Notes: generated from the letters alone by a model not told the origin. Counted from the first letter of the stretch, positions 1-55,818 are shown. The stretch is DNA of 55,818 nt from Paracoccaceae bacterium (GCA_050289105.1 JBNKFC010000511.1:1-55818); one strand, 5' to 3'. Translations and numbers: made by a program.

Positions 1-62
1 TTGTTGGGATTGTCGAACCACTCCTGCGAGCGGAACCGCTTGTTCGCACGCGTGTCAGACAT
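1..62 (-). CDS. IlvD/Edd-family sugar-acid dehydratase (XylD/pentonate dehydratase-like), 5' end only
   Basis: Not in the ORF track. The minus strand from ATG at 62 reads MSDTRANKRFRSQEWFDNPN, matching the R-S-x-x-W-F-D-N-P N-terminus of xylonate dehydratase-like IlvD/Edd proteins. A GGGAGG RBS lies upstream. Runs off the window edge. Confidence 0.75.
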   Translation of the reverse strand, partial: MSDTRANKRFRSQEWFDNPN

Positions 63-128
63 CTTTATCCTCCCGGTCTTTCGCACCGCGTCGACCAACG
101 GGTACGCGGCCCTTGCGATAGCATTCCA

Positions 129-144
129 ATTTGGTATACCAAAT
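129..144. promoter_or_regulatory. GntR/FadR-family operator (UxuR-like)
   Basis: Perfect 16-bp palindrome ATTTGGTATACCAAAT in a divergent intergenic region; the core recurs at 4524, 14440 and 22338. Confidence 0.8.
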
Positions 145-176
145 GCAAGGACAAAGAAGACCCACGGGGAAGTGCC

Positions 177-662
177 TTGAGGAACTTGTGGAGATTCATC
201 GCACTCACCGCCGTCGCGGTCGTGTCTATCGCCCTCCCGGCTTGTGCGGAAGTGGATCTCGCGACCGTGGAGTCGTGCATTCTCGAGCGAATCGAGACCG
301 GCGAAGAGCCGGCCGCTTGCATCGAGATGGCGCATTCCGAATGCCTGGCCGCACCGGACGCTACCCCCGCCGTGGCGACCCTCTGCTTCGTTGAGGCCAA
401 GGGCGTGTGGTCCGCCGGAATTGCCGATCTGCTGAAAAAGGTCCCAGCGGAAGCGCCGGATGAGATCGCCGCGATTGCCCGGATCGAAGCAAAATACGAT
501 ATCCTTTCCGGCCTAGTCCAATGCGACCGCATGGAGGAACTTGCCCTCGCCGCATCGAACCACCCCGGCGAAGTGATTGCTCGGCAAAAGGCGCATTGTG
601 CCGCGACCGCGTCGGGTGTTGCCTATGCGCGTCTGCAATGGCGCATCCAGGCGCTGCAATGA
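177..662 (+). CDS. Cys-rich exported hypothetical protein
   Basis: Signal-peptide-like N-terminus (MRNLWRFIALTAVAVVSIALPACA), six Cys in the mature part, stop overlaps the azlC ATG (ATGA). Confidence 0.7.
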   Translation: MRNLWRFIALTAVAVVSIALPACAEVDLATVESCILERIETGEEPAACIEMAHSECLAAPDATPAVATLCFVEAKGVWSAGIADLLKKVPAEAPDEIAAIARIEAKYDILSGLVQCDRMEELALAASNHPGEVIARQKAHCAATASGVAYARLQWRIQALQ

Positions 663-1372
663 CCGCGAACCAAGCCTTCCGGCGCGGCTTTGTTGATTGC
701 GCACCATTCATCCTGATCGTCGTGCCCTATTCCATGCTCTTCGGAGTCGTCGCACGGGACGCCGGCCTCGACCTGCTTCAGACGATGTCGATGTCGGTCC
801 TCGTCATCGCCGGAGCGTCGCAATTCACCGCGATCGCGCTCCTCCAGGACCAGGCCCCGGTCTTCATCGCACTGCTCACGGCGCTCGCCGTGAACCTGCG
901 CATGGCGATGTATTCTGCCGCACTGGTTCCGCATGTCGGCCACGCACGGTTGGGAATACGCGCGCTTATGGCCTATCTCATGGTCGATCAGGCCTTTGCC
1001 GTGGCCGTCCGCACCTACGAAGAACGCCCCGACATGGCGCCTGCAGAAAAGGTCGCATACTACTTCGGCTGCATGGCCGTGATCTGCCCGTTCTGGTACG
1101 GCTGCACCTTTCTGGGGGCGGTGTTGGGCACATCGATCCCGCCAGTCTTTTCTCTCGATTTCGCGGTGCCGGTCTGCTTCATCGCGCTGACAGCACCACT
1201 CGTGCGGTCCGCTCCCCACGTCATTGCCGCATTGGTCGCGGCCCTTGCCGCCATTTCCTTTGCCTGGGTGCCTTGGTCGCTTGGTCTGATCATCGCCGCG
1301 AGTATCGGCATCGTTGCAGGCGCCCAGGCGGAATTGTTCCTGCGCCGGCGGGCGGCAAAGGTGGCCTTGTGA
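659..1372 (+). CDS. azlC: AzlC-family amino acid exporter permease
   Basis: FAGASQF-like (IAGASQF) and VNLRM motifs, hydrophobic. ATG at 659 is coupled to the upstream stop. Confidence 0.9.
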   Translation: MTANQAFRRGFVDCAPFILIVVPYSMLFGVVARDAGLDLLQTMSMSVLVIAGASQFTAIALLQDQAPVFIALLTALAVNLRMAMYSAALVPHVGHARLGIRALMAYLMVDQAFAVAVRTYEERPDMAPAEKVAYYFGCMAVICPFWYGCTFLGAVLGTSIPPVFSLDFAVPVCFIALTAPLVRSAPHVIAALVAALAAISFAWVPWSLGLIIAASIGIVAGAQAELFLRRRAAKVAL

Positions 1373-1692
1373 TAAGCGATGCGGCATTCTGGACGCTGAC
1401 CGTTCTGCTGGGTCTCGGCACCTTCTTCATCCGCTTTTCGTTCCTGGGGATCTTCGGTCGGCGGACTCTGCCGGACTGGGCGCTTCTGCATCTGAAATAC
1501 GTGGGCGTCGCCGTCTTCCCCGCGCTCGTTGCGCCGCTTCTCGTCTGGCCCGCGGCGACCAACGGCCAGTTCGATCCGCTCCGTTTTGCCGCCGCTCTGG
1601 CTGCCTTGGTCGCAGGTTTCAGGTTCGGCGTCGTCTGGTCGATCATTGCCGGGATGGGCGCGCTCTATGCTCTGCAATTCCTGCTCAACTGA
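1369..1692 (+). CDS. azlD: AzlD-family small membrane subunit
   Basis: GTG overlapping the azlC stop; about 107 aa, hydrophobic, GTFFIRFSF and L.YV..AV.PAL motifs. Confidence 0.85.
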   Translation: MISDAAFWTLTVLLGLGTFFIRFSFLGIFGRRTLPDWALLHLKYVGVAVFPALVAPLLVWPAATNGQFDPLRFAAALAALVAGFRFGVVWSIIAGMGALYALQFLLN

Positions 1693-1834
1693 CTTACGGA
1701 CGTCATGATCGGGGAGCGCCCGCCCTGACCATGGCCGACAATTTCCGCGCCCGACCAACGAGCGCTCCACGCCAAGATCCAGCCGATCGGTGGCGGGCGT
1801 GGTGTAATCGTCGGCGGAAGCGAGGAACCGCGCG

Positions 1835-2734
1835 CTACATCGTCTTCGCGAACGCGCTTTTCGCGCCAGCCGATTCTTGGGTCTTGAAGATCGAGGAATT
1901 GTCCGGCGCGGGCGGCAGCGGCATGACGACCGGCACCTGTTCCAGACGCGGCGTCAGGCAGGGCTTGCCTGTGATCGTGCGGTCCTGGAGGTCGTCCCAG
2001 AACTTGCGCTGGCCGAGCGCGTGGAAATAGGCGCTCGCCCCGAGGATCGGCCAGGCATCCGCCTTCGCGATCTCATAGAAAAGGATGAAGCGCGGGCGGT
2101 TGCTGACGTTCGGAGCCGAGCCGTGCAGGATGCGCGTGTGATGCACGGTCATGCTGCCCGCCTTGCCGGTCAGGGTGACGATCTTGTCCTTGTCGAAAAG
2201 CGGATCGTCCGGGTCGATCGCCCCGGCGAAGACACCGTTCATCGTGTGATCGAGAAGCGGACCGCGATGGCTGCCAGGAATGACCATCAGGGGACCGTTG
2301 TCCATGTCGACGTCTTCGAGCATCAGGCCGAAAGCCAGAAGGTCGTCGTTCGTGTGGGGATAGAACATCCAGTCCTGATGCCATTCCACCGCCGCCCCGC
2401 CGCCCGGCGCCTTGGTGTTAAGCTTCGAGGTCAGGATCGTCGTGTCGGGGCCAAGCAGGTCGTTCATCACCTCGGTCATCGCCGAGTTCCGCAGCACCTC
2501 CCAGAAGTACGGGTCCTGCTTGTGCGGGATCTTGATCCGCGTGAGACGCGGGCTTTCGGCCGAGTGGCCACGATCAAGGTCGTAGACGTCGTTGCTCTGG
2601 CTCACCGAACGGGACGCTTCGATGAGATTGGCGGTGATCTCGCGCAGCCTGTCCAATTGCTCGGGCGTCACCGCGTTTTCCACCATCAGGTAGCCGTTGG
2701 TATCGTAGAAGTCCTTCTGTTGCTGCGTCAGCAT
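1835..2734 (-). CDS. Phytanoyl-CoA dioxygenase (PhyH) family Fe(II)/2-oxoglutarate oxygenase
   Basis: FY..NGYL N-terminus, WHQD (HxD), NGPL.VIPGSH and distal LHGSAPN.S...R motifs. Confidence 0.88.
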   Translation of the reverse strand: MLTQQQKDFYDTNGYLMVENAVTPEQLDRLREITANLIEASRSVSQSNDVYDLDRGHSAESPRLTRIKIPHKQDPYFWEVLRNSAMTEVMNDLLGPDTTILTSKLNTKAPGGGAAVEWHQDWMFYPHTNDDLLAFGLMLEDVDMDNGPLMVIPGSHRGPLLDHTMNGVFAGAIDPDDPLFDKDKIVTLTGKAGSMTVHHTRILHGSAPNVSNRPRFILFYEIAKADAWPILGASAYFHALGQRKFWDDLQDRTITGKPCLTPRLEQVPVVMPLPPAPDNSSIFKTQESAGAKSAFAKTM

Positions 2735-2771
2735 GTCTGCGCCCTCCTCCCAAGCATGAACGGTTGCGGAC

Positions 2772-3692
2772 CTATCGTCCCTTCTTGGCCTCTTCCGCCA
2801 TGTCGAGGCCGTTCAGGCGTGCGACATGGTCCGACAGCATTGGCACGTAGTCCCCGCCCGCGCCGACCGCCTCGACATGCGCGAAATACTGGCGCGCGGC
2901 AGCGGCCATGACGTTCACCACGCCCGCATCCATCGCCATCGCGTTCACATAGCGGATGTCCTTCGCGGCGTTGGAGACCGAGAACTTGTGAGCGTCCCGA
3001 TCGCGGTCGACCGTGTATTTCATGAATGTGTCGAAGAAGCCGTTGCCAAGCCGGCTCGACGCAATCACGTCCCTGAGTTGCGCCGGCGCGATCCCGACCT
3101 TCGCCCCCAACACCGTCGCCTCGGCGTAGAGAGAGGCATAGCCCATACCGATGAAGTTCATCAGCAACTTCATCTTGTGGCCATTGCCGGTGGGACCCAT
3201 GTGGCTGATATTGCCCGCCCAGCATTCGATGACGGGCCGGATCTTCGCAAAGGTCGCGTCATCCGCACCGACCATCGCGTCGAGCGTTCCGGCCTCAGCC
3301 TCCTTCGGCGTTCGGCCAAGGGGGGCGTCGACCAAGGTCACCCCCTGCGCCACCATTTCCGCGGCGAGCGCCATGGTCGAGGTCGGATCGGCCGTAGTCG
3401 TGTCGATCACGATCAGGCCCTTGCGCGCGCCCGCAAGAATACCGTCCTCGCCCCGGATCGCTGCCTCGACCTGTGGAGAATTGGAGAGGCAAAGGTGAAT
3501 GATGTCGCAGTTCTCGGCCATCTCCTTCGCAGAAACCGCCTCCTTCGCGCCCATGCCGACAAGGCTTTCCACCGGCGCGCGGTTGCGGTGCCCCTTGACC
3601 CAAAGCTCGTATCCGCCCTTGAGGATGTTCTTTGCCATCCCGTGGCCCATGAAGCCCACGCCGATGAAGCCGATGACCGGTTTGTCGCCCAT
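2772..3692 (-). CDS. Beta-hydroxyacid dehydrogenase (3-hydroxyisobutyrate/tartronate semialdehyde reductase family)
   Basis: IGFIGVGFMG Rossmann motif, VDAPLGR, catalytic K in GHKMKLLMN. Confidence 0.88.
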   Translation of the reverse strand: MGDKPVIGFIGVGFMGHGMAKNILKGGYELWVKGHRNRAPVESLVGMGAKEAVSAKEMAENCDIIHLCLSNSPQVEAAIRGEDGILAGARKGLIVIDTTTADPTSTMALAAEMVAQGVTLVDAPLGRTPKEAEAGTLDAMVGADDATFAKIRPVIECWAGNISHMGPTGNGHKMKLLMNFIGMGYASLYAEATVLGAKVGIAPAQLRDVIASSRLGNGFFDTFMKYTVDRDRDAHKFSVSNAAKDIRYVNAMAMDAGVVNVMAAAARQYFAHVEAVGAGGDYVPMLSDHVARLNGLDMAEEAKKGR

Positions 3693-3703
3693 GGTGGTCC
3701 TCC

Positions 3704-4465
3704 CTAAAGACTTGCCGTGATGCCGCCGTCGACGAACAGCGTGTGTCCGTTGACGAAACTCGCCGCGTCCGAGGCGAGAAACACGCAGGCCCCAACGAGT
3801 TCCTCCACCTTGCCCCAGCGCCCGGCGGGCGTGCGCTTTTCCAGCCAGGCGCTGAAGGCCGGATCGGCCACGAGCGCCGAATTCAGGGGCGTGTCGAAAT
3901 ATCCCGGCGCGATGGCGTTGCAGTTGAGCCCATGCTTTGCCCAGTCCGTCGCCATGCCCTTGGTCAGGTTCGTGATCGCCCCCTTCGACGTCGTGTAGGG
4001 CGCGATGCTGGGCCTAGCGAGCGCGCTCTGGACGCTCGCGATGTTGATGATCTTGCCCGCGCCGCGCCCGATCATGTGCCGCGCCACTGACTGACCGACG
4101 TAGAAGGCGGAATTGACGTTGGTGCGCATCAACCTGTCGAACGCCTCGACCGGGAAGTCCTCCAGCGGCGCTCGATGCTGCATCCCGGCGTTGTTGACGA
4201 GGATGTGGATCGGGCCATTGGCCTCCTCGTAGCCGTCTACCGCCGCGCGCACGGCTCCGGCGTCCGTCACGTCGAAGGGCAGCGTGTCGACCATTACGCC
4301 TTCGCCCCGCAACCCCTCGGCCGCGCGCTCCAGCCGCTCGCCGTCCCGGGCGTTCAGAACCAGCCGGGCACCGGCCTCAGCAAGCCCGCGCGCGAGCGCG
4401 AAGCCAATTCCCATGGAGGAGCCGGTGACCAGCGCGGTCCGGCCCGTCAGATCGAAGAGTTGCAT
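3704..4465 (-). CDS. idnO: Gluconate 5-dehydrogenase (SDR)
   Basis: TGSSMGIG, NNAGMQ, SVQS, YTTSK and WLEKRTPAGRWG motifs; divergent from idnD. Confidence 0.9.
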   Translation of the reverse strand: MQLFDLTGRTALVTGSSMGIGFALARGLAEAGARLVLNARDGERLERAAEGLRGEGVMVDTLPFDVTDAGAVRAAVDGYEEANGPIHILVNNAGMQHRAPLEDFPVEAFDRLMRTNVNSAFYVGQSVARHMIGRGAGKIINIASVQSALARPSIAPYTTSKGAITNLTKGMATDWAKHGLNCNAIAPGYFDTPLNSALVADPAFSAWLEKRTPAGRWGKVEELVGACVFLASDAASFVNGHTLFVDGGITASL

Positions 4466-4523
4466 TCATCCTCCCGGTCTCAGTTCCCAAGAGTTGACAA
4501 ACCCCGGGAAACCCGCCTTCACT

Positions 4524-4540
4524 AAATTGGTATACCATTT
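4524..4540. promoter_or_regulatory. GntR/FadR-family operator in the idnO/idnD divergent promoter
   Basis: AAATTGGTATACCATTT; a TTGACA -35-like hexamer lies at 4494-4499. Confidence 0.8.
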
Positions 4541-4583
4541 CAGGGCCATTGCAAGCCAAAGCCCCCGAGGGAGGAACCTGCCG

Positions 4584-5615
4584 GTGAAAGCGCTCTACGC
4601 CCACGCGGCGCGTGACCTGCGTCTGTCCGATTGTGCGGCCGAGGCCCCCGGCGCCGGGCAGGTTGTGGTCCGCATGCTGCGCGGCGGGATCTGTGGATCG
4701 GACCTGCACTACTACAACCACGGCGGCTTCGGCACCGTGCGCTTGCGTGAGCCGATGATCCTTGGCCACGAAGTCGCCGGCGTCATCGACAAGATCGGCG
4801 ACGGCGTGACCGGCCTTGCAGTGGGTGATCTCGTCGCGATATCGCCTTCGCGTCCCTGCGGCGCCTGCACCGAATGCCTGCGCGGCCTGCCGAACCAGTG
4901 CCCGAACATGCGCTTCTACGGCTCGGCCATGCCTTTCCCCCATATTCAGGGCGCTTTCCGCGATTCTCTTGTGGCAGACGCATCACAATGCGTAAAGGCC
5001 GAGGGCCTTTCGTCCGCCGAGGCCGCCATGGCCGAACCCCTTGCCGTCGCGCTACATGCGGTTCGGCGGGCGGGCGAGATGCTCGGGCGGCGCGTGCTCG
5101 TCACGGGCTGTGGCCCCATCGGCGTGCTCGTGATCCTCGCGGCGCGGCGTGCGGGGGCGGCCGAGATCATAGCGACGGACATCGCGGACAACGTCCTCGC
5201 CTTCGCTCGCGCGGCCGGTGCAGATGTCGTGCTGAACACGATGGTGCAGCCGGATGCGCTCACCCCCTATGCGCTGGGCAAGGGCTCGCTGGATGTGCTT
5301 TTCGAATGTTCCGGCGCCGCACCCGCGCTCGCCGGCGGCATCAGCGCACTCCGTCCGCGCGGTCGGATCGTCCAGCTCGGCCTGTCCGGCGACATGTCGA
5401 TCCCGATGATGCAGATCACTGCGAAGGAGCTGGAACTCGCCGGGTCGTTCCGCTTCCACGAGGAATTCGCCATTGCCGTTCAGTTGATGCGCGCCGGATT
5501 GATCGACGTGAAGCCCCTCGTGACCCACAGTTTCCCGCTGGCGGAATTCGAAGCCGCCTTCGCCACGGCCACTGACCGCAGCCGGGCGATGAAGGTGCAG
5601 CTGGAGTTCGCCTGA
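4584..5615 (+). CDS. idnD: L-idonate 5-dehydrogenase (Zn-dependent)
   Basis: GTG start after a GGAGGA RBS; GGICGSDLHYY, ILGHE, structural Zn cysteines, GSAMPFPHIQG. Confidence 0.88.
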   Translation: MKALYAHAARDLRLSDCAAEAPGAGQVVVRMLRGGICGSDLHYYNHGGFGTVRLREPMILGHEVAGVIDKIGDGVTGLAVGDLVAISPSRPCGACTECLRGLPNQCPNMRFYGSAMPFPHIQGAFRDSLVADASQCVKAEGLSSAEAAMAEPLAVALHAVRRAGEMLGRRVLVTGCGPIGVLVILAARRAGAAEIIATDIADNVLAFARAAGADVVLNTMVQPDALTPYALGKGSLDVLFECSGAAPALAGGISALRPRGRIVQLGLSGDMSIPMMQITAKELELAGSFRFHEEFAIAVQLMRAGLIDVKPLVTHSFPLAEFEAAFATATDRSRAMKVQLEFA

Positions 5616-6217
5616 TGCTGACCTACGCGGCGGCCGTCATCCTTTTAATCATCACGCCCGGCCCCGGTGTGCTGACGACGGCGGGCTTCGGCGCTGCCTA
5701 TGGCTTCCGTCCCTCGCTGCGCTACGTCCTGGGCCTCTTTCTCGGCACCAACATGGTAATGCTCGCCGTGATCTCCGGGCTCGCCGCGATCCTGCTCTCA
5801 ATCCCGTGGCTGCGCACGCTTCTGATGCTCGCCTCCGTGGCCTACCTGCTCTACCTCGCCGCGCGCATCGCGCTCGCGGGGTCCCGCATAGCCTTCATCG
5901 AAGCCAAGTCGCCGCCGGGGATCGGTGGCGGGCTTCTCCTTCAGGCGATGAATCCCAAGGCCTATGCGGTCAACACCTCGCTCATCACCGGCTTCAATTT
6001 CGCGCCCGACAACATGGTGTTCGAAATCACCATCAAGGCGCTCATCACCAATGCGATCTGGATCCCGATCCACCTTGCCTGGCTTTGGGCCGGGGTAATG
6101 CTGCACCGGCTCGACCTCCCCGAACGCATCCACCGGCGGATCAACGTCGCGATGGCCCTATCGATGCTGGGCGTGGTCGCGCTCGCCATGTGGTCGGCCC
6201 TGAGGGCCTCGGCATGA
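5615..6217 (+). CDS. LysE/RhtB-family translocator
   Basis: ITPGPG N-terminal motif, NPKA motif, hydrophobic helices. Confidence 0.88.
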   Translation: MLTYAAAVILLIITPGPGVLTTAGFGAAYGFRPSLRYVLGLFLGTNMVMLAVISGLAAILLSIPWLRTLLMLASVAYLLYLAARIALAGSRIAFIEAKSPPGIGGGLLLQAMNPKAYAVNTSLITGFNFAPDNMVFEITIKALITNAIWIPIHLAWLWAGVMLHRLDLPERIHRRINVAMALSMLGVVALAMWSALRASA

Positions 6218-7416
6218 AGATCACCGCGCTCGAAACCATCCGGATCGCCGAACGTCCGAACCTTCTCTGGCTTCAGGTTCACACCGACGAGGGCCTCGTC
6301 GGGCTTGGCGAGACCTTTTACGGCGCGCGCGCGGTCGAGGCCTATGTCCACGAAACCCTCGCGCCCCTGATGCTCGGCGAAGACCCGCGCCGCATCGAAC
6401 ATCTGGCGGCGAAGGCCGAGGGTTACCTCGGCTGGCGCTCGACCGGTGCCGAGACGCGCGGCAATTCGGCCTTCGACATCGCGCTCTGGGACCTCTGGGG
6501 CAAGGCCACCGGGCAGCCCGTGGCGCAGCTTCTGGGCGGCTTCACGCGCGACAGGATCCGCACCTACAACACCTGCGCCGGCACTGAATACATAAAGGAC
6601 GACAGCGGCCAGCAGACTGGCAACTACGGCCTAGCCACCGGCGGGCAGTACGACGACCTGAACGGCTTCCTGCACCGGGCCGACGAGCTTGCGGAGTCGC
6701 TTCTCGACGACGGTATCACGGCGATGAAGATTTGGCCGTTCGACGCCGCGGCCGAAGCCAACCGCGGGGCGCATATCTCGACCGACGAGCTGAAAACCGC
6801 GCTCCAGCCGTTCGAAAGGATCCGCCGCGCCGTCGGCGATGCGATGGACATCATGGTCGAGTTCCATTCCATGTGGCAGCTCGCCCCTGCGATCCGCATC
6901 GCCAAGGCGCTCGCCCCCTACAGCACCTATTGGCACGAAGACCCGATTCGCCTCGACAGCCTCGACCTCCTGAAACGCTACGCCGCCGAAAGCCCCGCGC
7001 CCGTCTGCGCGTCCGAGACGTTGGGCGGCATCGGCGCCTTCCGCGACCTGCTCGCCACCGGCGCGGCCGGTGTCGTGATGCTGGACCTGAGCTGGTGCGG
7101 CGGCCTGACGACCGCCCGCAAGGTCGCGGCGATGGCAGAAGCCGAAAAGCTTTCCATCGCGCCCCATGACTGCACGGGGCCGGTCGTTCTCGCGGCCTCG
7201 ACCCACCTGTCGCTGGCGGCCCCGAACGCGCTTGTCCAGGAAAGCGTCCGCGCCTTCTACCGCACCTGGTATCGCGACCTCGTGACCGCCCTCCCCCCGG
7301 TCGTGGGCGGAACGATCACCGTCCCGCCGGGGCCGGGCCTCGGCCTCGACCTCAACCCCGACCTTGACCGCGCTTTCACCACGGCGCGAAAGACCTCGAC
7401 GCTGGAGACCCAATGA
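6214..7416 (+). CDS. Enolase-superfamily (mandelate racemase subgroup) acid-sugar dehydratase, substrate unknown
   Basis: ATG at 6214 overlaps the upstream stop; TDEGLVGLGE, SAFDIALWDLWGK, W.EDP, ASE and APHDC motifs. Confidence 0.88.
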   Translation: MKITALETIRIAERPNLLWLQVHTDEGLVGLGETFYGARAVEAYVHETLAPLMLGEDPRRIEHLAAKAEGYLGWRSTGAETRGNSAFDIALWDLWGKATGQPVAQLLGGFTRDRIRTYNTCAGTEYIKDDSGQQTGNYGLATGGQYDDLNGFLHRADELAESLLDDGITAMKIWPFDAAAEANRGAHISTDELKTALQPFERIRRAVGDAMDIMVEFHSMWQLAPAIRIAKALAPYSTYWHEDPIRLDSLDLLKRYAAESPAPVCASETLGGIGAFRDLLATGAAGVVMLDLSWCGGLTTARKVAAMAEAEKLSIAPHDCTGPVVLAASTHLSLAAPNALVQESVRAFYRTWYRDLVTALPPVVGGTITVPPGPGLGLDLNPDLDRAFTTARKTSTLETQ

Positions 7417-8789
7417 CCGTCGCCTCCGCCATCACCCAGATCGCGGCGCTTCTCGGCGGCCGGCTGACGACCGCCGAGGCAGACCGCACTCTGCATGGGC
7501 AGAACGAGACCTACTATCCGAACACCCCGCCCGACGCGGTGGCCTATCCCGAGACGACGGAGGAGGTCTCGGCCATTCTGCGGATCTGCAACGCCGAAGA
7601 CTGCCCGGTCGTCGCCTATGGCGCGGCAAGCTCGCTCGAAGGGCAGCATCTCGCGGTCAGGGGCGGCGTCAGCCTCGACATGAACCGGATGAACCGGGTC
7701 CTCGCCATCAGTGCCGAGGACCTGAACGCCGTCGTCCAGCCCGGCATCACCCGCATTGCCCTGAACGAGGAGCTGCGGGCGACCGGCCTCTTCTTCCCGG
7801 TCGACCCCGGTGCCGATGCCTCGATCGGCGGCATGGCCGCCACGCGGGCCTCGGGCACGACCGCCGTGCGCTATGGCACGATGCGGGAAAACGTGCTGGC
7901 GCTCGAAGCCGTCATGGCCGACGGCACGATCATCCGCACCGGCACCCAGGCCCGCAAATCCGCCACGGGGTATGACCTCACTCACCTCCTCGTGGGCTCC
8001 GAGGGCACGCTCGGCATCATCACCGAACTGACGCTCCGCCTTCAGGGCATCCCCGAGGGGATTTCGGCCGCCACCTGCCGCTTTCCGTCCGTCGAGGACG
8101 CCGTGAACTGCGTGATCCTGACGATCCAGTCCGGCCTGCCGATGGCGCGGATCGAGCTTCTGGACGAGATGATGGTGCGCGGCTTCAATTCCTACGCCGG
8201 GGCCGGATTGCCGGAAAAACCGCATCTCTTCCTCGAATTTCACGGCTCGCCTGCCAGCGTCGCCGAGCAGCGCGAGACCTTCGGCGAGATCGCGCGCGAC
8301 TTCGGCGCCGAGGGCTGGCAAACAGCCGACACGACCGAGGAGCGTAACGCCCTCTGGGCGATGCGGCACAAGGCGCACTACGCCTCGGCCGCGCTCGGCA
8401 AGGGCAAGCACATCTGGCCGACCGACGTCTGCGTGCCAATCTCGAAACTGGCCGAGGCGGTGGTGCAGGCCCAGCGCGATGCGGTAAAGTTGGGCCTGAC
8501 CTCGACCATCGTGGGCCATGTCGGCGACGGCAACTTCCACGCCGGGCTCAGCGTCGACCCAAAGGACCCGGACGAAATGGCGCGCGCGGAGCAATTCACC
8601 AAGGCGCTGGCCGAAACCGCGCTGCGGCTCGGGGGAACGGTCTCGGGCGAACACGGGATCGGGCTAGGCAAGCAGCGCTACATGAATGCCGAACACGGGG
8701 CGGCGCTGGCCTACATGCGGGCCGTAAAAGCCAGCTTCGATCCGAAGAACATTCTCAACCCCGACAAGATGCTGCCACCGGGGAACTAG
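7413..8789 (+). CDS. FAD-linked D-2-hydroxyacid dehydrogenase (D-lactate dehydrogenase/GlcD family)
   Basis: FFPVDPGA, GSEGTLGII, GHVGDGNFH, GEHGIG and DPKNILNP motifs. Confidence 0.9.
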   Translation: MTVASAITQIAALLGGRLTTAEADRTLHGQNETYYPNTPPDAVAYPETTEEVSAILRICNAEDCPVVAYGAASSLEGQHLAVRGGVSLDMNRMNRVLAISAEDLNAVVQPGITRIALNEELRATGLFFPVDPGADASIGGMAATRASGTTAVRYGTMRENVLALEAVMADGTIIRTGTQARKSATGYDLTHLLVGSEGTLGIITELTLRLQGIPEGISAATCRFPSVEDAVNCVILTIQSGLPMARIELLDEMMVRGFNSYAGAGLPEKPHLFLEFHGSPASVAEQRETFGEIARDFGAEGWQTADTTEERNALWAMRHKAHYASAALGKGKHIWPTDVCVPISKLAEAVVQAQRDAVKLGLTSTIVGHVGDGNFHAGLSVDPKDPDEMARAEQFTKALAETALRLGGTVSGEHGIGLGKQRYMNAEHGAALAYMRAVKASFDPKNILNPDKMLPPGN

Positions 8790-8798
8790 GAGGTGCCC

Positions 8799-9950
8799 AT
8801 GCTGCCCTATGACAACCCGATCCCCAATGCTATTTTCGTCGGCCGCGTCTGGCGGCCCGGCCACGGGCCGGCGCTGGTTCGCCTCGATGGCGATACCGTG
8901 CTCGACATCACCAGCAGGGCCCTTCCGACCATGCAGGCGCTGCTTGAGACCGACGAACCGGCCGCCACGGCCCGCGCAGCGAAGGGCGAGGCGCTCGGCA
9001 CGCTCGGCGATCTCGTCGCGGGCTCGACAGAAGGCGCCGCGGAAAACATCCTGCACCTTCTCTCCCCCGCCGACCTTCAGGCGATCAAGGCCAGCGGCGT
9101 GACTTTCGCCGAAAGCATGGTGGAGCGGGTGATCGAGGAGCAGGCCGCCGGCAATCCGGACCGGGCCGAAGCGATCCGCGCCAAGGTCGGCGCTGTGATC
9201 GGCGACAGCCTTTCGGGGATTGAGCCGGGCTCCGAGCGCGCGATGAAGGTCAAGGCCGTCCTTCAGGCAGAAGGGCTCTGGTCGCAATACCTCGAAGTCG
9301 GCATCGGCCCCGACGCCGAGGTCTTCACCAAGTGCCAGCCGATGGCTTCGGTGGGATGGGGGGCGAGTGTCGGTCTCCACCCGATCTCGAAATGGAACAA
9401 CCCCGAGCCGGAGATCGTCCTTGCCATCAATTCGCGCGGCACAGTCGTCGGCGCGACACTTGGCAACGACGTGAACCTGCGCGACGTCGAGGGGCGCTCG
9501 GCGCTCCTGCTCGGCAAGGCCAAGGACAACAACGCCTCCTGCGCCATCGGTCCGTTCCTGCGGCTCTTCGATGCGGGCTTCGGCCTCGATGACATCCGCA
9601 AGGCGGAACTGTCCATGAAGGTCGAGGGCGAGGACGGTTTCACGCTCGACGGCCATTCCTCGATGACTAAGATCAGCCGTGACCCGGCGAGCATCGTCAA
9701 GCAGACGATCGGGCGGCACCATCAGTATCCTGACGGATTCTTCCTGTTCCTCGGCACGATGTTCGCTCCGGTCAAGGACCGCGACGCACCGGGGCAGGGC
9801 TTCACCCACCACGCAGGCGATGTCGTGACGATTTCGGAGGCGCAGCTCGGCGCGCTTCGCAACACCGTCCGGCTGTCGACAGACTGCCCGGAATGGACCT
9901 TTGGCACTGCCGCGATGATGCGCAACCTCGCCGGAAGGGGGCTTCTGTGA
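8799..9950 (+). CDS. xylX: FAH-family 2-keto-3-deoxy-pentonate dehydratase (XylX-like)
   Basis: Shares long blocks recalled from Caulobacter XylX: GLWSQYLEV.IGPDAE, WNNPEPE, GNDVNLRD.EGRSALLL.KAKDNNASCAIGP, C-terminal RNLAGRGLL. GGAGG RBS before ATG 8799. Confidence 0.85.
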   Translation: MLPYDNPIPNAIFVGRVWRPGHGPALVRLDGDTVLDITSRALPTMQALLETDEPAATARAAKGEALGTLGDLVAGSTEGAAENILHLLSPADLQAIKASGVTFAESMVERVIEEQAAGNPDRAEAIRAKVGAVIGDSLSGIEPGSERAMKVKAVLQAEGLWSQYLEVGIGPDAEVFTKCQPMASVGWGASVGLHPISKWNNPEPEIVLAINSRGTVVGATLGNDVNLRDVEGRSALLLGKAKDNNASCAIGPFLRLFDAGFGLDDIRKAELSMKVEGEDGFTLDGHSSMTKISRDPASIVKQTIGRHHQYPDGFFLFLGTMFAPVKDRDAPGQGFTHHAGDVVTISEAQLGALRNTVRLSTDCPEWTFGTAAMMRNLAGRGLL

Positions 9951-10798
9951 CCCTGATGCAGGTCTTCGACGACACGCAATGCTCTCTGGGCGAAGGTCCG
10001 CTCTGGCACCCGCTCCGGGGCCAGTTCTTCTGGTTCGACATCAACGCCCACCGGCTCTACAGCCGCACCTCAGACCGCCAGCAAGTGTGGCAGTTCAACG
10101 AATACGTCTCGGCCGCGGGCTGGATCGACGAGACCCGGTTGATGATCGCGAGCGAGAGTGCGCTCATCGCGCTCAACCTCGAAACCGATGCGCGCGAGGT
10201 GATCTGCAAGCTTGAGGCCGACAATCCGGTCACGCGCTCGAACGATGGCCGGGCCGACCCTTACGGCGGCTTCTGGATCGGCACGATGGGCAAGAACAAG
10301 GAGAAGGAGGCGGGCGCAATCTACCGATACTACAGGGGTGAGCTGCGCCAACTGTTCGCGCCCTGGTCGATCCCGAACGCGATCTGCTTCGCGCCCGACG
10401 GCGGCCATGCCTATTTCGCCGACACGCCCAAGGGGCGGATCTGGCGGCAGGTGCTCGATTCCAAGGGCTGGCCGAAGGGAGAGCCGGAGCCCTTCCTCGA
10501 CCTTCCCTCCGAAAGCTATCGCCCGGACGGTGCGGTCGTGGATGCGGCCGGAAATCTCTGGTGCGCCCATTACGGCCACGCCAAGGTCACGGTCCACACG
10601 CCAGCCGGCCGGGAAGTGCGAGCGCTTCCCGTGCCCGGCAAACGCTCCACCTGCCCGTCCTTCGGCGGCACCGATCTCAGGACCCTCTTCGTCACCACCG
10701 CCCGTCAGGAAATGGAGACCCCGAGCGAGGACGACGGCCGTACCTATTGCACCGAGGTCGATGCCACGGGGCAGAAAGAACACCGGGTGGTTTTGTGA
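9947..10798 (+). CDS. SMP-30/gluconolactonase-family sugar lactonase
   Basis: LGEGPLW, RSNDG, PNAICF and PDGAVVD motifs. Start at 9947 (GTG) or 9956 (ATG). Confidence 0.9.
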   Translation: MTLMQVFDDTQCSLGEGPLWHPLRGQFFWFDINAHRLYSRTSDRQQVWQFNEYVSAAGWIDETRLMIASESALIALNLETDAREVICKLEADNPVTRSNDGRADPYGGFWIGTMGKNKEKEAGAIYRYYRGELRQLFAPWSIPNAICFAPDGGHAYFADTPKGRIWRQVLDSKGWPKGEPEPFLDLPSESYRPDGAVVDAAGNLWCAHYGHAKVTVHTPAGREVRALPVPGKRSTCPSFGGTDLRTLFVTTARQEMETPSEDDGRTYCTEVDATGQKEHRVVL

Positions 10799-11715
10799 CG
10801 AAAAGCTTTCTTGCGATCGGCGAATGCATGGTGGAGCTGGCGCAGATCGGCGACGACACCTATCGCCGTGGCTTCGCCGGCGACACGTTCAACACCGCCT
10901 GGTACGCCCGCCGCAGCCTGCCCTCTGACTGGAACGTCGGCTACGCCAGCTGCATCGGCACTGATGCCGTGTCTGACGAGATGGCGGGCTTCATGCAAGC
11001 CCAGGGCATCGACACATCGCCCTTGCGCCGCGTGCCCGACCGCACCGTCGGGCTCTACATGATCTCCATCGAGAACGGCGAGCGGAGCTTTTCCTACTGG
11101 CGCAGCCAGTCCGCCGCACGGCTTCTTGCCGAGGATGATGCCTGGCTGTCGCAGACCCTCGCGGGGCGCGACATCCTCTATTTTTCGGGCATCACCCTCG
11201 CCATTCTCCCGCCCGATCACCGTCATGCGCTTTGCGACGCGCTGACCGTGGCGCGCAAGTCCGGCGCGCTCGTTGCCTTCGACACCAACCTCCGGCCCCG
11301 GCTCTGGGGCGGCGAGGCCGCGATGAAGGAGGGCATCACCCTCGGCGCTTCGGTGGCCGACGTGGTCCTGCCCTCTTTCGACGAGGAAACGGGGCTCTTC
11401 GGCGACGCCACGCCCGCGGCGACGGTCGCGCGATACCGGGAGGGCGGCGCAACAACCGTGGCCGTGAAGAACGGCGGCGGCGATCTCACGCTCTGGGACG
11501 CCGCGGCAGGCGAACGCACCATTACCGCGGTTCCCGTCGCGAATGTCGTCGACACGACGGCGGCCGGCGACAGTTTCGGCGCGGCCTTCCTCGCTGGACT
11601 GGCCACGGGTCACTCTGCGGACGATGCCGCCCGCGCCGCGATGGCGCTCGCGGCGAAGGTCATCCAGGCACGCGGCGCACTCGTGCCGGCAATCTTCGAA
11701 GGAGGAGAAAAATGA
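10795..11715 (+). CDS. kdgK: 2-keto-3-deoxygluconate kinase (PfkB)
   Basis: IGECMVEL, GDTFNTAWY, GERSFSYWR, FDTNLRPRLW, DTTAAGDSF. Confidence 0.88.
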   Translation: MTKSFLAIGECMVELAQIGDDTYRRGFAGDTFNTAWYARRSLPSDWNVGYASCIGTDAVSDEMAGFMQAQGIDTSPLRRVPDRTVGLYMISIENGERSFSYWRSQSAARLLAEDDAWLSQTLAGRDILYFSGITLAILPPDHRHALCDALTVARKSGALVAFDTNLRPRLWGGEAAMKEGITLGASVADVVLPSFDEETGLFGDATPAATVARYREGGATTVAVKNGGGDLTLWDAAAGERTITAVPVANVVDTTAAGDSFGAAFLAGLATGHSADDAARAAMALAAKVIQARGALVPAIFEGGEK

Positions 11716-12680
11716 ACATCCTGATCATCGGCGGCGGAGGGGTCGTCGGCCAGAAACTCGGGCGCGCGCTGGCCGCGCGGGGCGAACTGCGCGGCCAGCC
11801 GATCGACAAGATCACGCTCGCAGACGTCGTCGATCCCGCGGGCATCGAAGGCGCCCCGATGCCCGTCAAGACGATGCGCTGCGACATCGCCAACCCGGCG
11901 TCGGTGGCGGAATGCGTCACGGCCGATGCGGAGGTGATCTACCTCCTCGCCGCCATCGTCTCGGCCCACGCCGAGGAGGATTTCGACGCGGGCATGACGA
12001 TCAACCTCATGGGCACGCTGAACGTCCTTCAGCGGGCGCGAGAGCTCGGCACAAAGCCGATCGTGGTCTTTTCCTCATCGATCGCCGTCTACGGCGGCGA
12101 GGTGCCAGACCCGATCCTCGACCACACCTTCCTCAACCCCCAGACCTCCTACGGCGCCCAGAAGGCCATGGGCGAGCTTCTGATCAACGACTTCAGCCGC
12201 AAGGGCTTCATCGACGGGCGTGGCTTCCGCCTGCCGACGATCTCGGTCCGCCCGGGCAAGCCGAACCGGGCTGCGTCGAGCTTCATGTCATCGATCCTGC
12301 GCGAACCGCTGAACGGGCAAGAGGCGATCTGCCCCGTGGACGAGGATTTCCCGCACTACTACCTCTCTCCGCGCAAATGTGTGGAGAACCTCATCAAGGG
12401 CGCGGAGCTTCAGGCCGAGGATCTGGGCATGAACCGTTGCATGATGATGCCGGGGCGGATGTGGACGATCCGCCAGCTGATCGACGCAATGACCGCCGTG
12501 GCGGGGCCGGAACCCGCAAAGCTCATCCGCTGGGAGGCGCAGCCGGAGATTCAGCGTATCGTGAAAGGCTGGCGCTTCGACATGCGCCCGGAAAAGTCGC
12601 TCAAGCTCGGGCTGACCGCGGACGAGAGCTTCGAGGACAACATCCGCTACTACCTCGAAGACGACAAACCGACGGCCTGA
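11712..12680 (+). CDS. denD: D-erythronate dehydrogenase (extended SDR)
   Basis: LAAIVS..AE.DFD.G, SYGAQK, RLPTISVRPGKPNRAASSF.S.ILREPL.GQEA; the otnKCI genes are in the window. Confidence 0.8.
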   Translation: MNILIIGGGGVVGQKLGRALAARGELRGQPIDKITLADVVDPAGIEGAPMPVKTMRCDIANPASVAECVTADAEVIYLLAAIVSAHAEEDFDAGMTINLMGTLNVLQRARELGTKPIVVFSSSIAVYGGEVPDPILDHTFLNPQTSYGAQKAMGELLINDFSRKGFIDGRGFRLPTISVRPGKPNRAASSFMSSILREPLNGQEAICPVDEDFPHYYLSPRKCVENLIKGAELQAEDLGMNRCMMMPGRMWTIRQLIDAMTAVAGPEPAKLIRWEAQPEIQRIVKGWRFDMRPEKSLKLGLTADESFEDNIRYYLEDDKPTA

Positions 12681-12687
12681 ACGACGG

Positions 12688-12707
12688 CGGCGGGCGTCAG
12701 CCCGCCG
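12688..12707. terminator. Hairpin between convergent denD and aldolase genes
   Basis: CGGCGGGC-GTCA-GCCCGCCG stem; no U-tract. Confidence 0.35.
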
Positions 12708-13473
12708 TCCATTTCTTGCAGGTGGCAATCCGTTCCAGCGCAACACGGCGCAGCATCGGCAGGTCGATGTCGATGGCTGTGAACAGGCAGCCTGCCTCGA
12801 CCACCATATCCAGCAGCGTCTGGTCAGATGTCACGAAACCCGCCGGCAGGCCCGCCGAGCGGATCCGCCTGAACGCATCGACAATCGCCTCCAGCACCTC
12901 GGGATGCTTGATGTTGCCCGGGTGCCCAAGACTTGCCGCAAGATCGGCGGGGCCCACGAACATGCCATCCACGCCGGGCACCGCGGCAATTTCCTCGATC
13001 CGGTCCAGCGTCGCGCACGTCTCGACCTGCAGGAACAGGCCGATCTCGTCGCGCGCCCGCACAAGGTAATTCGGCACGGCGCCATAACGGCTCGCCCGTG
13101 AGGAACCGCTCACCCCCCGGATACCGTGCGGCGGGTAGGTCACCGCTGCCACCGCGAGCTTCGCCTGCTCCACCGTTTCGAAAGAAGGGATCAGGATGTT
13201 CTGCGCGCCCACGTCCAAGATGCGCTTGATCTCGGCGACATCGAGATTGGTCGGACGCACCATCGCGGTGATATCGTAACCGTTCAGCGCCTGGAGCGCG
13301 GCCAACACGTCGGCCTCGCTGTTCGGCGTGTGCTCGCAGTCGATCAGCATCCAGTCAAAACCGCAACCGGCAAGCACCTCGACCACGGAGGTATCACGGA
13401 TCGTGTTCCAGATGCCGATCTGCTGACGGCCCTCGGCAAGCGCGTGTTTCAACTTGTTGCGCGGTAGATCCAT
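12697..13473 (-). CDS. HpcH/HpaI class II pyruvate aldolase
   Basis: GFDWMLIDCEH, YPPHGIRG, QVET and FVGPADL motifs. Confidence 0.9.
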   Translation of the reverse strand: MDLPRNKLKHALAEGRQQIGIWNTIRDTSVVEVLAGCGFDWMLIDCEHTPNSEADVLAALQALNGYDITAMVRPTNLDVAEIKRILDVGAQNILIPSFETVEQAKLAVAAVTYPPHGIRGVSGSSRASRYGAVPNYLVRARDEIGLFLQVETCATLDRIEEIAAVPGVDGMFVGPADLAASLGHPGNIKHPEVLEAIVDAFRRIRSAGLPAGFVTSDQTLLDMVVEAGCLFTAIDIDLPMLRRVALERIATCKKWTAG

Positions 13474-13474
13474 G

Positions 13475-14413
13475 TCAGTTCACCGGGGTCACGAGGGGTT
13501 TGCCCGCGAGGAACGCTGAGACGTTGTCGCGCTGAAGCTGGCCCATCGCCGCGCGGGTCTCGACCGTGCCCGAACCCTGGTGCGGCTGGATCACCACGTT
13601 GTCGAGCGCGTAGAACCGCTGGTCGATGTCCGGCTCGTTGAGGAATACATCCAGCCCCGCGCCCGCAATCTTGCCCTGCTCCAGCGCATCCAGAAGCGCC
13701 GCCTCGTCCACCGTCGTCCCGCGCGAGATGTTGACGATGATGCCGCGCGGGCCCAGCGCCTCGATCACCTCGGCTGAGACGAACTTCTCGGTGTCCTTGC
13801 CGCCAACCAGCGCGATGACGAGGTAATCAACCGCCTTAGCCAGCGAAACCGGATCGGCGTGCCAGGTCCAACCCGGAGTGTCCTTCTCGGACCGTGCGAA
13901 GTAATGGATATCCATCTTGAACGCCGCGAGCCGGTCGGCGATCTCGCGCCCGATCCGGCCAAGGCCGACGATCCCGGCCTTGGCGCCGCTGATCTTGCGG
14001 TTCAGCCGGTATTCGCCACGTGTCTTCCACTTGCCCGACCGCGCCCATTTCGAGGCATGCTCCATCTCGCGCCCCTGCATCAGCAGCATCGCGACCGCAA
14101 GATCCGCGACGTCATCGTTCAGAACGTCCGGCGTGTTGGTGACCTTCACCCCGCGTGCGCTGGCCGCCGCAACGTCGATCGCGTCATAGCCCACGCCGTA
14201 GTTGGCAATGACGCCGAGGTTGGGAAGCAAGTCCATCTCGGTCCCGCCGAACGGCGCATGGCCCTTGTAAGCAATGGCAGTCACCACAGCGCGCGTCGCT
14301 TCGTCCAGTCCCGCAAGCGCCGCGGGGCCTGCGATGAAGATCGGCTGAAAGGTCTCGTCCAACGCGGTGCGATCCACGTCACTGTAGGGGCCGATGACGA
14401 GAGTGGTGGTCAT
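13475..14413 (-). CDS. D-2-hydroxyacid dehydrogenase (glyoxylate/hydroxypyruvate/2-ketoaldonate reductase family)
   Basis: GVGYD, NTPDVL, GLGRIG, NISRG, LDVF..EP, PHQGS. ATG 14413 follows a GGAG RBS. Confidence 0.88.
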   Translation of the reverse strand: MTTTLVIGPYSDVDRTALDETFQPIFIAGPAALAGLDEATRAVVTAIAYKGHAPFGGTEMDLLPNLGVIANYGVGYDAIDVAAASARGVKVTNTPDVLNDDVADLAVAMLLMQGREMEHASKWARSGKWKTRGEYRLNRKISGAKAGIVGLGRIGREIADRLAAFKMDIHYFARSEKDTPGWTWHADPVSLAKAVDYLVIALVGGKDTEKFVSAEVIEALGPRGIIVNISRGTTVDEAALLDALEQGKIAGAGLDVFLNEPDIDQRFYALDNVVIQPHQGSGTVETRAAMGQLQRDNVSAFLAGKPLVTPVN

Positions 14414-14439
14414 AAGTTGCTCCGGATGCAGCTGAAAAA

Positions 14440-14450
14440 TAGTATACCAA
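14440..14450. promoter_or_regulatory. Variant GntR operator in the apnO/2-hydroxyacid dehydrogenase gap
   Basis: TAGTATACCAA (TTGGTATACTA on the minus strand), one mismatch to the core. Confidence 0.55.
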
Positions 14451-14474
14451 CGCTGGGGCGGTTCGCCGGGGGTG

Positions 14475-15314
14475 TCAACCGGCGCAGATTTCCTTGACCG
14501 ATTTCCGCACTGCATCAAGGCTGAACACCCGGTCGAGCCAGTCTTGCTGGAAGATCACCGACTTCGCCTTGTCGATCGCCATCAGTGCCCCGTCGGAGAA
14601 CTTTCCTTCCGGGAAGATCCCGAAGGCAATCGCCAGTTCGATCTTCAGGTGGCCAAGGACAAAGTCATGCGCGGCGGCTTCGGGAACCCCCATGGCGACG
14701 GCACGGTCGGTCGCGTCCCTGAGCGCGAGCGACAGCGTTGCGGCAACGGTCTCGGAGAGCGCCGGCTCCAGCACGGCGATGTTTTCCAGCGTGCAGCGGT
14801 GCGACCGGGCGACCGGCGCGTAGATGACCTTGGCGATCTCCTCACAGAGCGCATAGTGCTCCTCCGGCCCCTGGATCAGCGCGCAGACGATCCCTTGCGG
14901 CATCGCGATCCCGCCGAAATAGTCCTTCTGCGCGGCGATATCGGGCGAGGTGTCGAAGATGTTCGGGTGGCACGGGTGCGTGCAGAAATAGGTGACGTCG
15001 GCACGTTCTGGCATCTCGCCCGCATAGGGCGCAGCGGCGTCAAGCACCACGATGGCGGCACCAGGTTTCACCTTGCCGATGAAGCCATGCGCGATCTTCC
15101 CGATCAGCCGGTCAGGCACCGCCATCACCACGACGTCGGCATCGGCCAATGCGTTGTCCGCGGGAACCGCCTTCACGCCCACTTCCCGCTCAAGACGCGC
15201 GCGTCCCTCTTCCGATACCTCGACATGGTCCACGTCGAAGCGCGAAGACTTCAGGTTCTTCGACAGGCGGACGCCCATCTTTCCGCCCGCACCCAGCAAT
15301 GCAACCTTGGTCAT
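14475..15314 (-). CDS. apnO: D-apionate oxidoisomerase
   Basis: GAGGKMG.R, LDAAAPYAG, HPCHP, DYFGG and LEPALSET motifs; adjacent to oiaK and the RLP. Confidence 0.8.
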   Translation of the reverse strand: MTKVALLGAGGKMGVRLSKNLKSSRFDVDHVEVSEEGRARLEREVGVKAVPADNALADADVVVMAVPDRLIGKIAHGFIGKVKPGAAIVVLDAAAPYAGEMPERADVTYFCTHPCHPNIFDTSPDIAAQKDYFGGIAMPQGIVCALIQGPEEHYALCEEIAKVIYAPVARSHRCTLENIAVLEPALSETVAATLSLALRDATDRAVAMGVPEAAAHDFVLGHLKIELAIAFGIFPEGKFSDGALMAIDKAKSVIFQQDWLDRVFSLDAVRKSVKEICAG

Positions 15315-15326
15315 GCTTCTTCCTCT

Positions 15327-16688
15327 CTATCTTGCGGCGCCGCCGCCGCGTTTGATCCAACCGAAATAATCGGCACTTCCCATCTGGCCGCCCTTCAGCG
15401 CCAGTTGCAGGCCGGCAAGGCCCGGGTCATCCGAATGTGCCTCCAAGAGCGCCGCGCCCGGTATCGTGGGCGCCAAAGCGGTGAAGGCGTAAAGGCCGAG
15501 CTGGCGCGAGGCATGACCCGACGTGTCGCCGCCCGAGATGATCGCGCGCTTCAACCCGGTTTCCCGAAGGAGCCGCGACAGGATCCGGCCCAGCGACTCG
15601 CCGATCCGGGCATTGGCGATTGTCTCGTCCATACCGGCCCCGGCCACCGCCGCGCGCATCCCCGCGACGCCGGGGTCGTCGGGGCCACGCGCCGAATGGA
15701 CGAGCGGGTCCTGCCCTTCCGACAGCGCCCGAAGCGCCGCAGCGACGGCCGCCTCTTCCGCCGCGGTTTCCCCACGCACCACGGCGGCCGCGTCGAGTGG
15801 AATGCACGCAAAGCCGTTCCCTTCCGCCCAGTCGATCTGACCGGCCGTGACGGGCGAGACCGAGCCTGAGACGGCCACGATCCGCTCAACCGGCCCCGCC
15901 CCGACGGTGCGGTCCTTCGATGGAAGGGCGCCTTCGGCGCGCCAGTGCGCGACCAGCGCGTATTCGACACCCTGCGAGCCCACCGCGAAGATCTGCCCCG
16001 CGCGCCCGGCCCAGATCAAATCCCCGCAACGGGCCATGTGCGGTGCACAAACCGTGTCGAGGCAGATCACCTCGGCCCCGCGCGCGATCTCGCGATCCAG
16101 ACCAGCCCGCGCGTCGTTCTCCAGATCCTCGATGCTGACCAGGCCGAAGCTGCGGTCGGTCTGGCGGGCCAGATGACGGGCGACATCGGCCTCGTCCATT
16201 GGCGTGACCGGGTGGCGGGCCATCACCGGATGACGGTCGAGCCGGAACACACCGCCCGGCGCGCCCGCGAACAGATGCCCGAAGGCCTGATAGCGCCGCA
16301 GCGGCGGCGCGGCGACCAGACAGGGCACCCAGCCCCCGCCCACGATCGGCGCACCGATGTCGATCGCCTTGCCGATCGAACCCACGTGCGGGGCGCTGTC
16401 GAGCGTCGAACAGACCTTGTAGTGCACGACCGGCGCCCCCGTCGCCTTCATGAACGCGAACGCGGGCGGCAGATGCTCTTCCATCCAACGCGGTCCGTGG
16501 CTGCGCGCGGTGCTCGCGATGCCGATGGCGCGGGCATGCGGGAAGCGCGCCATAAGTTCGGGCGTAGGAATGTCGAGGAACAGCACGGCCGGAACGCCCG
16601 CGAACTCCAGCACTTCCATCGTCGCGGCGGAGCCGGTGAAATCGTCGCCATACCAGCCGACGAGGATGCCCTCGGGCAGCACCGTCAT
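15327..16688 (-). CDS. oiaK: 3-oxo-isoapionate kinase (DUF1537 four-carbon acid sugar kinase family)
   Basis: YGDDFTGS, HYKVCSTLDS, SGSVS, SGGDTS, LKGGQMG; gene context. Confidence 0.8.
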   Translation of the reverse strand: MTVLPEGILVGWYGDDFTGSAATMEVLEFAGVPAVLFLDIPTPELMARFPHARAIGIASTARSHGPRWMEEHLPPAFAFMKATGAPVVHYKVCSTLDSAPHVGSIGKAIDIGAPIVGGGWVPCLVAAPPLRRYQAFGHLFAGAPGGVFRLDRHPVMARHPVTPMDEADVARHLARQTDRSFGLVSIEDLENDARAGLDREIARGAEVICLDTVCAPHMARCGDLIWAGRAGQIFAVGSQGVEYALVAHWRAEGALPSKDRTVGAGPVERIVAVSGSVSPVTAGQIDWAEGNGFACIPLDAAAVVRGETAAEEAAVAAALRALSEGQDPLVHSARGPDDPGVAGMRAAVAGAGMDETIANARIGESLGRILSRLLRETGLKRAIISGGDTSGHASRQLGLYAFTALAPTIPGAALLEAHSDDPGLAGLQLALKGGQMGSADYFGWIKRGGGAAR

Positions 16689-17932
16689 TTCCGGTAAGCC
16701 TCAAGCGCGCGGGCCAGCGCGGGATGCGTCCGGGCATATTTCCCTGCGTCCACGCCGCCGATGGCCGCGTCCCAGGCATCGCGGAGCGATTGGACGCCCG
16801 CCGCCGGCCCGTCGGGATGCGCCATGATCCCGCCGCCCGCCGCATAGATGCAGTCCGCGCTCCCCAGCCGCCGGTAGGTCTCGGGTGGCTGCACCGCCGA
16901 CTGGCCCGAGGAGAACACGGGCATGGCGATGCAGGGCTTGGCCTCGAACATCGGCGTCAGTAGCGATTTCGCCGAGGCGATAACGCTGTCGTCGGGCTCG
17001 CTGAACTTGTTCCGGAGCCCGTTCACATGCATATGGTCGGCCCCGGCCAGACGCCAGAACTTCGACCACGCACGATAGTCCCAGCCGAGCATCGGCGCGC
17101 GCGACAGATACCCCCAGCCGTTCCGGTGCGCATGGATCGGCAACTCGCTGTGACGCGCCAGCCCGATCACTCCCGCCAGACCGACCGAATTGATGCTTAC
17201 CATCACGCAGGTGCCGCCGAGGTCCCGGACCAGATCGTGGCGCCGGCGCATGTCGTCGACCTCGCCCGTCAGATTGAAGGCGAACATCACCTTCTTGCCG
17301 GTCTTGTCGGCATGGGCGTTGATCACCCGCATGACGGCCCGTACGCGCTCATCGAAGGGGCAATTCGGCCCGTCCGCCTGCAACTCGTCATCCTTGACGA
17401 AGTCGATCCCGGCCTCGGCGAGCGTCTTGACCAGATCGGCGGTCTCTTCCGGCCCGAACCCCACAGAGGGCTTCACGATGGTGCCGATCAGCGGCCCCGT
17501 CGCGACGCCCGAGAGCCTGCGCGTGCCCTCGATCCCGAACTTCGGCCCCGGATAGGCCGCGGCGAAGGCCTCGGGAAGCCGTATATCGAGGATGCGCAGG
17601 CCCGAGAATTGCTGAAGCTCGAAGAGGTTGCCCGAAACGGTCGCCATCAGGTTCGGCAGGTCCGGCCCGACATTGCCGAGCGGCCAGGACAGCGTGACCT
17701 TCGCCCGCGTGTATCGCGCCCCCGTCGCGCCGCCGGGCAGCGACGGGTTATCGACAGTCTCGACCACCTCAAGCGCCTCGATCCGCGCGGCCGAGCGCTC
17801 ACGCAATTCCGCCGTTTCTCCCGGCACCGCGACGAAGGTGCCGGAACTCTGCTCTCCGGCCATGACTTCGGCGGCCCTTGCCGGATCGACGGGCGTCTCG
17901 ATCAGGTAGTCGGCCTCGATACGGTCGCTCAT
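16685..17932 (-). CDS. RuBisCO-like protein (form IV), 3-oxo-isoapionate-4-phosphate transcarboxylase/decarboxylase type (OiaT/OiaX)
   Basis: EQSSGT, GTIVKPSVG (second Lys replaced by Ser), DFVKDDE, HAHR, SSG and GGG motifs; between the GntR gene and oiaK-apnO. Confidence 0.85.
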   Translation of the reverse strand: MSDRIEADYLIETPVDPARAAEVMAGEQSSGTFVAVPGETAELRERSAARIEALEVVETVDNPSLPGGATGARYTRAKVTLSWPLGNVGPDLPNLMATVSGNLFELQQFSGLRILDIRLPEAFAAAYPGPKFGIEGTRRLSGVATGPLIGTIVKPSVGFGPEETADLVKTLAEAGIDFVKDDELQADGPNCPFDERVRAVMRVINAHADKTGKKVMFAFNLTGEVDDMRRRHDLVRDLGGTCVMVSINSVGLAGVIGLARHSELPIHAHRNGWGYLSRAPMLGWDYRAWSKFWRLAGADHMHVNGLRNKFSEPDDSVIASAKSLLTPMFEAKPCIAMPVFSSGQSAVQPPETYRRLGSADCIYAAGGGIMAHPDGPAAGVQSLRDAWDAAIGGVDAGKYARTHPALARALEAYRK

Positions 17933-18645
17933 GTCGCGTGCTCCTGGTGATAAAGGGCATTCGCCCGTTCCAGATGGTCGCGCATGGCCAGGGCAGCGGC
18001 ATCGCCATCGCCGTTGGCAATCGCACCGAGGATCGCCTTGTGCTCCTCCAGCGTGAGCGCCTCCAGCCCGCGCTTTCGCACCTGTTCTTCGTGAAAGGCG
18101 CGCATCCAGGTGAAGATCCCGTAGGCCAGCGTCTCGAAGATCGGGTTGCCGGAAATTGCCGCGATGCGCCGGTGGAACCGTCCGTCGATTTCAAGGAAGC
18201 TCTCGCCATCGGCGCGTGCAGCCCGCTGCTCGGCCAGCAGGGCCTTGAGGTCCGCAATGTCCGCTTCCGTGCGCTTCCGCGCGGCAATCCGGGCAAGTTC
18301 CGCCTCAAGCGAGACACGCGCTTCCTTGAGATGTTCCAGCGACGACTGCGAATGCATCAGAAGATGCCGCATCGCCGTGCCAAGCTGCTCCACCAGCGCG
18401 TCGAGCGAGGGCTGGGCCACGCGCGGACGGCCGCCGTGACGGATCTCGATCACCCCCATGTGCTGAAGGCTCTGCATCGCCTCGCGGATCGCGGGCCGCC
18501 CGATCTCGTAACGCGCCATCAACTCGCGTTCGGACGGCAGCGCAGCGCCGGGGCCCAGCCGCTCGTCGCGGATCAGCCGCAGCAGGCGTTCCTGCACCTC
18601 GTCGGAGAGTTTCCGGGGGCGGATCGACTCTGGTAAACTCATCAT
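17929..18645 (-). CDS. GntR/FadR-family regulator (FCD domain)
   Basis: LPSERELM...IGRPAIREA wHTH, D.RFH and EH motifs. Confidence 0.92.
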   Translation of the reverse strand: MMSLPESIRPRKLSDEVQERLLRLIRDERLGPGAALPSERELMARYEIGRPAIREAMQSLQHMGVIEIRHGGRPRVAQPSLDALVEQLGTAMRHLLMHSQSSLEHLKEARVSLEAELARIAARKRTEADIADLKALLAEQRAARADGESFLEIDGRFHRRIAAISGNPIFETLAYGIFTWMRAFHEEQVRKRGLEALTLEEHKAILGAIANGDGDAAALAMRDHLERANALYHQEHAT

Positions 18646-18650
18646 ACCAG
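18630..18650. promoter_or_regulatory. Putative autoregulatory operator overlapping the GntR start codon
   Basis: Inverted repeat CTGGTA-N9-TACCAG spanning the ATG. Confidence 0.45.
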
Positions 18651-18713
18651 TTGACTAGCCGCTTCGCGACGAAAGCGCCAGCGAAATTCGCCCGGCTCGT
18701 CAGATGGCGAGGA

Positions 18714-19481
18714 TCAGCTCTTTTGGGCGGGCTTCAACCAGCCAAGCGTCGCGTCGGTATCGCCGCCGGGCTTGTATTCCGCGCCCAGAGGAACCGTCCA
18801 GCCGAGCCGGCCGATCACGGCGAACAGGTGGGCGTAGTTCACCTCGCCATGGTCCGGCGCGCCGCGATCGGGGACAGAGGCGAACTGGATATGCCCGATC
18901 TGCGGTAAAAGCGCCTCAAGCCGGTGCGTCAGATCCCCCTCCATCAACTGGACATGGTAGCAGTCGAACATCAGCTTCAAGTTCGCCGCCCCGACCGCCT
19001 CGATGATCTCCAGCGCATGGCCGGTGGTGGTCAGGAAATAACCGGGGGCGTCGTAGCGGTTGAGCGGCTCGATCACGATGGTGATGCCGTGGGGGGCCGC
19101 CTTTTCGCAGGCGTAGCGCAGGTTTTGCACGAAGGTCTCGCGGGCGGCACCGCCCGCCGCATAGCCGGCCATGACGTGAATGTTCCCCGCGCCGATCGCC
19201 CGCGCGTAGCTCACCGCCTCGTCGATGGCGGCGCGCGCCTCGCGCTCGCGTCCCGGCACGGCGGACAAGCCGTTTTCCCCTGCCGCCACATCGCCGCGCC
19301 GCGTGTTCAGCCCGAGCATTTTCAACCCGGTCTCCTCCAGTGCGGCGGCGACCTCGGCGGCCGGCACGTCGTAGGGCCAATGGCATTCGACCGCATCGAA
19401 ACCCGCGGCTTTCGCCGCGCGGATCGCATCCGGCAAGGGGCGGTCCGCCCAGAGAAACCCGAGATTGGCCGAGAACTTCAT
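18714..19481 (-). CDS. otnI: 2-oxo-tetronate isomerase (Hyi family)
   Basis: FSANL, GFDAVE, IEPLN, FDCYH and IGHIQ motifs; coupled to otnC. Confidence 0.82.
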   Translation of the reverse strand: MKFSANLGFLWADRPLPDAIRAAKAAGFDAVECHWPYDVPAAEVAAALEETGLKMLGLNTRRGDVAAGENGLSAVPGREREARAAIDEAVSYARAIGAGNIHVMAGYAAGGAARETFVQNLRYACEKAAPHGITIVIEPLNRYDAPGYFLTTTGHALEIIEAVGAANLKLMFDCYHVQLMEGDLTHRLEALLPQIGHIQFASVPDRGAPDHGEVNYAHLFAVIGRLGWTVPLGAEYKPGGDTDATLGWLKPAQKS

Positions 19482-20128
19482 CCATCCCACTCCACGTCGA
19501 ATTTTGACACCACGGCGCGCACCTGTTCCGAGCTGAGCATCCGCGCATCGTAGCCCCGCATGAGCATCGCCAGCCGCGCCGTGTCCTCAAGCTCCTCGAT
19601 CGCATTGCAGGCGGCCTCGACATCCGCCCCCGCGACGACCGGCCCGTGATTGGCCAGCATCACCGCCGTCCGCTTGCCCGCAAGGCCCCGCACGGCCTCA
19701 CCCATCGCCGGATCGCCGGGCAGGAAGAACGGCAGAAGCTTCACCTTGCCAAGCTTCATGATCGAATAGGGCGTCAGCGGTGGCAGGAAATTGTCCTCGT
19801 CCACCTCCGGCATCATCGACCATGCGACGGAATGGCAGGAATGCAAATGAACGACCGCCCCGGCGCTACGGCGGGTTTCATAGAATGCGCTATGGAGCGG
19901 CATCTCCTTCGTCGGTTTGTCGCCGCCAATCAGTTGGCCCGCCGCATCGAACCGCGAGAGCCGCGCCGGATCGAGCCGCCCGAAGGACGTGCCGGTGGGC
20001 GAGACGAGCAGTCCGCCGTCCGCTGTCCGGGCCGAGATGTTGCCGGTCGAACCGCCGGTCAGCCCCCGGTCGAACATCGACTTCGCCAGAAGGCAGATCT
20101 GCTCGCGCAGGCGGGCTTCTTCGCTCAT
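19478..20128 (-). CDS. otnC: 3-oxo-tetronate 4-phosphate decarboxylase (class II aldolase)
   Basis: GSTGNIS, GDKPTKE, VVHLHS, PPLTPY and LANHGP motifs. Confidence 0.9.
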   Translation of the reverse strand: MSEEARLREQICLLAKSMFDRGLTGGSTGNISARTADGGLLVSPTGTSFGRLDPARLSRFDAAGQLIGGDKPTKEMPLHSAFYETRRSAGAVVHLHSCHSVAWSMMPEVDEDNFLPPLTPYSIMKLGKVKLLPFFLPGDPAMGEAVRGLAGKRTAVMLANHGPVVAGADVEAACNAIEELEDTARLAMLMRGYDARMLSSEQVRAVVSKFDVEWDG

Positions 20129-21396
20129 GAGTGCTCCAGCTTCGCAAAGGCGTCGTTAAAGAAGGTTTCTGCACCGAAGTTGCCGGACTTCAGCGCCAGC
20201 GCGATCTCGGCGCCGCCGGAGCGGCAGAAACACCACGGCACGCCCGGCGCGATCTCCGCGCCGATATCCAGCCGGTCGATACCCAGCGCCTTTGTCACCG
20301 CGCCCGAGGTCTCGCCGCCCGCGACGACGATCCGCCGCGCGCCCTTGTCCCGTGCAGCAACGGCGAGCGCGGCAAGCGCTTCTTCGACGACCTCGCCCGC
20401 CTTTTGCACGCCGAGCGTCGCCTGCGCTGCACGCACGTCCTCGGGCTCGGCCGTCGCATAAACGATCGGCGCGCGGTTCAGGTCCTGCGCCTTGAGCCAG
20501 TCCAGCGCCTCGGAATGACCAGTCGCGGCGAGGGCCACCGGATCGAGCCGAAGGCCGGGCCGGCCGGACGCCAGGTAGGCTGCCACCTGCGCCCGCGTCA
20601 TGGCCGAACAACTGCCCGACAGCACGATGGCTTCCGTCGGTAACTCGGCGCGCGCCGGCTGCGCAGCCTCGGCCACCAGCGTTCCGTCGCGGGCATAAAG
20701 CGCGGGCAACGGCATGGCGATGGCCGAGCCCCCGGTCATCAGCCGCATGTCGCGGCAGGCCTCGGCGATCACCTTAAGGTCGGCGTCGGCCACCGCGTCC
20801 ACGACGACATGCGCCACGCCCTCGGCCTCAAGCCGCGCAAGCTCGGCCCACACGGCTTTGGCCCCGCGCGCGACCGTCAGGCGGTCCACGAGGCCGACCT
20901 TGCCTTTCACCTGCGGCGCTAGAAGCCGCATCAAGTTGCTGTCGCGCATCGGCGTCAGGGGATGATCCTTCATCGGGCTTTCCGCCAGAGGCAGGCGCCC
21001 GACAAAGAGGTTCCCCATGAAGATCGCCCGGCCGTTCTCAGGGAATGCCGGGCAATAGATCGTCTGCGCGGCCCCGAGATCGGCCATCAAAGCCTCGGCC
21101 ACCGGGCCGATGTTCCCCTCCGCCGTCGAATCGAAGGTGGAGCAGTATTTCCAGAAGAAGTGCCGCGCGCCCGCCGCTTCGAGCCAGCCCTTTGCCGCCC
21201 GCGCCTCGGCCACCGCCTCGGCGACCGGCGCGGTGCGGATCTTCAGCGCGATAACCTCGAACGGGGCCGCGTCATCGGGCGCCTCGGCAGGCACGCCGAT
21301 GCGCAGCGAAACCCGCACTCCACTGCGCGCCAGAAGCCCCGCAAGGTCCGTGGCCCCGGTGAAGTCGTCCGCAATGCAGCCGAGAACCGTCGTCAT
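20125..21396 (-). CDS. otnK: 3-oxo-tetronate kinase
   Basis: IADDFTGATD, KYCSTFDST.EGNIGP, HPLTPM, GGETSG and LKSGNFG motifs. Confidence 0.92.
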   Translation of the reverse strand: MTTVLGCIADDFTGATDLAGLLARSGVRVSLRIGVPAEAPDDAAPFEVIALKIRTAPVAEAVAEARAAKGWLEAAGARHFFWKYCSTFDSTAEGNIGPVAEALMADLGAAQTIYCPAFPENGRAIFMGNLFVGRLPLAESPMKDHPLTPMRDSNLMRLLAPQVKGKVGLVDRLTVARGAKAVWAELARLEAEGVAHVVVDAVADADLKVIAEACRDMRLMTGGSAIAMPLPALYARDGTLVAEAAQPARAELPTEAIVLSGSCSAMTRAQVAAYLASGRPGLRLDPVALAATGHSEALDWLKAQDLNRAPIVYATAEPEDVRAAQATLGVQKAGEVVEEALAALAVAARDKGARRIVVAGGETSGAVTKALGIDRLDIGAEIAPGVPWCFCRSGGAEIALALKSGNFGAETFFNDAFAKLEHS

Positions 21397-22301
21397 TTCT
21401 TGCCCTCGCCGGGAAGGGTCAGCCCCACGTTGCGGGCATAGACCTTGGCCACGGCGGCATCGTCCTCCCCGCCAAGCCCCATCCCCGCGGCCGCGATATA
21501 CTGTTGCAGGGCAGCGGCGGTGATCGGCGCGCTGAACTGCGCCGCCCGCGCGATGTCGAGCACGATGCCGAGGTCCTTGGGCCAGATGTTCACCGAGCTT
21601 TTGGGGGAATAGTCGCCCTCGATGATATGCGGCGCGCGGTTTTCGAGCATCCAGCTCGTTCCCGCGCTTTTCGAGATCACCTCAAGAAAGGTCTCGGGCC
21701 TGATGCCTTGAGTCATGCCGAAGGTCAGCGCCTCGGCCATCGTTGCGATATGCACCCCGGCAAGAAGCTGGTTCACGGCCTTCATCGCCGATCCCGCCCC
21801 AGCGGCATCGCCAAGTTCGAAGACGGTTGCGGCGATTGCGTCCAGGACCGGCCGGGCAGCGCGAAATGCCTCGCTGGAGCCGGACGCCATCACCGTCAGC
21901 TGGCCATTAGCCGCCTTCACAGCGCCACCAGAAATCGGCGCGTCGAGGTAAAGCAAGCCTAAAGCGGCGCATCGGGCCTCCATGTCCCTGGCGAAGTCCG
22001 GCGCGACGGTTGCGCAGGACAGCACGACCGCGCCGGGCTTCAGCTTGGGCGCGATCCCGTCGGGGCCGAAGAGGACGCTTTCCGTCTGTGCGGCGTTCAG
22101 GACGACGACAACCACCGCATCGAGATCTGCCGCCGCATTCGAGAGGTTGCCACTCTCGCCGCCTTCGGAGCGAAACGTCGCGACCCGGTCGGCGTCGACA
22201 TCGTGGCCCCAGACACGGTGTCCTCCGCGCAAGGCGGAGCGCGCGATGCCGTATCCCATCGAGCCGAGGCCAATCACGGCCGCCAACGTTTTCGTGCTCA
22301 T
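21393..22301 (-). CDS. ltnD: L-threonate dehydrogenase
   Basis: IGLGSMG, LDAPISGG, NQLLAGVHI, GDYSPKS, DDAAVAK. ATG 22301 follows a GGAGG RBS. Confidence 0.9.
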   Translation of the reverse strand: MSTKTLAAVIGLGSMGYGIARSALRGGHRVWGHDVDADRVATFRSEGGESGNLSNAAADLDAVVVVVLNAAQTESVLFGPDGIAPKLKPGAVVLSCATVAPDFARDMEARCAALGLLYLDAPISGGAVKAANGQLTVMASGSSEAFRAARPVLDAIAATVFELGDAAGAGSAMKAVNQLLAGVHIATMAEALTFGMTQGIRPETFLEVISKSAGTSWMLENRAPHIIEGDYSPKSSVNIWPKDLGIVLDIARAAQFSAPITAAALQQYIAAAGMGLGGEDDAAVAKVYARNVGLTLPGEGKK

Positions 22302-22337
22302 CCTTATCGGTCCTCCAAGCGCTCCGCATGTGTCGTA

Positions 22338-22352
22338 ATTTGGTATACCAAG
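22338..22352. promoter_or_regulatory. GntR operator upstream of ltnD
   Basis: ATTTGGTATACCAAG. Confidence 0.8.
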
Positions 22353-22442
22353 AAACGATAGCGATTGGGAACCATCCGAGTCCGTCATGCCCCGGTCCGT
22401 GCGCGTGCTGGGTATTCGGTGGCCGGACGACGTCGGCAGGCT

Positions 22443-23921
22443 TCAGAACAGTAGTGGCGCGGCCTCAGCGTCGATTGCGGCACGCATACCCGACCGCATC
22501 ATGCGATCAAGTCGGTCTCGAACGCCTGCACGCCAAGCCGGATGTTCCGCAAGATCACGCGGGAATACACCTTCAAGCCCGAGAAGGCGCGTCGCGACGT
22601 CTTCGGCTGTGACCGCGCCGGCAACCAAGCTGCGCAACGCCTCCTCACGCGGATCGCGCAAAGCATAAAGCTCGCCATTATCCGTCGTGCCAAGGACGTA
22701 GCGCATCCAGGCCGCTGTCGCAAAGGCGAAGGCATCAAGGCTTTGTCCCTCATGGAGCGCGTCGCACGCCGGCGCGAGGATGCGCTGCGGCAGTTTTTCA
22801 GTCCCGTCCATCGCGATCTGATACGTCTGATGCGCAAGATGCGGGTTGGAAAAACGCGCGACCAGATCCGAACCGTAAGAAGCGAAGTCGACGCCCTGAA
22901 GCGGAGAGAGCGTCGCCGCCGCCGCGTTCAGATGTCGCCGGATCAACGCGACGAGGGCGGCATCGCCCATGACATCGCGCACATAGGCATGGCCCGCGAG
23001 AAAACCGGAATAGGCGAGCATCGAATGCGCGCCGTTCAACATCCGAAGTTTCATTTCCTCGTAGGGGCGCACCTCATCGACGAAGATCGCGCCGCCGGCC
23101 TCCCACGCGGGACGACCCGTGGGGAAATTGTCCTCGATCACCCATTGGGTGAAGGCTTCGGTCTCGACCGCCGCGTCGTCGCGACAGCCGGTCATCTCTT
23201 CGGCGAGCGTGAGGGTAGCCTGGCTGCGCGCCGGAGTGATCCGGTCGACCATGGTGCAGGGGAAGGCCACCTCGTTGGAAATGTGATCGACGAGGCCGGG
23301 GGCCGCATGCCGGGCGAAATCCACCAGCAGGGCCCGCAGCATCTTGCCGTTTTCGGGAAGATTGTCACAGCAAAGCACGGTGAAGGGTGGCACCCCGGCT
23401 TCCCGCCGCTGGCCCAGAGCCCAGACCAGAAGCCCCACAACCCCCTGCGGCGCATCGGGCGCGGACAGATCGGCGGCAATCGCCGGATGTGCCGGATCGA
23501 TCCCGCCTGTGGCGCGGTCGATGCCATATCCCTTCTCCGTCACCGTCAACGTGACGATACGGGTGGCCGGGGCCGAAAGCACCGCCAGCACCTCTGCCCG
23601 ATCTGTCCTCAGACAAAGCGCGCGCGCAATCGAACCGATGATACGCGCGCGGCTCTCCTCGGCGCTGTGCGATATCACGGTGTAGAGCCCGTTTTGCGGC
23701 GTCAATTCCTGCGAGGGCTCGGCGCTGCGCAGACTCACTCCGGTGATCCGCCAATCGCCGCCCGCCGCAGCGAGCGCATCATCGGTATAGACCGCCTGAT
23801 GCGCCTTGTGGAAAGCTCCGAGTCCGAGATGCACGATGCCTGTTGCATGGTTTGCGGGGTCGAAGCCTGGCAGAGCGACGCCATCGCGAAGTCCGGCGAG
23901 CGACGTTAACCTTGCGGTCAT
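22443..23921 (-). CDS. uxuB: D-mannonate oxidoreductase/fructuronate reductase (mannitol dehydrogenase family)
   Basis: IVHLGLGAFHKAHQA, TVTEKGY, CDN, MVDRITP, KLRMLNG.HS; downstream of uxuA. Confidence 0.88.
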   Translation of the reverse strand: MTARLTSLAGLRDGVALPGFDPANHATGIVHLGLGAFHKAHQAVYTDDALAAAGGDWRITGVSLRSAEPSQELTPQNGLYTVISHSAEESRARIIGSIARALCLRTDRAEVLAVLSAPATRIVTLTVTEKGYGIDRATGGIDPAHPAIAADLSAPDAPQGVVGLLVWALGQRREAGVPPFTVLCCDNLPENGKMLRALLVDFARHAAPGLVDHISNEVAFPCTMVDRITPARSQATLTLAEEMTGCRDDAAVETEAFTQWVIEDNFPTGRPAWEAGGAIFVDEVRPYEEMKLRMLNGAHSMLAYSGFLAGHAYVRDVMGDAALVALIRRHLNAAAATLSPLQGVDFASYGSDLVARFSNPHLAHQTYQIAMDGTEKLPQRILAPACDALHEGQSLDAFAFATAAWMRYVLGTTDNGELYALRDPREEALRSLVAGAVTAEDVATRLLGLEGVFPRDLAEHPAWRAGVRDRLDRMMRSGMRAAIDAEAAPLLF

Positions 23922-25126
23922 ACCGTGATCCGGGGAGAGAGTGCCGCGATGACGCCGCGCAGCTCCGCCAGGCCTTTGAGGCGCCCGATCGACGGGTAGC
24001 CGGGCTGCGCCTTGCGGCCGAGATCGTCGAGGATGTCCTGTCCGTGGTCGGGCCGCATCGGAATCGACCAGTCGGACCGCCCCGCCGCCTTGCGCCGCGC
24101 CTCTTCCTTCAGCGCCGCCTCGATCAGCGCCACCATGTCGGTGTCGCCACCCAGGTGCTCTGCCTCGTAGAACGAGCCGCGAATGCCTTCCGTTTCACGT
24201 TTGACGTTGCGTAGGTGCAGGAAGTGCACCCTGTCGCCCAACCGCTCCATCATGCCGGGAAGATCATTGTCGGGCCGCGCGCCCAGAGAGCCGGAGCACA
24301 GGGTGATCCCGTTCGACGGGCTGTCCACGGCGGTCATGACGCTGGTGTAGTGCGCCTCGGTCGACATCACCCGCGGCAGGCCGAGCAGCGGCACCGGCGG
24401 GTCATCCGGGTGGCAGCAAAGCCGCAGACCCAACTCCTCGGCAGTCGGCACGACTTGTTCGAGGAAGTCGACCAGATGTGCCCGCAATTGCGCCTCGCTG
24501 ATATCGGCGTATTCAGCGAGATGCGTCCGCACGTCCTCGAGCGAGAAACTTTCGGCTGCCCCCGGCAGGCCGAAGACGACATTCCGGGCGAGACCTTCCC
24601 TGCGCGCCTCGCTCATTCCGGCGAACCGCCGGGCAGCCTCGCCCCGCAGCGCCTCGTCGTAGTCGTCCTCGACGCCGGGGCGCTTCAAAATGTGAATGTC
24701 GAAGGCGGCGAAGTCTGTCAGATCGAACCGCATGCAGGTCGCGCCATTCGGCAACCTCCAGGCAAGATCGGTGCGGGTCCAGTCGAGAACCGGCATGAAG
24801 TTGTAGCAGATCACCTCGATCCCCGCTTTAGCGAGGTTGCGCAGGCTTTCGCGGTAATTCTCGATATGCGTTCGCCAGTCGCCCTTCTGCTTCTTGATGT
24901 CCTCGGATACCGGCAGGCTTTCCACGACATCCCATGTGAGGCCGGAGGGAGAGCCGTCGGCCATCACGGCGACCTCGGCCTGACGCCTGGCGATCTCCTC
25001 AGGGCTCCACACTGCGCCCGTCGGGACGTGATGCAAGGCCGAGACTACTCCTTCGGCGCCGGCCTGGGCGATGTCTGCGATCGACACAAGATCCTTTGGG
25101 CCAAACCAGCGCCACGTCTGTCTCAT
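23918..25126 (-). CDS. uxuA: Mannonate dehydratase
   Basis: MRQTWRWFGP, CYNFMPVLDWTRT, HPDDPP, MRPDHG and GRLKGLAE motifs. Confidence 0.96.
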   Translation of the reverse strand: MRQTWRWFGPKDLVSIADIAQAGAEGVVSALHHVPTGAVWSPEEIARRQAEVAVMADGSPSGLTWDVVESLPVSEDIKKQKGDWRTHIENYRESLRNLAKAGIEVICYNFMPVLDWTRTDLAWRLPNGATCMRFDLTDFAAFDIHILKRPGVEDDYDEALRGEAARRFAGMSEARREGLARNVVFGLPGAAESFSLEDVRTHLAEYADISEAQLRAHLVDFLEQVVPTAEELGLRLCCHPDDPPVPLLGLPRVMSTEAHYTSVMTAVDSPSNGITLCSGSLGARPDNDLPGMMERLGDRVHFLHLRNVKRETEGIRGSFYEAEHLGGDTDMVALIEAALKEEARRKAAGRSDWSIPMRPDHGQDILDDLGRKAQPGYPSIGRLKGLAELRGVIAALSPRITV

Positions 25127-25184
25127 CTTTCCCTCCCGAGTCTCTGGGCTTGTTCGTTTCTATCATCACGTTCGGTTGATGGCG

Positions 25185-25203
25185 AGTATGGAAGTATGGT
25201 AGT
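25185..25203. promoter_or_regulatory. Direct-repeat operator candidate between uxuA and its divergent GntR gene
   Basis: AGTATGG-A-AGTATGG-T-AGT, an 8-bp period. Confidence 0.5.
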
Positions 25204-25228
25204 CGAATTCACCCGAGAAGGAATCAGG

Positions 25229-25972
25229 ATGCCGGACGGCGATACACTCTGGACGATCGACGAGACGGCCTCGATCACACCGCAGCTGTTTCGCATCCTG
25301 CGCGAAAGGATTATCCGCATCGATCTCCGACCCGGTGACCGTATTTCCGAGTCGGAGATTGCGCGCAGTTACCGCATCAGCCGCCAACCGGTGCGCGAAG
25401 CGTTCATCAAGCTCGCCGAACAGGGTCTTCTGATCGTCTTGCCGCAGCGCGGAACGATCGTCAGCAAGATCGCCTATCAGGCCGTTCTCGACGCGCGTTT
25501 TCTACGCGAGGCGATCGAGGCTGACATCGTTAAGCTTCTCGCCGAGAACCCCGACCCTGCGCTGATCGCGGACCTGCGTGCGCAGATCGAATTGCAGCGC
25601 ACCGAAGGCGTGCGGTCACCCGACCGCTTCATTCGCCTCGACGAACGGTTCCACCATTCCCTGGCCGACGCTGCCGGCAAGGGCGGGGCATGGAAATTGG
25701 TCGAGGGGCTGAAAGCCCAGATGGACCGCGTGCGGTTCCTGTCACTCGGCCAGTTCCCCGTCGAAAAACTCGTCGCTCAGCACTCCCTGTTGGTCGACCG
25801 CATCGCCATGGGGGACACGACCGGCAGCGAGGCTGCAATCCGCGGCCACCTGCGCGAGATTCTGCGGGACCTTCCCGCCATTCTCGCCGCAAATCCCGGA
25901 TTTTTCGACCTGCCGGAAGGGGATCTCCCCTCTCCGGTAAATACGCCCATAACAGGAGGAGACGACATATGA
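25229..25972 (+). CDS. GntR-family regulator (FCD, RspR/YdfH-like)
   Basis: ISESEIA...ISRQPVREA, PQRGT and LDERFH motifs. Confidence 0.9.
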   Translation: MPDGDTLWTIDETASITPQLFRILRERIIRIDLRPGDRISESEIARSYRISRQPVREAFIKLAEQGLLIVLPQRGTIVSKIAYQAVLDARFLREAIEADIVKLLAENPDPALIADLRAQIELQRTEGVRSPDRFIRLDERFHHSLADAAGKGGAWKLVEGLKAQMDRVRFLSLGQFPVEKLVAQHSLLVDRIAMGDTTGSEAAIRGHLREILRDLPAILAANPGFFDLPEGDLPSPVNTPITGGDDI

Positions 25973-26940
25973 CATTCAATTGGAAACGGCCCGCCTTCGC
26001 TGCGGCATTCGCGACGCTTCTTTCCGCACCCTTGATGGCGCAGGAAATGACCTTGAAGCTGGGTCATCTCGCCAACGAGGAAAATCCCTGGCACCTCGCC
26101 TCGGTGAAGTTCGGCGAGGAACTGTCGGCGTTGACCGACGGCCGCATCGCCGTCGAGGTCTTCCCGAACGAGTCGCTCGGCAAGGAGATCGACCTTATCA
26201 ACGGCATGCAGCTTGGGACCGTCGACATGACGATCACTGGCGAAAGCCTTCAGAACTGGACGCCGATGGCCGCGCTGCTGGCCATTCCCTACGCCTACAA
26301 GTCGATCGAACACATGGACGAAGTTGCCGGTGGCGAGATTGGCGACCAGATCGAAGCCGCGATCATCGAGAAGGCGCAGATCCGTCCGATCGCCTATTTC
26401 GCACGCGGCCCGCGCGACCTGACCTCGAACCGTCCGATCAAGACGCCCGACGATCTTGCCGGTCTGAAGATGCGCGTTCCGAACGTGCCGCTCTTCATCG
26501 ACGTCTGGAAGGCGCTTGGTGCCAATCCGGGTCCGATGGCCTTTTCGGAGGTCTTCACCTCGCTGCAGAACGGCACCATCGAGAGCCAGGAAAACCCGCT
26601 CGCCCTGATCCGGTCGGCAAGCTTCTACGAAGTGCAAAGCCATGTGAACCTCACCGATCACGTGCGGTCGTGGATCTACCTGACGATCGCCGAGTCGACC
26701 TGGCAGAAGCTCTCGGCCGAAGATCAGGCCGCGGTGATGGAAGCGGCCAAGCGCGCCCAGGCCTATGAGCGCGACCTCTTCAACAAGAGCCTCGCCGACG
26801 ACCGCGCCTTCCTGGAGGAAAAGGGCATGACCTTCGTCGAAGTCGATGGTGCCGCCTTTGCCGCCAAGGCCAAGGATGCGGTCCTTGCCAACGTCTCCGA
26901 CGAGATCAAGCCGATCGTCGAAAGCCTGTTCGCCGAGTAA
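25969..26940 (+). CDS. dctP: TRAP transporter solute-binding protein
   Basis: Signal peptide, GLKMRVP, FSEVFTSLQNG...QENP; AGGAGG RBS. Confidence 0.93.
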   Translation: MTFNWKRPAFAAAFATLLSAPLMAQEMTLKLGHLANEENPWHLASVKFGEELSALTDGRIAVEVFPNESLGKEIDLINGMQLGTVDMTITGESLQNWTPMAALLAIPYAYKSIEHMDEVAGGEIGDQIEAAIIEKAQIRPIAYFARGPRDLTSNRPIKTPDDLAGLKMRVPNVPLFIDVWKALGANPGPMAFSEVFTSLQNGTIESQENPLALIRSASFYEVQSHVNLTDHVRSWIYLTIAESTWQKLSAEDQAAVMEAAKRAQAYERDLFNKSLADDRAFLEEKGMTFVEVDGAAFAAKAKDAVLANVSDEIKPIVESLFAE

Positions 26941-26961
26941 ATCCGGCAGAACGCAAACCAT

Positions 26962-26987
26962 ACCGGCGCCGCGACCGTGGCGCCGGT
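26962..26987 (+). terminator. Post-dctP stem-loop (mRNA stabiliser or partial terminator)
   Basis: ACCGGCGCC-N8-GGCGCCGGT. Confidence 0.45.
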
Positions 26988-27009
26988 CCCTTCATTCCGG
27001 GGAAAATCC

Positions 27010-27513
27010 GTGCAGCGCGCCGATCGACTGATCCAGCTCATCGTCTTTATTGCACGGCTCGGCGCGGGTCTGTCCTTCGCCGTCCTGATCGCGGCCGTGC
27101 TCATTCAGGTCTTCGGCCGGATCCTCGGCAACTCACCTGTCTGGACCGAGGAGCTTACCCGCTTCGCCCTGCTCTTTTCGATCGCCTTCGGCGCCGGCCT
27201 TGCCTTCCGCACCGGTGACCTCGTCAATGTCGACGTGATCTGCGAAAACCTGCCCGGCAAGTGGCCTTGGTTGCTGCGGCTCTTGACTGCCGCAGTCACC
27301 TCCGGGCTTGCGCTCTATCTTCTGCCCCATGCCTGGAAATACGTCACCATCGGCCGCATGCAGACCGCGCCCGCGCTCGGCATCCGAATGGACTATGTCC
27401 ACCTGACGGTGTTCCTGATGCTGGTCTTGCTCGCCCTCTTTAGCGCGTTGCGCGTGATCGGCATGCTGTCCGGCGTTGAAGACGGAAAACCCGTCAAACC
27501 CGAGGAGGATTGA
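27010..27513 (+). CDS. dctQ: TRAP small permease
   Basis: WTEELTR motif, four TM helices. Start uncertain (26977 or 27010). Confidence 0.88.
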   Translation: MQRADRLIQLIVFIARLGAGLSFAVLIAAVLIQVFGRILGNSPVWTEELTRFALLFSIAFGAGLAFRTGDLVNVDVICENLPGKWPWLLRLLTAAVTSGLALYLLPHAWKYVTIGRMQTAPALGIRMDYVHLTVFLMLVLLALFSALRVIGMLSGVEDGKPVKPEED

Positions 27514-28791
27514 GTGGACGTCACGGTTCTGTTTGCCGTCTTCGTCGCCGGGCTTGTCTTCGGGCTTCCGGTGGCCGTGACCCTCGGGGCGTCGTCCCTC
27601 GCCTACCTCATGCTTGCCGGCATTCCGCCGGTGGTCATGCCGCAGAAGATGTATGCCGGCATGGACGTCTTCGTCCTTCTGTCGATCCCCGGGTTCATTC
27701 TGGCCGGGAACCTGATGAACCGCGGGGGCATCACCCACCGCATCATCCGCTTCGCCAATTCGCTGATCGGCTGGGTGCGCGGCGGGCTGGGTCTGACGAA
27801 TATCGGCGCGTCGATGCTCTTTGGTGGCATCACCGGCACCGCCGTGGCCGACGCCGCCTCGATCGGCGGGGTGATGATCCCCGGCATGAAAAAGGCCGGC
27901 TATCCGGCGGACTTCTCGGCAGCCGTCACCGCCGCCTCGTCGACGGTCGGGCCGATCATCCCGCCCAGCGTACCGATGATCATCGTCGGCGCGTTGTCGG
28001 GCATCTCTGTCGGCAAGATGTTCCTTGCCGGGGCGATCCCGGGCATCCTCATGGGCCTTGCCATGATGGTCACCGCCTATGTCATTTCCGTTCGTCGCGG
28101 CTTCCCGCGCGAGCCTTGGGCGGGATTGGGAGAGGTGGCGCGCTCGTTCGGTGGGGCCATATGGGCGCTCGCCATGACGTTTCTCATAATCTACGGCCTC
28201 CTGTCGGGCCTCGCCACGCCGACCGAGACCGCGGTCATTGCCAGTGTCTACGCCTTCTTCGTCGGCGCGTTCATCTATCGGGAACTGCCGCTGCGCGAGG
28301 TGCCGAAGATCGTCGTAGATAGCGCGGTGGCCGCGGCGGGTATCCTCGCGCTGGTCGGCTTCGCCAATGTCTTCGGCTGGATCCTCGTCTCCGAACGCAT
28401 CCCGCAGGCCATCGCGGACGGCGTCCTGTCGATCACCGACAACAAGTACTTGGTGATCCTGCTGATCAACCTGCTCCTGCTGTTTGTCGGCATGTTCATG
28501 GAGACCATCGCCGCACTGATCATCCTCTTCGTGCCGCTTCTGTCGCTTGCCGAGGCAGTCGGCATCGATCCCCTGCACTTCGCGACTTTCGCGGTTCTGA
28601 ACCTGATGATCGGCCTGACCACGCCGCCGGTGGGCGTCTGCCTTTTCGTCTGCGCGGGCATCGCGCGGCTGCCGCTGACCCCGGTGGTGATTGCGATCTT
28701 GCCGTTCCTTCTGACCAACGTCGGCGTCCTTCTCGCCGTCTCCTATATCCCGGCCATTGCAACCTGGCTTCCCTCCGTCCTGACCCCCTAG
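27514..28791 (+). CDS. dctM: TRAP large permease
   Basis: GTAVADAA, IIPPS, TPTE and TPPVG motifs. Confidence 0.94.
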   Translation: MDVTVLFAVFVAGLVFGLPVAVTLGASSLAYLMLAGIPPVVMPQKMYAGMDVFVLLSIPGFILAGNLMNRGGITHRIIRFANSLIGWVRGGLGLTNIGASMLFGGITGTAVADAASIGGVMIPGMKKAGYPADFSAAVTAASSTVGPIIPPSVPMIIVGALSGISVGKMFLAGAIPGILMGLAMMVTAYVISVRRGFPREPWAGLGEVARSFGGAIWALAMTFLIIYGLLSGLATPTETAVIASVYAFFVGAFIYRELPLREVPKIVVDSAVAAAGILALVGFANVFGWILVSERIPQAIADGVLSITDNKYLVILLINLLLLFVGMFMETIAALIILFVPLLSLAEAVGIDPLHFATFAVLNLMIGLTTPPVGVCLFVCAGIARLPLTPVVIAILPFLLTNVGVLLAVSYIPAIATWLPSVLTP

Positions 28792-28800
28792 GAAACCGAC

Positions 28801-29847
28801 ATGGAAACCCGCACCTGCCGCCTTCACGGCCAGCAAGACATCCGCATCGAGGCTGCATCCGTGCCTGATCCGGGCCCGAGCGAAGTCTTGGTTGCCATCG
28901 CGGCCGGCGGCATCTGTGGTTCGGATCTGCACTACTATCAGGACGGCGGGTTCGGCCCGATCCGCGTGCGAGAGCCGATCATCCTTGGCCACGAGGCGTC
29001 GGGAACCGTTCTCGCGGTCGGGAAGGACGCCAGGAACGTCGCCGCTGGTGACAGGGTCGCGATCAATCCCAGCCGCCCCTGTGGGACCTGTGAATATTGC
29101 CGGGCCGGTCAGCCGATCCATTGCCTCGCGATGCGCTTCAACGGCTCCGCCCTGCGCTTTCCGCATGAGCAGGGCCTGTTTCGCGACCGCATCGTCCTCG
29201 ATGCCTCGCAATGCATCCCCGTCCCGGCGGACACCCCGCTGGACGCGCTCGCCTGTGCCGAACCGCTGGCAGTCTGCCTGCATGCCCGCGCCAGGGCGGG
29301 CGATCTTGCCGGCAAACGCGTGCTCGTGACCGGGTCCGGCCCGATCGGCGCGCTTTGCGCAGGGCTTGCGGCCAAGGCCGGGGCGGCCGAGGTCGTGGTG
29401 ACCGACTTGCAGGACGTGCCGCTTGAAACCGCCCGCCGGATGGGCGCGACGCGCACGATCAACGTTGCGGTCGAACCGCAGGCGATGGAGCAATACGCGG
29501 CCGATAAGGGGTACTTCCACACCGTCTTCGAGTGCTCCGCAGCCGCGCCCGCGATCAAGTCCGCCATCGCGGCATTGCGCCCACGTGGCATGTTCGTACA
29601 GGTCGGTGTGGCTGGCGATGTGGCGGTGCCCCTCAACTGGATCGTCGGCAAGGAGATCACCTTCCAGGGAACGCACCGCTTCCACGAGGAGTTTGCCGAG
29701 GCCGTTGCCCTCATTTCCTCGCGCGGTTTTGACGTCCGACCGATCATCACCGGCAGCTATCCCCTTGCCGATGCGGTCGAAGCCTTCGCCGCCGCAGGCG
29801 ACCGATCACGTAGCGTGAAAGTGCAACTCACCTTCGCAGGCATCTGA
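28801..29847 (+). CDS. Second L-idonate 5-dehydrogenase-like Zn dehydrogenase
   Basis: GGICGSDLHYY.DGGFG, ILGHE; clear paralogue of 4584..5615. Confidence 0.85.
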   Translation: METRTCRLHGQQDIRIEAASVPDPGPSEVLVAIAAGGICGSDLHYYQDGGFGPIRVREPIILGHEASGTVLAVGKDARNVAAGDRVAINPSRPCGTCEYCRAGQPIHCLAMRFNGSALRFPHEQGLFRDRIVLDASQCIPVPADTPLDALACAEPLAVCLHARARAGDLAGKRVLVTGSGPIGALCAGLAAKAGAAEVVVTDLQDVPLETARRMGATRTINVAVEPQAMEQYAADKGYFHTVFECSAAAPAIKSAIAALRPRGMFVQVGVAGDVAVPLNWIVGKEITFQGTHRFHEEFAEAVALISSRGFDVRPIITGSYPLADAVEAFAAAGDRSRSVKVQLTFAGI

Positions 29848-29862
29848 GCGCGAGGATCGTCG

Positions 29863-30921
29863 ATGAACCACTACTCATTCGCCCGGGATGACCTGAAGTC
29901 GCTCGCTTTGAACCTGCTCGTGCGGGGCGGGCTGGAACAGACGAAGGCCGAGGTCGTGGCCGAACTCCTGATCCAGACGGACGAGATCGGCGTCACGACG
30001 CACGGGATTTCGATGGTGCCGTACTACCTGCCGGAATTGAAATCCGGAAACATGACGTCGGACAGCACCTATGAGGTCGTGCGCGACAACAAGGTGACGA
30101 TGGTCTGGGACGGCAACTACCTGCCCGGGCACTGGCTGATGACAAGGGCGCTTGAAACCTGCATGGAGCGCGCGGCGGCATACGGTATTGCCGCCTTGGC
30201 GATCCGTCGCAGCCACCATATTGGCTGCCTGTCCACGCTCACTCGGATCGCAGCCGAAAAGGGTCTCGTCTGCTATATCGCGACGTCGGACCCATCCGGC
30301 AGATGGGTCGCGCCCTATGGCGGGACCGAGCCCACACTCACGCCCAATCCCTGGGCCGTGGGCTACCCGGCGAAGGAGCACCCCGTTCTGATCGACACCT
30401 GCGCCTCGATCACCACCGTCTCCAAGGTCCGCGAGCACATCAACAGCGGCACAGAGTTCGCCAATCCCTGGATGCTCGATGCGAATGGCAATGCTACGAC
30501 GAATCCGAATGTCGTGAATGAAGAGCCGCGCGGCACCATCTTGCCGGTCGGCGGCATGGATCACGGGCACAAGGGCTATGGTATGGCGCTCATGATCGAG
30601 ATGCTGACACAGGCACTCTCGGGGCATGGTCGCGCCAAGGGGCCGACCAGGTGGGGCGCCAATGTCTTCCTGCAGGTTATGGACCCCGATGCCTTTGGCG
30701 GCGCGGAGGCTTTCGTCGAGGAAGTCTCCTTCCTCAACGACCAATGCCGTGCCAACCGTCCGGCAAAGGGCGTTGACAAGGTCAGGGTTCCCGGCGACCG
30801 CGCATATGACAACATCGCCAAGACCAAAGCGTCGGCCGTGAGCCTGCCTGCAGAAGTGTGGGCGCGCGTCTCGGCGTGTGCGGAGGACCTTGCGGTAGCT
30901 CTGCCCCGGGCAACAGTTTGA
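29863..30921 (+). CDS. Ldh_2-family oxidoreductase (AllD/YiaK/ComC-like)
   Basis: THG, SHHIG, VAPYGG and GHKGYG motifs. Confidence 0.88.
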   Translation: MNHYSFARDDLKSLALNLLVRGGLEQTKAEVVAELLIQTDEIGVTTHGISMVPYYLPELKSGNMTSDSTYEVVRDNKVTMVWDGNYLPGHWLMTRALETCMERAAAYGIAALAIRRSHHIGCLSTLTRIAAEKGLVCYIATSDPSGRWVAPYGGTEPTLTPNPWAVGYPAKEHPVLIDTCASITTVSKVREHINSGTEFANPWMLDANGNATTNPNVVNEEPRGTILPVGGMDHGHKGYGMALMIEMLTQALSGHGRAKGPTRWGANVFLQVMDPDAFGGAEAFVEEVSFLNDQCRANRPAKGVDKVRVPGDRAYDNIAKTKASAVSLPAEVWARVSACAEDLAVALPRATV

Positions 30922-31181
30922 CGGCCTTGTGACGAGAACTGGTCCGGTGGGTACCCGCCGTCTGATCCGGGTCAACGCGAGGTCAGTCCATTCTGGGACA
31001 TGAAGTCGGCGAGAGTCTGATACAAGCCGCACGAGTTCTCATGGGGATGGGATCGAAATGAGAGAACTGCAGTGATACGTCTTGTTGGGCCTACCGTATC
31101 TGAGCCATAGTAAATTAACGTGCATTCTTCGGGTTCGGCGCCGCCGGCGCCGGTCCCTCTCAAGCGTAGGGAACTGACGGG

Positions 31182-31793
31182 TTGACCAAGTTCGACTACA
31201 TAGACGACCAGCTTCTGAAGATCGGTGAGATCGCCACGGAAGGCTATTTCCTCGCGCTGCGGATCCGCGGCTCTTCACCGCTCATGTCGTTTCACACTTA
31301 TCCTCAAGCCTGGATCGACGAATATACCGAGAACGCCTATGTGCTGCGCGATCCGATCACGACTTGGGGCATGACGTTCGGCGGAACCATCCGCTGGAGT
31401 TCGCCCCTCTTGCCCGACCCGTTCCGCATCTTTCAGAAGGCCGCGAAGCACGGTCTGAATTTTGGCGCCTCGGTCGCCCATGGGCCGGTCGGAAATCTCA
31501 CCATCTGTTCCTTCAGCCGGTCGGATCGGGAATTCACCGACGACGAGATCAAGCGCGTGAAGGAAATAGTGCTCGATCTGCATGAACGGACGGCTCCGCC
31601 CAAGGCACTTGCCGATGAGCAGAAGGACCTGCTGAACGCCCTTGCCAAAGGCGTCGGGACATCCGAGGTGGCGGCGACGCTCGGCATGTCGGCCGGAGCG
31701 GCCGAACGCGCGATCAAGCAACTCTGCAGCGATCTGACGGTGCGGACGCCGCAGGAGGCGGTTCAGCGCGCCAGAGACCTTCGGCTTTTTTGA
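31182..31793 (+). CDS. LuxR-family solo regulator (autoinducer-binding domain + HTH)
   Basis: YP.AW..EY....Y...DP...W and HGL..G ligand-domain pattern, plus a C-terminal LuxR HTH. TTG start. Confidence 0.82.
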   Translation: MTKFDYIDDQLLKIGEIATEGYFLALRIRGSSPLMSFHTYPQAWIDEYTENAYVLRDPITTWGMTFGGTIRWSSPLLPDPFRIFQKAAKHGLNFGASVAHGPVGNLTICSFSRSDREFTDDEIKRVKEIVLDLHERTAPPKALADEQKDLLNALAKGVGTSEVAATLGMSAGAAERAIKQLCSDLTVRTPQEAVQRARDLRLF

Positions 31794-31901
31794 GCGCGAG
31801 TTCGTCCCTGCTGCGCTCAACGCTCTCCACCAAACCTCGGCTAGTCCACCCCGCCCAACCTCATTTCGAACGGCATCGGAACGCGGGCCTGTGAGCCCAT
31901 G

Positions 31902-33236
31902 TCACACGGCGGCAAGCAGGTCGGAAAAGAGCGTTGGCAGACGTCCGGACCTGTCGCCCGCAGCACCAAGGGAAAGGATCGAGGCTTCCAGCCTTTCGCA
32001 GCGTGCGCGGCCCAATACCGGATCTGCGAGACCGTGAAACTTGGCCACGATCTCATCGCTCGGAAGCGGTGCTTCCGGGTCGCCGCGCGCTTCGGTCACG
32101 CCGGACGCCAACCGGCGACCATCCTTCAGCACCAGCGTGACCTCGGCGAGCCGGCGCGCCGGGAAGGCGGCGTTGAACTCCGCGCGTTCGGTGAAGATCA
32201 TTCCTTCCGACAGGCGAAGGATCTCGGGATCGGCAAAGGCCGCGTCTGAGACCTCCTCGGTCCCGACGCAACCACGCACCAGTCCGGCAGCGGTCGGGAA
32301 TGACGTGGAATACTGCGCCTCTTCCGTCGTCTTCGGCCGCCGGCAAGCAAGCCGGGCGGATTCGTGGAATGTCTCGACCTCGATGCGCTCCACCTGTTCG
32401 GACGACAGCCCATGTGCCGCGCGCAGGTTCAGGGCGGCCTGCAGGGGCGGCTGGGCCCAGCGGCAGACCGGGAAGCATTTCACATATTGCTCCATGACCC
32501 GCCAGGTGCTTCCGAGATCCGACCAGAGATCGGCGACCTCCGGTCCTTCGACCGTGATCGCAGGCGCTCCAGTAAACCCCGACGCCGCGAGATAGGCCGC
32601 AGAAACACCCGCCATGGCGCCCCAGCCGGAACCGTCCTTGACCATCGTCGGATCGTCGATGCAGCGCATCATCTGGCTGCGTGGCCCGTGGTATTCGGCG
32701 ATCCCGACCGCTTCGCGCATCGTGGGCGCATCGAGGCCGAGCACCCGCGCCCCGAGCGCCGCGACCGCAACAGCGACCCAGGCGCCCGAGGTGTGATAGT
32801 CGCAGGCCGTCCGGTGCAACGCGATGCCGGCGCGCGTCGCGACCTCGTAGCCGATCACCAGCGCAGTCAGGAACTCCCGATCATCGCCGCGACCCTCGGC
32901 ATCGAAATAGGCCATGAGCGACGGCAAAACGCCACAGCCAGCATGGCCCTTGGTGAGCTTGTGACCATCATGGGCATCCATCGCATCGATCGTGATGCCG
33001 CCGGCCAACGCCGCCCCCGCCGGGCTGACGGGGCGCCCGTCGAACATCAGCCGAGTCCGACGTTTCCCGGGGCCAAACATCTCGGCGGCATGATCCCGGA
33101 TGATCCGCGACATATCCGTCGTGCTGCCAGCCGCCGCGACACCGACAAGGTCGAGGAGCAGAAGGCGCGTGCGGTCCAGGACCGGTTCGGGGATGTCTTC
33201 GAGCTGGAGGCCGTGCAGAAAGTCATTGAAGGTCAT
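31902..33236 (-). CDS. MmgE/PrpD-family protein
   Basis: D.HDGH...GH.G, GYEV, YVKCFPVCRW, EAQYS and RGDPE motifs. Confidence 0.88.
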   Translation of the reverse strand: MTFNDFLHGLQLEDIPEPVLDRTRLLLLDLVGVAAAGSTTDMSRIIRDHAAEMFGPGKRRTRLMFDGRPVSPAGAALAGGITIDAMDAHDGHKLTKGHAGCGVLPSLMAYFDAEGRGDDREFLTALVIGYEVATRAGIALHRTACDYHTSGAWVAVAVAALGARVLGLDAPTMREAVGIAEYHGPRSQMMRCIDDPTMVKDGSGWGAMAGVSAAYLAASGFTGAPAITVEGPEVADLWSDLGSTWRVMEQYVKCFPVCRWAQPPLQAALNLRAAHGLSSEQVERIEVETFHESARLACRRPKTTEEAQYSTSFPTAAGLVRGCVGTEEVSDAAFADPEILRLSEGMIFTERAEFNAAFPARRLAEVTLVLKDGRRLASGVTEARGDPEAPLPSDEIVAKFHGLADPVLGRARCERLEASILSLGAAGDRSGRLPTLFSDLLAAV

Positions 33237-33520
33237 TGCTCTCTCCAAACTGCGACACTCTTGCCAGCGCACGTTGAATAAGGCGCAGCGCCCATCAAAC
33301 AGCGACGCGGCATCACGCCGAATAACACCCAACGGGGCGGAGCCGCCGGTTTGGCGATGTCAGGCGCGAGCGATGGGGCCAAGGCAGATACTGCATTCGT
33401 GCGACTGTCTTCGGATAGGGAATCAATAGCGTTGCCGGCGCGCAAAGACCTGCGGAAAACGACAAGCTTGTGCGGCTCTGAACCGACGGGGTGGTTTTTG
33501 TCTAACACCGCCCTCGCGCA

Positions 33521-34507
33521 TTAACCGGCCTGGGCAAACCGGTCGGGATTGGCCTGCCGTATCAAGTCACTCGCGACGGGCGACATCGCGGTCCAAGGTC
33601 CGTCGACCAGGCGCTGGAAGACCCGGATCAACCGGTCCGCCGCATTCTGGGCAAGAACCGGCGCCTCGTCCTTGCGGTTCAGCATGTAGAAGGCTCTGAC
33701 CTGGTCTTCGCGGCAACGATGGACATCGATTTCGCGAAGCGCGGCTGGTGATTGGAACAGGCAAAAAGCAGACGTGATGGCCCAGCCGTAGCCAGCCTCG
33801 ACGAACCGCAGCAGGCTCTGGCTCGAATCGAAACTGAACCGGGGCCGCGCGACGGCGCCGAGCTCTTGGGCGATGGCCGAAGTCATCGCCCCGAACTTGG
33901 AATTCCGCCCATACGCGACCTGGTGTTCCAGTGTGACGAAGTCTTCCGGCGTCCGGTCCCGCAGGCGTCTCGGACTGACGAGAACGTAGGGATCCTTGAA
34001 CAGGGGCGTGGCGTCGGCACGGGTCGCAGGGTCGAAGGGCGGGCTGTCCACGGCCAGATCGAATTGCCGCGCGCGAAACGCCTCCTCGATCCAGGGCGAT
34101 ATCCCCGAGCGCAGCTCGATCGACTGGGCAAGGCTTCCTGACGCCGACAGAAACTCCGCGCCGATGATGCAGGACAGGCTGTCAGGCATGACGATCCGCA
34201 AAACTTGGCGCCGCGCTCCATCCTTCGAGCGCACGCGCTCCATCAGTGTTTCGAGCTGCTCGATCAACGCAGGAAGCTCCTGCGCAAGCGCTTCGCCGGC
34301 GGCCGTGAGCGTCAACGGACGTGATGTGCGATGGACAAGCTGCTGGCCGAGATGCGCCTCAAGCCGCTGCAACTGCTGCGTGACGGCCGGTTGCGAAAGA
34401 CCGAGCACCGTCCCCGCGGCCGACATACTCTGCGCCCCCGCGATGGCGAGGAAACTGCGCATTAGCGCCAAATCGGGAAGCGGGGCACGCGTCACACTAT
34501 TCGACAT
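33521..34507 (-). CDS. LysR-family regulator
   Basis: SMSAAG..LGLSQPAVTQQLQRLE HTH. Start could be 34519. Confidence 0.9.
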   Translation of the reverse strand: MSNSVTRAPLPDLALMRSFLAIAGAQSMSAAGTVLGLSQPAVTQQLQRLEAHLGQQLVHRTSRPLTLTAAGEALAQELPALIEQLETLMERVRSKDGARRQVLRIVMPDSLSCIIGAEFLSASGSLAQSIELRSGISPWIEEAFRARQFDLAVDSPPFDPATRADATPLFKDPYVLVSPRRLRDRTPEDFVTLEHQVAYGRNSKFGAMTSAIAQELGAVARPRFSFDSSQSLLRFVEAGYGWAITSAFCLFQSPAALREIDVHRCREDQVRAFYMLNRKDEAPVLAQNAADRLIRVFQRLVDGPWTAMSPVASDLIRQANPDRFAQAG

Positions 34508-34609
34508 GATTATGCTCATTATTGGCCAAGCCAATTATATAGAGCGTGCTGGATTTCAAAGCAAAGCCGTCCGATACCGTTCTTCAGTCTCAAAATGCGG
34601 GAGCTTGCG

Positions 34610-37030
34610 ATGAAGACGCATGCACAGGCGGTCGTGATCGGTGGTGGCTTGGTCGGCTGTTCCATTCTCTATCATCTCGCCAAGCTCGGCTGGACGGACG
34701 TGGTGCTTCTTGAACGGGACGAGCTGACCTCGGGCTCCACCTGGCACGCGGCGGCGAACATCCACGGCCTGCATGACAACAACAACATCTCGAAGATCCA
34801 GTACTACACGATGAAGCTCTACAAGGAGCTTGAGGCCGAGACGGGTCAGGGCTGCGGCGTGTTCCAGCCGGGATCGCTCTACCTCGCGCAGACCGAGGCG
34901 CGCGAGCACCAGTTGCGGCTTCAGGAGGCCAAGGCGCGCTACTTCAAGGCGGACTTCCACAACATCAGCCGCGACGAGGCCGAACGGCTGCATCCGCTGG
35001 TGGATTTCGACGGCATCCGCTGCATCATGTACGAACCCGACGGCGGCAACGTCGATCCGTCCGGCGTGACCCAGGCCTATGCCGCCGGCGCGCGCAAGCT
35101 CGGGGCCGAGATCCACCGCTTCACGCCCGTCACCGCGACGATCCCGCAGCCCGACGGGACCTGGATCGTGGAAACGCCGAACGGCACCATCCACACCGAA
35201 TGGGTGGTGAACGCGGCCGGTCTGTGGGGCCGCGAGGTGGCGCGGATGGCCGGAATCGAGCTGCCGCTCCAGCCGACCGAGCACCAGTATTTCGTGACCG
35301 AGACGATCCCCGAGATCGCCGCGATGGGTCGCCGCCTGCCCTCGGTCGCCGACCGCGACGGCGAATACTACCTGCGCCAGGAGGGCAACGGGCTTCTGGT
35401 CGGTGCCTATGAAAAGGACATGCGGTTCTGGGCCGAGGACGGCACGCCCCAAGGTTTCGGCCACGAGCTTTTCGCCGACGACCTTGAGCGGATCGAGGAA
35501 AACATGATGCGCGCCATCGCGCGGGTGCCGGCGGTCGGCACCGCGGGCATCAAGCGGGTCATCAACGGTCCGATGATCTGGTCGCCCGACAGCGCGGCGC
35601 TTTACGGGCCAGTGCCGGAACTCAGGAACTACTTCTGCTGCACCGGCATCATCCCCGGCTTCTCGCAGTCGGGCGGGCTCGGCCTGATGAGCGCCCAGTG
35701 GATCGTCCAAGGCGAACCGCAATACGACATGTTCGCCTGGGACCTCGCCCGCTTCGGCGACTGGGCCGACAAGGCCTTCACCAAGGCCCGCGTGCAGGAC
35801 CAGTACGCCAACCGCTTCAAGATCCACTTCCCCTACGAGGAGCGCGCCGCCGGCCGCCCCGTGCGCACCCGTCCGGCATATGAGATGCAGAAGGAGATGG
35901 GCGCGGTCTTCGGCCTCAACTACGGCTGGGAGCATCCCTTGTGGTTCGCGCCGAAGGGCGTGGAGCCGAAGGAGAGCTATGGCTTCACCCGCCAGCCCTG
36001 GTTCGACCATGTCGGCGCCGAGGCGAAGGCGCTGCGGGACGGCGTCGGAGTGATCGACATCTCGAACTTCGCGAAATACGAGATCAAGGGCGCAGGCGCG
36101 GGCGACTGGCTGGACCGGATCATCGCCAACCGGGTGCCGTCCGAGATCGGGCGGTCCTGCCTGACGCCGCTCATCGGCAAACGCGGCGGTATCGCAGGCG
36201 ACTTCACGGTGACGAAACTCGGCGAAGACCACTTCTTCATGGTGGGTTCTGGCATGGCCGAACGCTACCACAAGCGCTACTTCAACGAGGTGCCGCGCCC
36301 GGCCTCGGTGTCCTTTAACAGCCTCACGGTTGACCTCTGCGGCTTTAACGTCGCCGGTCCGAAGGCGCGGGACCTTCTGTCGCGCCTGACGCAGGACAAT
36401 CTGTCGAACCCGGCGTTCCCCTTCATGCGGTCGCGGCGGATTTCCGTCGCGGGCGTCCAAGTCATTGCGATCCGGGTGTCGTTCACAGGTGACCTCGGCT
36501 GGGAACTCTACGTGCAGGCGGCCGACCAGGTGAAGCTCTACTCCGCCCTGCTCACAAGCGGCCACGACCTAGGCGTTCGTCCCGTGGGCAGCCGCGCGCT
36601 CCTCTCGCTCAGGGTCGAGAAGGGCTACGGGTCCTGGGGCCGCGAATACAGCCCCGAATACTGGCCGCAGGAGGTTGGTCTCGACCGGCTGATCAAGATG
36701 GACAAGCCGGACTTCCTCGGCAAGGCGGCCTATGCCGCGCTGGCCGACCAGGCCCCGCGCGAGAAGCTCGTGATGATCGAGGTCGAGGCAGATATTGCCG
36801 ACGCTTCGGGTGGCGAGCCGATCTTCCTGCCCGACGGTTCGCCCGTGGGCCGGGTGAGCTCGGGCGCATACGGCTTCTCGGTCGGCAAGTCGCTGGCGCT
36901 TTGCTTCATCAAGACGCCGAGCGCGGTTGCGGGCACCGAAGTCTCTGTCGCCGTTCTGGGAAAACCGCACAAGGGCGTCATCCTTGCCGAGCCCGCATTC
37001 GACCCGAAAGGCGTAAGGCTGCGCGGTTGA
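34610..37030 (+). CDS. Dimethylglycine/sarcosine dehydrogenase-like protein (FAD oxidase + GcvT domains)
   Basis: IGGGLVG, ELTSGSTWHAA, RVSFTGDLGWE and LRVEKGY motifs; about 806 aa. Confidence 0.92.
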   Translation: MKTHAQAVVIGGGLVGCSILYHLAKLGWTDVVLLERDELTSGSTWHAAANIHGLHDNNNISKIQYYTMKLYKELEAETGQGCGVFQPGSLYLAQTEAREHQLRLQEAKARYFKADFHNISRDEAERLHPLVDFDGIRCIMYEPDGGNVDPSGVTQAYAAGARKLGAEIHRFTPVTATIPQPDGTWIVETPNGTIHTEWVVNAAGLWGREVARMAGIELPLQPTEHQYFVTETIPEIAAMGRRLPSVADRDGEYYLRQEGNGLLVGAYEKDMRFWAEDGTPQGFGHELFADDLERIEENMMRAIARVPAVGTAGIKRVINGPMIWSPDSAALYGPVPELRNYFCCTGIIPGFSQSGGLGLMSAQWIVQGEPQYDMFAWDLARFGDWADKAFTKARVQDQYANRFKIHFPYEERAAGRPVRTRPAYEMQKEMGAVFGLNYGWEHPLWFAPKGVEPKESYGFTRQPWFDHVGAEAKALRDGVGVIDISNFAKYEIKGAGAGDWLDRIIANRVPSEIGRSCLTPLIGKRGGIAGDFTVTKLGEDHFFMVGSGMAERYHKRYFNEVPRPASVSFNSLTVDLCGFNVAGPKARDLLSRLTQDNLSNPAFPFMRSRRISVAGVQVIAIRVSFTGDLGWELYVQAADQVKLYSALLTSGHDLGVRPVGSRALLSLRVEKGYGSWGREYSPEYWPQEVGLDRLIKMDKPDFLGKAAYAALADQAPREKLVMIEVEADIADASGGEPIFLPDGSPVGRVSSGAYGFSVGKSLALCFIKTPSAVAGTEVSVAVLGKPHKGVILAEPAFDPKGVRLRG

Positions 37031-37405
37031 CCATCGGGTCGGCGAACGCCTGAAGGTCGGCTGCGACGCGCCATCCGGGGCGAAGCCTGCCCGGGCGATT
37101 TCATCGCGCCCGTGCTCGCGACGCAGGAAGGGGTGGCGAATATGGGCGACAGCGACACCTTCGACCCCGACAGCCCTAACCGCGTGGCCTATGCGAAAAT
37201 CTGGGGTAAATGCGCCTCCTGAAATGGCGACCTCCGGCCGGCCGCGTATCCTGACACGCTCGCGTCTCCGGTTCCATGATGGGAAGACCGCAAGAGAGGC
37301 AGGTCCGAGCTTCGGGCGCAGATGGCCGGGGCAGGCACAATCCATCGCGGGCGGAGGCTTGCCGGAACACTCTTATTGCAGCGAAGTGAGTTTCACCTTC
37401 AGGAA

Positions 37406-37419
37406 TTGACGCCAATCAA
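37406..37419 (+). promoter_or_regulatory. FNR/FnrL/FixK-type box
   Basis: TTGAC-GCCA-ATCAA, with a -10-like TATAGATT at 37439-37446 in class II geometry. Confidence 0.7.
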
Positions 37420-37470
37420 ACCGCTTCCTCCCGGTCGGTATAGATTGAGTGCGGGTTTGGGAGGCGTCCT

Positions 37471-37698
37471 ATGGCATTCAACTCGGCCCTGGTGCCACTC
37501 ACCGCGACTTCAAACGCAAAGGCAACCGTCGCTCGGTCACGTAGGTTCGCCCGTGCCTGCGATTTGCATCTTGACGTGACATTCGCCTGCACTGGCCCCG
37601 ATCGAACAGGCCCCGAAAATGCGGCACAAGTGTTGGCCGATGCCTCCGGCGAGCAGAGTGGAGAGGCCGCCGAAACGGCACGGAGACCCGGCACGTGA
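37471..37698 (+). pseudogene. Truncated/degenerate universal stress protein-like ORF
   Basis: GGGAGG RBS; MAFNSALVPL...FARACDLHLDV...G.DRT resembles the N-terminus of Rhodobacteraceae USPs but is only 75 aa. Confidence 0.5.
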
Positions 37699-39634
<1,936 letters not shown>

Positions 39635-39638
<4 letters not shown>

Positions 39639-39922
39639 CCCGCGAGAATCACGAAAATCGGGCGGAGATGCAGGACGCGATACGGCGCCGGCAGTCTCGC
39701 CGCGAAGCGTGGGAGAAAGAAGGCGAGCGCCCCCTTTGGAAGAACCTCTCGATGGTCGGGGCACTTGGCTGGCTGGTCGTGGTCCCTACGCTGATCGGGG
39801 TCTTTCTCGGGCGCTGGCTGGACGGACGACTGGGCACGGGCGTGACCTTCAGCGGCGCGCTGACCTTTGTGGGGGCCTGCCTTGGTTTCTACCTGGCTTG
39901 GAAAAGGATGAACGAAGAATGA
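39635..39922 (+). CDS. atpQ: N-ATPase AtpQ (AtpI/AtpZ family)
   Basis: G.LGW.VVVP.L.G.FLGRWLD motif; operon position. Confidence 0.85.
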
Positions 39923-40179
39923 CACTGGCATCCGCTTTGCCGTGGTTCGGAGCCGGTCTGGCGCTCGGCGCGGTATACTTGTTTCTCATCGGTCGTTCTG
40001 TGGCGGCGATCTCGGATGGCAGGGCTTGGCGCGCCGCTGGCCCGCTCGTGTTGCGCCTGGCGGTCGCCAGCGCCGCGTTCCTGGTCGCGGCGCGGCATGG
40101 AGCCTTTCCTCCGCTCCTGATGCTTTGCGGTTTCGTCGTGATGCGAACCATCGCGCTGCGCCGGATCAGGGAGGGGTAA
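39919..40179 (+). CDS. atpR: N-ATPase AtpR subunit
   Basis: 86-aa hydrophobic protein with membrane Arg residues (LR, MR); ATGA coupling; diagnostic position. Confidence 0.8.
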   Translation: MTLASALPWFGAGLALGAVYLFLIGRSVAAISDGRAWRAAGPLVLRLAVASAAFLVAARHGAFPPLLMLCGFVVMRTIALRRIREG

Positions 40180-40183
40180 GCCG

Positions 40184-40852
40184 ATGGACGCGAGCCCCCT
40201 CTCCCTGGATATCCTGTTTCACATCGGCCCCGTCCCGATCAGCCGTGCGGTTATGACGACATGGGTAATCATGGCGGCACTTGCGGCTTTCCTGACGATG
40301 GCACTTCGTCAGCCGGCGCTGGACCCCGGCCCGATCCAGGCGGCCCTGGAGATCGTCGTAGTGACGATCGCGTCGCAGCTTCGTGAAATCCTTGGGCGCG
40401 ATCCTTGGCCCTTTCTGCCACTTCTCGGCTCGCTCTTCATCTTTCTCGTGCTGGCAAACCTCGCGGCAGTATTGCCCGGAGCGTCGCCGCCGACCGGACA
40501 TATCGAGACCCCCGCGGCACTGGCCCTGATCGTCTTTCTGTCGGTTCACATCTATGGCGTCCGGGCGCGCGGCGGCCGCAAGTACCTGCGTCACTACCTG
40601 GAGCCCAATCCGTTCCTGCTCCCACTGAACGTATTGTCGGAACTCACGCGGACTTTCTCGCTGATGGTCCGGCTTTTCGGCAACATGATGAGCCACGAAT
40701 TCGTCATCGCAATCGTCGTTTTCTTGGCCGGGCTGCTCGTGCCGATCCCCTTCCTTCTGCTCGGAATCCTGATCGGTATCATACAGGCCTACATCTTCAC
40801 AGTTCTTGCAACCGTCTACATCGCCGCGGCCGTGGGCGCCGTCGAGGCATGA
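40184..40852 (+). CDS. atpB: N-ATPase a subunit
   Basis: RTFSLMVRLFGNM and IQAYIF motifs. Confidence 0.95.
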   Translation: MDASPLSLDILFHIGPVPISRAVMTTWVIMAALAAFLTMALRQPALDPGPIQAALEIVVVTIASQLREILGRDPWPFLPLLGSLFIFLVLANLAAVLPGASPPTGHIETPAALALIVFLSVHIYGVRARGGRKYLRHYLEPNPFLLPLNVLSELTRTFSLMVRLFGNMMSHEFVIAIVVFLAGLLVPIPFLLLGILIGIIQAYIFTVLATVYIAAAVGAVEA

Positions 40853-40868
40853 GAAAGGAGGATACGAC

Positions 40869-41117
40869 ATGGAGAATCTCGTCGAAGTCGTGAGTATCAT
40901 AGGGGCGATCGTGGCCGTTTCCTTCGGGGCGTTCATGCCCGCATACAGCGAAGGCCGTGCGATCGCTGCTGCAATGGAGGCGATAGCCCGGCAACCCGAA
41001 GCTGCGGGCACCCTCTCGCGGACGCTCTTCGTGGGGCTTGCGATGATCGAAACGATGGCGATCTACTGCCTCGTGATCGCGCTGCTCCTACTCTACGCCA
41101 ACCCTTTCACGGGCTGA
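40869..41117 (+). CDS. atpE: N-ATPase c subunit
   Basis: ARQPE loop; PAYSEG and IETMAIY; AGGAGG RBS. Confidence 0.95.
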   Translation: MENLVEVVSIIGAIVAVSFGAFMPAYSEGRAIAAAMEAIARQPEAAGTLSRTLFVGLAMIETMAIYCLVIALLLLYANPFTG

Positions 41118-41124
41118 TTTCGAG

Positions 41125-41862
41125 ATGCAGATCGACTGGTGGACACTCGGGCTTCAGACGATCAACTTCCTGGTGGTCGTCTGGCTGTTGAGCCGGTTCC
41201 TGTACCAGCCGATCCGACAGGTTATCGAACAGCGCGAAGCAGCCGACCGTGCGGCTAAGGAAGCGGCAGAGGACAAAGTCCGCGCTGCGGACGAGGCGCG
41301 GAAGGCATTCGAAGCGAAGCGAGACCAGCTTGCCGAAGAGCAACGGGGAGAAGAGGCGAGACTTCACGCGGAAATGGAGAAAGAGCGCCAGGCGATGCTC
41401 GCGACCGCGGAGAAGAAAGCCAGCGATCTCGTCGCAGAGGCGAAGCTCCGAATCGATCGGGAGCGCACACAGGCGCTGGAACATCTCGACCAGCAGATTG
41501 CGGAACTGGCGAGCGACCTGGCACGAACCGCGCTGAGCGAAATTCCCACTGCAGGCGAAGCCCTGTTGCAGCATGTGACGGCGCATCTCGACGTACGGCC
41601 CGAAAGCGATCTGACGGAACTGCGCAAAGACCTTGAACGCGATGGCAACGGCCTTTCGGTCGTGACTGCCGCGCCCCTCCCCGACGAAGAGCAGGCCCAC
41701 TGGAGAGATGCCATGGCCAAGCATTTCAACGGCATCGACGTCAGGTTTGACCACGACCCCGCGCTTCTGGGCGGCGCTGAGCTGCGGTTTCCCCATGCCG
41801 TGCTGAGCTTCTCGGTCGCGGATCGGTTGAAGCGTTCGGCGCAAGAACTGAAGGCAGTCTAG
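41125..41862 (+). CDS. atpF: N-ATPase b subunit with delta-like C-terminal extension
   Basis: IDWWT..LQ.INF...L.RFLYQP, coiled coil, C-terminal DPALLGG.EL; no separate atpH in the operon. Confidence 0.9.
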   Translation: MQIDWWTLGLQTINFLVVVWLLSRFLYQPIRQVIEQREAADRAAKEAAEDKVRAADEARKAFEAKRDQLAEEQRGEEARLHAEMEKERQAMLATAEKKASDLVAEAKLRIDRERTQALEHLDQQIAELASDLARTALSEIPTAGEALLQHVTAHLDVRPESDLTELRKDLERDGNGLSVVTAAPLPDEEQAHWRDAMAKHFNGIDVRFDHDPALLGGAELRFPHAVLSFSVADRLKRSAQELKAV

Positions 41863-41863
41863 C

Positions 41864-43399
41864 ATGGCGTTGGAAGGGGACGCGAAGGATTGGATCGAGC
41901 GGGCCAGAAAGCGGCTCGGGGAAACAAGCCAAAAGCCGGAACTGCGCCGCATTGGGCGTGTCGAATTGATCGGCGATGGCGTCGCACGCGTCGCAGGTCT
42001 TCCGCACACGAAACTGGATGAGCTTCTTCGCTTCCAGGACGGAACGCTCGGCCTGGCCATGACTATCGATGAGGCGGCAATCGGTTGCGTATTGCTGTCT
42101 TCGGGCGAAGGTATCACGGCGGGAAGCGAGGTTTACGGCACGGGCGAGGTGGCGCGCGTGCCCGTCGGAGATGGCCTGCTGGGTCGGGTCATCTCACCCA
42201 TAGGGGAAACGCTCGACGAGGGCCCGCCCCTCAAGGCCCAGCGTCTCGACCCGGTCGAACGGCCCGCACCTGGGATCGTCGACCGCGACCTCGTGACGGA
42301 ACCCTTGCTGACCGGGTTGACGGTGATCGACAGCATGATCCCACTGGGTCGCGGGCAACGCCAACTGATTATCGGCGACCGCAAGACAGGTAAGACCACG
42401 ATTGCAGTCGACACGATCATCAACCAGCGCGACTCCGATGTCGTATGCATCTATGCCGCCATCGGACAGAAGGCCTCGACCGTCTCTCGGGTCATCAAGG
42501 CAGCACAGACGCATGGAGCCGCCGATCGTTGTATTTTCGTCGTTGCCTCTGCCGACGCGGCGCCGGGCGCTCAATGGATCGCGCCCTATGCCGCATGCAC
42601 GATTGCCGAATATTTCAGGGACAAAGGGCAGCATGCGCTTCTCATTCTCGACGATCTGACCAAGCATGCCATCGTCTATCGACAGCTCTCGCTGATCCTG
42701 CGCAACCCTCCCGGGCGCGAGGCGTATCCGGGCGACGTCTTTTATCTGCATGCCCGGCTCCTCGAACGTGCGGCCAAGTTATCAGGCGAAAACGGCGGCG
42801 GTTCGTTGACCGCCCTTCCGATTGCCGAAACGCAAGCGGGCAATCTGACGGCGTATATCCCGACGAACCTGATCTCGATCACCGATGGTCAGATCTACCT
42901 GGAACCGAAGCTGTTCTACGAGGGTCAGAAGCCGGCGGTAAATGTCGGAATGAGCGTCAGCCGCGTGGGCGGTGCGACACAGGCAAGCGCGATCAAGGCG
43001 CTCGCGGATAGATTAAAGCTCGACTACGCGCAGTTCCTGGAACTCGAGGTTTTCACGCGCTTTGGCGCGATGATGGACGAACGCACCAAGAAGAAGATCG
43101 AACACGGACGGCGGCTTCGCGCGACCCTGAAGCAGGAGGAATATTCGCCCGTTCCGCTTGCGATCCAGGTCGGGCTGCTTCTGGGCGTAGCGGAGGGCCT
43201 TTTGGACGATCTGCCGCTCTCGGCTATGCCTGCGTTCCGCGAGGCTCTGGCAGAACGGCTGCCGAAGGAGCGCCCACGCGCGGTTTCTGAAATCAACGAA
43301 ACGAACCAGCTTTCGGACGAATCCCGCGCCGCGCTTCTGGAAATCGTGAAAGCCTGCGCGGCGGATCTCGCACCGACCACGGAGGAGAGCGAGACCTGA
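41864..43399 (+). CDS. atpA: N-ATPase alpha subunit
   Basis: GDRKTGKT, PPGREAYPGDVFYLH and TNLISITDGQ motifs. Confidence 0.96.
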   Translation: MALEGDAKDWIERARKRLGETSQKPELRRIGRVELIGDGVARVAGLPHTKLDELLRFQDGTLGLAMTIDEAAIGCVLLSSGEGITAGSEVYGTGEVARVPVGDGLLGRVISPIGETLDEGPPLKAQRLDPVERPAPGIVDRDLVTEPLLTGLTVIDSMIPLGRGQRQLIIGDRKTGKTTIAVDTIINQRDSDVVCIYAAIGQKASTVSRVIKAAQTHGAADRCIFVVASADAAPGAQWIAPYAACTIAEYFRDKGQHALLILDDLTKHAIVYRQLSLILRNPPGREAYPGDVFYLHARLLERAAKLSGENGGGSLTALPIAETQAGNLTAYIPTNLISITDGQIYLEPKLFYEGQKPAVNVGMSVSRVGGATQASAIKALADRLKLDYAQFLELEVFTRFGAMMDERTKKKIEHGRRLRATLKQEEYSPVPLAIQVGLLLGVAEGLLDDLPLSAMPAFREALAERLPKERPRAVSEINETNQLSDESRAALLEIVKACAADLAPTTEESET

Positions 43400-44227
43400 A
43401 TGGAAGACCTAAGCCGCATCAAGTCCCGGCTGGAGAGCCTTAACGAACTCGGAGAACTCGTCGGTGCGCTGCGCTCGATGGCCGCCTCGCGGACGCGTGA
43501 GGCGCAGGAGGCTTTCGCCGGGACGCGCGCCTACCGGGGAGTGGTCGAGCGTTCCATTGCGGAGGTGTCGCTCCTTGTGCCGGAGCGTGCGAAAGATGCG
43601 CGCCGGAACGGATTGGCTGGGCGCGTGCTGATCGTCATCTGCTCGGAGAACGGCTTCGTCGGGCTGTTCAACTCGCGCCTGATCGAACGCGCCATACAAC
43701 TCCGACAACCGGACGAGGAACTGGTCATCGTCGGGCGCCGCGGCCAGAACACCGCTGTCGAACGGGGCGTCGCGAGTGCCCTGTCATTCCCGATGGCCTC
43801 GCGGGTGCAGGGGATCACGACGCTCGCGCGCCGGATCGCCGCACATCTCTCCGGCGCGGCAGAAGTGCGTGTCGTCTTTGCGCGTCACATGCCTGGTGCC
43901 GCCTTTGAGATCGCGGACTCTCAGGTCTTGCCGGTGGGAGAGATGAGCACTGGCACGCAACTCACGCCGCCGGTCATACACCTTCAGCCGGATGAACTGA
44001 TGGCGCGTCTCGCCACCGAATATCTCTTTGCTGAGCTGGCGCATGCTCTGATGGAGAGCCTCGCCAGCGAGAATGCCGCACGAATGCAGGCCATGGACTC
44101 CGCCTCGCGAAACATCGACGAAAGAACCGACTCCCTGCGCCGCGACGAGCGCGTGGCGCGTCAGGAGAAGACGACAACCGAGATGCTGGACGTCGTAGTC
44201 GGCGCGGAAGCCGTTGAACACGAATAG
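43400..44227 (+). CDS. atpG: N-ATPase gamma subunit
   Basis: SENGFVG.FN, SENAARM.AM..A..N and RQEKTTTE motifs. Confidence 0.93.
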   Translation: MEDLSRIKSRLESLNELGELVGALRSMAASRTREAQEAFAGTRAYRGVVERSIAEVSLLVPERAKDARRNGLAGRVLIVICSENGFVGLFNSRLIERAIQLRQPDEELVIVGRRGQNTAVERGVASALSFPMASRVQGITTLARRIAAHLSGAAEVRVVFARHMPGAAFEIADSQVLPVGEMSTGTQLTPPVIHLQPDELMARLATEYLFAELAHALMESLASENAARMQAMDSASRNIDERTDSLRRDERVARQEKTTTEMLDVVVGAEAVEHE

Positions 44228-44350
44228 CAAGGCCGTTCATCCCGTCACCCATCACCGCGCCTTTATGAATTCGTGGGCCGCGAAGACCCGGCCATCTCCC
44301 TTGAGACGACGTACGCTCGACCGGATGAACCCGTCGACCCAGTCATCCGA

Positions 44351-45721
44351 TCAAAGCTCGAAGCTCTGATGCAGCCCAGGCATCTCGATGCGAGGACATT
44401 TCAACGTCTTCGCCATGCTTTTCATGGATTTCTCTTCTCCATGGACGAGAAACGTCAATTCGGGCGATCCTGTGCGCCTGTGCCAGTCTAACAAATCGTT
44501 GCGGCCTGCATGGGCCGAAAAGCCATTGATCGTGTGAATCTTCGCGCGCACAGGAATGTTGTCGCCAAAAAGCTTCACCGACTTTGCTCCGTCAATGATG
44601 ATCCGGGCGAGCGTGCCCTGGGCGGCGTACCCCACGAAGATGACGCTGCAGTCGCTATGGGCGAGGTTGTGGCGGAGATGATGACGAACTCGGCCACCGG
44701 TGCACATGCCCGATCCGGCCATCAGCACCGCCCCGGACCGGATGCGGTTCAGCTCCATGGACTCGGATGCCTCCCGGACAAAATGAAGATCGGGCAACTC
44801 GAACGGGTCGCTCCCGCTGCGCAGCCTTGCCGCGATCTCCGGTTTCATCGCCTCAGGGTGACGCTCAAAGAGCTTGGTCGCGGAGATCGCCATGGGCGAG
44901 TCGAGAAAGACCTGGAGCGATGATCGCACCTTCTTCCTGCGCATGCCCTCTTTCAGAAAGAACAACAGCTCCTGCGCGCGCTCCAGCGCGAAGGTCGGAA
45001 TGATGACATTACCCCCTCGCTCATCCGCGTCGGCAACCGCGCCGAGGAATTCATCGATCGAGGCCTCGATGTCGCGGTGATCCCGGTCGCCATAGGTCGT
45101 CTCCATTACAACGACGTCGGCGTTCGAGGGCGGGGCGGGCTCGTTCAGAAGTGGCCGCTCCCTTGGACCGATATCGCCGGAGAACAGAATGCGTTTGCGA
45201 TGGCCTCCCTCTGCGACGTCCAGAAGGATGCTCGCGGAGCCTAGGATGTGTCCCGCATCGTGGAATGTCGCCCTCGCCCCATGCCCAAGGTCAATCGGGT
45301 TGCCATATTCCGCTACGCGGCCAAACCGATCCACAGCGTCGAGCGCGTCCATTGTTTCATAAAGCGGACCGTCCTTCTTGCCATGCCGCCTGCGCCGCCG
45401 CGCTTCTTCCTCATGAAGATGGGCGGAATCCATCATCACAAGCCGTGCCAGATCGCGCGTGGCGGCAGTGCTGATGATTTCCCCGGTGAAACCGCGCTTC
45501 ACCAGCAGCGGAATTCGCCCGCAATGGTCCAGATGCGCATGTGTCAAAAGCAGGATGTCGATCGAGGCAGGATCGAATCCGAAAGGCGCGGCGTTCTCCT
45601 CGTGGAGTTCGCGTTCGCCCTGGAACATACCGCAATCGACGAGGATGTTTCGCCCGTCAACAGAAACGAGGTGGCACGATCCGGTGACGCCGCCCGCTGC
45701 CCCGTGAAACGATATCCGCAT
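44351..45721 (-). CDS. Metallo-beta-lactamase/beta-CASP ribonuclease-family protein
   Basis: VTGSCH, THAHLDH, AGHILGS, METTYG, SGMCTGGR, FSAHA and LVHGE motifs. Confidence 0.92.
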   Translation of the reverse strand: MRISFHGAAGGVTGSCHLVSVDGRNILVDCGMFQGERELHEENAAPFGFDPASIDILLLTHAHLDHCGRIPLLVKRGFTGEIISTAATRDLARLVMMDSAHLHEEEARRRRRHGKKDGPLYETMDALDAVDRFGRVAEYGNPIDLGHGARATFHDAGHILGSASILLDVAEGGHRKRILFSGDIGPRERPLLNEPAPPSNADVVVMETTYGDRDHRDIEASIDEFLGAVADADERGGNVIIPTFALERAQELLFFLKEGMRRKKVRSSLQVFLDSPMAISATKLFERHPEAMKPEIAARLRSGSDPFELPDLHFVREASESMELNRIRSGAVLMAGSGMCTGGRVRHHLRHNLAHSDCSVIFVGYAAQGTLARIIIDGAKSVKLFGDNIPVRAKIHTINGFSAHAGRNDLLDWHRRTGSPELTFLVHGEEKSMKSMAKTLKCPRIEMPGLHQSFEL

Positions 45722-45722
45722 A

Positions 45723-46673
45723 TCACGCCCCTTTCTGTGTCAGCGCCAGCCCTGCCCGGTCATACCAGAGGCAAATATCGTCCCAGATCTCCTGGGCGGT
45801 TTCGGCGTACCAAAAAAGCTCCCGATCCTCGGGATCGATAACCCCCTCCGCGACCAGAAAGTCGGGATCAAACGCGTTCTTCCAGTAATCCCGGCCCACG
45901 AGGATAACCGGCACCGGTGGAATCTTCCGGGTCTGCATCAGTGTCAGTGCCTCGAACAACTCATCGAACGTTCCGAAGCCACCGGGAAAAACGACCAACG
46001 CGCGGGCCCTCAACAGAAAGTGCAATTTGCGGATCGCGAAGTAATGGAAGCGGAAACAGAGCCCGGGCGTCAGGTACGGATTTGGGTACTGTTCGTGCGG
46101 CAGGGTGATATTCAACCCGACGGTGCGCGCCTTGACGTCGCACGCGCCTCGGTTTGCGGCCTCCATCAATCCAGGCCCGCCTCCGGTGATCACGGCTAAC
46201 CTGTTGCCCATCTCACCCTCTGCCCGCCCGACGATCCGGCCGAATTCCCGAGCCATGTCGTAGTAGCGGCTCTTGTCCCGGATTCGCCGCGCTATTTGCA
46301 GCCGTTTGGCGATCTCCTGGTTGTCGGGGTCTTTGGCCAGCCGCGCCTCGAGATCCGTCTCGTTTCTGCGCGCTGCCGCAGGTTCGGGGACTCGGGTGCT
46401 GCCAAATACGACGATGGAATGGGCAATGCCGTGGTCGCCGAAGAGCTTTTCCGCCTTCAGGTAGTCAAGCTGAAGCCTGATCCCGCGGGTATCGTCACGC
46501 CGAAGAAAGTCGACATCCTCATCTGCCTGCTTGTACTCCGGGCTCTCCAGAATTCTGTCGATGAGCGCTGAAGCTTTCGGGTCTTCGACGTCGGGTTTCG
46601 GCACTGACCATGGAAGATCCGATTTTCGAATTCGGGGGTGGGCGGGTTCCGGCTTCTCGTCAAAGGGCGACAT
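45723..46673 (-). CDS. LOG-family (TIGR00730) nucleotide phosphoribohydrolase-like protein
   Basis: VFGSTR, TGGGPGLMEAANRG, FHYFAIRK and FPGGFGTFDELFE motifs. Confidence 0.92.
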   Translation of the reverse strand: MSPFDEKPEPAHPRIRKSDLPWSVPKPDVEDPKASALIDRILESPEYKQADEDVDFLRRDDTRGIRLQLDYLKAEKLFGDHGIAHSIVVFGSTRVPEPAAARRNETDLEARLAKDPDNQEIAKRLQIARRIRDKSRYYDMAREFGRIVGRAEGEMGNRLAVITGGGPGLMEAANRGACDVKARTVGLNITLPHEQYPNPYLTPGLCFRFHYFAIRKLHFLLRARALVVFPGGFGTFDELFEALTLMQTRKIPPVPVILVGRDYWKNAFDPDFLVAEGVIDPEDRELFWYAETAQEIWDDICLWYDRAGLALTQKGA

Positions 46674-46733
46674 CGAATGACCAATCCATTTCAGGAGCCA
46701 CGTACGATAGACACAGCCTGCCGCGCGCAGGCA

Positions 46734-46747
46734 TTGACGCGCGTCAA
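46734..46747 (-). promoter_or_regulatory. FNR/FnrL/FixK-type box
   Basis: Perfect palindrome TTGAC-GCGC-GTCAA about 60 bp upstream of the LOG start; -10-like TATCGT (minus strand, 46704-46709). Confidence 0.7.
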
Positions 46748-47120
46748 AGCGTGGTTCCGCGTCAAAGGGATTGTGGTTTCAAAAGATTTTCGGCCTTCGT
46801 TTCTGAGTTTGCGTAAGCGCTCGTGGGCAGGGGCTTACGTTTCAGGTCAGGTCTCATGGACAGGCGGCGCGCCGGATATCTCGCAACTCTGCTCAGCCGG
46901 CGCTGATGCCCCGATCCCCGTTGAGCGGAGTCCCTGGTTCAGTGGCTGAACTGATTGTCTGTCGTCAGACGATTTGGGAAGGGAATTCCCAATCGGGCAT
47001 GCCGATCGCAGCGCGGTTTCTGGATTGGTTAGCGTTGAGTTGAAGTGATTGCGGGGGGCTTATTGGCCTTGACCGAAAACACGCGCAATTCGATTGAACA
47101 AACTTAACATTTCCACCTTT

Positions 47121-47250
47121 AAGGGCGGGTAGCGGTCATTCGCTGCAATCTCTAACCAAGCTGGGAGCATGACTGGAAGCAGACGTTCGCCGCACTGCCG
47201 CTAGATCCTGTCGAACACTCAAGGCGCGTGAAGGTCCACTCTGCGGACGG
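47121..47250. repeat. Degenerate inter-module repeat cluster 1
   Basis: (+) GGGCGGGTAGCGGTCATTCGCTGCA 47123-47147; (+) GGAAGCAGACGTTCGCCGCA 47175-47194; (-) AGTGGACCTTCAC 47228-47240. Confidence 0.6.
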
Positions 47251-47297
47251 AGCGTGTGCCAGGACAGTTGGCTCCTGCCCGCCTCATTAAACGTCGG

Positions 47298-48182
47298 TCA
47301 AGGGAACAGGCGCTCGAGGAAACTCCGAACGACGCGTAGGAAGGCGGGCTCATCTTCGACAAAGGAAAGATGCGCCACCTCCGGGATCTCGACGACAATG
47401 GCGTCTTTCATCATCGCGGCGAAGGCGCGCAACGTGCCGGGCCGGGCTTCATCATGTTCACCACACACGAAGAGCACGGGCGCCGACACCTCTCCGATCC
47501 TGTCCAGACCATCGTAGTCCCGGATGACGCCACGCGCGGTGAACTCGCTCGGCCCCCAGATGAAGTTGTAAAGCGCGTCGTTGAACAACTCGCCGGACCT
47601 TGCGTGATGCGGGGGCCTGTCTCCCTTCCGCCGGACATGTCGCTTCATGAACACTTCGTTTGCGTGCTGATAGCCGGGGTTGTCGAAGTCGTTGTCGGCT
47701 TCGCATTCCCGGATGAGCCGCTGCAAGTACTCGGGCAGCCCGGCAATCAACTCCTGGGCGCCCCTGCTCCACCGTTCGGCGCTGAGACAGGGGCTGACGA
47801 GGATAAGCCCCGCCGTGCGATCGGGATATTTGAGGGCGTATTCGTAGGCCAGGAGGCCGCCCCAGGAATGCCCGACCGGAATAAGCCTCTCGAATCCCAG
47901 TGCCGCGCGCACCCGCTCGATCTCATCGACGTAGTAATCTATGGTCCAGTTCGACCGGTCGCCCGGCCGGTCGGAGTTCCCGGTGTCGAGCTGGTCGTAG
48001 AGGACGACGGGTTGCAGGTCATCGAGCGCCGCAAGCGCCATCAGATAATGATGCGACATTCCGGGGCCGCCAGTAATGCCCAGAACGGCCGCGCGCGCCG
48101 GTTGTAGCCCGTTCTGCCGATACCAGGTGCGCCCGCCGGGTCCGTCGACGTAACCCGCAATTTCCGGATCGATCCACATCAT
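47298..48182 (-). CDS. Proline iminopeptidase/L-amino acid amidase-family alpha/beta hydrolase
   Basis: GGPG, YDQL..G.S, GHSWGG nucleophile, WGPSEF, GEHDE. ATG 48182 follows GGAAGGGGG. Confidence 0.88.
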   Translation of the reverse strand: MMWIDPEIAGYVDGPGGRTWYRQNGLQPARAAVLGITGGPGMSHHYLMALAALDDLQPVVLYDQLDTGNSDRPGDRSNWTIDYYVDEIERVRAALGFERLIPVGHSWGGLLAYEYALKYPDRTAGLILVSPCLSAERWSRGAQELIAGLPEYLQRLIRECEADNDFDNPGYQHANEVFMKRHVRRKGDRPPHHARSGELFNDALYNFIWGPSEFTARGVIRDYDGLDRIGEVSAPVLFVCGEHDEARPGTLRAFAAMMKDAIVVEIPEVAHLSFVEDEPAFLRVVRSFLERLFP

Positions 48183-48340
48183 TGCGTCCCCCCTTCCACG
48201 CGCGCCAAGCCGCGCAAAGTCACGTGATACCCGCATTCGAGGCCCGTCAATACGATCGACATGCCATCCGGCATGGAGCCGATTCTCCCGCTTCTCCGGC
48301 ACCCGCCCACCAGCCGGTACGGCAGTGCAAGATTGACGAC

Positions 48341-48410
48341 CGGCAAAGTCCGCTTTGGGGGTCGGAGCTGCCGTTCGCCGTGCACGGCATCAATGGCATT
48401 TCCGGGCCGT
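48341..48410. repeat. Degenerate inter-module repeat cluster 2 (bulged hairpin)
   Basis: (-) CCCAAAGCGGACTTTGCCG 48341-48359; (+) GGAGCTGCCGTTCGCCG 48364-48380 pairs with 48385-48403 around the palindrome GCCGTGCACGGC. Confidence 0.6.
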
Positions 48411-48570
48411 TCCCGGCATTGCTGCATTCGGTCGCGTTCCCGGGCTCCGTCTTCGTTGTAGTGCCTGCGGCATCCGAATATGTTGATCAGGCAGCGATGC
48501 TCAACCATTGGACCCGGCTTGATTAGACCACATCGGACATACACGTTTCTGCGCGAAGCAGGGCTTTGAC

Positions 48571-49236
48571 ATGCGGAGCGGCCTTACCCGAAGGAGACTG
48601 GCGATCCTGGCGGTTCTTTTGCTTGTCTTGGCCGGATACCGAACCGTCTTCAGTGCATCCGACCTGATGCCCGTTTATATCATTTTTACTGAGGAAGCAG
48701 GCTTCTCAGAAGCGAGTAAGACCGAGATCCTTACCCTCCTTAGACTGGATGCGCGTGATCGCCACGTGAAAGTGATGCGAGAGGCGGATGCAGAGATCGT
48801 GACCGATCTTGATCGTATCAGGCAACGCATAGACACGGTCGGCGATAACGTGGACAACGGCTTGCTTTTCGTTCCCCTCTCGGCGCCGACAGCAGACAGC
48901 AAGAAACTGCTCCGCGCATCGTTAGAGGAGGCGTATGGCGGCACGGGCTGTCGCTTGGCGGAGGCTCTCAGGCAGACCGTTCCCGTGGTTTCTGCCGAGC
49001 TCTATTCACCAGATGCGGTCATATCGGCGCATGATGCGTGCACGCAGGCGTGCCCAGAGCCGCGAGTTTCGGAACCGGTGCACGACCAGATACATGATGA
49101 TGTGGTGTATTTCGATGATAATTTCAGAGGAATGGGGTTGCTGGTCCGCTCCGTCGACCGCGACGTGTTTGCGCGCTTCGGCGATGCCTTGGATGACTTG
49201 GCACCGCGCATGGCGGAAACAGCTTGCGAAGCCTGA
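48571..49236 (+). CDS. Hypothetical exported or membrane-anchored protein
   Basis: 221-aa ORF with a basic-then-hydrophobic N-terminus; no recognised family. Confidence 0.6.
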   Translation: MRSGLTRRRLAILAVLLLVLAGYRTVFSASDLMPVYIIFTEEAGFSEASKTEILTLLRLDARDRHVKVMREADAEIVTDLDRIRQRIDTVGDNVDNGLLFVPLSAPTADSKKLLRASLEEAYGGTGCRLAEALRQTVPVVSAELYSPDAVISAHDACTQACPEPRVSEPVHDQIHDDVVYFDDNFRGMGLLVRSVDRDVFARFGDALDDLAPRMAETACEA

Positions 49237-49269
49237 AAACCGACTGACGGCTGTCTGTAGCGGGAGGTT

Positions 49270-49330
49270 CGGGAAAGCTGCTCTGCAGGCCCGTGCCGTC
49301 GGCGAATGACCGGTAAGGGCGGGATTGCAC
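49270..49330. repeat. Degenerate inter-module repeat cluster 3
   Basis: (-) ACCGGTCATTCGCCG 49300-49314 shares CGGTCATTCGC exactly with 47133-47143. It is followed by AAGGGCGGG, as at 47121. Confidence 0.55.
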
Positions 49331-49369
49331 TGCACACTGGGGCAGGCTCATCTGCCCGTCCGGATTGCA

Positions 49370-49852
49370 TCAAAGAGCGAGTTCGTCCAGGACCGAACCT
49401 TTTGTCGGCGGATGCAACACGATCTTCAGTGCTCGGGCGGGTGTCAGTGGAACTCTTCTGTTGATCGGAAGGAACAGCAGGCTCCGCGCCAACGGGCAAT
49501 AACCGAAAACGACGAGCGCGGTGGTTCCGGTCGCCTGTATCCAGAACATCGGCGTCAGGTGCGGAACGAAACTGGCAACCATCCAAACCAAATAGACCAC
49601 GCGAACCTGAGTCGGAAAATCGAGAAGGCTGCGCGTCCGGGCCAAGTAAATCACCGTTTGCGCGACCACCAACATCAATGCTGCAAGTCGAGATGTCCCA
49701 CTGCCGGCCAGTCCCCCGAGCAACAGGACGTCGATTGCGAGCCACGCCCACCAGGCAAAGGGACGCCGCCACAAATTGCGTGATTGGGTGAGGGCAAAAT
49801 CGGACAGAGCGCATAGGTGTACTGTTTGGGCCATCGGTTTTCTCCACGGCAT
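49370..49852 (-). CDS. Hypothetical membrane protein
   Basis: Several hydrophobic helices, FGYCPLAR motif. Start uncertain. Confidence 0.6.
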   Translation of the reverse strand: MPWRKPMAQTVHLCALSDFALTQSRNLWRRPFAWWAWLAIDVLLLGGLAGSGTSRLAALMLVVAQTVIYLARTRSLLDFPTQVRVVYLVWMVASFVPHLTPMFWIQATGTTALVVFGYCPLARSLLFLPINRRVPLTPARALKIVLHPPTKGSVLDELAL

Positions 49853-50088
49853 CAAATGGTGTTAGTGCTTGTGAGAAATGATGCCCGAGCGTATCGCGAG
49901 GATTTCAGGCGCTGAAGTCTTGGGTTTCAAATGTTACCGGGCGCCCCCGACAACCGATCATATTTTTGCTTCAGGCAGCGCGGGCCGAGTCATCGAACAG
50001 CACCACGATGACCGTCTTCTGCGCCCGCTCAGCAGTCTTCCATCACCTAAAATTGCTGCGCTCGTGTGCCAGTGGCAGCATTGGGGAA

Positions 50089-50183
50089 GCTGCACCGCGG
50101 CGCTTCCGCATGTGACGAAGGTCTGTTTCGGGCCGGTCGCTGCATTTGGATTGGAAGGGCGGAAAGCAGAAGTTCTCTGCAAT
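50089..50183. repeat. Degenerate inter-module repeat cluster 4
   Basis: (-) GGCCCGAAACAGACCTTCGTCACA 50111-50134; (+) 50155-50183 matches 47121-47149 at 22/29; 50089-50138 is a direct repeat of 53854-53904. Confidence 0.65.
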
Positions 50184-50419
50184 TGCGAAGCAGTGGGCGA
50201 GAATGCAGTAACGCGGGCATCTACCGAGGATGCCAATGCGCCAGTACAAACCAATTGGACCCGGCGTTCGCACGCCGGTTTCGTTTTCACCCAATTGGTC
50301 CAATTCGTGGGATGCCAGCCGGAGCCGACTGTAGAAGTAGTATGCATGCCTGCTTCGTCGAAGCGGCAAATGGCGCACACGGCGCGCGCTTTGGCCTATT
50401 GCCTGTCGATCTGCGCGCA

Positions 50420-51097
50420 TCAAGCGGGATCGTAGATGTAGCCGATGCCACGCACCGTGCGGATGACCTCCGGTTTTTGCGGGTTGCGCTCAATCTTTTT
50501 GCGGATGCGTGAGATACGGATGTCGATAGACCGGTCGAACGGGTCCCATGACCTGTCATGCGCGCCTTCAAGGATCTGGTCGCGGTTCAGGACCCGGCCG
50601 CGATTCTCGGCGAAGTGCTTGAGCAGTCGGAACTCCATCGCCGTCAGCGGAACTTCACGCCCTTCGGAGTCGACCAGCTTCGCTGCGTCAGCATGAAGCC
50701 AAGTTTTGCCGAAGGGATAGATCCGCGACTGCTTGGATGGGCTCTGCTGCGTCTGTTCCGCCGTATCCTTGCCCGGCGCCGGCGCGAACAAATCAACGAG
50801 CATGTTCACCAGCGAGACCTCCGGCCCTTTGCTGACATCTTCCGCCACGGTTCGGGCAGCGTGCCAATGTGGTCGGACTTCGGCGCGTGCACCCGTCATT
50901 GCGGTCACTTTCCCCCGGTTCAGGACGTTTGCCACAGCAAGTTGCCTCTCGAAGGACGTGAGGTTGGCGTGCTTGGCGACCACGTTCATGAGAGCGATGA
51001 ACGAACCGACGTCAATCTGAACAACCGGCGACGAACCGCCTTTGGGTAGTTCATATGCCAGGGAGGCGGCGGACATTTTGCGTTCCTTTTCGTTCAT
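50420..51097 (-). CDS. OmpR/PhoB-type winged-helix regulator with a non-receiver N-terminus
   Basis: C-terminal LTAMEFRLL..F....GRVLNRDQIL...DRSIDIRISRIRKKIE...IRTVRGIGY; no acidic REC motifs in the N-terminus. Confidence 0.82.
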   Translation of the reverse strand: MNEKERKMSAASLAYELPKGGSSPVVQIDVGSFIALMNVVAKHANLTSFERQLAVANVLNRGKVTAMTGARAEVRPHWHAARTVAEDVSKGPEVSLVNMLVDLFAPAPGKDTAEQTQQSPSKQSRIYPFGKTWLHADAAKLVDSEGREVPLTAMEFRLLKHFAENRGRVLNRDQILEGAHDRSWDPFDRSIDIRISRIRKKIERNPQKPEVIRTVRGIGYIYDPA

Positions 51098-51136
51098 GCA
51101 GAAGCGCGCGTACCGTGCTTCCTGCCTTTTCGTTGT

Positions 51137-51535
51137 TTAAGATCTCAGACCATGGAGAGCGGCTTTGCGCAGAAAGACGTCGCTCCGACCGCCGGACAAC
51201 CCGATGTCCTTGAGAATGTGGGTGCTCAGATAGTCCAACTCGCGATCGGCCATCCGCCGCATGCCCGCCTGTTTGCGCACCTCTCTTTTCGTCCTGATAG
51301 CTGTCACGGCCGCGTCGATGATACCGATGCATTCGGCGACGAAGCCGGCGCGCTGGCGGGAAATGGCAGGCGTATCCGGCGATGCGTCGAAAAATCTGGC
51401 CGACGCGCCGCCCCGGAGGACAACCAGCGGCCCTCGGGTCGTGTTTGCAGGCATGTTCGCCGCCTTGGGCGGGAATGCGGCCGGGGAGCGGCTGTCTTTC
51501 CGGTGAGATGCGGCGCTCGCATTAGTGTTGTGCAT
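51137..51535 (-). CDS. DUF1127 (YjiS-like) domain protein, long form
   Basis: C-terminal RELDYLSTHILKDIGLS signature preceded by an Arg-rich helix; AGGA RBS. Confidence 0.7.
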   Translation of the reverse strand: MHNTNASAASHRKDSRSPAAFPPKAANMPANTTRGPLVVLRGGASARFFDASPDTPAISRQRAGFVAECIGIIDAAVTAIRTKREVRKQAGMRRMADRELDYLSTHILKDIGLSGGRSDVFLRKAALHGLRS

Positions 51536-51933
51536 GTCGTTTCCTATCGTTCGGTCATGTAATAAGCGTCACCGCGTGTGAGAGCGGTCCCGGCCAGAAG
51601 TGGCCGATCGGTCATCAAGAGGGTGGCTGGTGACGCGGCCGACCATGATCGGCATGAGCAAAAACTCTCGCGCCACCGCACTGCCAAAGTGCTGAAAAAC
51701 GCACCAGCCCACGGCGTCAAAGACAATACAATCTCTTTGAGCTAAAAAGCTCTTTTGTGCTACATTCTTGGTCGAAACTTCTTTGGTTACTTCAGTCGCC
51801 ACGCTCCGGTCAGACTGCCAGTTTGGAGATTGAGTCCTTGTGGCCGCCGTCTGATCTGAACGTGCGGATGTTTTTATTGATCGACCCGTCAACATCAAAC
51901 GAATTGTTCGTATGCATTCGATAAGGAACGCTA

Positions 51934-52806
51934 ATGGACACAGAACTGTATCGCACGTTCCTTGCCATCGCCGATTCCGGCGGCTTCACTTCCGCCGCAC
52001 AAATCGTCGGTCGCACTCAGTCCGCCGTGAGCCAGCAGATCAAGCGGCTTGAGGACATGCTTGGCCAGCCCCTTTTCGACCGGGCAGCGACTCCGGTCAC
52101 GCTCACGGAATACGGCAAGTCACTCTTGCGCCCCGCGCGCCAGATCGTGGAAACGCACGACGAGGCCATGGCGATGTTTCGACGGACTGCGTTCGAGGGG
52201 ATCGTCGTCGTTGGCGTTGCGGATGCCTACGTGAACCGGATCTTGAAAGATGTCATGACCGAATTCGCGAAGCTATTGCCGCAGGGCACAATCAGTATCG
52301 TGATCGACGATTCCCTAGGCCTGTCGCGGCGCATCGCTAACGGATCTGTGGACCTCGCCTTCGTGACGGAGGGGAACTGTCCCACGCGCGGCCCGGTCGC
52401 GTTCACCGACCGTCTGGTCTTGGTTGGGCCATCCGAGGTTAATCTTAGCAAGGTCGATCCCCTGCCCGTCGCGGTCTGGGATGAGCGCAACCAGGACGAG
52501 TTGCCCCTTGTTGCCGCTCTGGAAGCAATGAACAGGCGCTATCGCCCGGTCTGCGTATGCCGGAGCGTCTTCGCCCAGCACCAGGCCGTTACTGCCAATC
52601 TTTGCGTCGCCGTCCTGGTCGAGGGCAGCATGGTCGCAGGCGAACGAGCGTACCTAGAGGAGGACGGGTTTCCGGTGATGAAACACCTGAATATTCGGCT
52701 GGAGAGATCCTACGCAAAGCGCTCGCCTGTCGTCGAGCAACTGGAAAAGCACTATCTTAATTTCTTCGCAGGGACGAGTGCGGATCGGACGAGTCAGCCG
52801 GTGTAG
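51934..52806 (+). CDS. LysR-family regulator
   Basis: GGFTSAA..VGRTQSAVSQQIKRLE HTH; AAGGA RBS. Confidence 0.93.
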   Translation: MDTELYRTFLAIADSGGFTSAAQIVGRTQSAVSQQIKRLEDMLGQPLFDRAATPVTLTEYGKSLLRPARQIVETHDEAMAMFRRTAFEGIVVVGVADAYVNRILKDVMTEFAKLLPQGTISIVIDDSLGLSRRIANGSVDLAFVTEGNCPTRGPVAFTDRLVLVGPSEVNLSKVDPLPVAVWDERNQDELPLVAALEAMNRRYRPVCVCRSVFAQHQAVTANLCVAVLVEGSMVAGERAYLEEDGFPVMKHLNIRLERSYAKRSPVVEQLEKHYLNFFAGTSADRTSQPV

Positions 52807-53028
52807 TCCGAGGTGGCCCAGCGTGCGGCCGCGAACGGAGAACCTCTACCAGAACCAAGCAGATCTGAGATGCACAGTTTGAACTCACGTGGATTAATTG
52901 TAGTTTTCGTTGTTCACCCTGACATAGGATTTGGCGATTGACCGGTTCGTCCGCATCGCGGCACTGCGCGTCCCGCGTGTTATCATTGGCGTTAGCCAAG
53001 AACGGACAAACGGCGAGGAGGGGCGGCG

Positions 53029-53664
53029 ATGTACTAACCAACCGACGTGGTCAGCAGCGAAGAAGAAATTCGTAGCGTGATACCTGACCAGTTCTCTTCC
53101 CAAACTGGAAAGATAATTGACCACATCGACAAACATATTCGGCTTTGGATCGAACGCTCCCCTTTTCTGACCATAGCCACCTACAACGCTTCAGGCCAGG
53201 TCGACATTTCTCCAAAGGGCGATCCGGCCGGCTTCGTGAAAGTGTTGGATGACAAGACCCTTGCCATTCCGGATCGACCCGGAAATCATCGCTTCGACAC
53301 CTTTCTCAACATTCTGGATACAGGCCGCATCGCGGTCATGTTCATGGTTCCAAATCGACGCGAAGTCGTGCGGGTGAACGGCCGAGCACAGGTTGTACGC
53401 GACCGCTCGTTGCGAGAGAGCATGTCAATTCAGGGACGGGTACCAGACTTTGCCGTTGTGGTCCAAGTGGAGGAAGCGTTCTATCACTGCGGGAGGGCTG
53501 TTCTGCGGTCTCGACTTTGGGAGCCTGAAAAGGCAGTTTCCACAGACGGCCTTCCGACTTATGCGGAAGCTGTTTTCGAGCAGGCGAAGATCACCGACCG
53601 GAGCCTGGCCGAGTTGGACGAGGGGTTCCAAGGCAACGAGAAACATCGACTGTATGATGAATGA
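53029..53664 (+). pseudogene. Pyridoxamine 5'-phosphate oxidase-like FMN-binding protein (MSMEG_1061 type) with an early nonsense codon
   Basis: DISPKGDPAGFV, PDRPGN.R.D and HCGRA..RS.LW motifs. RBS GAGGAG precedes ATG-TAC-TAA in frame with the 53047 GTG ORF. Confidence 0.7.
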
Positions 53665-53779
53665 CGAGGTGGATGGAATTCGTCGACCTGACCAAACCCC
53701 ATAGGTTTCTGTAACCGACGAAAACGACCTTTTCTAACTGGCGTCCCGCCACGCGGTCATTGTTCCAGTTGCGGTTAAC

Positions 53780-53904
53780 GACAGCAACGTTTCGCAATGC
53801 GGACACTCCTCGGGCTGAAATGCTGCGAGATCGACCAAAGTCCGGTCCGGCGGGCTGCGCCGCGGCGCCAAAGGAGTCGCGGCAACGTCGGCTCAGGGCC
53901 GTTC
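53780..53904. repeat. Degenerate inter-module repeat cluster 5, abutting the integrase 3' end
   Basis: (-) GGCCCTGAGCCGACGTTGCCGCG 53878-53900; GCTGCGCCGCGGCGC 53854-53868 matches 50089-50103 at 14/15. Confidence 0.65.
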
Positions 53905-53920
53905 AATCTAGTCCGCAACG

Positions 53921-54950
53921 CTACTTGCGAATGCTAACGACATTTGCATTGCAATCAGATCGAGCCGCGACGGTTGCCCATGCCTCCATCAACGCGCGCC
54001 GCCTATCGAAAAGGTCAGACCGCGCATACGCCGCCTCTGCCTTGTCTTTGATCCCATGCGCCAGCGCGGCTTCAATCACCTCACGCGGGAAGCCTGTTGT
54101 TTCCCCGGCCCAATCGCGGAAGGTGGAGCGAAAACCATGGACTGCTATTTCGGTGCGCTCCATGCGGCGGAGAACTGCAGTCATACTCATGTCGGAAATA
54201 GGTTTTCCAGGTTTGGCCTCGCTTTCAAAGACAAGCTTCTCGTTGGCGTCCTCTTGGCCGCGCGTGCCCAGCAAGGCGAGGGCGAATTCGCTCAAAGGAA
54301 CGCGATGTTCCTTTCCCGCCTTCATCCGCTCCGCTGGAATAGTCCAGACACGCGCGTCAAGATCAACCTCGCCCCAGGTCGTGCCGCGCGTCTCACCAGA
54401 CCGCGCCGCCGCCAGGATGGTGAAGCCCAACGCCCGAGCAGCAACGCCATCACGCGCGACCAGATCGGTCATGAAATCGGCAATCTTTGCGTGGGGAAGC
54501 GCCGGGTGATGCTTGACTGCACGAACCTTCTTGGGCTTCGGCAACAAGTGGTCCAGATGACCGCGCCAGCGCGCCGGGTTTTCATTAGTGCGGATGCCCA
54601 GCGCCGAGGCATAGTCGATCACCGCTTCGATCCGTTGACGCACCGGGCTGGCCGTCTCGGGCTTCTGTGACCAGATCGGGGTGAGTGTCGAGATCACGTC
54701 TGCCGTTTCGATCTTGGCAACCTGGACCGCGCCGATCTTCGGGAAGACGTATGCCTCAAGCGTCGCAGTCCATTGCGCCGCGTGCTTGGCGTTCTTCCAG
54801 CTGGGGCGCTTGCTCTCGATCAACTCCAACGCGGCTTCGCGGAAGGTCTTGGGCTTCGCTTGCTGTTTCTTCGTGATGGGGTCCCGACCCTCAGCAATCA
54901 ACCGTCGCGCCTCCGCTCCGCGTTCGCGCGCCATCGCAAGGCTCACCGCT
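53921..54950 (-). mobile_element. P4-type tyrosine integrase, N-terminally truncated
   Basis: WKNAKH..QW, AARSGE (R), MKAGKEH (K), HGFR (HxxR), LAH and AYAR (Y) are all present. Homology starts only at the end of the arm-binding domain (AVSLAMARE); no convincing RBS. Confidence 0.85.
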
Positions 54951-55128
54951 TCCGCCAAAACAATGCATCTTTGCAGGGCAACACCGTTCATGGTCGGCGG
55001 CGCGACCCTCCCGTGAAATAGTGTGGAAAGCTGTCCGGTCGCAGGAAAAGCAAAATCTGGCTGGCGTGGCGGCCCCATCTGCAAGCGAAGCGATGCGGCG
55101 CTTGCGCGGATCTGTTTGAGGGAAGCTC

Positions 55129-55147
55129 AGGCCCGACCGTCGGGCCT
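55129..55147. terminator. Hairpin downstream of the dimethylformamidase-family gene
   Basis: AGGCCCGAC-C-GTCGGGCCT; no clear U-tract. Confidence 0.35.
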
Positions 55148-55189
55148 TCCAGAGACGCCTGCAACTATCCGAAGCTCCGCCCGGACAGG

Positions 55190-55818
55190 TCACGGACCGC
55201 CCCATGCCCCCGTCAGCAGCCGCCGCGTCACCTTCTCGACGGCCAGGTCACGCGCAATGAGACCGGCGACCCATTCGCAGCTTCCGGCATTGAAGACTGC
55301 GCCCCGGCCGCGGCGGTATTCGGCCATCATCCCGTTGCCCCGCGCGAACCTTGCGAGCGCATCTGCCGACTGGTCCCCAAGCAAGGTCGCGGCCAGATGC
55401 TCGGCATCCGCGCTGCCAATGAACTCATCGGCGTCGGCGGGGCTGTCCGAATGGGCAAGGGTCGTGGCCGGTGACAGGCCGACGATGTCGAGGCTTCCGT
55501 CAAGGCGGGCGTCACCGGCGGGGAAGGGCAGGCCGCGGGTCATGACGTAGTCAATACCGTCGACCTCGTAGCCGAATATCCGCGCCTCCGCGCCCAGAAC
55601 ATCGCCGTATCCGAGTCCCGTGCCCTGCATGGCCCAGTGGTCGGGCCGGTAGATGGTGAAGCCGCCCGATCCGTGCGCCGCGCAGCGGCTCCAACCGGCA
55701 TAGACCCCCGCCGATCCGGTCAGACCCATGGTCAGGGTGGCGGGGCGGCGGACAAGGGGGTGATCCCAGTAACTGGTCAGACGCGTCCGATCCCCTGTCA
55801 TCGCCGGGTCTTCGTCCT
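55190..55818 (-). CDS. N,N-dimethylformamidase large (beta) subunit-family protein, 3' part
   Basis: HWAM.GTGL..GD..G, GYEVDG and G.VFNAGSCEW motifs; open to the window edge. Confidence 0.78.
   Translation of the reverse strand, partial: DEDPAMTGDRTRLTSYWDHPLVRRPATLTMGLTGSAGVYAGWSRCAAHGSGGFTIYRPDHWAMQGTGLGYGDVLGAEARIFGYEVDGIDYVMTRGLPFPAGDARLDGSLDIVGLSPATTLAHSDSPADADEFIGSADAEHLAATLLGDQSADALARFARGNGMMAEYRRGRGAVFNAGSCEWVAGLIARDLAVEKVTRRLLTGAWGGP

What the first reader, a model, noticed from the sequence alone, without database searches (positions are those of the whole stretch)
47121..54950. Cassette-like array: unrelated gene modules separated by one degenerate hairpin-forming repeat, ending at a tyrosine integrase
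Seen: five intergenic clusters (47.12-47.25, 48.34-48.41, 49.27-49.33, 50.09-50.18, 53.78-53.90 kb) carry copies, in both orientations, of a unit with rough core AGC-N-G-N-C-N-TT(C)GC. Pairwise evidence: 47121-47149 vs 50155-50183 match 22/29, and CGGTCATTCGC is exact at 47133 (+) and about 49302 (-). The clusters fall at the boundaries between unrelated cargo: aminopeptidase / exported hypothetical / membrane protein / wHTH-DUF1127-LysR-PNPOx / integrase. I noticed no such clusters in the 1-37 kb catabolic block (by eye). Known: integrons build gene arrays at degenerate bulged-hairpin attC sites but are essentially unreported in alphaproteobacteria, and these repeats show no canonical attC ends. 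Inference: these may be recombination or insertion sites of an undescribed gene-capture system, or a REP/MITE-like family that seeds island growth. A link to the adjacent integrase is positional only.
Basis: partly seen in the sequence, partly recalled or inferred. Interest (0 to 1): 0.82.

Follow-up and report, generated by a model that had tools for sequence, protein, structure and literature searches.

The report
Gene modules swapped at six-base spacers
The repeats are real, and related genomes and metagenomes show neighbouring gene blocks joined to different partners at the six-base centre of these repeats; they are likely the recombination sites of a tiny, widespread tyrosine recombinase (not the integrase next door), which would give a bacterial class said to lack integrons its own gene-shuffling system.

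Summary
Observation confirmed, interpretation refined. The repeat is not a hairpin or attC. It is a 12-bp arm + 6/7-bp spacer + inverted 12-bp arm site, often present as half-sites and in 46-bp tandem units. A model trained on 80 other-genome loci gives 12 hits in the intergenic spacers of 46.7-53.9 kb, against 0.17 in shuffles. Modules are exchanged at the spacer. A 94%-identical aminopeptidase module in another genus starts and ends inside spacers. Metagenome contigs show both reciprocal junctions sharing exactly GGGCCG 50130-50135 (11 of 16 loose ends at spacer edges). The adjacent integrase is a 5'-truncated P4-type island integrase: 1 of 29 homologues has a site beside it. A ~210-aa catalytic-domain-only tyrosine recombinase does in 26 of 30. 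It is missing from this 88%-complete assembly but abuts the same module in G282. The enzyme link is inferred, not assayed. No IntI, attC or RAYT was found. Nine literature searches found no description. This scan found the same system before on other DNA, and those notes gave me the recombinase lead.

The parts
47045..47085 (+). Relic of the 3' end of a large-serine-recombinase element; left border of the array
   Evidence: 83% over 41 nt to the LSR end on own contig C75; a gapped local alignment continues through the first two sites
47123..47140 (+). Half-site: spacer GGGCGG 47123-47128 + right arm
   Evidence: 26.2 bits, other-genome model
47170..47187 (+). Half-site: degenerate spacer + right arm, 47 bp after the first
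   Evidence: 18.9 bits
47231..47260 (+). Site: left arm, spacer GCGGAC 47243-47248, worn right arm; left end of the aminopeptidase module
   Evidence: 20.2 bits; G282 homology starts at 47245; contigs of X6 and X7 join here at 47245
47298..48182 (-). Cargo 1: proline iminopeptidase-family hydrolase
   Evidence: TIGR01250 over cut-off; 94% copy in G282
48345..48375 (+). Full site: 12-bp arm, 7-bp spacer 48357-48363, 12-bp arm; right end of the aminopeptidase module
   Evidence: 14.2 and 25.5 bits; left arm identical in G282, spacer and right arm differ
48392..48420 (+). Site: left arm, spacer GGGCCG 48404-48409, worn right arm
   Evidence: by eye and window-seeded matrix, not scored by the other-genome model; alternative junction behind 48409 in X1, X5; G154 homology starts at 48411
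48571..49236 (+). Cargo 2: 221-aa ORFan with N-terminal hydrophobic stretch
   Evidence: no Pfam, NCBIfam or PHROG match; 85% partial copy in G154
49305..49322 (+). Half-site: left arm + spacer GGGCGG 49317-49322 (a weaker half-site by eye at 49268-49285)
   Evidence: 12.1 bits
49370..49855 (-). Cargo 3: 161-aa hydrophobic ORFan
   Evidence: no family match; no relative in JGI metagenomes
50071..50088 (+). Half-site: left arm + spacer 50083-50088
   Evidence: 15.2 bits
50118..50135 (+). Half-site: left arm + spacer GGGCCG 50130-50135; mapped exchange point
   Evidence: 12.5 bits; both reciprocal junctions seen: behind 50135 in X1, X5, X7, X13; before 50130 in X5, X7 and X1, X6
50157..50174 (+). 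Half-site: spacer GGGCGG 50157-50162 + right arm; left end of the regulator module
   Evidence: 20.7 bits; own contig C36 and runs X1, X5 join other DNA at 50156; G163 homology starts at 50173
50420..52806 (.). Cargo 4: wHTH (50420-51097 -), DUF1127-like (51137-51535 -), LysR (51934-52806 +)
   Evidence: Pfam; 87% block in G163 and G160
52937..52954 (-).
   Evidence: 10.6 bits; G165:C50 homology ends at 52956 and continues into a repeat-like stretch
53047..53664 (+). Cargo 5: PPOX-type flavoprotein
   Evidence: TIGR04025 over cut-off
53744..53807 (-). Half-site (spacer 53744-53749) and full site (53777-53807), opposite polarity
   Evidence: 13.3 and 9.5 bits
53837..53901 (+). Two left-arm half-sites, spacers 53849-53854 (by eye) and GGGCCG 53896-53901
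   Evidence: 10.7 bits for the second; X1 alternative junction behind 53903
53921..54940 (-). P4-type island integrase lacking about the first 55 codons (most of the arm-binding domain); right border, not the cognate enzyme
   Evidence: Phage_int_M; only positions 53-83 of 83 of Arm-DNA-bind_3; PRK09692 below cut-off; DNA homology to full-length relatives stops at 54940

Best explanation
The 47-54 kb region is an array of gene modules joined at short two-arm sites (12-bp arm, 6/7-bp spacer, inverted 12-bp arm), and related genomes and metagenomes show different partners joined at the spacer; the exchange is likely catalysed on double-stranded DNA by a ~210-residue, catalytic-domain-only tyrosine recombinase, which would act here in trans. 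Shown: site geometry, 46-bp tandem empty units, junction variants at spacer edges, and the recombinase gene itself sitting between such sites. Inferred: one protomer binds each arm and cuts at the two edges of the spacer, so strands are swapped across a 6-bp overlap as in dif/lox recombination. Co-oriented sites would give excision or insertion, and opposed sites inversion (the PNPOx module is flanked by opposite-polarity spacers). The many half-sites would be scars of capture at weak secondary targets that share only a GGGCSG-like spacer. Arrays build up at the ends of ordinary islands (LSR relic on the left, P4-type integrase on the right). This array appears to be an orphan, analogous to a CALIN.
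For: Geometry and 46-bp period: 92 neighbour pairs at 46 bp and 29 at 45 bp among 488 hits in 77 loci; only 88 of 488 lie inside long ORFs, which cover 73%. Reciprocal junctions overlapping by exactly 50130-50135, on long near-identical contigs (X13 1235 nt with 3 differences; X7 271 nt with 0) from 3 studies. 11 of 16 loose ends, 5 of 10 places, lie at spacer edges; p about 2e-6. 7 of 13 module ends in relatives lie within 12 nt of a spacer; p about 0.005 against intergenic DNA. 11 of 55 cross-locus ends lie within 25 nt, against 1.9 expected. Mini-recombinase: 26 of 30 loci have a site within 200 nt against a 7% background, many at fixed offsets (+23-25, +70 after the stop). Identity among its flanks falls from 0.95 at the downstream spacer to 0.28 beyond the outer arm. 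Catalytic R61, K89, H158, R161, H184, Y193 are invariant in 19 sequences. All 5 of 5 tested genomes that share window modules encode it (some copies broken), against 54 of 150 in the family. In G282 a broken copy abuts the same aminopeptidase module, and the pair is flanked by a direct repeat of about 20 nt starting at a spacer. The same arms flank its homologue on an E. coli plasmid.
Against: The recombinase is not in this assembly (87.9% complete, 595 contigs), and no activity was assayed. Only 4 of 80 site-bearing loci hold it within about 5 kb, and genome-level co-occurrence is modest (21 of 41 vs 33 of 109, p=0.02, kin not independent). 6 of 13 module ends have no site (48258, 49047, 50392, 52838 twice, 52846). 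The G282 right end was placed at the spacer by hand; BLAST ran on to 48390. One search contains redundant pairs, and 44 of its 55 ends are not near sites. In one search only 5 of 24 listed loose ends (115 unlisted) were at spacers. No excised circle (back-joint between two spacers) was seen in 7 runs laid as contigs. Most window sites are half-sites, with arm complementarity of only 0-7 of 12. X1 may be the source sample. The AlphaFold model is poor (pLDDT 63) and does not show how a protein without a core-binding domain grips the arm.
Confidence: 0.72

Rival explanations
1. The sites are exchanged by a host recombinase such as XerC/XerD, as pdif modules are in Acinetobacter; the mini-recombinase is only a frequent passenger module.
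For: The geometry is dif-like (11+6+11; PMC5357621 passages). XerC- and XerD-like genes are in the assembly while the mini-recombinase is not. 20 of 41 pattern-positive genomes had no mini-recombinase match.
Against: The arms are GC-rich and alike on both sides, and none of the 16 listed sites has the AT-rich XerD arm motif (motif recalled; sites). The same arms flank the mini-recombinase from Rhodobacteraceae to an E. coli plasmid. Sites sit at fixed offsets from its gene.
Confidence: 0.1
2. The repeats are a REP/BIME- or MITE-like selfish family that collects in accessory DNA; modules change by homologous or illegitimate recombination between copies.
For: Mosaic tandem units, an intergenic location and both orientations resemble BIMEs; the 40-bp empty unit has inverted ends.
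Against: No stable hairpins and no Y1/RAYT gene in the assembly. Only 15 two-hit clusters genome-wide, 3 of them here. Reciprocal junctions share only 6 bp, too little for RecA, and fall at spacer edges. Flanking spacers differ, so there is no target duplication. Br-REP1/2 are unrelated.
Confidence: 0.09
3. A neighbouring island enzyme built the array: the P4-type integrase on the right or a large serine recombinase on the left.
For: Sites lie 20 nt behind the integrase stop, and one 80%-identical homologue (L123) has three sites within 300 nt of its 3' end. Sites also follow LSR elements on C75 and in G154.
Against: 1 of 29 P4-type homologues has a site within 200 nt against 26 of 30 for the mini-recombinase (p about 2e-11), and 13 of 29 sit by a tRNA. 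The window copy is 5'-truncated. 0 of 80 site loci match either of two LSR queries. A 6-bp overlap fits tyrosine rather than serine chemistry (established knowledge). A family-wide LSR flank control was not obtained.
Confidence: 0.05
4. The junction variants are assembly chimeras at repeats, and the repeats are inert relics.
For: The window is a MAG contig. Its own 50135/50156 join rests on an 80-nt piece at depth 3.5 with 30 nt on the short side, one under the tool's bridging rule.
Against: The variants overlap by 6 bp, far below the 30-nt overlap the contigs show at branch points. The same junction recurs in 4 runs of 3 studies. The 47245 junction is the same in genome G282 and run X7.
Confidence: 0.04

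Closest known systems
Integrons and CALINs (IntI, attI, attC; PMC4889954, passages)
   Same: Arrays of unrelated cargo between degenerate repeated sites; a tyrosine recombinase with a fixed proximal site; orphan arrays without the enzyme.
   Different: No attC boxes or hairpins and no IntI; 30-bp two-arm sites with exchange in a central spacer; multi-gene modules in either orientation; 46-bp empty units; the recombinase gene is itself a mobile module; found in Alphaproteobacteria, where that paper found no integron, In0 or CALIN in 243 genomes.
pdif (XerC/XerD-dif) modules of Acinetobacter plasmids (PMC9771954, passages)
   Same: Modules bounded by short two-arm sites with a 6-bp centre, exchanged between replicons.
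   Different: Arms are 12 bp, GC-rich and not XerC/XerD-like (motif recalled); about two thirds of neighbours are co-oriented (243 of 366 pairs); tied to a dedicated mobile recombinase; chromosomal islands as well as plasmids.
FimB/FimE-type DNA invertases (NF007371; properties recalled)
   Same: About 200-aa tyrosine recombinase without a core-binding domain.
   Different: 22.8 bits against a 222-bit cut-off; linked to open-ended module arrays, not to one invertible promoter switch.
REP/BIME mosaics, including Br-REP1/2 of Bradyrhizobium (PMC5082802, passages)
   Same: Intergenic tandem mosaics of short inverted motifs.
   Different: Unrelated consensus; not hairpin-stable; confined to accessory DNA at low copy; junctions mapped to the spacer.
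P4-type (arm-binding) island integrases
   Same: The adjacent 53921-54940 gene is one.
   Different: It is truncated and its homologues are not tied to these sites.

Membership tests
Integron / CALIN | Integron integrase IntI in the genome or linked to the sites | tested here: not met
   TIGR02249 not over cut-off in own genome; mini-recombinase 24 bits vs 265
Integron / CALIN | attC with RYYYAAC ... GTTRRRY ends, 55-141 bp | tested here: not met
   regular-expression scan of 46.6-54 kb, both strands, no match; IntegronFinder itself not available
Integron / CALIN | Stable single-strand hairpin | tested here: not met
   1 of 9 folds below z -2
Integron / CALIN | Single-ORF cassettes, all co-oriented | tested here: not met
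   cargo on both strands, one module a divergent three-gene block
pdif modules | Two arms around a 6-bp exchange region | tested here: met
   12+6/7+12 geometry; 6-bp overlap of reciprocal junctions
pdif modules | Arms are XerC and XerD binding sites | tested here: inconclusive
   no AT-rich XerD-like arm in 16 listed sites, but the motif is recalled and the host's own dif was not retrieved
pdif modules | Modules flanked by inversely oriented sites | tested here: not met
   243 of 366 neighbour pairs co-oriented; inverse orientation taken from a reference title
pdif modules | Recombination depends on XerC/XerD | not testable with these tools
   needs mutants
REP/BIME | Hundreds of stable palindromes across core intergenic regions | tested here: not met
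   102 hits >=14 bits and 15 clusters genome-wide; folds
REP/BIME | RAYT (Y1 HUH) gene | tested here: not met
   PF01797 not found in the 88%-complete assembly
REP/BIME | GTAG/CGTC tag at the palindrome foot | tested here: inconclusive
   such a tetramer near 6 of 16 sites; whether at a fixed offset was not checked
MITE | Target-site duplication flanking terminal inverted repeats | tested here: not met
   spacers on the two sides of a unit usually differ (GGGCTC then GCGGAC)
FimB/FimE invertase | About 200-aa recombinase lacking the core-binding domain | tested here: met
   210 aa; PDB matches cover only the catalytic domain of Xer proteins
FimB/FimE invertase | Family score and a single invertible switch | tested here: not met
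   22.8 vs 222 bits; flanks are variable arrays
GInt | ginABCD operon at the island end (PMC5385486) | tested here: not met
   one integrase gene only in the window; a two-recombinase pair on C75 is cut by the contig end and was not classified
P4-type island integrase (adjacent gene) | Arm-binding + core-binding + catalytic domains, tRNA target | tested here: inconclusive
   domains present but arm-binding domain truncated; no tRNA in window; 13 of 29 homologues by a tRNA

The most novel reading that the evidence does not exclude
An undescribed, Proteobacteria-wide gene-capture platform. A 210-aa tyrosine recombinase without a core-binding domain, itself a mobile cassette, captures arbitrary DNA at spacer-like 6-mers and shuffles it between degenerate 30-bp sites. 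It builds arrays on islands and plasmids that stay shufflable in trans. It would be the functional counterpart of integrons in Alphaproteobacteria, and the coexisting junction variants in single samples would reflect ongoing shuffling.
Probability: 0.55. Interest if true: 0.9.

Novelty: categorically new. Interest (0 to 1): 0.8.

Why it matters
The reported absence of integrons, In0 and CALINs from Alphaproteobacteria was called 'extremely puzzling' (PMC4889954). A different cassette system would offer an answer that can be tested with one small gene and two 30-bp sites. The enzyme is common: 54 of 150 family genomes and 334 PLSDB plasmids, including Pantoea, Escherichia, Sinorhizobium and Klebsiella. 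It may therefore shape island and plasmid cargo widely. A 210-aa recombinase tolerant of degenerate arms would also be of mechanistic and tool interest. This window adds reciprocal junctions that pin the exchange to the 6-bp spacer. The working principle (tyrosine recombinase, short sites, modules) is known from integrons and pdif, so a conservative reader would call it a new variant. I file it as new because it fails the tested membership features of each family.

Tried and rejected
Generic repeat finding and a strict perfect-hairpin pattern (7 hits genome-wide vs 1-4 in shuffles, none in the window) missed the family. The window-seeded matrix is circular and was not used as evidence. Rfam: only a chance snoRNA hit, E 0.45. 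No tRNA in the window. The 208-aa recombinase frame on C75 is a contig-end fragment, not the mini-recombinase. JGI metagenome scans: nothing for the 161-aa ORFan, only 32-38% relatives for the aminopeptidase. An order-level DNA search of 401 genomes added no new module copy. The plasmid search with 47.1-50.3 kb gave iminopeptidase gene fragments in the 20 of 118 rows listed. Phage records: 3 distant mini-recombinase matches. IMG/VR: 23 pattern matches, not analysed further. Structure prediction was low-confidence and Foldseek gave only generic Xer/Cre matches. ESM Atlas gave only 'phage integrase' clusters. A family-wide flank control for the large serine recombinase was not obtained. Two papers checked as possible prior descriptions were unrelated (PMC5082802, PMC3832669; passages).


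Full report
1. Observation. The window is contig C511 of a fragmentary assembly (3.72 Mb, 595 contigs, 87.9% complete). GC falls from about 0.65 to 0.58-0.60 over 44-54 kb. I trained the model on those 80 loci. It gives 12 hits >=12 bits (10 distinct arms) in the window's seven intergenic stretches, against 0.17 in shuffles (max 2 of 200) and 0.54 expected per 7 kb. The 1-37 kb block has 4 scattered hits. The family is widespread: 83 matches in 42 of 151 genomes vs 25 in 15 for the reversed control. The clusters are not good hairpins: 1 of 9 folds below z -2.

2. Anatomy. Aligned contexts show a 12-bp arm (about AAAGCNGNCRTT), a 6-bp or 7-bp spacer and an inverted arm, repeated with a 46-bp period (spacer 6 + arm 12 + linker 16 + arm 12). 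In 77 loci there are 488 hits, median 5 per locus. The commonest spacings are 46 (92 pairs) and 45 (29). The commonest spacers are GGGCTC, GCGGAC, GCGGGA, GGGCGG and GGGCCG. 88 of 488 hits fall in long ORFs, which cover 73% of the DNA, and 243 of 366 neighbour pairs are co-oriented. The window has about 16 full or half sites, 12 scored by this model at >=9.5 bits and the rest placed by eye. Those from 47.1 to 50.2 kb mostly share one polarity (the model calls 49317 ambiguously and has one weak opposite hit at 50023); those around the PNPOx gene are reversed.

3. Modules are exchanged at the spacer. Genome G282, of another genus, shares 47245-48390 at 94%. On the left, homology begins inside spacer 47243-47248. 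On the right, the left arm is identical and the spacer and right arm differ. G154 begins at 48411, G163 at 50173, G247 at 47239, and G165:C50 ends at 52956. Own contig C36 repeats 50156-50277 at 99% behind different DNA that leads to a tRNA-Ser. In all, 7 of 13 ends are within 12 nt of a spacer (p about 0.005; one placed by hand). Six are not: 48258, 49047, 50392, 52846 and 52838 twice. Public runs from several studies hold this lineage. Laid as contigs, 11 of 16 loose ends, at 5 of 10 places, fall on spacer edges (p about 2e-6). At 50130-50135 both reciprocal products occur. The left DNA runs through 50135 into a new, arm-like sequence in X1, X5, X7 and X13. The right DNA starts at 50130 behind other left arms in X5 and X7 (also X1 and X6). 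The overlap is exactly the 6-bp spacer, as expected from staggered tyrosine-recombinase cuts (dif mechanism, PMC5357621 passages). X7 joins at 47245 to the same sequence as G282. Limits: X1 may be the source sample. Variants may be different strains rather than one shuffling clone. In the wider lay only 5 of 24 listed loose ends were at spacers, with 115 unlisted. No circle joint was seen. Across all fetched loci, 11 of 55 internal ends of >=85% matches are within 25 nt of a spacer vs 1.9 by chance (max 6 of 300), with some redundant pairs.

4. Which enzyme. The adjacent gene is a P4-type integrase whose homology to full-length relatives stops at 54940, removing most of the arm-binding domain. 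Of 29 homologue loci, 1 has a site within 200 nt and 13 have a tRNA. In a smaller set of 7, one 80%-identical homologue had three sites within 300 nt of its 3' end. Earlier scan notes pointed to a tiny recombinase, and I then found it in my own loci. It is 210 aa, with invariant R61, K89, H158, R161, H184, Y193, and matches only the catalytic domain of Xer proteins. It passes no NCBIfam cut-off. It occurs in 54 of 150 family genomes and 334 plasmids. Of 30 loci, 26 have a site within 200 nt (background 7%), often at +23-25 and +70 after the stop, where the terminator stem ends in the spacer and the DNA beyond the arm is unrelated between genomes. All 5 tested genomes that share window modules encode it, some in broken form. 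In G282 a broken copy directly abuts the aminopeptidase module. On an E. coli plasmid the same arms flank its homologue. Against: it is not in this assembly, only 4 of 80 site loci carry it, and genome-level co-occurrence is weak (p=0.02). So the exchange point is shown and the enzyme is inferred.

5. Mechanism. Best reading (0.72): double-strand site-specific recombination with a 6-bp overlap by the mini-recombinase acting in trans or in the past. It would insert, excise and invert modules; half-sites would be scars of capture at spacer-like secondary targets; 46-bp units would be empty modules. The array sits between two ordinary island ends: an LSR-end relic at 47045-47085 and the P4-type integrase. 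Rivals: host XerCD (0.10), REP/MITE with general recombination (0.09), the neighbouring island enzymes (0.05), assembly artefact (0.04).

6. Comparison with what is known. It works like an integron/CALIN in outcome and like pdif modules in site geometry. It is not an integron (no IntI; no attC ends; no hairpins). It fails the pdif orientation feature, and the arm test is inconclusive. It is not REP/BIME, not Fim-type by score, and not a GInt. Literature: nine full-text searches listed no paper whose title or abstract opening describes it. I saw passages of PMC4889954, PMC9771954, PMC5385486, PMC5357621, PMC5082802 and PMC3832669, and passages plus section 7 of PMC8138268, whose list of simple recombinase subgroups names none like this. 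I opened no supplements, and its datasets may classify the protein. The library lacks most subscription papers, so 'undescribed' means not found in these searches.

7. Verdict. A real feature, and an orphan array of an apparently undescribed module-exchange system that this scan has met before on other DNA (AI notes, not independent support). The specific gain here is the base-level mapping of the exchange point by reciprocal junctions, and the exclusion of the neighbouring integrase. Interest 0.8.

Noticed in passing
window 37741-44227: A second, N-ATPase-like F1Fo operon (beta, epsilon, small membrane ORFs, a, c, b, alpha, gamma order read from translations; gamma confirmed by Pfam), followed by an MBL/beta-CASP gene and a LOG-family gene; related ATPase genes on C60, C267 and C27.
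   Followed up: no
window 47045-47194 vs G000:C75 about 12290-12430: The array's left end resembles the 3' end of a large-serine-recombinase element and its first two sites on own contig C75, where two tandem tyrosine recombinases precede the LSR.
   Followed up: partly
L132:14576-17258 and L133:12996-15689 (G154:C10): A 2.7-kb LSR element is duplicated at 88%; one end is a site spacer and the other, in one copy, is the end of a tRNA-Gln gene.
   Followed up: partly
G000:C36:1-1008: tRNA-Ser(TGA), a recombinase-like fragment, then the 50157 spacer and the start of the regulator module: a second arrangement in the same assembly.
   Followed up: partly
window 49322-49361: Run X7 shows a 40-bp back-joint (tandem repeat with 8-bp microhomology) beginning at the last base of a spacer.
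   Followed up: no
window 52838-52846: G163/G160 homology ends at 52838 and G165:C50 homology starts at 52846, with no recognisable spacer; X4 has 2 extra bases here. Unexplained junction.
   Followed up: partly
L313:7938-8627 (NZ_OM105940.1): The mini-recombinase homologue on an E. coli IncY plasmid is flanked by the same arms with other spacers (GTGCCA, GAGCGA); further sites separate neighbouring genes.
   Followed up: partly
window 55427-55818: DMFA2_C-domain gene end, 94% identical to the end of contig C174.
   Followed up: no
L290-L312: 23 IMG/VR contigs carry the site pattern; not examined.
   Followed up: no
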